DNA of 61,359 bases, the filler included, from Sphacelaria rigidula (taxonomy: Eukaryota), in NCBI GenBank assembly GCA_964200075.2. It is 9 parts of 9 records of this genome, joined end to end, with 100 filler letters (N's around TTAATTAATTAA, not from the genome) between each part and the next. Parts side by side here need not be neighbours in the genome. Positions count along the whole stretch, not along the records: positions 1 to 6,729 come from CAXNAA020018381.1; 8 more parts are not named here. The stretch is one strand, 5' to 3'. The notes beneath the pieces were generated by a model. The model was not told the origin of the DNA and ran no database searches. It saw nothing but the letters and a program-made list of their open reading frames with translations. The translations under genes and the position numbers were made by a program. Below, in pieces: positions 1-61,359 of the stretch (the stretch's first letter is position 1; each line of letters opens with the position of its first letter).

Positions 1-1770
1 CACCTTCGCAGATCGACAACAGCTTGGGCTTGTGGTCCTCCACGGAGTACGTCGTGCCCACCGCTTCCATCAAGGCCTCGAACTGGTCCTCCAGCAAGCA
101 GCCGTTCCCGTCTGAATCCACGGTGTCGAATGCCACCTCGGCCTTGGCTCTCTCTTCCTGCCGCTCCTTTTCCTCGTCGTCGTCGTCGTCCTCCCCGTCG
201 CTAGACACATCTACTGCGTCGCCAGATGCCGACGTATCGGCTGCGGTCACGACCGACGGAGGAGAAGACGTCGCCGCTATGGTAGTCCCGAACGTGAGCC
301 CGCCCGCCGCACTGCTCGCCACGCCCGCGGCGGGTACGACAGCGGACGCCGCGGTGCTGGACGCGACCTCTGCAGTACTTGATAATACAGGCGGTGAGCC
401 GAACGTGAAGCCTCCGACAGCATTCCTTGCGAGGCCAGCGGCCTCTGCGGCGGCGTTGTCATTATTTGCTGTGATACCGGCTTCCATGATCTCCGAAGCC
501 GACGTGGCCGCCGGCGCCGACCCAAACGTGAAGCCACCACTCCCGCCGCCCATGCCCACGACCATGCCCGACCTCCCGCCACCGACACCTGCCCCGCCCA
601 CAACCTTGTCCTCCATGCCCGGCCGCGCTGTCTCGCATGCCCCGCACTTGATACTGCTCTCGGGGTTCGACACAAGACACGCCTCGCACTTCCACCTCTT
701 CGCCTGACCCTCCAACAGAGACGCGAAGCCCTCCACGTCGGCCGTCGACTTCCCGGCCGGCGGGCCGCCCGCAGGTCCCGACTCCTCGTCGGACGACTCG
801 TCCTCGCCGAACAACCAATCGTCGTACCATCTCAAAAACGCGTCCCTCGATAGCCGACCACCTTCGCAGATCGACAACAGCTTGGGCTTGTGGTCCTCCA
901 CGGAGTACGTCGTGCCCACCGCTTCCATCAAGGCCTCGAACTGGTCCTCCAGCAAGCAGCCGTTCCCGTCTGAATCCACGGTGTCGAATGCCACCTCGGC
1001 CTTGGCTCTCTCTTCCTGCCGCTCCTTTTCCTCGTCGTCGTCGTCGTCCTCCCCGTCGTTAGATACATTTGCAGCATCCGCAAGTTCCGAGGCATCAACC
1101 GCGGTAATTACCGACAACGGAGACGACGTAGTCGTCAGCGGAGTTCCGAGCGCGAAGCCGCGTGCTGCATTGGTCACCACGTCTGACGAAGCTGGTCCAG
1201 TAGGTGCCGATTCAGGCGGTGAGCCGAACGGGAAGCCTCCAACAGCATCGGCCGTGACGCCAGCGGTGGCCAAGGCGGCGGTGTGATCCTCGACAGTAGG
1301 AGCAGATGCCGCGGTCTCCGAAGCCGACGTAGCCGCCGGCGCCGACCCGAACGTGAAGCCACCACTCCCGCCGCCCATGCCCACGACCATGCCCGAGCTC
1401 CCGCCACTGGCGCCTGCCCCGCCCACAACCTTGTCCTCCATGCCCGGCCGCGCTGTCTCGCATGCCCCGCACTTGATACTGCTCTCGGGGTTCGACACAA
1501 GACACGCCTCGCACTTCCACCTTTTCGCCTGATCACCCAACAGCGATGCGAAGCCCTTCACGTCGGCCGTCGACTTCCCGGCCGGCGGGCCGCCCGCAGG
1601 TCCCGACTTCTCGTCGGACGACTCGTCCCTGCCGAACAACCAATCGTCGTACCATCTCAAAAACGCGTCCCTTGATAGCCGACCACCTTCGCAGATCGAC
1701 AACAGCTTGGGCTTGTGGTCCTCCACGGAGTACGTCGTGCCCACCGCTTCCATCAAGGCCTCGAACTGGC
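1..1770. repeat. Coding tandem repeat, periods 858 and 825 bp (286 and 275 codons)
   Basis: caccttcgcagatcgacaacagcttggg recurs at 1, 859 and 1684. Both periods are multiples of 3. Confidence 0.95.
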
Positions 1771-3259
1771 TCTCCTCTATCCACCCCTCGCCACAGGCAT
1801 CAATCTTGTCGAACGCCCTCCCCGCCTTAGCCTTCTCCTCTCGCTTCTCCCCGTCATAAACGTCATCACTAGATGAGCCCGCGACTTCATCGTCACTGCC
1901 GTCTTCCTCGCTTGGAACTTTTGCCGCGGCCACTGAAGAATCACCAGTCCCACTCAATGGCGCACCGGGCGAGGGGATCGCGCCCGCATCGACATCACCA
2001 TCGGCATCGCGTGAAGCACCCCCTGCCGCCGCCCCGGCCCCTGCCCGCGATGAAGGCAGTATATTGGAAGCCACAGAAACTCCATTAACCTCAGTCAGTT
2101 TTCTAGTGTCACTGCCGAGGCCGGCGGCGGCTCCTTCGACTGCCGCTGCTGCAGCTCTCGCGGGCGCGGGTAGGGATGCAGACACCGACCGCTGTTGCTC
2201 TCTCTTCGCTGTGGCGCACCACTCGATAAACCGAGCGCGAGGCAGACGCGGGGAACAGAGGTCTAGCAGGGCGGTACCCTGCTCCTCCGCTGTAAATGGC
2301 ATGCCCGTGTTCTCCACAAGAGCCTCGAAATCCTTTTCCCCGATCCATCCCGTGCCAGCAGCATCGAAACGATCGAAAGCTCGCCCTGCGGCCGCATCGT
2401 CATCACTTTCACAGTCATAACCATCATCTTTACGATCTTGTCGCAGTTGTTGCTGAGCGGCTTCTTTACCCCCGTTTACCGCCAGTTTCGTTTTTTCCCC
2501 CGTGAGCGCTGACGGCGGGGGTTGGGAATCACCGCGGGAACGAGACGTCGTTGGAGATATGTTGCTGGCGCCACCACCAGTCGTTTTTGCGGCTCTCGCA
2601 GCTCTCGCGCCAAGAGCAGAGAAAAACGGGCCACCAGAGACAGCAGCCGCGAGGCTAGCGAAGGATGAAGCCACCAGGCTTATTTCCGGGGACCCGGGAT
2701 TGCGGAAGCCTCCGCAGGGGCGCCGGGGCGTGCCCCCGTCACTGCCGCTGGTAGCGGGGGCAGTGGCAGCGGCGCCTGGTTGGACTTGAGTTGGCCTTGG
2801 GGTGATAGGTGCGGATTTTCGGGTTGAAGGAGAGCGGAGCGCCAGCCCGTCCGAGGGAGGTGTAGACCCTACTCCAAACAGACCATCACCGCCGCTACTG
2901 CCATCGCAGCCCTGGCTTGCACCAAACCCACCGCCGAACAGACCCGTCGTGGTTCCATTTGTCCGCCCAGCGGGGTTGGAAAATAAGATGGACTTGCCAG
3001 CATCTGCACCGGCACCAGCACGAGCAGTAGTGGTGCTAGCCTCGCCACCGGTAGCAGCACCGAACAGGGAGCCGCCGAGAGGTGAGGGGCGCGAGAACGA
3101 ATGGAATGTGCTCGTTTGCTGCGGCACTGCCGACAGACCAAATGAGGAACCGAACAGGCCAGAACCTGCTGCAACTTGCGCACCCCCTTCACGTACAGCG
3201 GTTGGGCGTTGCATCTCCGATCCATCCTCGTGAAGCTGTCCGCATTTGGCGATGACCAC
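1..3259 (-). CDS. Large exon (>=1086 codons, open at window edge) with GLFG/FTFG motifs, four EF-hand-like modules and two RanBP2-type zinc fingers
   Basis: Acceptor cag at 3262-3260. I found no stop down to position 1, which explains its absence from the ORF track. Zinc fingers [20 protein letters not shown] at 1519-1460 and 694-635. EF-like segments [36 protein letters not shown] and [18 protein letters not shown] (twice). FG motifs GLFG (x3), SLFG, FTFG, FPFG, LTFG. Confidence 0.88.
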   Translation of the reverse strand, partial: MVIAKCGQLHEDGSEMQRPTAVREGGAQVAAGSGLFGSSFGLSAVPQQTSTFHSFSRPSPLGGSLFGAATGGEASTTTARAGAGADAGKSILFSNPAGRTNGTTTGLFGGGFGASQGCDGSSGGDGLFGVGSTPPSDGLALRSPSTRKSAPITPRPTQVQPGAAATAPATSGSDGGTPRRPCGGFRNPGSPEISLVASSFASLAAAVSGGPFFSALGARAARAAKTTGGGASNISPTTSRSRGDSQPPPSALTGEKTKLAVNGGKEAAQQQLRQDRKDDGYDCESDDDAAAGRAFDRFDAAGTGWIGEKDFEALVENTGMPFTAEEQGTALLDLCSPRLPRARFIEWCATAKREQQRSVSASLPAPARAAAAAVEGAAAGLGSDTRKLTEVNGVSVASNILPSSRAGAGAAAGGASRDADGDVDAGAIPSPGAPLSGTGDSSVAAAKVPSEEDGSDDEVAGSSSDDVYDGEKREEKAKAGRAFDKIDACGEGWIEESQFEALMEAVGTTYSVEDHKPKLLSICEGGRLSRDAFLRWYDDWLFGRDESSDEKSGPAGGPPAGKSTADVKGFASLLGDQAKRWKCEACLVSNPESSIKCGACETARPGMEDKVVGGAGASGGSSGMVVGMGGGSGGFTFGSAPAATSASETAASAPTVEDHTAALATAGVTADAVGGFPFGSPPESAPTGPASSDVVTNAARGFALGTPLTTTSSPLSVITAVDASELADAANVSNDGEDDDDDEEKERQEERAKAEVAFDTVDSDGNGCLLEDQFEALMEAVGTTYSVEDHKPKLLSICEGGRLSRDAFLRWYDDWLFGEDESSDEESGPAGGPPAGKSTADVEGFASLLEGQAKRWKCEACLVSNPESSIKCGACETARPGMEDKVVGGAGVGGGRSGMVVGMGGGSGGFTFGSAPAATSASEIMEAGITANNDNAAAEAAGLARNAVGGFTFGSPPVLSSTAEVASSTAASAVVPAAGVASSAAGGLTFGTTIAATSSPPSVVTAADTSASGDAVDVSSDGEDDDDDEEKERQEERAKAEVAFDTVDSDGNGCLLEDQFEALMEAVGTTYSVEDHKPKLLSICEG

Positions 3260-6159
3260 CTGCTTTGTCGGATGCCCAACGGCCGACAGAGCAAAACGCC
3301 GAGGTTTAAAGGAGCGAAGAAACGAGTACATAACACACAACACTACCCATAATGATTTAGGACAATCACAGAGAAGAACACCGGACGCGGGGGGAGGAGG
3401 GAAGGGAGAGGGGGGTCATTCGTGGCGCGGAAGACACAGTCTCCCTCCACTCAATAGTTGGTTCGTCGTGTGGTGTGTTTCTCTTTACTTCTTTTCACCC
3501 CGAGAGTCAGGAGACCACAACGCGGTGCACGTCACAAGAGCTCCAACGGGTGCACCCAACAGCAATTTTTTTACAAGTTTTGAGACGCCCGTTCAACAAA
3601 TACTTTGTTGCTAGCTACCCCAAGGGTCGTGAATACTATTTGGCACGTGATAATATCGCAAATCATACGTGCGGTCTATTCAGAATTCGAGTAATCACCA
3701 TCCCAGTGATTACATAATACATGCACTCGTACGTGACTGCCAGAGGCATTATATTATATCACTCTCCCCCCGCCCCCCCCTAGCGGGCACAGCCTACCGC
3801 TTCACCATGACACGAAAGAACCTTGGGGCCTCACCCGCTCATCCGGCGAGGGTTTTCCGTTTTGCTTGGGTGCCACCAGCGTCACCGACTTCATGCGGTC
3901 AAGCACCTTCATACCGCTTTGCACCTCCCCAAACACCACGTGCTTGCCGTCCAAGTGAGCAACAGCCTGGTGCGGGAGAACGCAGAGCAGCCCAAACAGA
4001 CAAACACACACAAAAATTGCGCGCGCGGAAAGTGATAGTGGCGGTAAGGGGGGACGATCAATTCTTTTGCGGGTTGAGAGTAACAAACGGGGGCACCAGT
4101 GAGAGAGGCACGCTAAGGCGAATAGAGTATCCGATGGTAATGCTATTGCGTGGCAACAAGCTGAGGGCGTGTCTCAGCACCCTTTTGTTGTAAACGAAAA
4201 AATGGGGTGGTGGGCTCGATTTGGGTGAAATTCGCTCATCTTTCTCGCGGTGGGTCCAAGCCAGTTCTCAAGCTTTCGATCGAAAAAAAAAGGGAAATTC
4301 GTGAAACGGTACATGGTCAATCGTATACGGTACAGACAGTCCGTTCTGTCTACACTGCGTGCAAGCGGTGTGTATTGTGTGCGTGTGTGCGTGTTTCGTA
4401 CAGGAGGATAGAACAACGTGCAGTGCCGACAGCCCAGTACCATCGGTTCTCTCTGCTCACAACGCCACGTGAAAAGGACTTCAGCGACGTGCAGCAGTGT
4501 GTCGCTTGCACTGTCCATGAGCGTCGACGCAACTTGGTTGCCCACCGTACCACGCAGTTCCGTCCTTGATGTCTACCATGAGAGAAGATGCGCAAGTTCT
4601 CGCTGACAAAAAATAAGCAAAGCATATCCAACTACTGCAGCGTATCTTCCCCTGGAATCAACACGCGCCCTATGCTGGACGGTTGCGGTGGTAGCTGAGA
4701 ATGAGTTGGATGGAGTGTGCATGGTCTTGTGAACAGGTGTCATCTGGCGTGGTGATCTGTAGGAGAGGAGTCAAGTGCCGCTTCGTGGCTTTCGACCGCA
4801 TGTTTTCGATCGAAAAGGATTATTTCCGTGTCAGATAGTTCTTCTCCGCGTGCCACTAATTATAATTTTGAGTTGAGGCCTTCTAGGAACATTCATGTGG
4901 TGCACCTATCAGATCGGCATATTAATATCGATCGCACTTTTTCGATTAAACACAAGTGCGAAGGCACGCCCTGAGGAGCAAAAAGTAAATATATAAGTAC
5001 ACTGATGGCGGCTACCAACACATTTAACGAGACAGCCCCATGGGCGTGAATATTGAGTATTGAGTATCGAATTGAATGCTAAAAAATTGAATGCTGGAGA
5101 ACCCCCCCACTCCCCCCTCCTTCCCCGGTCCTCCTCTTGTCGTTGAACCCTCATCACTTTTGAGTATCTCACCTTGAGGGTGATGAAAAACTGACTTCCG
5201 TTCGTGTTTTTCCCGGAGTTGGCCATGCTCAACAGACCATGCTTGTGGTGACGCATGAAAGGCTCGTCCTCGAACTTCCCCTGAAAAACACAGCGCCACC
5301 AAAAAAGAAGAGTTGGGAAGCGCAGTGCAAAGAATCAAGACAGCCGTAGACAGATGAAGCCCACAGTCGAGAAAAAAAAAAGGAAAACAGAGCACGGTTG
5401 AGTAAATAACTGGGCAGCAAGCATTCCCCACCTCTCAAAAAAGACACGATTTCTCGTTGCATGACTGCCAAACGTTCGGGAGAATATTTACCTCAGGGTC
5501 ACTAGCTCGAAGGAGAATCGCACTAGCTGGAAATATAATCGTCTCAACAGAATAACCGATACAGTGAAGCATTGTGAATGCCAAACCGCGTCAACACACG
5601 GGGTTATGATTGATCATATTCTTGTCTTGCCCAGCACTACTGTAAACTTGCCTTGCCCAGCACTACTGTATACTCGCCTTGCCCAGCATCTACTGTATTT
5701 TTGCCATGCTCAACACTCCCGTATATTTCGCTACATGCATGTACTGACTAAATGGAATAGAAAAACACACCCTGGACGATAGATTACGCTGTCATGAAGT
5801 GTACCGCGAAAAGTATCGACCACTGCGTCTATTGCAAGAGACAACAGATTCCATACAATGTTGACAGTGTAATCCATTGTCCAGGGTATGGAGAAAAAAG
5901 TAAGAAAGGGCTACATAGCATCATTCTTTAGTACGCACTTCGCTCTAGGGCTAAGCCAGTCAGCGCGCGGGCTCGGCTCTTCATTGAAACTCAAGGTCTA
6001 TTCCTCATCTAGTTTTCTTCGTTTCCCTTTCCAAGGCCGCCTCACCCCGTATATGGACTGGCCCCCGGTCCCATCCCCCTTGGTGAAATCGCCTCCTTGG
6101 ACAACAAAACCCGGAATAATTCTATGAAAGGCACTTCCTTCGTATCGCAACCCTGGTCC
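1..6159 (-). CDS. Partial multi-exon gene: cyclophilin (PPIase) domain followed by FG-repeat / EF-hand-like / RanBP2-type zinc-finger repeats (RanBP2/Nup358-like nucleoporin candidate); both ends missing
   Basis: Phase-0 GT-AG exons 6159-6046 ([38 protein letters not shown]), 5280-5173 ([36 protein letters not shown]), 3966-3835 ([26 protein letters not shown]...PDER) and 3259-1 (VVIAKCGQL...). They join in frame into the middle and C-terminal part of a cyclophilin fold, which runs straight into the long exon. Confidence 0.9.
4290..4985 (+). repeat. Intronic dispersed repeat, diverged copy of 31840-32530
   Basis: Shared blocks such as accacgcagttccgtcc.tgat and ggttgcggtggtagctgaga, in the same order in both copies. 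Confidence 0.75.
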
Positions 6160-6729
6160 CTGATGAACTCATAGAGAAAAATAGCAAAAACAAGGAGGGG
6201 GGGGAGATGGAGAGAGACAAGATGAGTGATGGAGAAAATTGCAAAAACGAAGGTGAGAGAAAAAAAAAAAGAGATGGAGAAAGACAACAAGATCGTAAAA
6301 GCTCTTCAGGGTGCGACAAGTGGGGACAAAAATATTTTTCGGTATTACAATCCTTGTCCTTCCTCGATGAAGATAACATAGCAGGCAACAAGACCAATAC
6401 CAATACCAAGACCAAGATGAACATGAGACAAAAATAATCGAGGCCACCAAAGCTGAGTGGGGTGAACATACGGCAAACAGGTACCGTGCGTCAAGGCATA
6501 TTAACGGCGTCCGGATCATGACTTTCTTGGCACCTGAAAAACTCATGAACCGAGAATGATATTTAGGGGAAGTGATGAACAACGAACTCCGAATGCAATA
6601 GCAGCAGATACAGACATGAGCAAAAATGGCCAGAAATCTGATGGATCACCTGGTGGGGGGTGTACTCATGATCATGCTTGCCATAGTCATAAGACCATTG
6701 ACCTCGCATCCCTACAAAGCCGGGACGGA

Positions 6730-6829
6730 NNNNNNNNNNNNNNNNNNNNNNNNNNNNNNNNNNNNNNNNNNNNTTAATTAATTAANNNNNNNNNNNNNNN
6801 NNNNNNNNNNNNNNNNNNNNNNNNNNNNN
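6730..6829. other. Artificial 100-nt contig spacer (also at 13559, 20388, 27217, 34046, 40875, 47704, 54532)
   Basis: N-run / TTAATTAATTAA / N-run, with stops in all six frames, repeated every 6829 or 6828 bp. Confidence 0.98.
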
Positions 6830-7878
6830 TATTACAGGTTTGAGAAAAGTGTATGTATGCTTCAGGCCCCATGACTGCAGATTAATTAACCTTGTTGACT
6901 TACGTAGGTCCCGCATTCATCTGAAGGTGGGAAGTATATACCGGCGCTCACGTCGAACTTGTCGCACATGGCGTGCATGTACGAGCCATTCACGCCTTGA
7001 GTCATGAAGAAGGGTTGACTGCGTGGATTACATCACGCCTTGAGTCATGAAGAATGGTTGACTGCGTGGATTACAACTGATGTACGAACCGCATGATTTA
7101 TTCATTGAGATGATGACTTCGAGTTGACTCACGAGTTGATTTGTCCTAACCGTGAAATGAAGTCTAAATGAGCCAATCAGCATCAATCACAAGTACACGC
7201 ATCGCCTCGAAAAAACGACCTGGTACACATGCAATGTAATATTTGTAAAAAAGTACGTTTGTATAGCAAGCCTGTGACTGACGTTGCTGTACATCTGTTC
7301 ACAGGGTCACAACAACAGGAGGATATATGCTACTGCTCGTGTTCTTGTTGTGCCCCTGTTGTTACACCATGCAGTTGTGCCAATCTTTATATTTTTCCGC
7401 GGATTTCTCAGCAATAAATCAGAGGATTTGCGGTTTCTCCCCCACGCTTGCCACACACCCAAACTAGGGAATCGAGCCAGCGATTTCCTTAACGCGTGAC
7501 ACAAACGCCGCACGAAACCACGTGTACAAAAAAAAAAAGTGTTTTTCTTTCAGTTTTTGGGACTTTTGGAGTTTGCCATGGTGACTTGTTGTGTGCGGGG
7601 TGGTGTAGAGTGCCACAGACCGGCTTGCTTCCTGTGTCGAGAAAAACGCGTTGACGGTGCTACAGCTGTCGCATACTGATCAAAGATAATCAGGGAGTGA
7701 GCGTGTGTCCTACTCGGAAATCGGAACAGCTCGGAGCAGCTGATGATGTGCGAAGTATTTATTACTCCTCCTTGTTCTTGTTTTTTCCCTGCACTGGTTG
7801 TTTTGGTCGTTATGGCCCTCATTCGCCCCGATAACAGGGATAGCAGTATGCATGACGACGCGCATCCAGGCGACTCAC

Positions 7879-8145
7879 GTTTGGATGATGTCGAAGCAAC
7901 CTCATGATGGACACCTCTCTCAGAATATGCCGAGCATCCGAAGCTCTGTCAGCGATAGGGCATATTCGCTTTATAGCCACTTTCCCCCCTGTCTTCCTCT
8001 CTAAACCAGCAGCCACCACGCCGAAAGAGCCACATCCAAGAAGCCCCACAACTTTGTACCGGTTCGGGTCTATGGTGAACACCACCCCACCGATCTGAGT
8101 CCCGCTCGAGTCGTCGTTGTTGAGTTGCTGTGCCGCGTCCTCCAT
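7879..8145 (-). CDS. Mitogen-activated protein kinase, first coding exon (subdomains I-III)
   Basis: MEDAA...RYKVVGLLGCGSFGVVAAG...KVAIKRI...DARHILREVSIMRLLRHHPN, then a gtgagt donor at 7878. No downstream exons were found in the contig. Confidence 0.88.
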
Positions 8146-11100
8146 TTTTCAATCCTTTTTCGCCCGCATCAATATGTCTAAATTATCTGGAACAGATATC
8201 ACTCTATGCATTCACAGGATTACGCAGACGCTATGAACATCAATGGTGTAGAGCTTCCAGTTGCCCTCATAGCAAAGCGGAGATTGGGCCAGTCGCTGTA
8301 CTTGGTTGTCTGGAACGGCCGTTCGACAAGAAGTCGTCCACCAGCTTTTCAAGGCCTATATACTTACTGCTCTACCAACTCAACCATAGCCCTTGAAAAC
8401 TCCTGTCTACCATAATTTAGAACTTAGTCGATACATCCTATGCGATGTAAGGGCTTGGACTCGCAGAGCACACTCGCTAAACATGCAGCAGAGATACACA
8501 ACATACAGCGATGGACCCCAACGAGAAACGCGGCCTTTTCGGTGCCGTATCGCGATGGGGGTCTGAAGGGAAATGAAACCCAAGGTGACAATGAAAAAAG
8601 GACATAATGTCGGTCATGCACACCACAAGAAGCATTGGTCCCGGGTCGGAGTGTCGAAGATCTAGGTATCTCTCCCAGCTGAATTCATCATCTGGGCTTT
8701 TTGTTGAAGGGCTGCCCTGGTCGATTAAAGAAAAGCCGTCAGAAACAGCACCTGTAAGCAATTGTGACAGACATTGCGCGGAGGTTGTGTCTCAACACTG
8801 CTTGTGGACATCAAGATGGAGGATTCTAAGCTGCAGCGATTGCACGACACGCTCAAGAAGCTTGCGCCCAAGGGCAATCACGTGAGTTGCGTTCTTGCCT
8901 CACCTATATACATGAATTTATTTTGTGTTATAGTGAATTCTGTCCGTGCCTCGTACTTTCTTCTCGGCGTCATCATGTCCGTCGCAGAAGTCAACTCTTG
9001 ATACGTCCCTTCTTGACCACCATCCGTGGGCATCCCAGGCGTGGATGTGACGTCGAGATTAAAGGTTCAGTGCTGCAGTAGAAATGCTGCGTAGATTCGG
9101 ATGTTCACGGCGGTCGGCTTTTGAGAGTCATGTGGTGAATGTGGGGTGCACACACGAGGGTAGTGTGTGCGTCGAGACTGCAGGGCAGCCGTACGTTTAC
9201 TCCCGTTGAATATGACGGTATATAACACCCCCTTCAAGCGTACAGCTCCCGTGCTGTATTTTGATTGATTCGGTTGATTGTTGCACCTTACTGGCTGGGC
9301 CGTCTAAGAAGCGGACTTTCCTGCTGGTTCCGATCTATTGCGAGCCGTGCCTACTATGACACATCGTGGTAATCTGTAAATCAACGCGCGTCTTTCACTT
9401 CACGTAGCAGTGCGATCTGACAAGTTCCCACGAAACGAAATACCAAACTGTAGTCAGCTGCGAAGTGTAGAGAGTTGAGGGTGGCATGTGCGGCAGAAAT
9501 AAGGGGGGGGAACGGCTGAAATCGCATTTACAGTTACAGTCGGTTGTGCCGCGGCCGTAGAGGGACGGTGCTGCACTAGTTGTGGTTGTACAACAATGCA
9601 TGTACTGTTCGCGCGCAGGGTTTGACACGATGTATGTGCGAAGACTCCACCTTCAACCCCGTACATTTATTTGTTTTTTCCCGTGAGTTGTCGGCGACCA
9701 AACATTTCAGGACAGTTTTTCTCGGAACATGATAGTGAATAACTCCAAAAAAAAACAAGAAAAAATGGGGAGCAGAAGATGGAGTTTTTGCACATACGTC
9801 GTGTACTCGTACTTTGTGTGAAAAAATCATAGAAAACGACCCAGAATTGAGCTGCTAAATCGCGTGTGCGCATCCCTGTCCGCGTCGTGGGCGACCCAGC
9901 CTGTATCTGATACCCCAGGAATCCAGCCGTGGTCATCATCCACATGATATACGTACCCGGGACAGTCTCTGAAGAAAATGAAGAAAACAGAAAGGTAGAA
10001 CAGACAAAACAGAGTGAGTTGAGAAAAGGAGAGAAAAACTATAAATGGCCTGCGTCTCCAACACGTGCAGTGGGTTCATAGGTACGGGGTTTTTTCATAA
10101 TAGTACAAGCACTATTTTCAAGTAATTTGGTTCAAAATTTTGACCAGTCCCTCCACGCTTCATCGTACATTTCTTATTTCGTAATTGATTTTAGTACGCA
10201 CTCTGTCACACATGGTTTTGCCGGGCTTCTGGTGCCCGCAGCCGCAGTACATAGGCGTGCGGAGGCAGGATATTCAAGACAACGACGGTCTATTGTACGT
10301 GTACCCAACGTTTGCTTTGAGGATTCGCCGTGCCCACAGTATGGTTGCGGTGGCCGGGGTTGGCGGCGCAGTCTCCATTTGCGCTTAGCTTGCTGCTGCA
10401 TCCTGCACGGCCTGTTACACGAAGCGTTACTTAGGACAGCTCTATCATCGTCGTTGTGTGTTGTTTTCATGCTGCGCGGTCGGAACAATACTTGAGAAAA
10501 GGACCGTACCCGCATCAATGCTGCTGGCTCCGTTATGCAGGCTGTCGTGCTGTTGTTCTGAATGGCTCGTGTTGATCGGTGCCGTACAGACATGAAACGC
10601 ATAGTGCCAACTGGCTAGCCAGCGCTGGCGAATCTTCTTGCTATACAGATACCGTCGGTATCGCGACAGAAAGTTGTTGACGTATGTGCTGGAGACAACC
10701 AAGCACTCCACATACGGGGGATCAGATAGTCAACGCAGTGATGTATCTCTGTTGCGTGTACGATCCCGTGTGCTAGAACGCCGCTTCCTTTCGGAGGGAT
10801 ACGCTCCGCCTGCTTCATGACCTGATGCTTGTTGAAATAGTATCGATGCTAACTCCACATTTTTTTTTCAGTTCTCCTGCTAACAGCGGGAGATGAAGTT
10901 CAGACCAGGCCTGAACAACAAATAATCAAATAGTGTAGTCTCGTTGACTGATGAGGTTTGAGTCGGGCACGTATCAAGCGAAAATCCCGACAATAATCAT
11001 GGGGAACAACGATCGATAATTTCAGTTCAATTATTTTGTAACAACCCGTACCTATGAACTCTGTGCCGCGATATGGCTTCGGTGGAGAAGGTCTTGCGCA

Positions 11101-11659
11101 GAAACCACACTCTCAACAATCGTAAAAAAGAATTAAAAAAACGTGGGAACAGATTGCGGCTCATCTATTTCGACCTCACTATTGCGGTTATGAAGCACTA
11201 ATCCATGAACCCTACGGAAACGTGGCACCAAAATGCAACTGGCATACACCGGGAAGGAAAAACATATGAAGAGTTGGGGAAAGAGGGAGAAAAGAGAAGG
11301 TTTCATAACAGAAGTGATGAAACCCGAAGGACAGTACGGTGGAGCAGAAGCAAACACACAGCAGGATCCACTACAGAACCACCGACCAAGGACATGTGCA
11401 AAAACCGATAGCAAAAAACATGGGTACGTGAGTTTCCGTGTTGGCCCACTTTTTCGCGTTGATTCCTGTTGATAGTCGAACATTTTGAATTCCTCGTGAG
11501 CTCTTGCTGTTCTTGTGCTAGCGAGTTCAGTTGTCGGGTAGGCGGCTCTCGAAGCAGTAGCCTCTCGTTTGTGGCGGTGGTTCGATTATCGTTTGTCTTC
11601 GCGTAGCCCCGCGTACTCGAGTACTCCCGCCCCTTTCTCGGCTCCAAGATGTCATTAGG

Positions 11660-11910
11660 GCGGAGAGAACGAGGGTTCGATTACCGATGCGTTGGGTTTT
11701 TTCTTCGTAATATCTGATGACCACCGTGGAAAGCGTGAGAACGTGAGAAAACAAAGTAGTCGACCGAGTATGTCTGACGAAAGTTGACGCGGTGCGGGAG
11801 TGCTGATAGTCATGACCCAATCCGCGAGACAAAAAGGCAAGGCGTGTGTCATGGGAGAGATGGGATGATCCCTTGAGACCACGGACTTGTCCCGAGGAAG
11901 GGGAGGGGTT
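11660..11910 (+). repeat. Dispersed repeat ending in a G-rich tract; related copies at 44150-44281 (+) and 51176-51410 (-)
   Basis: Shared motifs gatcccttgagaccacggac and gttgacgcggtgcgggag...ccaatccgcgagac. Confidence 0.75.
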
Positions 11911-12014
11911 CAAAGTGCGACAGTATATATAGAGAGAGCTATGTAGAAGGTTCCCCTTCGGGAGGGTGGTGCGGGTCCTCCCGGGGGTGACGCAAGTCTA
12001 AAATATATGGTTAA

Positions 12015-12114
12015 CCCTTGGACTGCGATGCGGGTAGTCCATCTGGGCCACGCATGATTTTCCCAGTGAAATTGATGTCGATTGAGCAGGTGATCTACCC
12101 TCGCGGTCAAAGGG
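12015..12114. mobile_element. piggyBac-like miniature element (~100 bp)
   Basis: TTAA|CCCTTGGACTGCG ... CGCGGTCAAAGGG|TGAA: imperfect 13-bp TIRs with a TTAA-like target. An inverted relative lies at 54864-54942. Confidence 0.6.
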
Positions 12115-13658
12115 TGAAGAAAGGCTGTTGTATATCAATCCCAATGTACAGTAGTAATAGTGGCTGTACAAAACATTGTGTGTATCATCGGATGTCGTTC
12201 GGAAATATGGAAATTCGGACGGAGGCCGACGGCGGAACCGCCGGCGTAAGACATGTGTGCGGTATCCCCGAGGTGCCAGAGTGCGAAGTAGCTCTCGTGC
12301 TACAAAGACATGACCGCGAGAGGCACTTCCCGAAAAATTGGAATGCGTTGAGCATTCTTGGCATGTTATTTGGACATCACTCTGGCTTCCACATCACCGG
12401 GCCTTTTATCTAAACAAGGTGATTGTTTTTTTGCGGCAAAACATTCCTGTGCTGCCGTGCTGCTGTGCCTTGTTCACCTCGCCAACGGCACATTGCACGG
12501 TCTTGTGTTTGTTTGCTGCCGACTAAGGCGAAGGCAATGTTCAATTGTTTTCAACTGCTTTGCCCTCAATGTTCTCGTGACATTGGCGGCATAACCGGTG
12601 TGTTTGTGCCCCAAATGAACGACAACGCGACAAAGAGAAACACGGGGGAAAAATATCCCGTCAACAGTTATCATGTTTCAAGCTTTCCATGATCATTATC
12701 TTGAAAAGGGCTTTGTGGTTCGGAATGGACACCCCGCGAAAAATAGCCACTTTGGGCGACTTTCGGTGGCCAGAACACGCGCCACGGGTATCAGATGATA
12801 CCCAAACCTGAACGGTAGGTTACCGCTGTGCCTTCTTGGTGCGCTGCGTAAGAAAGCGCGGGAAAAAATGCCTTGCTGCCAGGGAAAACTCGGCGAAAAT
12901 GGTGACAAATGTGACGTATATATATATATATATATATGCCACACACCTCGAATGGCACGGTGTATGGTCACACCGTAACGTTTCACAGAGCACAGTAACA
13001 TTACAGGCTGGTTCACGCAAAAGACCCAAAATTCTGTCATCAGCAAATGCCTTCTGCAATACGCACCCAATAACCGCATACATGATATTATACTGACCGC
13101 AATAAACGAAGAGGGTGACATAGCCGGATTTCTGTGTGAGGCTATTGTGGTGGCGCTGTGGACAAAAATGTGTCTCGACCAATCAGCCCCTTGAAATTTC
13201 CACCGATTCTCCACATGCTTTGAATCGTAGTAACCGTCATCACCTCAGGAATCTAACGGGAGAAACAGATTTGAAAACGATTCCAACGGGGTCGAATGGT
13301 ACCCGAAACCGTGACGTTTCAGTGATGTGGAGTTTGGCGTCGTCTGATTTCCACTCACGGTACGTAGAACAGACTCGGGGAGCCTCGTGACGATGCCCCT
13401 CATACCTGTTGTAAAATAGCTCAGATCATCCTCAAACTTGGCAGTTCCGTAGGTATTGATGCCCCAAATGGGAAAAAAAAAAAAAAAATGTGTGTTCTTG
13501 GCAAGAGTTCAAAGCTTCTTCCCGTCTCTACCGTCTTTCCGGGGCACCAGTAAAAATANNNNNNNNNNNNNNNNNNNNNNNNNNNNNNNNNNNNNNNNNN
13601 NNTTAATTAATTAANNNNNNNNNNNNNNNNNNNNNNNNNNNNNNNNNNNNNNNNNNNN

Positions 13659-14481
13659 GTGCTGGCTTGGAAGCGTAAGCTTCAATCATCGCCATCTTAG
13701 CCTTGTGAAGGAAATGGCTGGCATCTGTCATCCCACACCCCGCCGCATAGCTTTCAATGGGGCCGAAGTACTTGGCGAGCTCCGAGTACGGCGGAGGCTC
13801 AGCGCTATCCCCCCCCGTGTCTCCGTCGTGCTCCTCCTCCTGCTCTACAGAGAGCCGCATACGCGAGGTAGTTCTGTCCGCTTTCTTTTCCTCTCCACGT
13901 TTTTTGCGGTTGGATTCGCTAGCTGCGTTCGCTTGCGCTCTACGCTTGCGCGCCGCAGCCTTTGAGGTAGCCCCAGCGGATCGCTTGGAAGCGCACGTTG
14001 GGCAGATACGATAGAGTTCGCTCCCATCCTCTTCCTCTTGTTCACCGCACACGCCATGAAGCCGACCTCCACACCCTCCACGACACTCATGACCTTGACT
14101 GGGTCCGAGACTCTGGTTGGGAATCAGGCAGAGCTCTCCTGCTGCACAGGGCATCGTAGAGTAATCCTCTACAATCTACAGCTCTGTTGTGGATGGTAGG
14201 GGTACAGTACAGCAATATACTGTACAGTAGATGATAGCTGTTGCTCTGCGTGTCTGGTATGTGCGGGGGAAACGTGTGAACTGTGCGTGTTTTACAGCCT
14301 TTGCAGCCGGGGACCCACACTATGTAGGTCTCACCATGCTCCAAATGCGCACTAAACTGGACGGTACCCCTTATAGTGCGGCACCCGCACTAAACCGGGT
14401 TCCGTCTGTGACAAGCGATTTCAGCCGCATTAAACCGGGCAGGCGCACTCTATAACCCGCACTATACAAGGCCACCTACTG
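13659..14481 (-). mobile_element. Internally deleted pogo/Tc1-mariner-superfamily DNA transposon (ORF 14154 to contig end)
   Basis: Terminus TA|CAGTAGGTGGCC at 14481 with tagtgcgg-like subterminal repeats. The ORF has a Cys/His zinc-finger-like N-terminus (C..C...HECRGGCGGRLHGVCG...RICPTC), then a basic stretch and RMRLSVEQ (resembling the start of a CENP-B-type HTH) joined directly to a C-terminal-like segment. No DDE core. Confidence 0.55.
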
Positions 14482-16199
14482 TACCCTGAAATGGAGGCTG
14501 CAGTGCGATGCATTGGGGTTGTGAACACCCAACGCAACAAACGGCGCTCGAATTGCGCACGTAACCGTGGAGAACCGCCCGGATAAAACCTATCGCTTGA
14601 TAATGTCCTGAGCAACGTATTGTCGCCAATAAATACAAGTAAAAAATAATCACAGCAAAAAGGGTCCTCGGGGGAAACGTCGAGGGGAAGGTCTCAATCG
14701 GTCGCGGAGTAACTTCACTTCGGTGTGCGCATGTGCGAATATGATACACTTAGACATTCTCTGTTGAAGAGAGCCGCTTCTGTACATAGCCATACAAGGA
14801 ACCCAAGATTGAGAGCATGGCGTTTACTCGAATAGACAACATCATGGTGACCGCATTGTGCTCTCCTCTTCGTCTGTGGTGTTGATTGTATTGGTACCGC
14901 CATGTTCGTCGTACCGCCTCTACACCCTCCGTCCGTTGCGACTTGAGCTTGTATGTCGTGAATACACGGACAGGTGTCCCTCACCCTCCGTTCACCCCAG
15001 GGTCGGGCACATGTTGTATCGGCATACTTTTTACTTGAAAAATGGTTGCAAAACCGAGATGATCCAATCGGCGGTCGGAGAGATCAACTTCAGAGCCGGT
15101 CATCGTAGGAAGAGGCGACCGTCTCCAGAGATTTTGACTTGAAAAATGAACACAAGACACCACCCTGGCAATCAAGCGCCACTTTCACGAGAGCGGGAGG
15201 GAAGAGTGACGCTCTCCAAAGGAGTTATCCGATATTTTACTCGACGATACCCACAGAAGAAGGGAGGAATGCGGCGGGGGGCACAGAGAAGATAACATTG
15301 TACTGTACTGATTGTACTGTGCTGTACGGTGCACGTCGGCCTTGTCTATTTACACAGACAACAGCCACCTCATGATGGGTCAGTTGTGTTCGTATGGGCG
15401 TACTAATTTCTTGAAAAATGAATGCCCACCGCAGCCCAAGGACTTTTTTTTGCAACTGGAGGCAGGAAGGGATGGCAGTGTAGGAGGGTTTCGTGTAATC
15501 TGATCCTTGGTGGGTGATACCCATCGACGAACGGAACGATTACAACGGGTGGGAGAGAGAAGACAACACCGTACTGTAGTATAAAGCATTGTACTGCTGT
15601 CCTGTATTATGCGTTGTCGATCTGCTCTGTCTACAAACAGTGTTGCATTGTCACAGTTTTGATGTGAAAATGAATGATGAACAGGCCGTACGGGCGATGC
15701 AATGCAGCAGGGAAGTGTACGTGTCATGGGTGCAGATGGCCTTCAGCGCTTCTTTCCCAACCGACCAGGCGGCCCATTCGCTTCTTTGCCGTTCGACTGG
15801 GCGGATAATTTCCATCTCATTGGCTTGTGTCAGTTTTCAACAGGAAGATCCTACACACTTTTTGAAAAAAAAATGCTATATGTTTTGGCCTGGATTAGCA
15901 TGTCTGACAGTACAGGGCAGTATAGTTTGAGACCCTCAGAATCAAAACAACACTACAGTTTTTCAGTGACTCCGACTTTGTCGAGTTCTAACTCCCGCGC
16001 GCCGAGTATTAGGGAGTGTGTGTGGGACCACCTCACCCCCTCAAAAATAACGTACCGTCGGTCATCACCCGGAAGTTGCTCTAAATGCAGTCGCACCAGC
16101 TTCCAATCCCCTTTATAGGATAAGGGTTGAACCCACTATTATCGAAAAATGTTTTTTTGGAGACGTCCTAGAATTTTGGACCTCCAATGGCCCATTCTC

Positions 16200-16545
16200 A
16201 TCGAGTTCTGCCGTTTCTGTTAGATCGCTATCACGGAAGGTGCTGATGTTGTCGTTGGCTCGCCTGCGCTGGCCTGAGGACGCCACGCCCGCCAACCCAC
16301 GGCGCTTTCTACTCTCCAACATGGCCCAGGGTGTCACTGGCAAGGTACCTGATGGCTCTCGGACGCGCGGCGGCGTACACACAGGGCCGCTCTCAGAAAT
16401 TGCTGCGTTGCAGTCCGAGTTTTTTTTTCTTCTCCGAATGTGAAGCTTTGGAGAAAAAGCAACCCGCTTCATTTTCGGAGAAGTTTGAACGCAGGGTCCG
16501 AAAGGACCGAAAATTTCAGAAATGTCCGGGAAAAAAATGTCGGTA
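16200..16545 (+). repeat. Dispersed repeat; inverted relative at ~37025-37280
   Basis: aaggtacctgatggc...ggcgtacaca.aggg...tgctgcgt.gcagtccga...gaagctt.ggaga is present in both copies. Confidence 0.7.
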
Positions 16546-17281
16546 ATGAGAGTAGTGGCCCCTCCCCCCACACTCCTAATTGTTCTTGTCACATACGGAA
16601 GGGGTCCGCATCAGATGCCCAGCGCAGAGTACTGCGCAGATATCGAAGCGTTTTTTTGGATGCAAAGACAAGAACAACTAGGAGTGTGGGCGGGACAACG
16701 AATATATGAAAACACGAAAACGTCAGACATGTGCACGGAGAGTACTGTGCCGCCACCGGCCTGAGCTTGCTCCGACAGCAACGAACCTGAAGCGAAAGGG
16801 CGAGAAACTCGCACCTGCCTGGTAACGACCCCACGTGGGTCCTCCGCCACTCGCAAATCTCGACTGAAATCCTCACACAACAGAAGCTACGGCTGCTTGT
16901 CAGGCTGAGTGAGGTGGGCAGGTCTCGAACGCCCCCGAGCTGATTCACTCAACATGCCTCCGCCGAATATGAGGTATTCTGAGATACCATTCATTACTTC
17001 AATCAGCTCAAACATCCAGGATAAATCCTATCCAATTCCTCACAAAACGACGATTCCTCCAAGATACGGAATCGAACCTGTGGCGTTGCACTCGAACCAG
17101 ACGCATCAAACCCTGCGTACAGTGTGCGTGCAGTAGGACCTCCTTCTTCCCCGCAGGATGCTCGCTACGTGGTTGAACTGCGAAGCGTATAGTTCGCCTT
17201 GAACATACCCTGAGGCTACAAAATCCGCCCATATACTTGAATTAAACCACCCGTGTGCACCCAGGCCGACCGAGGAGAAAC

Positions 17282-17536
17282 ATGCCGGCTGTAGTGTGGA
17301 GTAGCGGGGTGTTCCCGCTGGCGCTGTGGTTGGCTTCGGTCTGTATTTTCGTTGCATCGCCGATGGCCAATGCCTTCCTAACGGCGGCACCGGTCTCATC
17401 AAGGCTGGCACGCGGCGCAGCCGCCGCTGTCGACACGAACAGAGCGAAAGGCGTTGCTTTCGACGGCGAGCGGAGTAGGCAGGCGACGGTGCTATTTGCC
17501 ATCAAGAAGAAAGTCGACTACAACAAAAAGGAGAGC
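17282..17536 (+). CDS. First exon of a probable plastid-targeted protein (bipartite leader), product unknown
   Basis: MPAVVWSSGVFPLALWLASVCIFVASPMANA-FLTAAPVSSRLARG...LFAIKKKVDYNKKES: hydrophobic signal, ASAFAP-like A|F cleavage site, Ser/Arg/Ala-rich transit region, gtaagt donor at 17537. Confidence 0.65.
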
Positions 17537-18164
17537 GTAAGTTGCAGAAGAAAGGTCCAGCTTGTGTTGCTGCAAAATGTTCTCACAGCCACGAGTTGTG
17601 TAAGAGCTCCAATTCAGGCAATTTTTCCCCCCGTTCAGGCATATTTTCTCGTTTTATTTTGATTTATTGAGCTTTGAGTGATTGATCCACCACGAATTCA
17701 GCTGTAGTCACCGAAGAGACGTGCGCATGGTGAAATATATGGAAGCAATCACCGAAGGAAACTCGATCAATTACGTGGAACAAAATATTAATGGACAACC
17801 TGAACATAGGACACTGGCATGCACGTTAGGCCAAGGGTACTTCATTCTGCCCATAGGGTGCTTTTGTTGTGTTTTGATGCTGCGCTGTGCCATGACTCAC
17901 GTTTTCACAGCCCTCAAGCCCCACACACATTGTAACGATTGAAGTCAGCTCTCTCACACAACGTACCGACCCACTTGTTGGAGCAACTGAGTCTCAGTGC
18001 GTGGGATGGACCATGGACATCCAATGGGGCACGGGCGATGTAAATAAATACTTGTCGCTTGTCACCATCTGTAGCAGCATGGCGGCCATAGTCCATACCG
18101 TGACCTAACATCTGGTATTGTTGGTTGGTTAGTTCATTGGCTTCTTGATTGATTGTCGCACATC

Positions 18165-18215
18165 GACTGAATCTCCAGGGATCCAGCCGTGGTCATTAGA
18201 TACAAGATAGACACA
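18165..18215 (+). repeat. End motif of a dispersed repeat also seen at ~9905-9960 and ~35245-35295, each followed by A-rich low-complexity DNA
   Basis: ccagg.atccagccgtggtcat core shared. Confidence 0.5.
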
Positions 18216-20859
18216 TCCAAGGCAAACGAAATGGAGACACTCCCTGAGAAAGGAATTTGAGAAAGCGATGAAACGAGAGGAAGACAAACCGAACGCAGTG
18301 AACTAAACAAAAACGACAGACAAACCGAAAACAAAAGAAAACGAGACGGGGAAAGGAAAACAAGAAGAAAAGGAATGATCGGTTCCAATAAAAGTAATCG
18401 AAATGGTACAGGAACAGATAGCAAAAAGGGGAAGACAGGTAAAGATGAATTGAGGACAAAAGGAAGAAAAAGTAGTAAGTCCCTGAAGCATGTCTTCAGG
18501 TGAAAAGATACCGTGCGAGAGACGAAAGTACAGAAACCAAGAAAACTATTTGGAAACCACACAATTTGGGCATGAAGTATCACCCACGAAATTTGCGGGA
18601 GCGGGACACGGAAGGCCACTATAATTTACACAAAGCAGGAATGGCAGAATATGGAATGCGGGGGGGGGGGAACGAGAGCGGATGACAAGAAATAAGCGAG
18701 GAAAATGATGGACACAGAGACCAAGCAGAGCGTGTGTACGACCACAGCTACAAACATTGCTAAGGTTGCAAGCTGAGGAAGAAAGCTAATAGCCGATACG
18801 ATTAGACGATTAGAGGAGAAAATAAGGAAAATGATGGACACAAGATTGCTAAGGCTGTAAGGCGAGGAAGGAAGCTGATGGCCGATACGATTAGACAGGA
18901 ATGCATGAGTGTCGTGCCACCCTCGCCTTTCTCACTTATTCGTACTGTAGTCGGGTACGAAGCGAGTCACTCGATTGACCATTCTCATCGGATTCTCGCG
19001 AGCTGTTGCTATTGCTTTCGTGTCAACTACTGTATGGCGTCTTTAATATTGGCGGCTCACAACGCAACAGCCTGTTGCTTGTGGCGTAGGTCCGATTGGC
19101 CGAGGTCTCTGCGTTGCCACTCCTCCCTGAACTCCTCCGCCACTTCTCGACCCCCAGATGCCAATTGCTACGTTTTCCGCGAGAGACCGATTATGTGTTG
19201 ACCTTCATGCCGTACATGAATAATTTCCTTTATTCTCCCCTGGACTTCAATCGGGATACCAACGATTTTAATATTCGTAAAATGGATTTATTAAGTTCTA
19301 CCTGTTCCCGATGTCTCACCTAGAACAGGCCATGCTCCACATGAATCGTGGGTTCCACTAACGCTTAAAAACGCCCTTGTTCAGGAAGTTGTAGAAAGCC
19401 GAAGTTTTGGAAAGGTGTTTTTGACTGGGCTACGTGTGAGAACCACTACATATAAGGGAAAAATTGCCACAAGTGTCCGTCGTGGTATAGCATCACCTTT
19501 TCACATATGCTCATGTTATGCGCACACGTGCCAGAGTGAAAATATGTTCTTTGTTCTTTGATGTCGTGCATGCGGAAACTTGTCACTCGCCATGACCGGC
19601 AGAAGCATGACGGTCACGGTCCACAGTATGTCCAGTGACTTGGTAAGGCTTCTCTGGCGATTGCATCGTTGCGGTACGCTGTGCAAGGGAGTTGTATCCA
19701 GTCTTCGGCGTGTGAAGGGAAGTTGTACGCTGTAAAGATGTGAGCTAAGGCAGAACGGCATAAAGACACAAAATATCGACGTGGGAGCCGATGTATAATC
19801 AGAATGCGGAAAACAAGTTCGCGTTCCCGTAAGATCTTGAAGTTCGAAGTTGATAACTGGCTCTCACACTAGCGTCCAACACTAGACGTGGTTTTCTCCT
19901 ATCTACGAAGAGCACGGCAAAATGCGAGGCAGACGCAGGATTGCTTTGATTGTGGGAAGGTCAACTTCGATGAGCTGGATAGTCGACTATTGTTTTTTCA
20001 ACTTTTTCATCGGCCGTGATTGCTTAGTTATCGCTAGTGGATCCCATGTACGAGAATGTTCGTAAAATAGATTTAAATGCAAACGGTTGGCGAAGTAGCC
20101 ACTGCTGTCGTGTGGTGGATAAATTAAGTAGTCTTGGATCTTCCCGTGCGCTAATGCAAGATATTGTTGGCGTGATGTACGGTACCGTTGTCTTACACAT
20201 GGTTGATCATTCACGACCTGTTCTATCATTGAGGTGTCGTCGGGAACCTGCGCCTTGTGTTGCTTGCGTACGGGTTCACGAACATCGTTACTGCTCGTAG
20301 ACTTGTGGTACGCAGGGCGCAGTGTCCTCGTAGCATATCCGACACTTTCTACGATAGCCCCCCCCCAAAACCAGCTAAAAGTGTCACNNNNNNNNNNNNN
20401 NNNNNNNNNNNNNNNNNNNNNNNNNNNNNNNTTAATTAATTAANNNNNNNNNNNNNNNNNNNNNNNNNNNNNNNNNNNNNNNNNNNNTGAGGCCGCCATT
20501 CGTCCAGTACAGAACGGATTTCTGTCAAACAAAGACTGCCATGTGAAGATTAGCAAGGGCTAGCAGTGAAACTAATGCGCGTGGGTGATGGGTGTCTGTG
20601 CGTGTTTTTTCGGGGCTGGGTGTGTCGGTGTTGCGTTGCCTTGTTGTGTCTTGTCTGCGGCATTACACGGGCCTTGGGCCTGCTTGGACTAACGACCACT
20701 TCCAGACCCGCCGCGTTTCTGAATTTGTGTGGAGTGTGGAGATCTGGGTTCCAACCTGTACAAAACTGCTTGTCGATAGGATTCGGGGCTGGTCGTTATG
20801 GGGGCGATCCCCTGTCAAAAGGAGATGGTGAAAAAGGGGATTATCCCCTTCGTTAAGAC

Positions 20860-21095
20860 AGGCCCTAATACCCCCGCGTGCCATGGTATCCCCCCTTCTT
20901 TCTTTGCTGCAGAAGGCCAGAATGCATTTTCAACTCCGAGCGTCAATCGCTTGTCGTCCGTGCAGCCGTTCGTGGCACCGACGGCTTGGAAATCATCCCG
21001 CAGGCACATCAACCAGTTTTGCTCGGGGCACCCCTGTCCTGGATCCTCCCGTCCCGCTATTGCTCCGAATGCCAATCGCTTCGGTAGTCGTCGGA
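20860..21095 (-). mobile_element. 3' coding remnant of an RTE-like non-LTR retrotransposon (LINE)
   Basis: RRLPKRLAFGAIAG...GQGCPEQNWLMCLRDDFQAVGA...W.SAAKK..G.PWHAGV resembles the post-RT C-terminus of RTE-clade ORFs (R-L-P-K...G...W...L..DL). Confidence 0.6.
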
Positions 21096-22699
21096 CACTG
21101 GCTTTATTTTTTATTCCCATCACCAGCAGTAGCCACGCGTGCGGGACACACTCGATGTGCGCAGCTCCCACAGGGAGATGCTATATCTTCTAAAACTTCG
21201 CAAGGTGCGTGGGCGTTGTAGCACGATCGAAACGCGGACCGTCTCTCCCACGAGGAAGAACGGTAGCAGCAGCAGCAGCAGCAGCAGTATCGGCACCGGC
21301 TGATTTAGACCTACCCCCAGCCGCGTACATCTACTGGCAGTAAAGATGCGCTGGTGATACTGCTGCTGTCAGTCGCTCCTTCTCCTCCTCGTGCGGAAGG
21401 CGGTCCGCGTTTCGACCTGCGACAATACCCATACCACCTTGCGCGTGATTGCCGCCCTTCTTGGAGTCGCTGGTCTAATGGTGTGCTGTTTTACCGTCTC
21501 TATATCACTTGTTTCCTACCCCCTACAGTAGCATGCTCGACTAGAACGGCGCGTGATTTCTCGTGAGAATGAAGTTGGGAATCGTCACTTCATCATCACC
21601 ATCACGAAATGATTATCATTTCCCTTGTTTCGTTGACCCTGTTGACCACGAGGATAGGTCACCTAGTGAATCGGCATAAAGATTTACTTGAAAAAAGTAT
21701 GCATGATTCAGATGGACTACCCGCACCACGGTCCAATGTTAAAACACCGCCTTACACAACAGCAGTAGTGTCGTTTTCTTTCTCCCCGCGTGCAAGTGAG
21801 CGAAGAAAATGGTCGAAAGTTTTGGGGAGTCATTCGCCGGTACGCACCTCGCTCACCAACGCCAGCCACGTCGCAACTTCGCAGGCGCAGCTCGTCTCCC
21901 AACATCCTGGTCTAACCAAGCGTATGTGTTTTGTGTGTGCTTTCGTTCCATCTATTCTGGGCACCAGCCTACAGCGTACTGTACACCTTACGGTAAAGTC
22001 GGCCCATCCAACATAATAGCGGTAAAAAGTCAGAAAAATATAATAAAATATGTCCGCCGTCGGTACAAAAACATGGAAAGTACGTCCGCCGGTACAAGAG
22101 TTCGGGACTGTTGTTTATTCTGGCCGAATCCCGATTACATAACGAGGAGCGCTAGCGAGAGCGAGAGCGAGAGAAAAAGAGAGAGACAGGAAGACAGAGA
22201 GACAGAGAGACAGAGAGAGCGACCGGCAACAAAATAAAGTGAGGGGATGGTGTGTGGGTCGCCAGTGGGTGGGTCTTTGGGTCTTATCCTCCTCTTCACT
22301 ATTTTGTTTTCATTCTATGCATGCGGAGGAATACTACTCTCTGCGCTCTACACAAGTGAACCGTAGGTTTGGCACAAAGGGTGTGACTTTAGCAGCTAGA
22401 GGTGGAGTCATACCCTTTGGTTTGGCACTTTTGTTTGCTTTTCATGCCCACGATCCTCGGAGCCACTCCTCAGTTTCCCTTGGTTTGGGCCATTTGTGGT
22501 CATTTTTTGTTACTGCTAGTGGTGCTCCTCCGACAGACCGCGGCTTGCTCCGAAATCTACAGGAAACTTGGCTTGCTACGGAAAGGGTCATATTCTCCGT
22601 CTACCAGTAGTTCACATGCCATGGTTTTGCTTTAAACTGCAGGAATGCTGCGCCATCGCAACTGAAAGCAAAAGCCTTTCTACTGCTGCTGTTTGTACT

Positions 22700-23160
22700 T
22701 AAATAATGTTTTTGTGAGATTGAGAGTAGAGGATACGATTTAGAGTGAAAAGCGGACAATTATTTTAGGAAATGAACCGTTTCAGTTCCGAAATGCCCCT
22801 CCACGAGGCCCGATAAGCTTTCGGTAGTAGCTTGCCGCACTGAGGTCCTTGATATCCCTGAGTAGGATATCGACGTGTAGCTGTAAGCACACTCCATCCA
22901 GTGCTACAAGCCAAAAAAAGCACACACGTTCTACTCTCAATCTCACGAAAACGTTGTTGCTTCCAGAGCTCGTTTTTAGCTCTCGGGAAACAAACTTCAC
23001 GCCAATATTGCGCACTCGTGAAATTGTCAGAATCGGCTGAAACTAGAAGAGTGTGTAGTCTGGTGGATACAACCCAAAAAAAGGTTTGCAGAATTCGGGG
23101 TCTGCACTACAGCGCTGACGATGGGCCTGCAAATGTTGCCGGAAATCGACCCAAACCAAC
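22700..23160 (-). repeat. Dispersed repeat, partly copia-RNase H-like; relatives at 44940-45240 and 23700-23860
   Basis: gagattgagagtagagg...ccacgaggcccgata.gcttt...gagtaggatatcgacgt.tagctgtaagcaca is shared with 44960-45130. cagaatcggctgaaact...caacccaaaaaa.ggtttgcag is duplicated at 23030 and 23728. Confidence 0.65.
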
Positions 23161-23224
23161 TCTGAACTCCAGTAGTAGTAGAAACCAGGTTGATGAGTTT
23201 TTTAGCCAAGAATAATGATATGTC

Positions 23225-23651
23225 TGTGTGTTTTCGTCCCATTTATTCTGGACGCCGGTCTACACCTTTCGGTACATGTGGGCACACCAGCCGGGGTCAC
23301 ACAGGGGGAAGGCCTACGCAAGAGTTTTTTTATTTTTTGTTTGTTTTTAGTTCTCTTTCTTCCTTCTGCGGTGCTGGCCTGTATTTTTCATCTCGAGAGG
23401 GGTTCAGCGGTCCCTTTCCCTCGTCGATCATCAAGTAGAATTTTGTGGACCCACGACATACGTACGACATACCCTCATGGTGAGACACCCATGAGGGAAT
23501 GTAGCATATTATTAAGAGTCGCTCTCCACTGTTGGGCATCGTGTTACTAAAAATTCCAGATCGCTCCGAGATTTGAACCCACGACCCAACCGTCAACCGT
23601 CAGAAGGTGTATGGTTTTGAGGTTACCAACTGAAGAACCACCCGGGGCGAC
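23225..23651 (-). mobile_element. tRNA-derived SINE (degenerate)
   Basis: The minus-strand head has an A-box-like tggttcttcagttgg and a B-box ggttcaaatc but no clean cloverleaf. It is followed by a non-tRNA body; the 3' boundary is approximate. Confidence 0.6.
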
Positions 23652-23981
23652 GGGCATATGTCTACCTCCGAAAATATCACCAAAATATCAGCGTGGTAAT
23701 AACAATTGCGCATTCGTATTATATGCCAGAATCGGCTGAAACTCGGAGGGTGTGTAGCTTGGAGGATGTACAACCCAAAAAAGGTTTGCAGAGTTCGGGA
23801 TCTGTGCTACAGCCGACGAACGAGCAGATTGATGGGATATGTCACAGGAAAATCGAGGTTGGGGGCTCCGTGTAGCAGTAACTTTAGTGGCTATGGGGGA
23901 AAAAAAAGCGAGCTCAAGAATTCTGGCATTATTTTTCTGCAAAATTATACTACTACTGCTGTATCGTATGATTTTTTCTTA

Positions 23982-24110
23982 TGTTTGAACAAGGTTGATC
24001 AAGTATACAAAAACTCAAACACGTCACAACACGACACCAAACAAAGCCATACCCTCACACTCCTGGGTACACTTCCCTATGTCTCCACGCTATCATTTTG
24101 TAATGAAACA
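23982..24110 (-). repeat. Probable 3' LTR of the copia element (~129 bp)
   Basis: Bounded by TGTTT...AAACA and preceded on the minus strand by the purine-rich ggggggagagg...gtggcgggtgaaac. It lies downstream of the RNase H stop. Confidence 0.5.
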
Positions 24111-24224
24111 GTTTCACCCGCCACTAAGATAGCCTCTCCCCCCACAGGCTACCTGGTTGATTCCAAGGTTGTGTTCTGTAGGATACGGTTTTCTGTATAC
24201 CCGGGGTATTTTGCCGGGTATTTA

Positions 24225-24445
24225 CCGTACCCGACAATTCTGTGACTTCTGTAAGACTTTCATACCTGTACCTGGCAGTTCTGTAATCTCTGTGAGACTT
24301 TCATACCCTTACCCGATGTTTTTGTAATCTCTGTAAAACTCCCGTACCGTTACCGGGGGGCACGGGTACGCTCTTGATAAGATACCCGGTTGTGGGTACG
24401 GTTTTCTGTGCAACCTTCATACCCTACCCGACAGTTTCTGTGGGT
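24225..24445. repeat. Degenerate ~36-bp tandem repeat in the copia 3' region
   Basis: Units of the form tacccgacagttctgtaa.ctctgtaagactttcataccc repeated about 4 times. Confidence 0.7.
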
Positions 24446-26769
24446 CATGTAAACCATGACCTGAAACATCTAAACCTGACGAATCGAAAGACACACACAA
24501 AATAAAATATGTGTCTACTCGCTGTCCCCAGTGTTCATCAAGGCGCGACGGTGCCTGTTGAACAGCGTGAATGGGAGCGACTTTGTAAGGATATCAGCGT
24601 GTTGCCACTCCGAATCTACATGTACAATCCTTACTGCGCCTGTCCTAACCAAGTCCCTAATATAGTGCCATCTCACGTCGATATGCTTACTACGACTTGA
24701 GCTGAGAGGGTTGTCGGCTAGAGCCTTAGCCCCCTCGTTGTCTTCATGGAGAACGATGTCGTACTCTACTTGTCGTCCCAACACAGCCCTTGGTTGTAGG
24801 GAAGACAGTACCGACCTGACAAACATATACTCCTTCTCCCCTTCTGCCATAGCTACGTACTCGGCTTCGGTAGTTGACAGGGTAACGCAGTGTTGCGTTT
24901 GACTGGTACTTGATACTGCTATCCCCCCGTACATGACAGCTACCCCGGAAACCGATTGCCGGTCTGTATCTTTCTTCGCGTAGTCAGCGCCACAACAGAC
25001 GGTGAGCCTACTTTCCCCTGAACTAAAAGTCAGACCGTAATTTCTGGTCGTGTTGAGGTACGCCAAAACTTTCAACACCCCTCGCCAGTGTCTTTCACAT
25101 GAGTCGTGTGATTGTCGGGCCAGGTCTCGGGCTGCACTTGAATATCAAGCCTGGTTACCATAGCCAACAACAACCCTCCTACGGCACTCCTGTATGGTCT
25201 ATCTAAAACCTTGTCACCTTGCTTCACCGGTCCCAAGTCTGCAGATACTGATGCGGGAATATCAGGAAATTCCGTACTCGAAACGCTTCAGCATGGTGTC
25301 GACGAAGGTCGTCTGATTCACGTACATGTTACCTCCAACCAATTCCTCTCTATGGCACACCCCACATACCACTGAACTTCACCTAAGTTGTTCGTTGGGA
25401 ATCTGTCATTTAGGATATTACATACCCTCTCCACTCTTTGCGTTTCTCCCCCAATTAGAATGTCGTTCACATGCACAACAAGTTTGGCTCACACTTCTCC
25501 CCCATTCCTCCTGTTTGCACACACACGGGTCTGCCTTACTTTGTTGCATCCCTGCATCCTCCATCAATGTTTTGTTCAAGAGGAGGGACCATTGCCTCCC
25601 TGCTTGCTTGACCCCGTATATGGATTTCTCCAGTCTGACCGTGCTACCTGTCAAGGGGCCACACCCTTCTGGGAGCTTCATGAACACATTCGTGTCCATT
25701 TTGGCTCGTACGAAAGCCTGGTTAACGTCGAAGTGATACAGTGGCCATCCCCTCTGTACTGCCACGGCCATGGCCAATTTTATTGATGTCATGGCCGAGG
25801 TGGCTGCAAACGTCTCAAAATAATCCACCGCGTATCTCTGACCAAACCCTAGCGCCACTAATCTAGCCTTCGCTTTAGGTATTGCACCATTAGTAGCGTC
25901 GGTTTTCCAAGTGAACACCCATTTGGCTGTGATTATGTTTACTCTTTTTGGAATTTCTCCTTCTGAGAATGTACCTGCGGTTTCATGTCCATTCAGTTCT
26001 GTACGCATGGCACTCAATCGTATTTCCTTGTATTCCGACTTTTCTATGTCTTCTACTGTTACGGGGGGAGTTTTCACATCTCTCACGTGCAGACCGATGG
26101 GGGAACGCGAACCAAAACTGGGCTCCGCCTCTGTCCCGTCTTCTGCCGAAAAACAAAAATACTCCTGCTTCGCAATAGTCTCCTCGATCAGCATGGTCGC
26201 GCTGCCTCCCACCTCTGGTCCGGCTGCTGCAGTGATCAGCTCCGTCACCCCGCACTTGTCCTCCGCCATTCCATACCGTACAGTTTCAGCTTGAGCCCTC
26301 GCCTGGACCCTCGCCATCGCGCGGGAGAATTTTTCGTTTCTTTCCTACGCCAGCGTTGTCTCCAGTTCCTCTGCCGCCGATGCCAGCTCGTTCCGGTCGG
26401 CTGCCGCTCTCGTCGCACTGCGCGTGCGACCTGCCATTTGTGGAGTCAGAGACAACTCATCGTCGAGTGCAAGACGGCGTAGCTCCGTCCTTGGGATTTC
26501 GGGAGCTCCCCCCCCCCCCCCCCCCCCTTCGCCCCGGGGGGGGCTAGCGGTGCCGGGGCGGTCGCTGCCGGCTGGTCCGGCGGAGGGGTTGCTTTGNNNN
26601 NNNNNNGGGGCAGGGACAACCCCTCGGCGGGGGCCACGCGGGCGAGCCCCCGCCCTGGGGTTTTGGGGGGCCCCCCCCCCCCCCCCGTCGTTGCGCTCAG
26701 GGGTGTCTACGGTTGTCGGTGTCGTTGCTGTCGGCGTTGTCGGCGGCGTGGTTTCTGTCGGCGTTTGCG

Positions 26770-26905
26770 GCGGTGATGTTGCTGTTGGCGGCGATGTTGC
26801 TGTTGGCGGCGATGTAGCTGTCGGCGGCGATGTAGCTGTCGGCGGTGGTGTTGCTGTTGGCGGCGACGTGACTGTTGGCGGCGACGTAGCTGTCGGCGGC
26901 GATGT
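26770..26905. repeat. 18-bp tandem repeat encoding (TATSPP)n on the copia strand
   Basis: About 7 units of ggcggcgatgt.gctgt. Confidence 0.9.
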
Positions 26906-28204
26906 GGGGGGCGCTGATCCCCCGTCATCAATGAGATTACGGACAGGGTTGCGTAAAATCCCGCGCCCCCTCCCGCTTCTGCAAGGAAGAGGCATGATTA
27001 TCTCACCCCCCCGCCAATAGCGGGGGTCTGTTGTGCCGCTTCTGCGTCCAGCTCGGGGTTGGGGACCAAGAACGACACGTGCCGTAAACCGCGGAGTGAA
27101 GCACGCGTCGCCGGAGTTTGCCGTTCCGCGTACTCGCTGCCGGCCGCCCCTCCCTCGATCTTGTCATCCCTCGCTCCGTCGGGCGTCGGGATCGCTTGCT
27201 GAGATGCAGGGAGAGGNNNNNNNNNNNNNNNNNNNNNNNNNNNNNNNNNNNNNNNNNNNNTTAATTAATTAANNNNNNNNNNNNNNNNNNNNNNNNNNNN
27301 NNNNNNNNNNNNNNNNGGGAAAGCACTGTATTAGGTTTGAGCCTCATCTCGAAGTTAAACCTCAATTCTCACAATTTGTTGTTACATGGAGTATTGGGAA
27401 TCTAACCATCGTTCTCCCCACCCTTATAATGGTGACAGCCCGATCGACCATTACACCCCCGGGGCGCTGCGGCAAAACAACGGTCCAAGAGCCGAACATC
27501 CATTTCGAGAACATGTAGGGGGCTTGGTGAGCTTTTTGCACACCGAAAGCTCGAGCCATATGGCGTATGCTATTTCGCGGGATGCGATCTCAACATCCTG
27601 AACGGCTCGCCCTCAGGGCCAGGTCCGCGGGTCTGAACAAGAAGGCTGGTGAGATTTACATACTGTAAAACGTAGGTTCCCTTTGCGTCGCCAGACGAGA
27701 CTCCCGTAACTGTTCGCTTCATGCAATGATTTGCCATCCAAGGTCTCTGCATATTTTGGTCTTGACTATTCCGCTGGAAAAATATGACACACCCAACGAG
27801 ATTTTGTCCCGGAGACTATGTGTCTTGTACTGTACAGTACCACTGTAGTGTACTGTAACGAAAATGCGATACTCGACTACGGGTCTGATACCCAGGACTG
27901 GGATACAGGCAAATGTACAAAGGTGCAGCAGCTGGACGTTTTTCCGTGGTTGCCGACGACAATCATTGCACTTGCACCAACACCTATCTTACCCATGAAA
28001 AGTAGATACAGCGGGAAGAAGGTGCATGTGACTTGAACCGAAAATCCACTTGTTGGCACCAGCGTAGACGTCAAAACTATCGAGAAGGAGGAACAAGCTC
28101 GGCCGACCCAAGAAACTACAGACAGTGGACTACAGGAACAAAGCCAGTCCAACGAAGTTGCTGACTGATCTAAACAGCTGTTCCATCCAAGAACAAACGA
28201 AATT

Positions 28205-30468
28205 ATGAAGAACAAGCGGGCGCAACGCCACGCCGGCAGCAACCGCAGAGGGCGCGATGGGGCAATCTCTTCCCCAGGCGGCATAGGTGGTGCTGGTCGG
28301 AAGCGCAGAGGAGGCGGAGGCGGTGGCGGTAGCAACGGCGGATGGCATTCGGGTGGTCACGGGCGACAAGGCTTTGGCCCGTCGTCGCCGTTGTCAGCCG
28401 GGCGTAAACGCCACAAGGTTGCCCGTCAAGGCGGGGGCGTTGGCGGCTGGGTAGCGGGAGAGAGTACTTTCAAGCATACTAATGCCGACAGAAACAAAAC
28501 CTCCTACAAGGATGACGATGCTATGCAAAGGAATGGGTCCGCTCTGGAGGCTGGTGGAGGTGATTTTGGTGGAGGTGGTGGTGCCATCCATCATGTCAAC
28601 TCGATGCGGCAGCGGCAGCAACGACGCTACAGCGTTGGTGACCAGCGTGCTGAGCTGCAAGCCAGCGCAAATGCCAACAACGAAGCCGGGGTAGTTGCGG
28701 GCCTATCAGCGCAGAAGCCGAATCGGCATGTGGATGCGGAGGGGGCTACGGACAACGGCCTTGTGCTTGGTGCGCGCGAGTCTCTGGCGTTGGCGTTTAA
28801 CGCAGCGCAGCAACCGCGGCGTAGACGTATCGACTTCCACTCACCGAGAAGGCCGCAGTCAGCTGGTGCCGCACCCACGGCCACCCCGTTGGCAAGAAGT
28901 GCACTGGGTGGAGCCAACAAGGCGGTGAACCCCATTCAAGCGGGGGCGGGAAAAGCAGGCGGTAAGGATCGAGAAGGCCAGAAGGAGAGTGGATTAGAGA
29001 GGTGCAACAGGCTTGCCGAGAAGGCGATCGGACTGCCCCACGCTGAGAAGGTGAGAGCTGGTCCGCGAGTTATTATTATTATTATATCCGTAACATGAGT
29101 ATGGGGGAAATATGTACTGGCATGATACAACAGTCACCACCTGTAGTACTTCGGTTCTGTACTGTACTCCTCTGCACTGTTGTTATGCTGGACTGGACTG
29201 GACTGTATGCACAAAATATGGTACAGACGCTGATCATAACGCGGATCACCTTCTATACTCTTCGTGTAGTTCGTCGTTCGCACTCCCTCTATTACTGTAC
29301 TAATCTGTGGACGTGCTGGATCGGAGACCGCGTGTGGTGGAAACAAAGTAGACGTGCGTGTGGAATGTCGCGGGTTCGTGTGTGGATGAAAAGCGCCTTG
29401 ACCACTTGCGTTGCAGTCCATATGGACTACACTATAAGAATTGTAGACGAGCCATAACCATCATGATCACCGATGCACTTTTGTGCCGTAGGATGTATTG
29501 TGTTTTTGGACATCGACATTGAAGGAGGTCTGCTGAAAAATATCTAGCCTGACGCACGACGTATATTGGTTGCCCTTACTTCGACCGATCTAGCGGGTAC
29601 CGGCGAGGTGGGAAAAAAGAAACGTTGAACATCGTTGCTGAAAATTTCAGATTATGACCAAAACGTAGACTGTTGCACAAAGCTAAAACACGCAACATGC
29701 AAACACACACAAAATGCAGTTCCATTGAACACAACGAAATTTTACGGCACGGTGTATACCGTACAACGGCGGAAGCAAACCAGCTGGGCGCATCATGGTG
29801 GCAAGCATTTGTCTGGCAACCTTGCTTCCCGGTAACTCTTGGTCGATCAGTAACTCGTCTTGCGCCCAAGTCTTTCTGTTCCGAGAATCCGGCCGAACAA
29901 TCCCGCGGGTATTTCGAATATGGCAATCGTATGCGGTAATGACCCTCCCATGGCCTCTCCGTGCTGAGCTCTAATACTCGAACAGGGATCCGAACGTCAT
30001 TCATCAAATGCGAGTGTAGCGTCAATGCCCATGGCTGAGCGGACAGGTTGGATTTTTCGTGGCGTCTCCACGTGTCGTCCAGCGTGGCACTCGCAGCTGC
30101 AGCCGCCAAACGTTACGTCGAAACAACGGCTCATGAAACCTCGGTACATGCCGTAAAGCATGCGTTGGTGGCATGATTCCTGCTGATCGTGGTCTCCACC
30201 CGCCCAATGTAGTTGTTCTATACTTCACGGGTTTGTCCTTATCCAAAAAAAAACAAAACAACCAAGAAACACACACACGTACACAACCAACCAGCCATCC
30301 CAACCCTTCCTCCTCTGGATGATGCGACATCACGCGGTAAGATATGCATACGTTGTACTGTAGACCCTGAAGTATCGTCTTCGACACAGGCCTAGCCAAA
30401 TGCCCCCGTGTTCCCATGTAGGCGTCGTATCTTTGATCAGAACAACTATTCCGACCGTCTCCCCCCCC

Positions 30469-30499
<31 letters not shown>

Positions 30500-33336
30500 T
30501 ACATTTATTCTCACCATTAAACAGGCCACCGGCACGATTGCGCGCTACAAGGTTAAAAGGGAGTTGGCAAAAAGAGGAAGACATATCGACGACCATGATT
30601 CCTGAATCAGGTTCCTGTACCAAAATGCTTGAAAAGTCGGGGAGAACCTTTTTTTTTTCTCCCAGGCTTGGAAAAAACAGTTCGACCGCGAGTCGGACAA
30701 GTCCCGGTCCGGATATCGAGCTACATACATCGCGTAGCCTGTCCGTAGTGCTGCCGGGATGGAAGCTTGGAACAGATCTTGATAATTCGCTTGTATATCC
30801 CAGGGTTGCTCTTGACGGTTGGGCTGCGAGCTTCACCTCGGAGTATTTTCACCGGCTTATATATGGTCCAGGGACATCCAGGAGTTTCCAGCGTGCAGGA
30901 GGGGGATGCACCTGTTCTGAAAAGCTCGTGAAGGCAACCGTGCGTATTTGGAAGTCTCGAGAGGTAGACTGAGCGAGGAAGAAGTTAGAAAGGAGAGAAG
31001 CGACCGTTCCGATTGTTGTGGTTGGTCATTTTGTTCCCCAACATACGACCCACTTCGAAGTCGAGGCGTGTTTGACCATTTGGGTAACGACCTCTTCACC
31101 TACCGTGATAAAAAAGCACGGGCCAAGCACCCTCTTTCTTCTGCTGTGCTCGTAGTCGTTTCCGCCTGCCTGCCTGCCCTCTCTCGTGCTGTTAACTAGG
31201 TTTGATACTGTTTGTAGTTCTGCTGTGGAGCACTTGAGCAGAGATGGCACCAGGGTGTGGTAATGCAGCTTTGATAGAAGGCGATGACACGCTGGCTGTT
31301 TCGTAAACGCTGCACTCAATCGCCGAATGAAAATATTCGCGTGTACGGTAAAGCAGTAGCGGTAGCAGCAGCAGCAGCAGTACTACAGGTAGGTTGTAGG
31401 AGAAATTTAGATGACGTGACGTGTGCAAGATCAAAACGCTCCAAGTCGACCGCCAGCTATGCCTCAAAAGTCCCAGGACTGCTGCGAAGGAAATAGATAG
31501 GACAAGAGAATATATGTTATTAGCATATATCTCAGCAGCAACGGCTGTCTGTCAGCGTGCGCCACTTGCATAGCGTGAAAGCATATACCCCGACGAAAAT
31601 AGTTCAGCAGAGACATATATCCACATGTAGCTCGGAACCAGCTCATCATACAGTTGCCGTTTTGCATGCTGGCGGGTAACATGGAATAAGCGATGTTGAG
31701 TTTGAGTTTCCAGTGGCTATTCCCCCACCCCCCCCCCTACCTCATGGTTGAGAGCGTTTTATCGAACAGTTTTTTGTAGATGGAGAAGCGATCCGAGGGC
31801 GTATCTTGTCATTCGAAAAGAAGTGGTGGTGAACTTGATTGGAGGGAAATTTGTGAAGCGGCACACTGTCGCTTGTGCTCATTACAGACAGCCTGTACTG
31901 TTTGCATGCAGCGTGTCTCGAGCGTGTGTGTGCGTGCCTTGTACAGTAGGATGTGACAGAGCGCAGGACTATCTGACCTCTCTCCGTGCACTGCGAGGTG
32001 AAGAGGACTTGGACAACGTTCAGCTTTGTACTGCCTGCACTGTCCGGGAGCGTGTACGCATGTCGGCTGCTCATCATCCCACCACGCAGTTCCGTCCCTG
32101 ATCCCGACCATGAAAGATGATGCTCAAGTTCTCGCCAACGAAAAAGAAACAGAGCTACCGAACGACTACAGTGTATCTTCCCCTGTGCTCAACTCGTGCT
32201 CTATGCTGTAGGGTTGCGGTGGTAGCTGAGAGTGAGTAGTGTGAATTTTGCATGGTTCTGTGAGCGGATGGTCTCTGGCGCGGTGGTATGCAAGACAGGA
32301 GTCAAGTGCCCCTTCTTGCCTTTCGACCGCATGTTTTCGATCGAGAAGGCCCAGCTTTGTTGTCTTTTACTTCTTCTCCGCGCGCCACTTATTATAAGAA
32401 GCAGCTGAAGCCGACTAGGAACAGAAGTGCGGTGGACCTTATTAGGTCGGAAACTTTGTTGCCCACCGCACTTTTTCGATCGGAAAAAGATTCGCCGATA
32501 CACGCCCTGAGCATACATGCCGCAACACCGATCTAAGATCTCTATTGAAAATGGAGCCTTCATTACTATTTTCTGTCATGATTTTTTTATTCTTCATTTC
32601 CACTGCTTTCATTGTTTTGGTCCTTGCCGTTGTTACCCTCATGACATATACTGTACCCGTCATACATACCCTGAATGCTGAATAGTCATGTTGTAGCCAC
32701 GAATGGATGCGCAACAGATGAGTTGGTTGTGAAGTTTGGCTAATCGATCTATCCAAGCCAATCTCCTGAATTCGATTCATGGAGGCCCGTTGCATATTTC
32801 GTCGATGTTGGTGGTTCCTTCTTGATTACCTGATCCAGTTGTCGGGCTATTTCCTTTTTTTTTTTTGCTTTCTTCTTTGCCTTCTTTTGTCTAGATCGGT
32901 CATCTTGTTTGTGCTTTGCTTTTGTTGACTTTTTAATTTCATTTTTAACGTGTTATTCGACTACGTCGGTCTGTTCGACTTTTTCCCTGTTCCTTTGTCT
33001 TTCTCCAGCGTGTGTTTCAGTCTTGTCTTGTCTTGGGTACGTCCATCATGTGATCACGGCTAGACCCCTGGGGGGTCAGTTGAAGTGCGACAATCAGTCA
33101 GTCATCAAAAGCTATATATGTATAGTCTTCAAGAGAAGAAAAACTCGTGATGCCCCACCGCGCAGGGTCTGTTCCCAGAATCATCGGTGAAGGCTTCGCT
33201 AACATGGAAGGCGGTGACGCGTGTGGGACCCGGACTCCACAACCTCGGGAACACATGCTTCCTCAATGCCACACTGCAATGCCTGAGCTATCTGCCCCCC
33301 CTGGCTCAGCACCTGCTTGACACCAGCTACTCTCCG
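28205..33336 (+). CDS. Ubiquitin carboxyl-terminal hydrolase, USP36/USP42-like; exons 1-2 of a partial gene
   Basis: Exon 28205-29050 (basic, Gly-rich disordered N-terminus, ...GLPHAEK|gtgaga) and exon 33166-33336 (cgcag|GLFPESSVKASLTWKAVTRVGPGLHNLGNTCFLNATLQCLSYLPPLAQHLL...|gtgagg) are both phase 0. The Cys box GLxNLGNTCFxN is preceded by the LFP...W...VG motif typical of USP36/42. Confidence 0.85.
31840..32530 (+). repeat. Intronic dispersed repeat, relative of 4290-4985
   Basis: Colinear similarity; see the first copy. Confidence 0.75.
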
Positions 33337-33917
33337 GTGAGGAAGTCAGGAGGAATCTGTACAGTCTCGTCGGCGTTTTTTGAGCGAAACAGTGACTGCT
33401 TGTGACCAGTCAAAGCGACGGTGACGCTGCGGCTGACCAGCTGTTCCCCCCTGTTTACATGCACCCATGTAGAGGACATCAACCGTGGTCCTCAGCTCCT
33501 GACGCATGTGTAGTGTTGGGCGACAGTAGCTGTTTTTTCGCTTCTTTTTTTCTCCCTCAGTGCTGCATTCAGGTTATGTTCTCTCTGTGGCGTGGGTAAT
33601 GCTCAAGGGGTTGAAATGTGAACCTGATGCTTACATACCCCAGAGAGGATGGACGTACGTGGGCAATTAATTCGTGAAGGGGTTGGAAGTTCAAAGCCCC
33701 TGGTTTTGTTCGCAAAAACAAAATGCTGTGTAGTTGTTGTGTCCGATGAATTCAAATGGAAGTCTTGGAATCGCGTTGTCGACCAGTGCGATCAGCAAAA
33801 CTGTTGGAGCAAGCAATCAAGGAAGGAGAACGCCAGATTGCGATCGAGTGGCAAGTCTCCGATTCAAGTAATATAAATGAATCGGCTGAAACGTGTGGCC
33901 GCTGTCGCATGGCCTCA

Positions 33918-34045
33918 GGTCAGACGATCATCTGTTTATATGGATTAAGTGCTAGTCCAGTGCTTGATACAACAGTCAGGGTGAGGACAGTTTTATCAAG
34001 CACTGGACTAGCACTTAATCCATATAAACAGATGATCGTCTGACC
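33918..34045. repeat. Perfect 52-bp inverted repeat with 24-nt spacer (MITE or hairpin RNA)
   Basis: 33918-33969 is the exact reverse complement of 33994-34045. Confidence 0.9.
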
Positions 34046-34929
34046 NNNNNNNNNNNNNNNNNNNNNNNNNNNNNNNNNNNNNNNNNNNNTTAATTAATTA
34101 ANNNNNNNNNNNNNNNNNNNNNNNNNNNNNNNNNNNNNNNNNNNNCCCATTTGTTGCTTGCCTTAGTCATTTGACCATTGACCACGCATCCCTTTCGAGA
34201 CGGAGCGGGGGGGGGGGGGGACAGATGCGTCTACTTTGATTTTTGCCCCGAAAGTTTCTGATTTCCCTCGTCAAAAGCGTGTGGAGCGAAAATGGTTTGT
34301 TCAGCTGAGTTTGTTGGACGGCAATCAACGCGTTGCGGGGATGTTGATCATGATCCAATCCGAGAAACCAAAATGTAAGGTGTGTATCGGGGGGGAGAGG
34401 TGGGGTGATCTCATGAGACTCACGTAATCGTCCCAAGGCATGGGAGGAGTTAGAAGTGCAAACAAGAGAATGAATACATGAATAAATCTAACACTGAATA
34501 AAGATCACATTCTGCCGACTGCTGGTGAACCGACATGTATACAACTGCCAAGATTAGAGATTCAACCGAACTATACGGTACTGCCGACTCCTATATATTG
34601 AGTCGGGAACATGCCGTGCAATAAATCAGCAGTGTCTCGTACGGTGTGATACAACAGCAAAATCCTGTATCTTTATCTCTCCCTTACACCTGCTTTTCTG
34701 CTGTTTTCACTCATACAATGTCTTACCTGCTGTGAACGCGTACGTGGTATAGTGTCAGCAGGTGAAGGGTGTTCGACAGGCCTTTTGCGGAAATATTTCC
34801 TTTCTGGGCAATGCTACGGTAGGGGTGCACTTTCTGCGCGAAATCGTTTCTGCTTCAGGGGCTCCCGAAGGTTCTAGATGCACAAGAATATGGGTCAGGG
34901 AACTCGCGTTTGCAAATTTATTGGGATCG

Positions 34930-35215
34930 CCGTCGTAGTAAAGACTTTCGGAAAATGTTTTTTTTTGTCATTTCAGAGTGCAAATATCTCAGGATCAGAG
35001 TGCGGAATAAAAGAAACACCTCATCGACAAAGCGTTAGAGGGATACCACATTTGGCGGAGGGGAAAATTGTTTTTCGTTACACTCTGATCCTGAGATATT
35101 TGCACTCTGAAATGACAAGAAAAGCGTTTTCCGAAACTCTCTATTATGCGCAATATCTCGTCGAACATCCCAATGTTCTCAGGATTTTCCCGAGTAGTCA
35201 GTTTTGATTTTTCGA
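34930..35215. repeat. Repeat with internal inverted arms; relative at 47890-48060
   Basis: tgtcatttcagagtgcaaatatctcaggatcagagtg (~34966) is inverted at ~35081-35117. ggataccacattt...ttttccgaaactctc is shared with 47897-47996. Confidence 0.65.
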
Positions 35216-35829
35216 TGGATTGTCACACATTAACGGTTCATTATCCACAAGATGAACCCAGTCGTAGTCATTATCCACTAGACGTACCCAAGGTAAACAA
35301 AACGGAAACGCTGGCGAAAAGAAGAAAAAAAAAACAAGAGCGGGGAAAACTGAAGAGATACAACGCGCAGAGTCAGCTAAGGAGCAAAACAGAAACGAAA
35401 AGAGGGGAGAAAAAAAACATAAACGAGAAAAATATGCACAAGAAGGGGGAGGAGAGGAAGGGAAAGGAGGAGAACTAGAATAGGAGCGTGAAAAAAGGGA
35501 GGCCGCCGAAAAAGAAAACCCAAGCAACTACCTGTAAACAAAGTAAACAAAACGAAAAGGTTGTCGCGGTAGATTGCGGACCAACTTTGTCGGATCATAC
35601 TGCCCAGGCATGGGCTCTCGCCCGTGAGCGCTGCGGAACCAGGTCGTCGAGTGTTTACAGCATACCACTGAGAGGAAAGGCACAGCGAGAGATAGAGGGA
35701 GATCAAGCGAGAGTAGATAGGGCAGAGAGGAAGAAGAGTACACAAGCAAGGAAACCCAAGGGCGAAGTAGAGCATATGCGGGGGCACAACCGGAACTGTC
35801 GTGTGGATTATGTTTCTCCTTGACACTAC

Positions 35830-38800
35830 CTGCATGAGCAGGTCGGTGCGCTCGTGGAAGGTCGTCGAGCCATTTCTTGCCACCATTGCCAATATCCTCA
35901 CGGCAGTTCCGAGGTGCCCGATGTCCAGCACTTCAGGAACACCGTTTTCGTCTGTGTCTGGAGTAGAGGTGGACGGAACCCCCTGCTCGTGTATGGTCGA
36001 ACGGGAAATTTCAGCATCCGCGCGCAAGGCATAGGCGCGATACGGTTGAGCAGACATCATCGTTGATAGTCATCTAGCACGCCACCGTATATCGCGTGGT
36101 CGCCCTCCTACCATGTGTGGTAAGATCAGGCTATCCCGGATACATTAGCTTATTCACTCACGTCCAGCTCGGGAACGCAGTTCAGCAAGTGCTCGAGATG
36201 TACTAGTCGATACTCAGAACCCGCGTAACAATCTCCGTTCAACATGAGGGCATTGATGTGTGTGTGTGTTTTTTCCCGGAGAAATTTCAATCTAGCGCAG
36301 CCAAAGCGGCAGTTCTCTCGAGTCCGCCCTCACCCCGCCCTCCCCCCCCGCCAGAGGATTCCGCGGGTCACTGCCGGCGCGGGGGTCCCAGAGGGTGGTT
36401 TGTCAGCAATAAGCGCCATGTTCCTGGTCCAAAGCTGTCCATCTACCAAGACCGTTGAAACGACGTGTTCAGCGCAAAAGCACACATTATTATAAATTAC
36501 AAAAGCAACACACCACTGTATTTTCTCTGTTTGCCCAACTGTACGTTGTTTCACTTTGCGAGTCCATCTCAACCGAATGTTTGGAGATTAAGAGTATAAT
36601 AAGGAGTTTGAACCAGAGCTAAAGACTCCAGAAATTTCACCCCCAACCGATCATCATTACTCCATCACTCTCTCACACATGTCCTGCGTCCCCTTCCAGG
36701 AAAGATACGACGAACGGAAATGTTGAAGCAGGGTCATCCTAATCTCCACATGCGTAAACGCAACAAAAATATCTTGCTGATCTCACAGCGGAAAAAAAAA
36801 AAAAAAGCTCAACAAAAATCGCTTGGACTCACGCCGAGAAACGTCCCCGTCGAGTTATCTGCCTTTCGCAGTGTACAATTGACGTCAGAAGATTTTTCAG
36901 CGATGAAGCCACCGAAAATTCGTCGCCACGACGAGGTAAGTACTTCTTCGACCTTTCCATGGTGGGGTGGGGTCATCTGAAACGTGCAAGGCTTAGGCCC
37001 GTTATTATCGACACCGGTTTTGTCACACTTTTTCGGAATCTTCGGACTCTGCATTCAGACCGCTCCGAAAACGAAGCGGCTTGATTTTCTCTCCGAAGCT
37101 TCGTTTTAGGAGCCGTTTGGCTGAATCGGACTGCGACGCAGCAGTACGGCGAGCTGCCCTCTGTGTACGCCCTGGCGCGCGCGAGCACTCGAGTGCCATC
37201 AGGTACCTTTCTAGCCCCGAAATTGTTCGGATCTCTTCGAGAAAACAGTGTGTAATGGGCCTTGCAGCTCTGATTTTCCAAGCGCATCGGGCACCCATGC
37301 CGATCCGAGAGACGTTCACCGTTGTGCCAACCCTTTCACACTCGGAGCGACCCATACAACCGCTGACATGAAATCTCGTTAGACAGAGACCCATTTGATA
37401 TTGGCCTACCATCTCCATAGCGACCCAAACACGCTCATCGCGAAGAAATTTGATTGTAAATGAGCAAAAATGAGACGCGGTGTGCACATGCCTGCGAGCG
37501 AGTTCCGCCGGCGCCCCTGCTTCCTGTCTCAGAACGACTGTTCAGCGACCGCCTGCGCGCCAGAAGATCTCGGTGCAGATTGGGCGGGAATGCAGTCGGT
37601 GCGACATCGATGAGCACATACGCGTATCGAAGCGTTCGGAATATTTGTTGGTAGCCGTTCAGCGGCGGGCGGCGGGTGTGGATATCATATTCATGTCCCC
37701 GGATTTCGATCACGTTTTCGTTGGACTCTGACCCTACGACATGTCCGGCGCCTCGCTTCTATCCCCATCTCTTGACAACGTTTACCCCGGGGTGAACAGG
37801 GCGCGGAGTGTTTAGACTTGTCAGGGTGCCAGCCGTGGGATGAACCGCAGTCACGCTGCCGACAGAGCGTGGTCATGGATCCACCTCAAGTGCTCGATCA
37901 ACACACGAATCCCTAACCAAGTTTTCTCACCGGGTACTGCAATCGCTGCTAGAATTTTTGGGTCTCTGTGTCGCGGAGCTGGCAATCCCAGCCGACAATT
38001 TTCCCGCGTCGTCATCACTGTCCGGCTGGGCCATGCACTATCGGTCGTCGTTTGTGCAAGTTGGAATCATGGAGTTTTCACAAGCACACGAGTTTGAGAA
38101 ACAGGTATTTCATCAGCGACGATTTATTGAATCACCAGGTGTGGGGTCATGTGCTGGCAAATAGCTAGCTGACAACGCCGGGTCCACGATGACTCACAGC
38201 AGCCGCAAGTAACAGACAATGTGGCTTTACCTTTTCTTCTACATCGTACAGAAGGTCGAGGGCAGAGCGGAGGTAGTCAAGGCCGGCATGATGAGCTCCC
38301 CTTTCGGTCATCCACTCTCCCATCTCCAGCAAGCAATCCACGCGTTCAAATCTGCGTCAGAATCCCGCCGTTTGTAATCGTGCCAAACATTATTTTTCAA
38401 ATGTCTCACCACTACAAGTAAGGAATGAGTCATGGTAGAGAGCTGGGATCGGGGTGAACCATGGGCCCGAAGAGCGTCGGTCGTGTCGTGTCTGTGTTTC
38501 CGGAATACAGATCAATCCCCATGCAGATACACGCTGCCCTCCCATCAAGTGTTAGGTGTTGAATTCCACTTTCACCCGCTATCGGCATTTACAAACCCCT
38601 CGCACCTGTTCCCTCATTAAATGGCCTACCTGTCACCGAGACTTTCCAGCGCTTTCAGGTATGCTGACAACTGCTGCTTGGGGTCGCTCGAGGTTCTGCG
38701 CGAGATGTGCGATGTAACAGAATTGAGCATTGAAGTCCCTGTAAGCTTCTCCGTGTCGGCCATCACTCCAGAATTTCCCTCGCAGGCGAAGATCGGACAC

Positions 38801-40338
38801 TTGTGCACTACGAAGAACATCCACCTTTTTCATCTAAAGGTCCCGAGTTGGCCATCTATACCGCCGGACCGAAATCGCCATATTAGGGTAAGGTTTAGCA
38901 AGCAGCGTATCCGTAAACATGGGCTCTGGAGGCTGGTATTTACGATTAAAACGGTATATTTCGCTGCTTTGACGACCGACCGGAGTACGGTATCTCTCTC
39001 GGTGTCTTGAACGTGGATACCTCTGTGTGGCGACACCGCTACTTCTAGTTCCCGCCAATACGAGAGGCCTGCGTGTTAGAATCATTTCTTCCCCGAGTGA
39101 ACGAATACACATTTATAATATACAGCAGTACACAAGGGCAGAAACCCTCACCCCGCATTTTTTCTCAGCAACGATGACTGAAAGGGCCAGATGTGGCTGG
39201 GGTTGGGTTGCTCAAACCGGCGGGGGTCGGCATGCACAGATATTTGCGCACGAAATTTTGTTCAGCGGCAAATCTCGAAACCTCGGAGCCAAGCGAATCT
39301 GAAAAGCAGACCGGGCTCCTCTCTCTGGGGTGATGCAAAGTGTCCGAGACGTGGCGCACCTGGCTAGAGTGCACCAGTTCTTGCCTTGCAACACCTTGTC
39401 CGGCTCCTTTGTTTTGGCGACCCCATCCAGGGCAGTCCTACCCAGACGAGAGAGGAAGAGCACCCTCCATTGCCACAGTGGTCTCTGCCTTATCCAGCAA
39501 AACGGATGTCGTGAGCATGGATGGTGGCAACAGCAACGGCGAGCGCAGGATGCGTCGCTTTGCTTCGAGACATCGTGCTCGTGAGTTTTGAATACCGAAT
39601 AACCCTCGGCAAAACATGCGTCTACGGTAGCCTGTAGGTTGTACCCTTCACTACGGGAATCCCGACCGTGTCGTAGTTCGAAGTCGGACTTGTATTTCCC
39701 TCAGCGTCTTCGGGTGTCATTATATACGAAAGAACGCATCCTCGACGATAAAGCTCGTTTGTAGGAACGATTATCAGAGTACGGGGCATCGTACGGTCGA
39801 GCTACAATCAGTTACAGGTTTTCTACAAAGTTACATTCGCGATCGCGTTGCCAATTAAATCCGACGATAGCGGTATGGTATCCAAAGCCGTTTACCTCCA
39901 CCCTACCACCCCCGACCACAGTAGCTGTCTTCGAGCTCACTGAGAAAACATTCTTGAGGACAACACCATCGCGCGGGTCTATGATTGGGGTAGAGGTGTG
40001 ATTGGGACTGACTGCCCCGGGGGAAAAGATTTCCCGCATGAGCGGAATGCTAAATCGTGATGAGAATCGAACTACTGGACAATAAGGTTTCGGAGGCCAA
40101 CTCAGCTTTCCCCCGAGTTGCGTCGGTGGCGCTTGACTCATGCAAACACAGAGGATGAAAACATGATACGCCGTCGTCAACGATTGCGTCCTGACGGTGT
40201 GGTCAACAGCAGTCTACACTTGTGCGTCCACCCGACCTGAAACTCTGGTGGCACGCACTGAAAGGCGTCGGAAACAGCGGCCAGTCCTTCCTTCCACGCC
40301 AATCGATCGGCATAGCACTCGAACAGCAGCACGTAAAG
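35830..40338 (-). CDS. CFAP46: Cilia- and flagella-associated protein 46 (TTC40)-like, seven internal exons
   Basis: Phase-compatible exons 40338-40237 (LYVLLFECYADRLAWKEGLAAVSDAFQCVPPEFQ), 39484-39360 (RPLWQWRVLFLSRLG...VLQGKNWCTLAR), 38695-38630 (TSSDPKQQLSAYLKALESLGDR), 38351-38231 (FERVDCLLEMGEWM...LRSALDLLYDVEEK), 38037-37931, 37552-37492 and 35982-35830 (...LDIGHLGTAVRILAMVAR...DLLMQ). Motif order matches my recollection of CFAP46 (LY.LLF...AD...W..GL....A; W..LA; Y..A...L; V.YL.E.G.W). Not database-verified. Confidence 0.75.
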
Positions 40339-41035
40339 CTAAGGACAATCAAGTTCCGACATTCACACGGTATCAGGTGGGGGCAAGAGGAGGGTTCATC
40401 ATCAGCCGTGCAAAAGATGGTTCCCACAAAGTACGAATGCATCGTACGGTATTTCTCACATGCATGTGAGTATATAAATATCTCTCTAGTTCTGAGGTAG
40501 CCCCTGCTGTCAGTACCTCATGACTCCGTCTTGATAAGAGATACCAAAGCACGTGCTGATCAGAAACTGGGAACTCTGCCACATATCCAGGTTGACCGTC
40601 AACAATGCACTCGCCGACTTGTTTAGCGGTATTATGTGTCACGTCTCAGCAAGCACGAGTGCAAATACAACCCGCCTCACGCTGCACGCACATTGTTAAC
40701 ATGCTTACAAGCCGGGACATCAGATAACGCTGTCACCGTGAGACATTTACCGGCGATCAACCATGTATTGGGCAGTCGAGAGGCAGTCATCGCGCTATAG
40801 CTTTCGACTCCCCCCCTGGTCCGGCGAGAACCCGGCGTGCTCCGTCCCGACTTTGTATGGGCGGACCCCCGATGNNNNNNNNNNNNNNNNNNNNNNNNNN
40901 NNNNNNNNNNNNNNNNNNTTAATTAATTAANNNNNNNNNNNNNNNNNNNNNNNNNNNNNNNNNNNNNNNNNNNNAAAATCCCAAAACCCATGGGTTTTAG
41001 ATTGTGGCCCAAACGGGAAAAACCCTCACAACCCT

Positions 41036-41076
<41 letters not shown>

Positions 41077-41616
41077 TTCAGCCTGGTCCGGCGAGAACCC
41101 GGGGTGCTCCGTCCCGGCTTTGTAGGGGCGGGGCCCCCGATGGGGTTGGCGTCGGTTGGCAACGACGCTGTAGAACACGCCACTCACTGCGTAAGCTAGG
41201 CAACCAGGTTACCATTTGTTTTGCGCACTCGCGTTTTTTTGCGGTGACCATGATGGCATCCGAGCTAGATGATGGCAGTCGAGCTAGATCACGTTGTGCG
41301 GTGTGGAAGAACCTCAACTCCGCACAATGGGGATGGTCGTACTACGTAGTGTTCGAACGGGGAGACACCCATGAGGCAGTGTGTAAGCCGTGCCTCTCTC
41401 TGGAGGTGGCAATGCCAGAAAAAGAAGCAACTTATTGTAGGCTGTCATCTAAATGCAAGGTAATCAGTAGGCTTCAGGCCGAACATTCTTAGCGCGATAC
41501 AGCTCACCCTTCATGCAACTCGCCGAACACTCCACGGCGCTTCGCGCTTGGTGATTGATTGCGAGCTTGATCCGGCGAAAACCCGGCGTGCTCCATCCCG
41601 GCTTTGTAGGGATGCG
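41077..41616 (+). mobile_element. Unclassified ~550-600 bp non-autonomous element with ~40-bp near-terminal direct repeats; copies at 57110-57679 (+), 55522-56030 (-), partial at 6655-6729 (-) and 40811-40874 (+)
   Basis: ccggcg.gaacccggcgtgctccgtcccggctttgtaggg occurs near both ends, and the interiors are colinear among copies. Confidence 0.75.
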
Positions 41617-41820
41617 TGGTTGCGTTGGTACTCCCGGCGCTCAAGTGAGGCTTTGGAGTTTGGGGCGTTCGCGTCGCGCGCGGGGGATGATGGAGGTGCG
41701 TGTGTGTTGTGCGTGTTGAATACTCCAGCGAATGCATGTCATACTCCACTATGTGTTCGTTTGTTGGCATACTCCAATGTGTTCAGCGAGGGCACTTACT
41801 GCTGCCGCATTCCTGTCGTC

Positions 41821-42108
41821 TAGCTGGTATACGAATACGGGCGAGTCGAGGGATACGGATATGAATACGGATACGGATACGGATACGGATGCGGGTGCGG
41901 ATACGGATACGGACACGGACACGAACGAATACGGACACGGATACGAATACGGATACGGATACGAATACGGATACGGATACGAATACGGATACGGATACGA
42001 ATACGGACACGGATACGAATACGGACACGGATACGAATACGGATACGTATACTGATACGGACACGTATGCTGATACGGATACGGATACGAACACAAATAC
42101 GGATACGG
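41821..42108. repeat. (ACGGAT/ACGAAT)n hexamer array, possibly the subterminal repeat of a DNA transposon end starting TAGCTGGTATAC
   Basis: About 40 degenerate hexamer units; no matching opposite end was seen. Confidence 0.8.
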
Positions 42109-42836
42109 TGGTTGGTAGTGGTATTTTTTAACCCTTTTGCAACCGTTGATAGAAAAATGACGAATCACAGTTGACGTTTTCTTGGGCAAGATTTGGTTGT
42201 TTTTCTGCAACTGTCGATGATACAGTCCACCAAAACGGTTCACCAATCTAAGTTCAAGTATACTCATGTGACAAATTCGTGCACCGAACTCGAAGTGACG
42301 TTTTTCTGGTGACGAAAGCTCGCATATGGGAGTTTGTACTGTTTATTGCGAGTTCCAAGAGGATTAAGTGCAGATTCTGGTTTCTCCGTCGTCAAAAAAC
42401 GTCAGTACCTGGTGGGCGAGTACGCAAAAAAATGTTCGATTATGTGTTTGAAAATAATCGAGCTCTTGTGCAGAAGCGGACAAGAATTTTCCAGATCTGG
42501 ATTGCGCTTGAAGTATCTTGAAGCCATTTTGGAACAGACGTGCTGTGACTGCGTACATGAGTCCGTTGAGGGTCTCAGTGTGTAGGAAGCAGCCGAGATA
42601 CAAGGGCAAGTGCAAGCACGACTAAGCGACAGTAGTGGGGTGTGGAGTAAGCTCGAGGTGTGCGAGTTACGGGATACGGGCGTCGTGACCATCAGCGAGT
42701 AACAACATCTCGAATCGCTGCCGTAGCTCGTGCGTCCCGAGTGTTCTCTGAAGGTTTTCATCTGCAGCTACACCTCACGGCTCGAGTGTTTTCTGAAGGT
42801 TTTCATTTGCAGTTACACCTCACGGCTCTGACCGAC

Positions 42837-44152
42837 ATGGCGTCGTCAGGAGGAGCTTCGGCGGGGGCGGGCGGCAATGGTAAACTAAAGGCCGCGGCGC
42901 CCGCTTCCGCGCCCGCCTCCCAGACGAGGTCGTCCTCTACCAGGTCTGTGACACACAGCGGGGATACACACAGTGACGACCCTGCGTCGGGGTGGCTCGC
43001 TCTCGACGGTGAGACGGCGGTAGGATTGCCACGGGCTACGATCCAACAGATTGGTACCTTGGACAGCCAGGTGGGCGACGTCGCCGAAAATATGGGCCGC
43101 GTTAGCGACCGCGTGGACACCATCGCCAACAACCTTGAGGGCACCAAGACGAGCGTGGAGGGTTTGGGGTCTATAATAACCTCGATTACAGACGAGGTTC
43201 GTCAGTTGAGGGAGGTGGTCCAACAGTTAGTTGCATCAGGGCCGGGACCCGTAGCCAGCCGCCCCGATAATAGTAAATTTTCCCACGCGGCGGTCAGGGG
43301 TCCTGTCACAGAGGCGGCTAGGCCGCTTACTACCGTCGCTGGCGATGTTTCCCTGAGGTCACCGACCCGTCCAGCGGTGGTGTGGCCAAGTACGCCAGGG
43401 GTACACGCTGAGCCGCGTGGGGAATGGGCAGAGGCTGACTGGGGTTCACGCACCTTCCACCTTGGTGCAACGGCAACACAACCCGCGCCCCCCGTTGCTC
43501 GATGGGACAACACCGACCTGCAGACCGCAAACCCTGCCGGTTCGGGATCCGTGGGTGGAGGCGGGGCGTGGACCAACGTGCAGCCGTGCACAGCAGCCAG
43601 CGGTAAACCAGGCTGCAGCTTGGACTAAGGTGGAGCAACGACGAAAGTACGAGGTGCGGGATTGTGTGCAGCTTTGGCAGGACGCCGCGTCACGTAAGTA
43701 GTGGCTCCTCACCGGTAGACTGCCAGCAGTCATTAGGTCCACCTGAGCTGCAGGGGGTCCTCGGTGCCATGATACATGTCTCTTCGAAGGTGGCGAGCAT
43801 GTTCCGCACTCTCTCCTTACTCGACGTTGCAGTAATCATGCCGCGCGATGCTGCGGGTTATAGTTCGAACGACAAGATATCCCTGCCGGATCGTTTGGGT
43901 CTGATGGGTGAAGCCTTCGGGCTGGGTGCTGGCCTGGGAGCGCCGTCCGGTGCAGAAGATGCGATGTGTACCGGCCGGGCGGAGGCGCTTACGGCGGCTT
44001 TTGCGAAGATGACCTCCGAGTTTCGGTCGTACACCAACGCCCACCCCGATATGATGACACAGCGCGTGTGTTCCGATACCACGACCCTCATCATCAACTC
44101 TGACCTTGACATGAATTTGATGAGAGACGACGCCGTGAGCGGGGTTTGCTGA
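42837..44152 (+). pseudogene. Intronless, frameshifted ORF with a coiled coil, probably a retroelement gag/ORF1
   Basis: ATG at 42837, low-complexity N-terminus and heptad region (IGTLDSQVGDVAENMGRVSDRVDTIANNLEG...VRQLREVVQQL). It continues in shifted frames (43417-43701, 43664-44152) and is preceded by a TGTAG...CTACA segment and a 45-bp tandem duplication (42738-42827). Confidence 0.45.
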
Positions 44153-45239
44153 TTCATCCCAAACCAATCCAATCCGTGGTAGCAGCATATCCGGCAGGGG
44201 TACCGGGAGAGAGACGGATGAGTGGATTGATCCCTTTAGACCACGGACGTGTCCCGCAAAAAGGGTGGGGCGGGGGGGGGGAAGAGTATGGCACAAGCAG
44301 TTTGCGTACAACCCGAGGAAGACAAGAAATTGAAGCCTCTTCAACCCTTTTCTTGCAAAATTTGAAGACACTGGTGGGTGATGATGAATCAAACAACGGC
44401 AGGTCCGACCTTTTTTCTCTCAGTCTCTCAATTCATTCGTCATACTTTCAATCCCTCCTCTACCCCGGGACGAATCTGTAGTCTCCACACCCTGGAGGAT
44501 AATGACAGTATACGAAGTATTACATTGTCAAAAAGTGTACTGCGTACAGTATCGGCTATTGCGTCTGTTGCAATAGATAACAGATGCCATCCTGTATGCG
44601 GTACACTTACTTGTTGACAATGTTGTCCGTTATCCAGGGTGTGGTAGTCTCAGGAGGTTACATCCATCCATCCATGTAGTGTATGTCGCATTTTGGACCA
44701 GGACTCCTGCACCCGGTGTCGTCGGCAAGTTTTTTTGCTGGTCACGTCCTCACCCTTTCACTGACAGAAACCAGATTGTTGTCGGTAAAAATAAATGACA
44801 ACATATATATCGGTATTTTGAATACGTAACATTTCGCCTAAACTGGGTGTTGATGTGGGTACCGTTTGCAATTAAGACCACTGCGGTGCGGCGGCATGCG
44901 CTTGTATTTAGTTAGCGCTGAGCCCAGACCGAACCGAGACACTGGCAACACAGTGATTTCGTGAGATTGAGAGTAGAGGGGATACGATTGAGAGTAAGAA
45001 GCGGTCGATTCCGATTGAATGATTCCGAAGTGCCTCTCCACGAGGCCCGATACGCTTTCTTTTGTAGCTTGCCACTGAAGCCCTTGATACAATTGAGTAG
45101 GATATCGACGTCTAGCTGTAAGCACATACCCATGTTACAGGCAAAAAGAACACGCACAGAATTTAAAATTGGTCACGTTAAAGTGAATGATAATATCGAC
45201 TCTCAACCACCGCTGTACTCTCAACCTCACGAAAACAGT

Positions 45240-45445
45240 ACTTGGCGTACCCCCGCAGCAAATAGCCACACCAGAAACGGCACGTAGGTCCTCCGCCTCA
45301 TGGGCGTAGTCCGGATCTCCTTCCGTATCCACGTCAAACTTCAACTGACTAGAGCCCAGATCGCAACCCCTCTTGAGAACTACACGTAAATCCGACGTAG
45401 TACAGCATCTAGGTACTCGAGCGTCTTCCGGGGTTCAGCGGCTGG
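45240..45445 (-). mobile_element. Highly degenerate copia RT-end/RNase H fragment
   Basis: RKTLEYLD and DPDYAHEAEDLRAVSGVAICCGGT resemble the copia motif DADYA...DRRSVSG. Confidence 0.6.
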
Positions 45446-45568
45446 GAGTCCCTCCACACTAAAAAAACATTGATTGATTGATTGATTGATTGATTGTCGT
45501 ACTACTTTCACTGATCCCCGAGCGATCCGACCAGGGTCATGATTCATACGATAGATATACGAGCAGGG

Positions 45569-47140
45569 TAGGCTTTTGCTTTTTATGCCCATTTTTTATT
45601 CTTATTTTTGCGTTTCATTTAACTCTTTTTCATGCTCAAAGGTGAAAATTATGCGCCGATTCATGCGTATTTCGGTGAAATATTCGCGACTTACGCGCCT
45701 TTTTCGCGTCCTTCTTGAGGCGGTTCCTGGAGGTACCCGATATGGAACGTACCTTCCAGCGTTTATCATGAAAAAACGCACATAAAAAGCAAAATCCTAT
45801 GTCTGATGTGAAATATGACACATATATTTTCTATCAGTTTCACGTAAACATGAAGTAATTTACATACAGCACAAAAACCGATATCAGACCCGCGACAAAG
45901 CTAAAAGAACTCCCTACGAACACAAACGTTACGACTCGACGAGCCACGCCACATGGAGCACCCGTGGGCAGCTACTAGCTGCTGGGCATGCGTAAACTTG
46001 GCCTTTATGCCTTTCTTATGCTGAAATCTCCGAAAACATATGTTGAAGAAAAAACGCATAAGGTTATGCGCAAAACCCCGTTTTATGCAAAAATAACTTC
46101 CTCTGTCCCATAAGTAAAGTCCGTTATGGGGGAAATATCGTTTATCGCCAATGGAGTTGCCCACGACGCTATGGTTAGATTTTTTGAAAAGCTATTGACA
46201 TGGTGATGCCCGTTGAACAAAAAAACAAAAATCTGAATCGAAATTACTGAGAATTAGTGGGTCAAAAAGTGGGCATTTTGGCGGGAATTTGAGATTTTTT
46301 GAGATTTGTTTTTGAGAATTATATTGAAAATTTCTGCTTTTCTGGGCAATTGAACGCCCATTACCCCCACAACCACGATGGAGACCCCCCCCAAACGTAC
46401 GCGGGGCGCAGATGTGTCGTTGGGCCGCCGGTATGCAATGGCGGTGGAGATAGCGATGGCCATTTCCCCAGAAAATTCGAGGTTGCCCAAGGGCGTTCTA
46501 GGCCCCATGGCAGAGCTAGTCACGCAGCCTGCACAGTCGCCTGACTTGAACGTCAACGACTTGGGCTTCTTCGCATCTCTTAAGTCGAGGGTATGGGGGA
46601 TGAATGCAAGTTCGATAGATGAGTTGGTGGAGACTATCTTCAAGCAGTACGAGGAGTACGACGGTGATACGTTGGAGCGGGTTTGGCAGAGCCTCTTTAA
46701 GATTTACAACCAAACACTACGTGAGATGGGCGACAACGACTTTAGTGTGGAACATTCCGGGGTGAGGGTGCGGCAGAGGGCAGAAACGTTAGAAAGGGTG
46801 GTAAAATACGATACGGATGCCTTCACGAAGGCCTGGGACTACCTAGCGGCAAGCCCTAGCGACGACGAGGGCGGGTAACATTAAAAAAAAAAACTTTTTT
46901 GCCCCTGCAAAAGGGTCTAAATATGGCCTTTTTTGGGCCGACTACTTTTTTTTCGGACGGTCGCGTGAGCCGGGGAGTGCGTAGAAAAACAAAACAGAAA
47001 CGGGGTTCAACCCAAAAAACATCAAAGATTTCAAAAAAATTATCGTCTGTGACATCGGACACGGCTAAAGGTCCGTGTGATCATAAAGGACTTCACTTAC
47101 GGGACAGAGGAATTATGCGCGCATAAAAAGCAAAAACCTA
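45569..47140. mobile_element. Non-autonomous hAT-type element with perfect 8-bp target-site duplication
   Basis: TIRs TAGGCTTTTGCTTTTTATGC / GCATAAAAAGCAAAAACCTA. GAGCAGGG lies at 45561-45568 and 47141-47148. There is an extra internal TIR copy ending at 45799. Confidence 0.85.
46097..47113 (+). mobile_element. Internally deleted mariner (DD39D/plant-mariner-like) element nested in the hAT element; ORF 46378-46878
   Basis: TIRs CTTCCTCTGTCCCATAAGTAAAGTCC / GGACTTCACTTACGGGACAGAGGAAT|TA resemble Stowaway-type CTCCCTCCGTCCC. The ORF contains QPAQSPDLNVNDLGFFASLKS but lacks the upstream catalytic aspartates. Confidence 0.85.
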
Positions 47141-47339
47141 GAGCAGGGCCGCCCAAGATGCGAACAGGAATGTTGACACGGGAATCCTGAGCTTAATTTT
47201 GATTTGTTTTCGATGAGTTTTTGGCATGATATACGGGACGTATAAGCAAAGACCCCGCCTTACCCTCCATGTTGTTTTTGTCCTTTTTTCGTGAGTTATT
47301 GGCGTTTTTTTTCGAAACAATGTTCTGAAATATTTCGTC

Positions 47340-47432
47340 CCCGATAGCTCACATGCTCCGTCTCGAAAGGGATGCGTGGTCAATGGTCAAACGACTAAGG
47401 CAAGCAACAAATGAGTACGCCCCCCCCCCCCG
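47340..47432 (+). repeat. Short (~80 bp) C-run-flanked repeat; copies at 57017-57106 (+) and 34146-34220 (-)
   Basis: gctccgtctcgaaag.gatgcg...atggtc.aacgactaag.caagcaaca.atgagtac followed by a C-run. Confidence 0.8.
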
Positions 47433-48503
47433 ATAGCTCACGAAGGAGAAAAAACAAATACGGGGGCGCAAGGATAAGTCTTCGCACATATGTCCTGTAC
47501 ATCATGTCGAAATTTCATTGAAACAACTCAACCTTAAGCTCAGGAATCGCAACATTTTGTCGAAAACCGGTTCCTATGGTATGTGGAGATGGACCTGCCA
47601 CGAATAATTCAAACGCAAGTATATCGGACACTTTCTACGATAGACCCCCCCAAAACCAGCTAAAAGTGTCACGAAAAAAATGACCATACAGCGCCTGATG
47701 TTCNNNNNNNNNNNNNNNNNNNNNNNNNNNNNNNNNNNNNNNNNNNNTTAATTAATTAANNNNNNNNNNNNNNNNNNNNNNNNNNNNNNNNNNNNNNNNN
47801 NNNTTTTGTGTTTTTGTACAAAAAATCTGAGAGTTATCTTCGATTCGTTATTTCAGGTAGCTCATGAGCTGTCCGACGTGTGGAATAAAGCTAATGGGAT
47901 ACCACATTTGACGGAGAGGGAAATAAATTTTCGTTAGACTCTGATCCTGAGCTATTTACAATCTGAAATGACAAAAAAGGCTTTTCCGAAACTCTCCGAT
48001 GCCGTACAGTTAACACGCAGTGGAGGAACATCGGCAGGACTAAACGAAAAATCAGAGAGAAATTGGAGGCAAGGTGGTTTATACATATCGTCGCCGTCTT
48101 TTGTCTGATCTGCACGCGCGTTCATGCCTGCATACCCGGCAGACAACCGTTGATATCTGAACTGGCTTTACTGTCTGTTGTACATAACACGTGGTGGACA
48201 GCATGCGCACAGTGGCGGTTACATGACAGCAATCGTGCTTCGGAGGCGCAACGCTGGGTATTCTTCACGACTGGGTGACGCGTGTCAATCGAACAAACAT
48301 GAGCACCACCTGGCACGTCGATGGCCCCAAGCACTGGAGCGTAAGAGGCGGTTGCCGCTTCTCTTCTTTTCTCTTCTACTATCCCAGCGGTCCGCCGCGT
48401 GGCAGCGCAAAAGGGAATATCCATACGGGTACAGTACACACAACCTGTTCGCCTACCCATTGACAGTGGTCGGCTGCTGCAGAACAGACTTGACTTTTGT
48501 AGT

Positions 48504-48507
<4 letters not shown>

Positions 48508-48573
<66 letters not shown>
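48508..48573. repeat. (GT)n microsatellite
   Basis: About 33 GT units. Confidence 0.97.
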
Positions 48574-48583
<10 letters not shown>

Positions 48584-49459
48584 TTGTTTGTGTACGCTTT
48601 ACACCCCACAGGCTTCTCTCGACAGATTTGAAGTTACACCAGGCGAGGTCTAAGAACAAAAGTTCAACTGAGCGAAACAGACCGTCCGGTCACGTCAGCG
48701 TTGAACTGGATTATCCTGTGGATGTACTGCTCCTGTCACTTCGGCAAACAACGAGTTGTGCAAGAAAACACACACTTGCAGTTTCATGTTTTTACATAAC
48801 CACCTCCTGAGGTACATCAACATGCTGATTGTTCCTCGTCTCCTCTCCCTTCCCCGAGCACTGTCCGTGCTAAAGCGCTCGCATTTCCATATCTCCGGTA
48901 TAATTGCGAAGAAAAAAGAAACGCCTGCATGTGCATCACTCCGCTCCTACCGCACAGTCAACAAGAGTGACTACAGCACAGTATGTACAGTACAGTACAG
49001 TAGCACACAGTACGGTACAGTACAGTACAGCCCTGTACTGTCTTCGTGTATTGATGTTCTCACAGTCGTGGCCAACCATCAATCCAACAATAGACTACCA
49101 CTGCTGAAGGATAGACAATGCGAGTATAAGTGTAAATACGATCTCTCCCTCAGGTATGTGCAGCAGACAGCGCGTCGCGTCCGTCCTCGGTAGAGAAAAT
49201 GATTGCTTCAAGGAACGAAGAACCGAAAGGAAGACAGACTGGGGTAACAGTACATACCCCCCGCACGTGCAAGGCGTCGTACTACTACACTAAACCCAAG
49301 TGAATGTATATTTCCTTCTGCACCGAAACATCACCCCGATCTGTAAGCAGTCCCGCCACTGCCTCTTCATCAAAGGAAGCAGCCGAAGGCCTACCCACAA
49401 CACAGTAACTGCCGCCAACGACTACAATAAACCACCTCACATACGACAGCAAAACAAAC

Positions 49460-49696
49460 CTGCTCCTTGTCCTGCGGAAGAAGCACCGTAGCGCAGTAGC
49501 TGGCCTGATCCCAATTCGCCCTGACAAACCTCAACAATAGCGCTCCAGCCAGCGGACTATGTGTTTGGTTTGCGGAAAGCTTGGTTGCCAAAGCAGCAGC
49601 GAAACCGCGCTGGGCCGTCGCGTACGACAGTTTCTCCTCTGCCTGACGCCGTACAGCATTATCGGCTGACAGTACCCCTGCCAGTACATCGTCCAT
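49460..49696 (-). CDS. Importin-beta family protein (IBN_N domain, importin-9-like), first exon
   Basis: MDDVLAGVLSADNAVRRQAEEKL...GFAAALA...LAGALLLRFVRANW...LLPQDKEQ|gtttgt fits the L.S.D..VR.QAE..L / A...L...V..NW / DK pattern of karyopherin N-termini. Confidence 0.7.
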
Positions 49697-50236
49697 GGCA
49701 TTCTACAGTTCTCACAGCTTCACAAGTGTGTTCCTGGTTACTATCAGTGAGCATATCATTCGAGAGGCGAACATACCATTTAATTAAAGAGCGATACTTT
49801 CGTTGTTTTCCATATTGGTTTTCGTACAGAATCTTGTCATGCAGACCCAATGTTATGAGCTATTTATTCATAATCGAAGAGAATTTCAGCCCCAGATCTC
49901 CGCAAACGTTATGAAGGCGATGACTGATCAGGTAAAAAACAGTGCACTCCAGTGGAGGTGAGTCTCCCACCGTTGTTAATAGATATCCTTTGTCTCGTGT
50001 TTTTACAATTATTTATCCTCCTTTTGTATCATATTTCGGGTACAGAATCGTGCTCACAAACAGTAGTCGTGTAGTCGTGTACCCGAACAAGTTCAACAGT
50101 CCAGTCAGACATCTCCCGTGTTTTACAGCACAGTAGTTTATGCTAAACTTGTTGATCTCCTGCGTAGCTGTCCTCAAGCTAACGGCCCGATAGAGGGACG
50201 GTAGACTGCGACGGCAGCATACCGTTGCCCATAACA

Positions 50237-50485
50237 ATGGGCAGTCCTGTTCTATCCACTACGCGTGCTGGCGGCGGCATCTCGACGTACGCCACCGTTG
50301 TCGCGATGATAGTCGGCGTACAAGTCCTTCCCGGCGCTTGGTCGTTTGTCCCTCAGCTTGGTACAGCGAAATTACCATCACCCTCACCACCACAATCATC
50401 ATGGGCCCATAGTTGCTCGCGAGTGCTTCCAGCAGGGAGAATAGTCAAATGGGGCTGTCGGCATTGCAATCGGCAAGGACTAGTG
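50237..50485 (+). CDS. First exon of a probable plastid-targeted protein, product unknown
   Basis: MGSPVLS...YATVVAMIVGVQVLPGAWS-FVPQLGTAKLPSPSPPQSS...: hydrophobic signal, S|FVP motif, Ser/Pro-rich transit region, gtaagc donor at 50486. Confidence 0.55.
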
Positions 50486-53400
50486 GTAAGCAGCTGGTTT
50501 CATGTCGCAGCAGATTTGTCTGCGCGACGTTTCTATGATCGTCAGTTACGGATATACTCTGTACGTTGTTCTCCTCTGACATTTTGTAGTACAAGTATGT
50601 TTTGAGAATGTATACCGTCAGCTGCTCCACGGTCCAAGTCTGGCCGTAGTAGTGGTGTACAATTTAGTACCCTGGCTACTCTATTTTTATTGTGGTTGTT
50701 CAAGGTGGGGCTTATGCTTGCTGTAGCTACTTCGCATGTTTCCTATCAAACGCTTCCGTTTGACGGAAACGTGGATCGTGGATTTTTTTCTTCTTAGCTT
50801 TTGTGTTCCGAAATGTTCCCACCCGCGTCATGTTGTGCACGACCGCGACTTGGCTCGGTGAGCAAAAACATCCCATCGCTCAAGTATCTAAGTTTCTGTT
50901 TGTTGCGGCGATCACCTCTAACTGGTATAACCTCTGACCGCTCTACGCCAGCGTTCTTCACGGTGCCCCACAGCACTGACGGCTGTATGCGTGGTCTATT
51001 CATACGTAGATCGCCAGGGGTAAGCCTTGCGAACGGTTTAATCACAACAGCACATCAGTATTCACATGGGGGGCATTTGAAATCTACCATGTTGGAAACG
51101 CAGCCTGTCTTCGTACCCCTTACCCCTTCCACCAGTACGCAGACACAGCACTACCTCCTTTTTGTTGCACTTTAACCCCCCCCACCCCCCTCTCCTCGGG
51201 ATGAGTCCGTGGTCTCAAGGGATCAACCCATCTTTCCCCCGGTACACGCTATGCATTGTATTTTGGTCTCGCGGATTGGGCCAACTCTCCCGCACCGCGT
51301 CAACTCATCTCAAACAAACTCACTCGGCTACTTTGTTCACTCACGTTCGCATTATTTCCACGGTGGAAATCAGACATAACGAGGAAGAAAGCGAACGCAT
51401 CGTTCTCTCCACCCTAATATTTCAGCTACCCGGGGGACCCTTCTGTTCTAAAATTCAAATTCAAATTCACCGTCACCCCCAGAGAGGCTGCGGTAGAGCA
51501 ACCGCAAGGTGTGCAACCCGATCTAGTATCAGTATCTCACTTGTCCTGTATTTAGTGACACCGTCTCCGCTGCAGTGAGAAGTGAGCACTGCAGTACCCT
51601 ATCCCGCCTTGCGTGTTGAGGCGGTACTGTTGTTAGGGGGAGTCCCTCAGATCCGCTTTTCCTGTGGGTGTATATCGGAAAAAGATATAACTGCAGTCGC
51701 GAGAGCCGTGCAGCAGTACAGTAGTGAAAATGAAATTGTTTTCATCAGTGTGTTCATCTTCATTTTTTCAACATTTATTTCGTCACTTGTTTGCCGAGCT
51801 TTGGCGGAGGCATGTGGCTGTCCTTCGGGATGTGGGTAAGTTTATGTTTATATTTGTGTTGTTTCTCTCATTTTCTAAGGTAGAAGTGGTTTGTGGTGTC
51901 TGGTGGGGAAATTTCGCAGCTTGCACTATGGTCTAACTGTGCAGTCTGCTTCTTGATGCTTTGCTGGTCTTCTTGTTGGTGTTTTTTGTTTGGCGCATCC
52001 AAATTCAATCTCTCTCTTCACAGTACATGGTAAATGTGCCCATGGTGTGGAGGTATGCACTGGTCGATGGGAGCAGACACATTAATGGCCGTCTCCATCA
52101 GCTCGTATCACTGTGCATGCAATGAAACAAGAAGTACGCACTTTGTCCTGCTGTGATCAACCCCTTACAACCGCGAGTATTTCATATTTCATTAAGAAAA
52201 TGCAAACACTGCTGTTTCATGCCTGCTTCCAAGGCGCACTCTTGTGTCATGTAATCATTGTATACTAGAACCCGCACTGCTGTAGCCTATCTACTATCAA
52301 CTGTACTGCTGCTATTCCCTGTGGTGACTGCTCAATTGCATACTCTGACCGATACAAAAGCAGCAGGATTTCGAATCGAGATTGAGCATCGTACTGTAGA
52401 CGTCTCGTCCGTTCTTGGAATATCGACAAACACACCGGGACCGTCTTTTTTTCGTCAGTTCTTTCACACTATCGATCTAACCAGGCTCTCGTGTCGATCG
52501 TCAACACTGCTCGGCACCCATTTTTTACGGCGCCTGTCAGACTAAATCTTCGCAGCAACAAAAAAAATGACGCAAAAAGTGCGGTGGGAAAGAAAAAAAT
52601 GCAAAAATTTGATGGGTCGTTATCTGAACACAAATGGCACGGACATAAATGACTACCTATCCTGACCTGTCAGATCGGATTTATTCTCCCCGCCGCCATT
52701 TTTGACTCAAATAATAACTCAATAAGACACAACCCCAGGGGCTGTCTCATAAAAGAACCTGGTTACTTGTACTCTTGGAGAGAAAATGTTGCCTAACTCA
52801 TTCTGCCTGTCGTCATTCGTAGTGAGTTTGGGGTACAGATGGATTTCACAAAGCGTACCAAGATACGGAGATAGACGCTATGAATCATGGCAAATATCAC
52901 CCCGCACATCAAAGCTGTTCAGACCTCAACCCTTGCACGGCGAAGGTGGTCCATCTGGATCATGCATGCTGTCTTCAAGTGAAAGTGATGGCGATTCAAC
53001 AGATGGTCCACTCTTACCGTGTCAGGGTTTATCACAAGATGCGCGGGCGCGCGACACAAGATCTGAATAGCTCACAGCGTGGCTTTCGATCAGCTGGTTG
53101 ATTGTGTGCTCGGTTTTGTTTCAGTCTCCAGTGAACCGAGAGAACGTTATTTGTCTATTTTCGAATAATCGCATCCTTTCAGGCTGGCGATTTTGGTGCA
53201 AAAAAGGAAGCAACAAAATGAACAGTGAAACTGTTGCTCGCACAATATTGCACGAGCGCCACTAAAAAAAATTGCCTCATAGCGAGGTGGAGGACTGTGG
53301 TTACTTTTGAAGGTGTCAGGCGTCTAGTATGAGCGTGTGTAGATGGTGAGGCATGGCTTAACCCTTTGGGAACCCTCCCCTCCCGTCCCCGGGCCAGACG

Positions 53401-54698
53401 CCTCATTATGAGNNNNNNNNNNGAAGTGTGTCCAATTATGTGCATCGACGAAACTCTCGCAAACAGTACATGCTCCTACACATGTGGTTTTTGTCAGTAG
53501 AATCTGTGAAATACCTCAATTCGAGTTCGGTGCACCAATTCGTCACATTAAAATACTTGAACTTAAAGTGGCGCACTATTATACCGCACTATTATACTTG
53601 AAATTAGATTAGTGCACCGTTTCGGTGGGCTGCATCATCAAGACTTGACGAGCGTAGGAACCCACACTATACGGCCGGCGACAACGATATGGCGGAGCAC
53701 GTGGAAATCCCGTCGCCACATATGGAAGCGCTGAAGAGCGACCCATATGCAATTCACGTTCAGCTGGAAGAGGTGGCTGAGAAGCACGGCCAGGACGCTG
53801 CCAGGCGTTTCGCTGAAAAATCTGCAAGAGCGGTTGGGCCAGCCCATTGCCCCACGGCGAACACCGCCCCCCCCGCTCGCTTACCAAACGTCAAAACAGT
53901 AACCGGGGCAAGTGAAAACGCTGCGAGGCACGCAGGATTATGTAGGAGATACCGGGCGGACGTGATTGCAAGCTTCCAGAGAGGCGATACACTAGCAACT
54001 GGTCGACAAACGACTGGGACAGCCTTTCGCAACCAGCCTAACCCAACTACAACTACGGTCAGTAACTACACTTCACTACAGTCCAATATAACTGAGCAAC
54101 GATGTAACGGTCTCCCATGCCAGAAGACAGACGGTATGCAATATCATTCCATGAAACCCCAACGCCACCCACGAGGACAGACGGTCCAAAGACGATAGCG
54201 CCAGCCGGAGTAATACACCTCATGCCGCATAAAGTACGGCTGTGCAACATTCAGGCATGACCAACCCCCGCTATAGAGGTGGTGTCGTGGGAACGTGCAG
54301 CACAAAGCGCAGGATGAGATATGCCGTAAGATCACAGCCTACAAAGCGACAGCCTGTATCGGATATGCCAAGGTGGCGGCCCCCGCCTACGCTGCACGAG
54401 GAGTTTGTATAACGGCGGGGTACATGACATCCTCGTCGCCGTCATGGTATGATCAAACCGCAGTTTGGTGCCGTATAAACGCGTACGACAGAGTAAAGTA
54501 GCGTCCACGGCATGAGTTTACCCTTGACATGNNNNNNNNNNNNNNNNNNNNNNNNNNNNNNNNNNNNNNNNNNNNTTAATTAATTAANNNNNNNNNNNNN
54601 NNNNNNNNNNNNNNNNNNNNNNNNNNNNNNNGCCCTAACCCTTCGCCCCCCCGCAGTTTCCCCCTCCCCTTGTTACACTCCCCCGCCGGGGGGGGGGG

Positions 54699-54742
<44 letters not shown>

Positions 54743-54863
54743 AGCAAGGCTGTGATGTCGGTCGTGCTCTGTTCCATTACCCTCAGCCCTGACCCTGATC
54801 ATGTGAGTGTTACGCAGATTTTATCGGCCGAGTCGTGAAAAATGTCACCAGAGTGAAGCTTAA

Positions 54864-54942
54864 CCCTTGGAACTCCAACATTGTCATCAATTTCACTTTG
54901 AATAATGGATGACCCAGATGGCTTATCCTCGCGGTCAAGGGG
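54864..54942. mobile_element. piggyBac-like miniature element, inverted relative of 12015-12114
   Basis: TTAA|CCCTTGG...CGCGGTCAAGGGG|TCAA; shares catcaatttcact...cccagatgg with the other copy. Confidence 0.55.
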
Positions 54943-57900
54943 TCAACACGCTCAACGCCCAACGCCCTGGCCCTTCTCGTGAATGGACGTTAAGAAAACA
55001 GCCTCTTGAGGGGAGGGAGGGCTTCGGGACATACATTTTCGATGGTAAAACGGAGCGCACATGAGAAAGGTCGTTGCCACGTATGTTATGCCGAGCGTCA
55101 TGGCTATTTGTGAAAAAGCAACATCAACAGCATCTTGCTGTTCCAGGACAACGCTAAAATTACCGCACCGGCAGAAGAAACGGCATGTTGATAGACAGAA
55201 ACCGGTTCTCGTTTAACAGCCGAGCAGCGCGGCGTAGGGCGTGTATGTTAGGCGGTATAAGTGCTGCAGGAGACGCGTGCGAGTGTGGCTGGGTGGTACT
55301 GTGCATCTGTGCGTTGGGTTTAGGAAACTCTCCCGATACCAAGTTTCAACTCAACAGGACGAGCGCGAGTGTAAACACGAGCAATCCGCAGCAGTGAGCT
55401 GGGCCCACTCCCAACTCCCTGCTCCCTATGCATAAAACAAAGTACTGCATTGACCACCATTCTCATCCCCACATGCGCTTCAGAGCTCCTAGTCCCGCGA
55501 TATTCAGCGCTCCCCAGGGGGGTGGGTAGGGGCTGTACTCATGACCGTGCATGCGGAAGTCATGAGAATGAGGCCGACTTCGCATCCCTACAAAGCCTGG
55601 ACAGAGCACGCCGGGTTTTCGCCGGACCAGGTTCGCAATCACCAAGCGCGAAGCGCCGTGGTGTATTCGGCGAGTAGCATGAGGAGTGACCTGCATTCTG
55701 CTAATATTGTTAATTGTTCAGCCCAAAGCATACTACACGTCTTGCATATGGATAGCAGCTTACAACGGGTTGTTTCATTTTCTGGTATCGCAACTTCCAG
55801 AGACAGCCATGAGTTACGCTGCCGATGTCTCACCACTCAAGCACTTCGCAGTGCGATCACCCGCTTGGCGCAGAGTGTAGGTTCTCCCTCCCCACACAAA
55901 AAGATCGAACTCGACCACAATCATGGTTATCGCAAAAAAACGCCATGAGAACAAAACGGTAATACAGTTGCCTAGCTTACGCAGTGAGTAGCGTGTTATA
56001 CAGCATCGCTGCCAACCGACGCCATGTAGTGGGGGGAGAGTGGATCCTAGATCAGCGAAAAAGCTTTCGAACTCAACCATGACTGTTCCCAGGAAATGTC
56101 AAATTACATGAAAAAGCCAATTTTCCAGAAGCCGAGAAAAAGGTGTCGTCTGACCAACCAAAAGGCAGCAAGATGTTGGAAATATTTCGTGACTCGTGGC
56201 GTTTGGTACTGTTCTCAAAACAGGCCGACTACCGTCGTAGAGACAGTAGTATAGCAGAGGTTGCACAGCAGTAGTCAAACTACTTGCTTCTGCAGCAGAC
56301 AGAAAGTTCGAAGACAAAAATGGTGTTCGGGGCTTTTCACTTCGGCCGAACAAAATCAAGCCAGCCTCTTTTGCAAGCAGAGCGCTGAGGAAATGAAGAA
56401 GAGCTGGATGAGCTTGGTGAGCTTGGCAGAGTGATTGCAAGGGCGATAGGAACCACCGATTACAAACATGCTCAATCTTGAAAGAAGAATCAAACACTCT
56501 ACACGTACGTAAGGTCTAATCGTATCATTCAATTCAAACTCGCTATTGCTGACGCGGTAGCCTCACCAACTTAGATCAACTGCAAAGTTGCACACAAGAT
56601 ATCCTCTAGCTTACGTGGCCTACACTCTGCTAGAGTATCGTCCATTGACAAATCATGGCAACACGCCAACTCCGTCAATATCCTACTTGAAACGTCATTC
56701 ACACAGGTGGGCTATAAATCAACACAAAAGAGGTACTCCCCGTGAAAAGGACACTAATGAAACGGTCTGACATGGTTCGTTGTTTCGTTGGACAGTGATG
56801 GATTGTACCGTCATTTTTTGTTGCAACGACTTCATTCAAACACAAGAAATATAGACTGCATCGTCTACATTTTTGCAACACAATACGAGGCTTTGCGTGC
56901 CGTCACGCATTGCCCGACAGTGCACATTGGCGGCAAAGGTATGTTTCATCACCTGTTGGCGACGACGGTTGAATTTACACGAGATACTTCCTTCGAGGTG
57001 GTCTTCTCACACAAGTCCCCCCCAACAGTGCTCCGTCTCGAAAGAGATGCGATGTCGATGGTCGAACGACTAAGACAAGCAACACATGAGTACCCCCCCC
57101 CCCCCCTAATAGCCTTCTGCGGCGGAAATCCGGCGTTCTCCGTCCCCGTTTTGTAGGGACGGACCCCCTATGGGGTTTGAGTCGGTTGGCGATGAAGCTG
57201 TAAAACCCGCCACTCACTGAGTAAGCAAGGCAACCAGGTTTGAGATTCGTTTTTGCGCGCTTGCGATTATCTGCGGTATCCATGATGGTAGTCGATCTAG
57301 ATCATATCGTGCAAGGTGAGAGAACCTCAACTCTGCGCAAAGGAGATGATCATACTACGTACCAGCAGTGTTCAGATGGTGCGGCACCCATGAGACAGTG
57401 TATAGGCCGCGGCTGTCTCTAGAAGTGGAAATGACAAAAAATCAACCCATCGGAGGCTGTCATCCAAATGCAAGATAATCAGAACGCTTCGGGCCTAATA
57501 TTAGCAGCATGCAGCTCACCCTTTGTGCGACTCGCCGAACACACCACGGCGCTTCGCGCTTGGTAATTGATTGCGAGCCCGGTCCGGCATAAACCCGACG
57601 TGCTCCGTCCCGGCTTTGTAGGGATGCGAAGTCAACAGTCCTATGACTATGGCATACAAGATCATGAGTACACCCCCTCAGGGGCGCCAAGGGAGCCGCA
57701 CCTTGCACACCATGGTGATGGACGCAGACGCTCGATACTCTACTACAATCGGAGTGGAGTACGGTGGTGGTCAGCTTACGCCGTGGCCGATCATTTGAGT
57801 TTCGGTTGCAAAGCACGCCCAGAACGGGTCCGAGCGTTCGCAACCGACATCCTAAAAAAACTGAGGACGGAGCTTTTCATCGAGGATGATAAGCCGATAC

Positions 57901-58017
57901 ACTTGATTCTTTGCATCCAACCTAATCTTCCGAAAATGGTCGCATTCCTTGAACTACTGGTAGCTACTGGCAATTACTAGACGCAATACAAGTTCGGATT
58001 CCTATTACCGAGATTTT

Positions 58018-59672
58018 GAGGGGTCTACACGTTACACGTTCACAATCACGTTCACGTTACGTTGATCACGTTTGTAAAGGTTCACGCCCACGTTACGTGC
58101 AGTTTGGCACGTTGAAAAAATCAACGTTACGTCCATCACGTAAACACAAATCAACGTTTACGTTTCGTTACATGTAACGTAATATAAATCGTTTCATGGA
58201 ACGTGTAACGTCCAATATAAAGTTTCGTCGACACGTGTAACGTTCGATGTAACGTTTCATTCTGTGCATGTCCCGGCTCATCTACCAGTGTTCGAGGCGT
58301 TGTCACATGACATTACCGTGTACGTGATGCTGACGGTGGCCCGTCGTATGTTTGAGCGTAGGTGAATAATCTTATCGTGTAACGATAGTTTCTCTACAGT
58401 GTATCGTTCATTCGTTTTTGACCGTAATATTTTCACACCTTCTCTTTTATTTTCATCTTCTTATCTTCAATTTAAAATTTTGAAATGCTTGGTAATTCGC
58501 ACGGCAGTACATACTGTCCACACAACAGATTATGATCATAATTGGGCGCCGGCTTCAGTCGTCCTGACATATCGCAGACCAAACTATATCGAGTACCCTT
58601 GGTTCTATATATCTGTATAGGGTAGATGTATACAAGGGTGAACAAGATAGATCATCACGACCGTCTAAGGCAGGCGTACGTATGTATGTATGTATGTATG
58701 TATGTATGTATGTATGTATGTATGTATGTATGTATGTATGTATGTATGGCAGGTTTACATCGCGGTCCAGACAATCAATGCATTCATCTAGCGGGAGAAC
58801 TTCATCCCCCCACATGGGGGAAAAGATAAATTTCCCCACGCCTTTCATCATGACCGATCTTGCGCCACTTTATTTCAACCGGGGGCCCGTTTTTGTTGAA
58901 TCTGAGACGGCTACGGGTGTTCGTAAGCAAAGTAGAGCCTGCACGTGTAACGTAGTGCAGGCAGAAGTCATATCCCCTGCATCTGCATGCAACACCATGT
59001 ACGTGCATCTGCGTGTATCCTTGAACCTTACAGTCAAAACGGTGTTGAACTGAAGACATTGCCGACATCACCGCTGCTAAATCCGAGCCTGCCTCCCGTT
59101 GTCGCGAACAAGTGATTGACTACCTCGTGCTATAATACTGTGTGTGCCAAGTGCAGGGTGTTTGTATTCTTGTACTTCCACGTACTGTCTACTGTAGATG
59201 CAAAGTACAGCAACCACCTCGCGCTGAGATTGCAAGTACAGCCTGTACTTTTAAACTCGTACTGTTAGCAAAATACACGGCCTGTATTTGTACCGTTCTA
59301 TAGTAGTTACTTTGTCTTCCAGGATTGCAATATTCATTGAAAACATGAAGTGTGCACCGCTCCATGTCACGTGTTCATGACCTCCCACGTAAAGTGTAAC
59401 GTAATATGGAACGTTTCATTCAACGTGTAATGTCTAATGCACGTGTGCTGTGTGATAGATGTTGCATGTTCCATGAACCGTCTCAGATAACGCACTTTGA
59501 ACGGTTCAGCAATTTAACGTTTACGTTACGCTTCGTTTGGCACGTTGAAACAAATTGACGTCAGATGAACGTTTCATTCATCGCGTAACAAAAATTTTAC
59601 GTCACATTTCGGCCAAACCGTAACGTGAACGTAACGGGTAACGTTGTGGCATGTGTAACGTGTAGACCCCTG
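58018..59672. mobile_element. Non-autonomous hAT-like element (~1.65 kb) with ACGTT/AACGT subterminal arrays
   Basis: TIRs GAGGGGTCTACACGTTACAC / GTGTAACGTGTAGACCCCTG. Flanking 8-mers GAGATTTT and GAAATGTT match at 6 of 8 positions. Dense acgtt repeats extend about 250-300 bp in from each end. Confidence 0.8.
58678..58748. repeat. (TATG)n microsatellite
   Basis: About 17 TATG units. Confidence 0.95.
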
Positions 59673-60571
59673 GAAATGTTGGGGCCATGGGCAAAACCCC
59701 CCAAGAAACAATGCAGGGGAACTGAGATAATCAGAACAGATCGCCAACTTTCCCCAGAATCATTGTTCATGTTGGACTCCAAGTTTTGATTATCGGAATC
59801 CAGATTTTATTGGCGTGTAATACTTAATCAACAGCTACTACAGCGGTTCTCGGGCCCATGTATGTCGGCAAGATATGTGTAAAGCCGTTCGGGCCTACGT
59901 TTGTCGCCAAGAGGTTTCGAGCTTGTGTGTGTCGGCAAGGGAGAAAACACCTGTGTAATTGTTTCTGGTCATATCTCAGGAAGACCGAGCCAACACTTCC
60001 CTTGGCTGGTTCAGACCCCCTCTATATAAGAGAGAATAGGTATACTTCGAAAGACTATACGATGACCGTCAGCACACTCTTGTATTGCACTAGGAGGGTC
60101 TTCAGGCAACAGGCCCACCTACGTGGTGGAAGCTTCTACTGTGTGCAGTAGATGGAGCCATATCTCTCCCGCACACCTCCTACGAAATGCTCAACACTTC
60201 TGCAAGTAAGTCATATAGCACACCTGCATATATATACATACAAAGACACGAAGATCACGAGAGGTGACTGTACTAGTTTGTTTGCTACCTCGTCTGCGAG
60301 TTGTAAGTAAAGAAACCGGCTCGCAAACACGCTGCACGATGCAGCAATGCAGCCCACCCCGGAACCAGTTCCCAACACCACCACGAAGAAAGTGGCCATA
60401 AGCACTAGTGGCGACACAACCCCACGCGTGGGAGTGTCCACCACCACCTCGCTGTGTGTGTGTGCGGCTTTGTTTTGTCCGTTTCATCTAACTGACTGTA
60501 TTTCCCCCCGGGGACTGCCGGGGGAGCTTAGTAGACGATAGAGGTGCGGTAGCTCACGCTCGTGCCGGGCC

Positions 60572-60613
60572 AGGGCTAGGGTTAGGGCTAGTGTTAGGGT
60601 TAGGGTCAGGGGG
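60572..60613 (+). repeat. Degenerate interstitial (TTAGGG)n-like tract
   Basis: agggctagggttagggctagtgttagggttagggtcaggg. Confidence 0.7.
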
Positions 60614-61359
60614 GTCGTACATGCAGGGACTGACCCGATTGGATTTGAAAAACGTCGATCCTGAGGTATTTTAAACAACGGCGCGGACCTCCAAGCACGC
60701 GGTCCGTTAACGTATTACAGCGCGACGGGGATATCGCCTTGTTGTTACGTGTTCTGTAGAGCTTAGAGGCACGCCCTGTTCAAAACATGCTGCACCCTGA
60801 CGGTGGTGTTTCTTTTGAACTGTTCATCATGCTTGGGCTGCCGTATAAAAGCTTCTGGGTGAAGGTTACATGGCCAAAATTGCTTGCGTATCCCGGGACT
60901 ATTGGTTAAATATATGAAATTTCGGAATGACCTCAACCTCTCCAAAATGATGAACGCCAAATTCGATTCCACGCTCTTCATTCCTTCTCTGCTTGTATCG
61001 TGTTTGTGAGTTTTCTTCTGGGTCTATTTTTGTTCTCCTGGGTTAGATTGATTTTCTCATATCTTACTATAGGTATGTAGCTAGCCTGTGACCACGGCGT
61101 CCGCATCAGATGCCCGGGATGAATGTACCGCGCAGATATCGGAACGATTTTTGAAGTGAAGACAACAACAACAATACACAATACGGTGTGAGCACAGATA
61201 TATACCTTGGGAAGGTATGGATATATAGGTTCAATCCAAACATAAGTCCATGGCCTGAACATGTACCTCCCATCGATCAACCCACCCAACTCATTTATTC
61301 AGAACTTCAGACCAGCTGGAATTCAATATTGGAAGGTTATCAAGTTTGAAACCTGATGG

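Follow-up and report, generated by a model that had tools for sequence, protein, structure and literature searches.

RanBP2/Nup358, a cytoplasmic-filament nucleoporin, carries four Ran-binding domains in human, and what its cyclophilin domain and its fingers are for is still poorly understood. The protein is usually presented as a metazoan invention (PMC4758718, PMC8421043), and two reviews and one comparative survey treat it as restricted to metazoa or opisthokonts (PMC4758718, PMC8421043, PMC2951903). In a preprint by Bley et al., residue F1717 of NUP358 is described as buried in a pocket of Ran, and a Phe or Leu within an extension of ~10 residues is found in all Nup358/Nup153 finger-Ran structures (10.1101/2021.10.26.465790). 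A different lineage provides a further point of comparison: TbNup149 of Trypanosoma brucei, an FG nucleoporin with only 18 FGs, is described as a series of nearly identical units that each contain a putative zinc finger; no cyclophilin is reported in that description (PMC4758718). Our literature search found no paper on a finger- or cyclophilin-bearing nucleoporin of stramenopiles, nor on the periphery of the stramenopile pore.

The gene described here lies in a window of 61,359 nucleotides of the Sphacelaria rigidula assembly (GCA_964200075.2), a chain of ~6.7-kb pieces joined by artificial spacers, of which only positions 1-6729 are its real context. It is located on the minus strand and truncated at both ends of its piece (Table 1). 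Strand reading and recomputation by script gave four visible phase-0 exons of 114, 108, 132 and 3258 nt, all multiples of 3. An AG acceptor precedes each of the four and a GTGAG donor follows the three complete ones. The original prediction that four such exons fuse a cyclophilin to an FG/finger region of more than 1000 residues is borne out by coordinates, phases, Pfam matches and contigs. The automatic model P0001 differs by two extra introns. An upstream cyclophilin exon was found neither by a motif scan of 6160-14000 nor by a tblastn search of the entire window with three orthologs, likely because the window is a chain of separate pieces. The long plus-strand ORFs over 1-2800 run in antisense across the GC-rich repeat exon.

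Table 1. Features of the cyclophilin/zinc-finger gene, in positions of the window
Feature	Position	Strand	Evidence or remark
Part of next upstream intron, to end of real piece; includes very high-copy repeat 6497-6700	6160..6729	minus	
Splice sites of exon 6046..6159: acceptor CAG, donor GT	6162-6160; 6045-6044	minus	
Cyclophilin exon, 38 codons, 13-residue active-site stretch, Pro_isomerase profile 37-63	6046..6159	minus	Pfam; X3 contig piece 6045-6161; 85% identity to ortholog P0013 (tblastn)
Intron GT..AG, contains 26-nt tandem repeat 5621-5697	5281..6045	minus	Skipped in X3 record 11
Cyclophilin exon, 36 codons, profile 75-112, 13-residue stretch	5173..5280	minus	Pfam, tblastn, contigs
Intron GT..AG, contains high-copy repeat ~4257-4928	3967..5172	minus	Joint 3965/5172 in X1, X3, X8; X5 contig depth over the repeat 18,000-129,000 vs ~64 alongside
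Cyclophilin exon, 44 codons, profile 115-144, 10-residue stretch	3835..3966	minus	Pfam, tblastn, contigs
Intron GT..AG	3260..3834	minus	Joint 3256/3832 (cut +3) in X1, X3, X8; retained in X5
Large exon, 1086 codons, last visible, open at window start: cyclophilin domain end, FG linker, EF-hand/zinc-finger/FxFG units	2..3259	minus	Pfam; RNA-type contigs gapless over 1740-3256
GLFG/LFG-rich linker, exon residues 34-129, 6 FG incl. 3 GLFG	2873..3160	minus	Motif scan
First EF-hand-like pair, no finger behind, 12-residue loop	2195..2380	minus	Kept in Ectocarpus relatives
Repeat unit 1: acidic helix, EF-hand-like pair (from 1816), upstream Phe and zinc finger (1442-1558)	1037..1852	minus	
FG islands of unit 1, after finger: FTFG; FPFG	1346-1357; 1223-1234	minus	
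Repeat unit 2: acidic helix, EF-hand-like pair (from 991), upstream Phe and zinc finger (617-733)	179..1036	minus	
FG islands of unit 2, after finger: FTFG; FTFG; LTFG	521-532; 398-409; 287-298	minus	
Repeat unit 3, beginning only, cut by window edge	2..178	minus	DNA 1-184 is 100% identical to 859-1042

Splicing was read from assembled contigs. No run is declared as RNA, and the RNA nature of X1, X3 and X8 is a guess of the tool; they are termed RNA-type here because introns are removed and depth is zero in the intron bins. Contigs of ~2.2 kb from these three runs (two studies) carry both downstream joints listed in Table 1, which correspond, once the cut offsets are applied, to the predicted junctions 3259/3835 and 3966/5173. 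The skipped segments begin with CT and end with AC on the plus strand, i.e. GT..AG on the minus strand. Among the pieces listed for X3, those of record 11 additionally join 5279 to 6045. All three predicted junctions are present in RNA-type contigs from public runs. The DNA-like run X5 yields an unspliced contig over 1740-4297 and has none of these joints. The RNA-type contig also includes ~340 further 5' bases that do not map to 1-6700.

Domain searches with Pfam recovered the cyclophilin, the RanBP-type fingers and the EF-hands of the original prediction; no Ran-binding domain (Ran_BP1, PF00638) was identified in the window exons or in the 31 relatives scanned, including full-length P0013 and P0165, and in the precomputed lists this profile is confined to a fish RanBP2. 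The three small exons match Pro_isomerase at E 1.7e-7, 1.2e-9 and 7.6e-8, and the spliced model P0001 matches positions 37-158 of PF00160 (5e-35). About three quarters of the domain is included in the window, the first ~36 profile positions lying outside, and its end (..CGQL) is located inside the large exon in a continuous reading frame. The domain of ortholog P0013 aligns end to end with CypA (PPIA) at 189 bits, against 173 bits with the RanBP2 cyclophilin. In this alignment two active-site stretches, one of 18 residues and LDGKH, match CypA, and the same residues occur in the window gene. The position of CypA Trp121 is occupied by His, and by His, Asn or Tyr in other cyclophilin-type relatives. 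By its sequence, the domain is a generic CypA-like and active-looking cyclophilin which differs from CypA at the Trp121 position and in forming part of a protein longer than 1400 residues.

The large exon matches Zn_ribbon_RanBP in two stretches (E 5.7e-15), and a motif scan of its 1086 residues returned the two expected W-x-C-x2-C-x3-N-x6-C-x2-C fingers together with GLFG and FxFG motifs. The 20 best PDB matches of finger 1 in phmmer are all RanBP2/Nup358 or Nup153 (7r5j, 1.7e-27; 3gj7, 5.6e-11), the first other protein being ZRANB1 (1.5e-3). The conserved Phe of a GFA.L stretch aligns with human NUP358 F1717 (domain 7 of the phmmer alignment). This upstream Phe, the four Cys and an L-V pair after CxxC are invariant across 10 aligned sequences, and the L-V pair is present in 15 of 20 fingers of cyclophilin-type proteins. 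The fingers are therefore of the Nup358/Nup153 subtype and are predicted to bind Ran. The exon contains 13 FG dipeptides, including 3 GLFG and 4 FxFG, compared with 5.5 +/- 2.1 in shuffled sequences (13 was reached in 11 of 5000 shuffles), a low density for an FG nucleoporin. Three GGFxFG islands are nevertheless kept within otherwise variable linkers (13 units from 7 proteins). In an AlphaFold model of one unit the finger and linkers have pLDDT <50, in line with FG motifs placed in disordered, low-complexity linkers.

The EF-hand-like modules are indeed interleaved as units, with Pfam matches to EF-hand_6 (2.8e-14, four stretches) and EF-hand_7 (1.4e-12) in the large exon. The AlphaFold model of the same kind of unit predicts four helices over residues 1-78 (pLDDT 72-91), consistent with a pair of helix-loop-helix folds. 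Foldseek searches of the PDB gave no match at E<=1e-3; the top ones listed are nearly all EF-hand proteins (aequorin, calmodulin, centrin), with weak E-values of 2.8e-3 or worse. The canonical 12-residue calcium loop, which has an acidic residue at position 12, was searched with a PROSITE-like pattern and is absent from the window protein and from 8 relatives; the loops of the window protein end in Q or have no ligands at positions 3 and 5. Since no EF loop fits the canonical pattern, a calcium role is doubtful.

The closest relatives are from brown algae (Ectocarpus spp., Laminaria digitata and Hapterophycus), in agreement with the expected stramenopile origin; among the matches listed with them, the sole named one from outside stramenopiles is a fish Nup153. 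Cyclophilin-bearing relatives exist beyond brown algae. In one of these, the distant P0153, the cyclophilin occupies the extreme C-terminus (an ESM Atlas query with P0153 gave no usable match), and the "reversed order" of the original prediction, cyclophilin before fingers, is therefore correct for this gene without being a fixed property of the family. Full-length relatives share a layout comprising an N-terminal region, a helical motif of ~38 residues (the KY motif), a CypA-type cyclophilin, a GLFG-type linker and a tandem array of units. A unit starts with an acidic helix, which is followed by a non-canonical EF-hand pair, then by a finger of the Nup358/Nup153 type together with the Phe upstream of it, and ends in three GGFxFG islands.

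This EF-hand/finger/FxFG unit is not limited to cyclophilin-type proteins. It recurs in long oomycete proteins at ~35% identity and probably in a diatom protein. Queried with one unit (P0020), HMMER retrieved 994 matches at E<=1e-3 from 1.84 billion representatives, of which 51 reach E<=1e-30; many of the matches are proteins of 2000-3300 residues that align over the whole unit. Five of 18 scanned relatives exceed the Pfam cutoff for Beta-prop_NUP159_NUP214 (PF16755) and one more falls below it. Against P0027 of Peronosclerospora sorghi, the unit shows 37% identity over 158 residues (BLASTP, E 9e-28), covering the EF pair, the finger and GGFxF. The relatives of P0027 are oomycete proteins, 34 of 48 with PF16755 (our own count from a precomputed column); several bear "Nuclear pore complex protein" or "Nup214" as source names, which are automatic annotations. 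The KY motif directly precedes the cyclophilin in cyclophilin-type proteins, and in oomycete propeller proteins it lies close to the C-terminus; it matches no Pfam family at E<=0.1 and no PDB sequence significantly (best 0.66). Oomycete Nup214-type proteins, such as P0027 and P0214 of Phytophthora cinnamomi, share with the algal gene the unit, the KY motif and FG repeats, but possess an N-terminal beta-propeller, lack the cyclophilin and carry their KY motifs C-terminally. Their fingers also differ: the upstream hydrophobic residue is at -7 (F in 31 of 46 propeller-type fingers) and CxxC is followed mostly by M-V or S-V. PF16755 was detected neither in the window exons nor in models from brown algae, among them the full-length P0013 and P0165, and no pore-anchoring domain was recognised.

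Taken together, the gene product is probably a peripheral FG nucleoporin, a brown-alga-type member of a stramenopile family of such proteins that is related to the local Nup214-type protein. Several observations speak against this reading: the low FG density, the lack of a recognised pore-anchoring domain, the low AlphaFold confidence for finger and linkers, and the different place of the upstream hydrophobic residue in propeller-type fingers. The sharing of the unit with propeller-bearing oomycete proteins gives the nuclear-pore part of the original prediction a firmer footing; the proposed kinship with RanBP2/Nup358 is not supported. Both proteins combine a cyclophilin, a C4 finger array of the same subtype (with the F1717-type Phe) and FG repeats in one large polypeptide, the fingers score best against RanBP2, and P0153 has its cyclophilin placed as in Nup358. 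These features would be expected if the two were true orthologs, derived from one ancestral gene and rearranged since. Such a descent is nonetheless very improbable: Ran-binding domains are lacking throughout the relatives scanned, the cyclophilin is no closer to that of RanBP2 than to generic CypA, and the EF unit and KY motif, absent from Nup358, tie the family, which is stramenopile in distribution, to Nup214-type proteins. In addition, the Pfam scans of P0013 and P0165 (the 5' end of the window gene lies outside the window) list no N-terminal alpha-solenoid, oligomerisation element or SUMO E3 region, and the literature, in the passages cited above, confines Nup358 to metazoa or opisthokonts. 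Of the two options originally offered, a rearranged Nup358 fits less well than a Nup214-related chassis that came to resemble Nup358 by convergence. The resemblance to TbNup149 lies in its described layout (repeat units with a finger, few FGs).

Two other placements of the protein are unlikely, to a similar degree. It could be a multidomain cyclophilin acting away from the pore, with fingers binding RNA (ZRANB2/RBM type, in splicing) or ubiquitin (NZF type). RanBP2-type fingers of other families do so, weak PDB matches to ZRANB1/TRABID, RNF31 and TAB2 fingers were obtained (E 1.5e-3 to 0.07), and long-tailed nuclear cyclophilins are known, a match to NKTR being seen. However, the best PDB matches are exclusively Nup358 and Nup153, the Ran-pocket Phe and the GGFxFG islands are conserved, the unit is common to propeller-bearing Nup214-type proteins, and the fingers have L-V after CxxC instead of the T-F of ubiquitin-binding NZF fingers. 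It could also be a nuclear-basket nucleoporin analogous to Nup153, which has the same layout of Ran-type fingers followed by FxFG repeats, whose fingers score 5.6e-11 to 1e-3 in the PDB, and which provides the fish match mentioned above. Nup153 has neither cyclophilin nor EF-hand, and its N-terminal pore-targeting region was not detected in the algal gene. Against a basket position, the unit and KY motif are common to proteins with the NUP159/NUP214 propeller, a hallmark of cytoplasmic filaments, although this argument is one of kinship only. Finally, the shortness of a piece cut at both ends and the discrepant introns of P0001 might raise the suspicion that two separate genes, one for a cyclophilin and one for an FG/finger protein, were wrongly joined. 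This is hardly credible, since single contigs of X1, X3 and X8 connect the cyclophilin exons with 1.5 kb of the large exon, the frame is continuous through the domain end, and the same fusion is observed in brown-algal models P0003, P0013 and P0165 and in distant relatives P0033, P0093 and P0156.

As a peripheral FG nucleoporin of stramenopiles, the protein would reside at the pore periphery, most likely on the cytoplasmic side, which is favoured because the unit and KY motif are common to the local Nup214-type protein, a matter of kinship only. The fingers are equally like those of the basket protein Nup153. Each finger would dock one Ran, preferably in its GDP form, and the FxFG and GLFG motifs would dock karyopherins. 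The cyclophilin might isomerise prolines of cargo or transport factors, while the EF-hand pair may be a structural or partner-binding module and not a calcium sensor.

The family supplies named candidates for the stramenopile pore periphery, and its EF-hand pair appears to be a new recurrent pore-associated module. A second independent lineage with this finger subtype, FG repeats and a cyclophilin in one protein offers a natural comparison for the purpose of the combination. It is conceivable, though we hold this only tentatively, that a device like Nup358 arose separately in stramenopiles: an array of Ran-binding fingers paired with EF-hand modules would already have been present in an ancestral cytoplasmic-filament nucleoporin of the Nup214 type, a paralog of which then gained the KY motif plus cyclophilin. 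If so, the combination would reflect a general functional need and not an animal peculiarity, and animals, fungi and plants would have no counterpart of the EF-hand pair as a pore module.

In the 61,359-base window, paired runs of 44 N recur every 6829 bases (from 6730-6829 on), and a six-frame stop spacer sits inside each pair (N44-TTAATTAATTAA-N44). Since the spacers have this period and the source record of P0001, the automatic protein model of the window gene, is 6729 bases long, genuine gene context is restricted to 1-6729. The gene is truncated at both its 5' and 3' ends by the piece edges. Outside 1-6729, the only match among the 19 long ORFs scanned was a fragment of a Copia-type reverse transcriptase (Pfam RVT_2, E 6.8e-32), on the minus strand of a separate piece at 25418-26344.

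The gene had been proposed to fuse, over four in-frame exons, a cyclophilin domain to an FG- and finger-bearing region of more than 1000 residues. Splice sites, exon lengths, Pfam matches and motif counts confirm this structure, and the domain scan called for by the original prediction did recover cyclophilin, RanBP2-type fingers and EF-hand in the window exons (see table). All four exon lengths are divisible by three; an AG acceptor precedes every exon, and GTGAG donors follow the three complete ones. The large exon carries two finger-pattern matches and 13 FG motifs, including three GLFG and four FxFG, against 5.5 +/- 2.1 FG in shuffles of the same composition (13 or more in 11 of 5000). The three exon junctions are crossed without gaps in ortholog alignments. 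The first visible intron contains a 26-nt tandem repeat (5621-5697, 2.9 copies, 92% match).

Exons of the cyclophilin/finger/FG gene and their domain content
Feature	Coordinates	Strand	Length and content
Exon	6159-6046	-	114 nt; cyclophilin profile positions 37-63 (Pfam)
Exon	5280-5173	-	108 nt; cyclophilin profile positions 75-112 (Pfam)
Exon	3966-3835	-	132 nt; cyclophilin profile positions 115-144 (Pfam)
Large exon	3259-2	-	3258 nt, 1086 residues; two RanBP2-type fingers (Pfam, E 5.7e-15), EF-hand matches at four places

Eight public sequencing runs, none recorded as RNA, cover the stretch, and four were examined (X1, X3, X8 and X5). In X1, X3 and X8, which come from two studies and are treated as RNA-type, a single contig of ~2.2 kb spans 1740-3256, 3832-3965 and 5172-5279. 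Its joints have plus-strand ends CT..AC, corresponding to GT..AG on the gene strand, and depth is zero in the intron bins of these runs. Among the pieces listed for X3, record 11 extends to 6045-6161, plus ~340 bases without a match on 1-6700. The predicted junctions 5173/3966 and 3835/3259 are therefore seen in three runs and 6046/5280 in the listed pieces of one. In the DNA-like X5, a contig over 1740-4297 is unspliced, and these joints are absent. P0001 additionally removes 2456-2641 and 2048-2113 (in-frame) as introns; these are unsupported because the RNA-type contigs of three runs cross both ungapped. Two intronic stretches, 4257-4928 and 6497-6700, reach X5 contig depths of up to ~129,000 and ~945,000 respectively, compared with ~64 alongside, with many odd joints; they probably represent mobile or satellite repeats of high copy number.

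The large exon carries repeated units, and 13 such units from 7 proteins were aligned (4 of the 11 proteins tried yielded no unit by the start pattern and were excluded). Each unit has an acidic helix and an EF-hand-like pair that is strongly conserved, then an acidic stretch rich in Ser, a finger segment (GFA.L.KSQA.GWKC.ACLV.N...KC..CE) and three GGFxFG islands kept amid variable Ala/Ser/Thr/Pro linkers. In a 10-sequence alignment, no variation is seen at the four Cys, the GFA Phe, the L-V pair or the first GGFxF. AlphaFold models the EF pair of one unit as four helices (pLDDT 72-91), the remainder falling below 50; the top Foldseek rows shown for this model are nearly all EF-hand proteins, with weak E-values. 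In the window protein and eight relatives, no EF loop fits the canonical calcium-loop pattern, and the pair is therefore treated as a putative structural or partner-binding module, with calcium binding expected to be weak or absent.

Searching a word index with the large exon retrieved 19 proteins. Setting aside the model of the window gene itself and a weak match to a fish Nup153, the named ones are all from brown algae: Ectocarpus species, Laminaria digitata and Hapterophycus canaliculatus. In two full-length brown-algal models, P0013 (1462 aa) and P0165 (1904 aa), an N-terminal region leads into a complete cyclophilin domain, and three finger units come after an FG linker. Another relative, P0021 (2935 aa), begins within the end of the cyclophilin and has at least eight fingers, so the window gene may run well past its cut 3' end. 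The window units are young copies: DNA at 1-184 matches 859-1042 with 100% identity, while identity among other copies is 78-88%. Summed contig depth across 225-1120, which holds repeat units, exceeds that over the non-repeated part of the exon several-fold in each of the four runs; contig depth is not a copy number, but this hints that the copies are more numerous than the window displays.

The ortholog cyclophilin domain aligns over its full length with CypA (189 bits) and slightly less well with the RanBP2 cyclophilin (173 bits). The active-site stretches are retained, with His at the position of CypA Trp121. The domain is generic, with no feature linking it to Nup358 in particular. Among PDB sequences, the best 20 rows for finger 1 are RanBP2/Nup358 or Nup153 only (human RanBP2, 1.7e-27 as an array sum; Nup153 finger pair, 5.6e-11), and ubiquitin-binding fingers appear only from 1.5e-3 onward. 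The match reaches upstream of the finger, where the conserved algal Phe occupies the position of F1717 in an alignment with RanBP2 residues 1709-1750. In their preprint, Bley et al. (10.1101/2021.10.26.465790) describe Nup358 F1717 as enclosed by a hydrophobic Ran pocket, and a Phe or Leu of the ~10-residue extension as touching Ran in all Nup358 and Nup153 finger structures. As the upstream Phe aligns with this Ran-contacting residue, there are good grounds to predict that the algal fingers bind Ran.

The gene had been interpreted as a RanBP2/Nup358-like domain set in reversed order. What holds of this is the combination of Nup358/Nup153-subtype fingers, FG repeats and cyclophilin: as in Nup358, one FG protein provides a prolyl isomerase together with several fingers of Ran type. 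Membership of Nup358 itself does not hold, because a Ran-binding domain is absent from all 31 relatives scanned by Pfam, no Nup358 N-terminal domain was detected in the Pfam listings of the full-length models P0013 and P0165, the cyclophilin is generic and the domain order differs. In PMC4758718, PMC8421043 and PMC2951903, Nup358 is considered limited to metazoa or opisthokonts. Nor is the reversed order a fixed trait of the group: a distant relative, P0153 (1751 aa), carries FG repeats, EF pairs, a finger, a short motif described below (KY) and the cyclophilin as extreme C-terminus, an order like that of Nup358.

The main new result is the link between the window unit and a wider family that includes propeller-bearing oomycete proteins. 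When 1.84 billion representatives were searched by HMMER with one window unit (P0020, 174 aa), 994 matched at E<=1e-3, 347 at 1e-10 and 51 at 1e-30; among these are many proteins of 2000-3300 aa that align over the full unit at ~35% identity. A NUP159/NUP214 beta-propeller lies above the curated Pfam cutoff in 5 of 18 relatives scanned and below it in one further; all six have the finger, and in five the EF-hand is also matched at the threshold applied. With P0027, a propeller-type relative from Peronosclerospora sorghi, 48 proteins were found, almost all from named oomycetes (Phytophthora, Peronospora, Hyaloperonospora, Bremia, Pythium, Globisporangium, Lagenidium, Aphanomyces, Albugo). PF16755 is precomputed in 34 of them, and several are labelled 'Nuclear pore complex protein' or 'Nup214' at source. 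BLASTP aligns 158 residues of the window unit with P0027 at 37% identity (E 9e-28), from the EF pair through the acidic stretch and the finger to GGFxF. The unit is also present in a diatom protein, P0025 (Nitzschia inconspicua), which matches the oomycete propeller region by phmmer (2.3e-10), although Pfam lists no propeller for it.

Cyclophilin-bearing relatives extend beyond brown algae (P0033, the P0093 group, P0156 and P0153); an Aureococcus cyclophilin protein with FG-type repeats, P0170, is similar to the P0093 group. A motif of ~38 residues, KY (..FY..HNP.KL..VD..L.KY.G.E..LF..L..KY), lies immediately N-terminal to the cyclophilin in P0013, P0033, P0093, P0156 and P0165, and one or two copies occur close to the C-terminus of oomycete propeller proteins (P0027, P0214 and others). 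The pattern gave 96 matches in 255 proteins scanned. Pfam and PDB sequence searches returned neither a family nor a structural relative for KY, which could serve in anchoring or oligomerisation. Its presence in both architectures means that cyclophilin-type and propeller-type proteins share three elements: unit, FG repeats and KY motif. Our literature search found no description of a stramenopile finger/cyclophilin FG family. On the best reading, the window gene belongs to a family of peripheral FG nucleoporins in stramenopiles, kin to the local Nup214-type protein, and has a cyclophilin attached.
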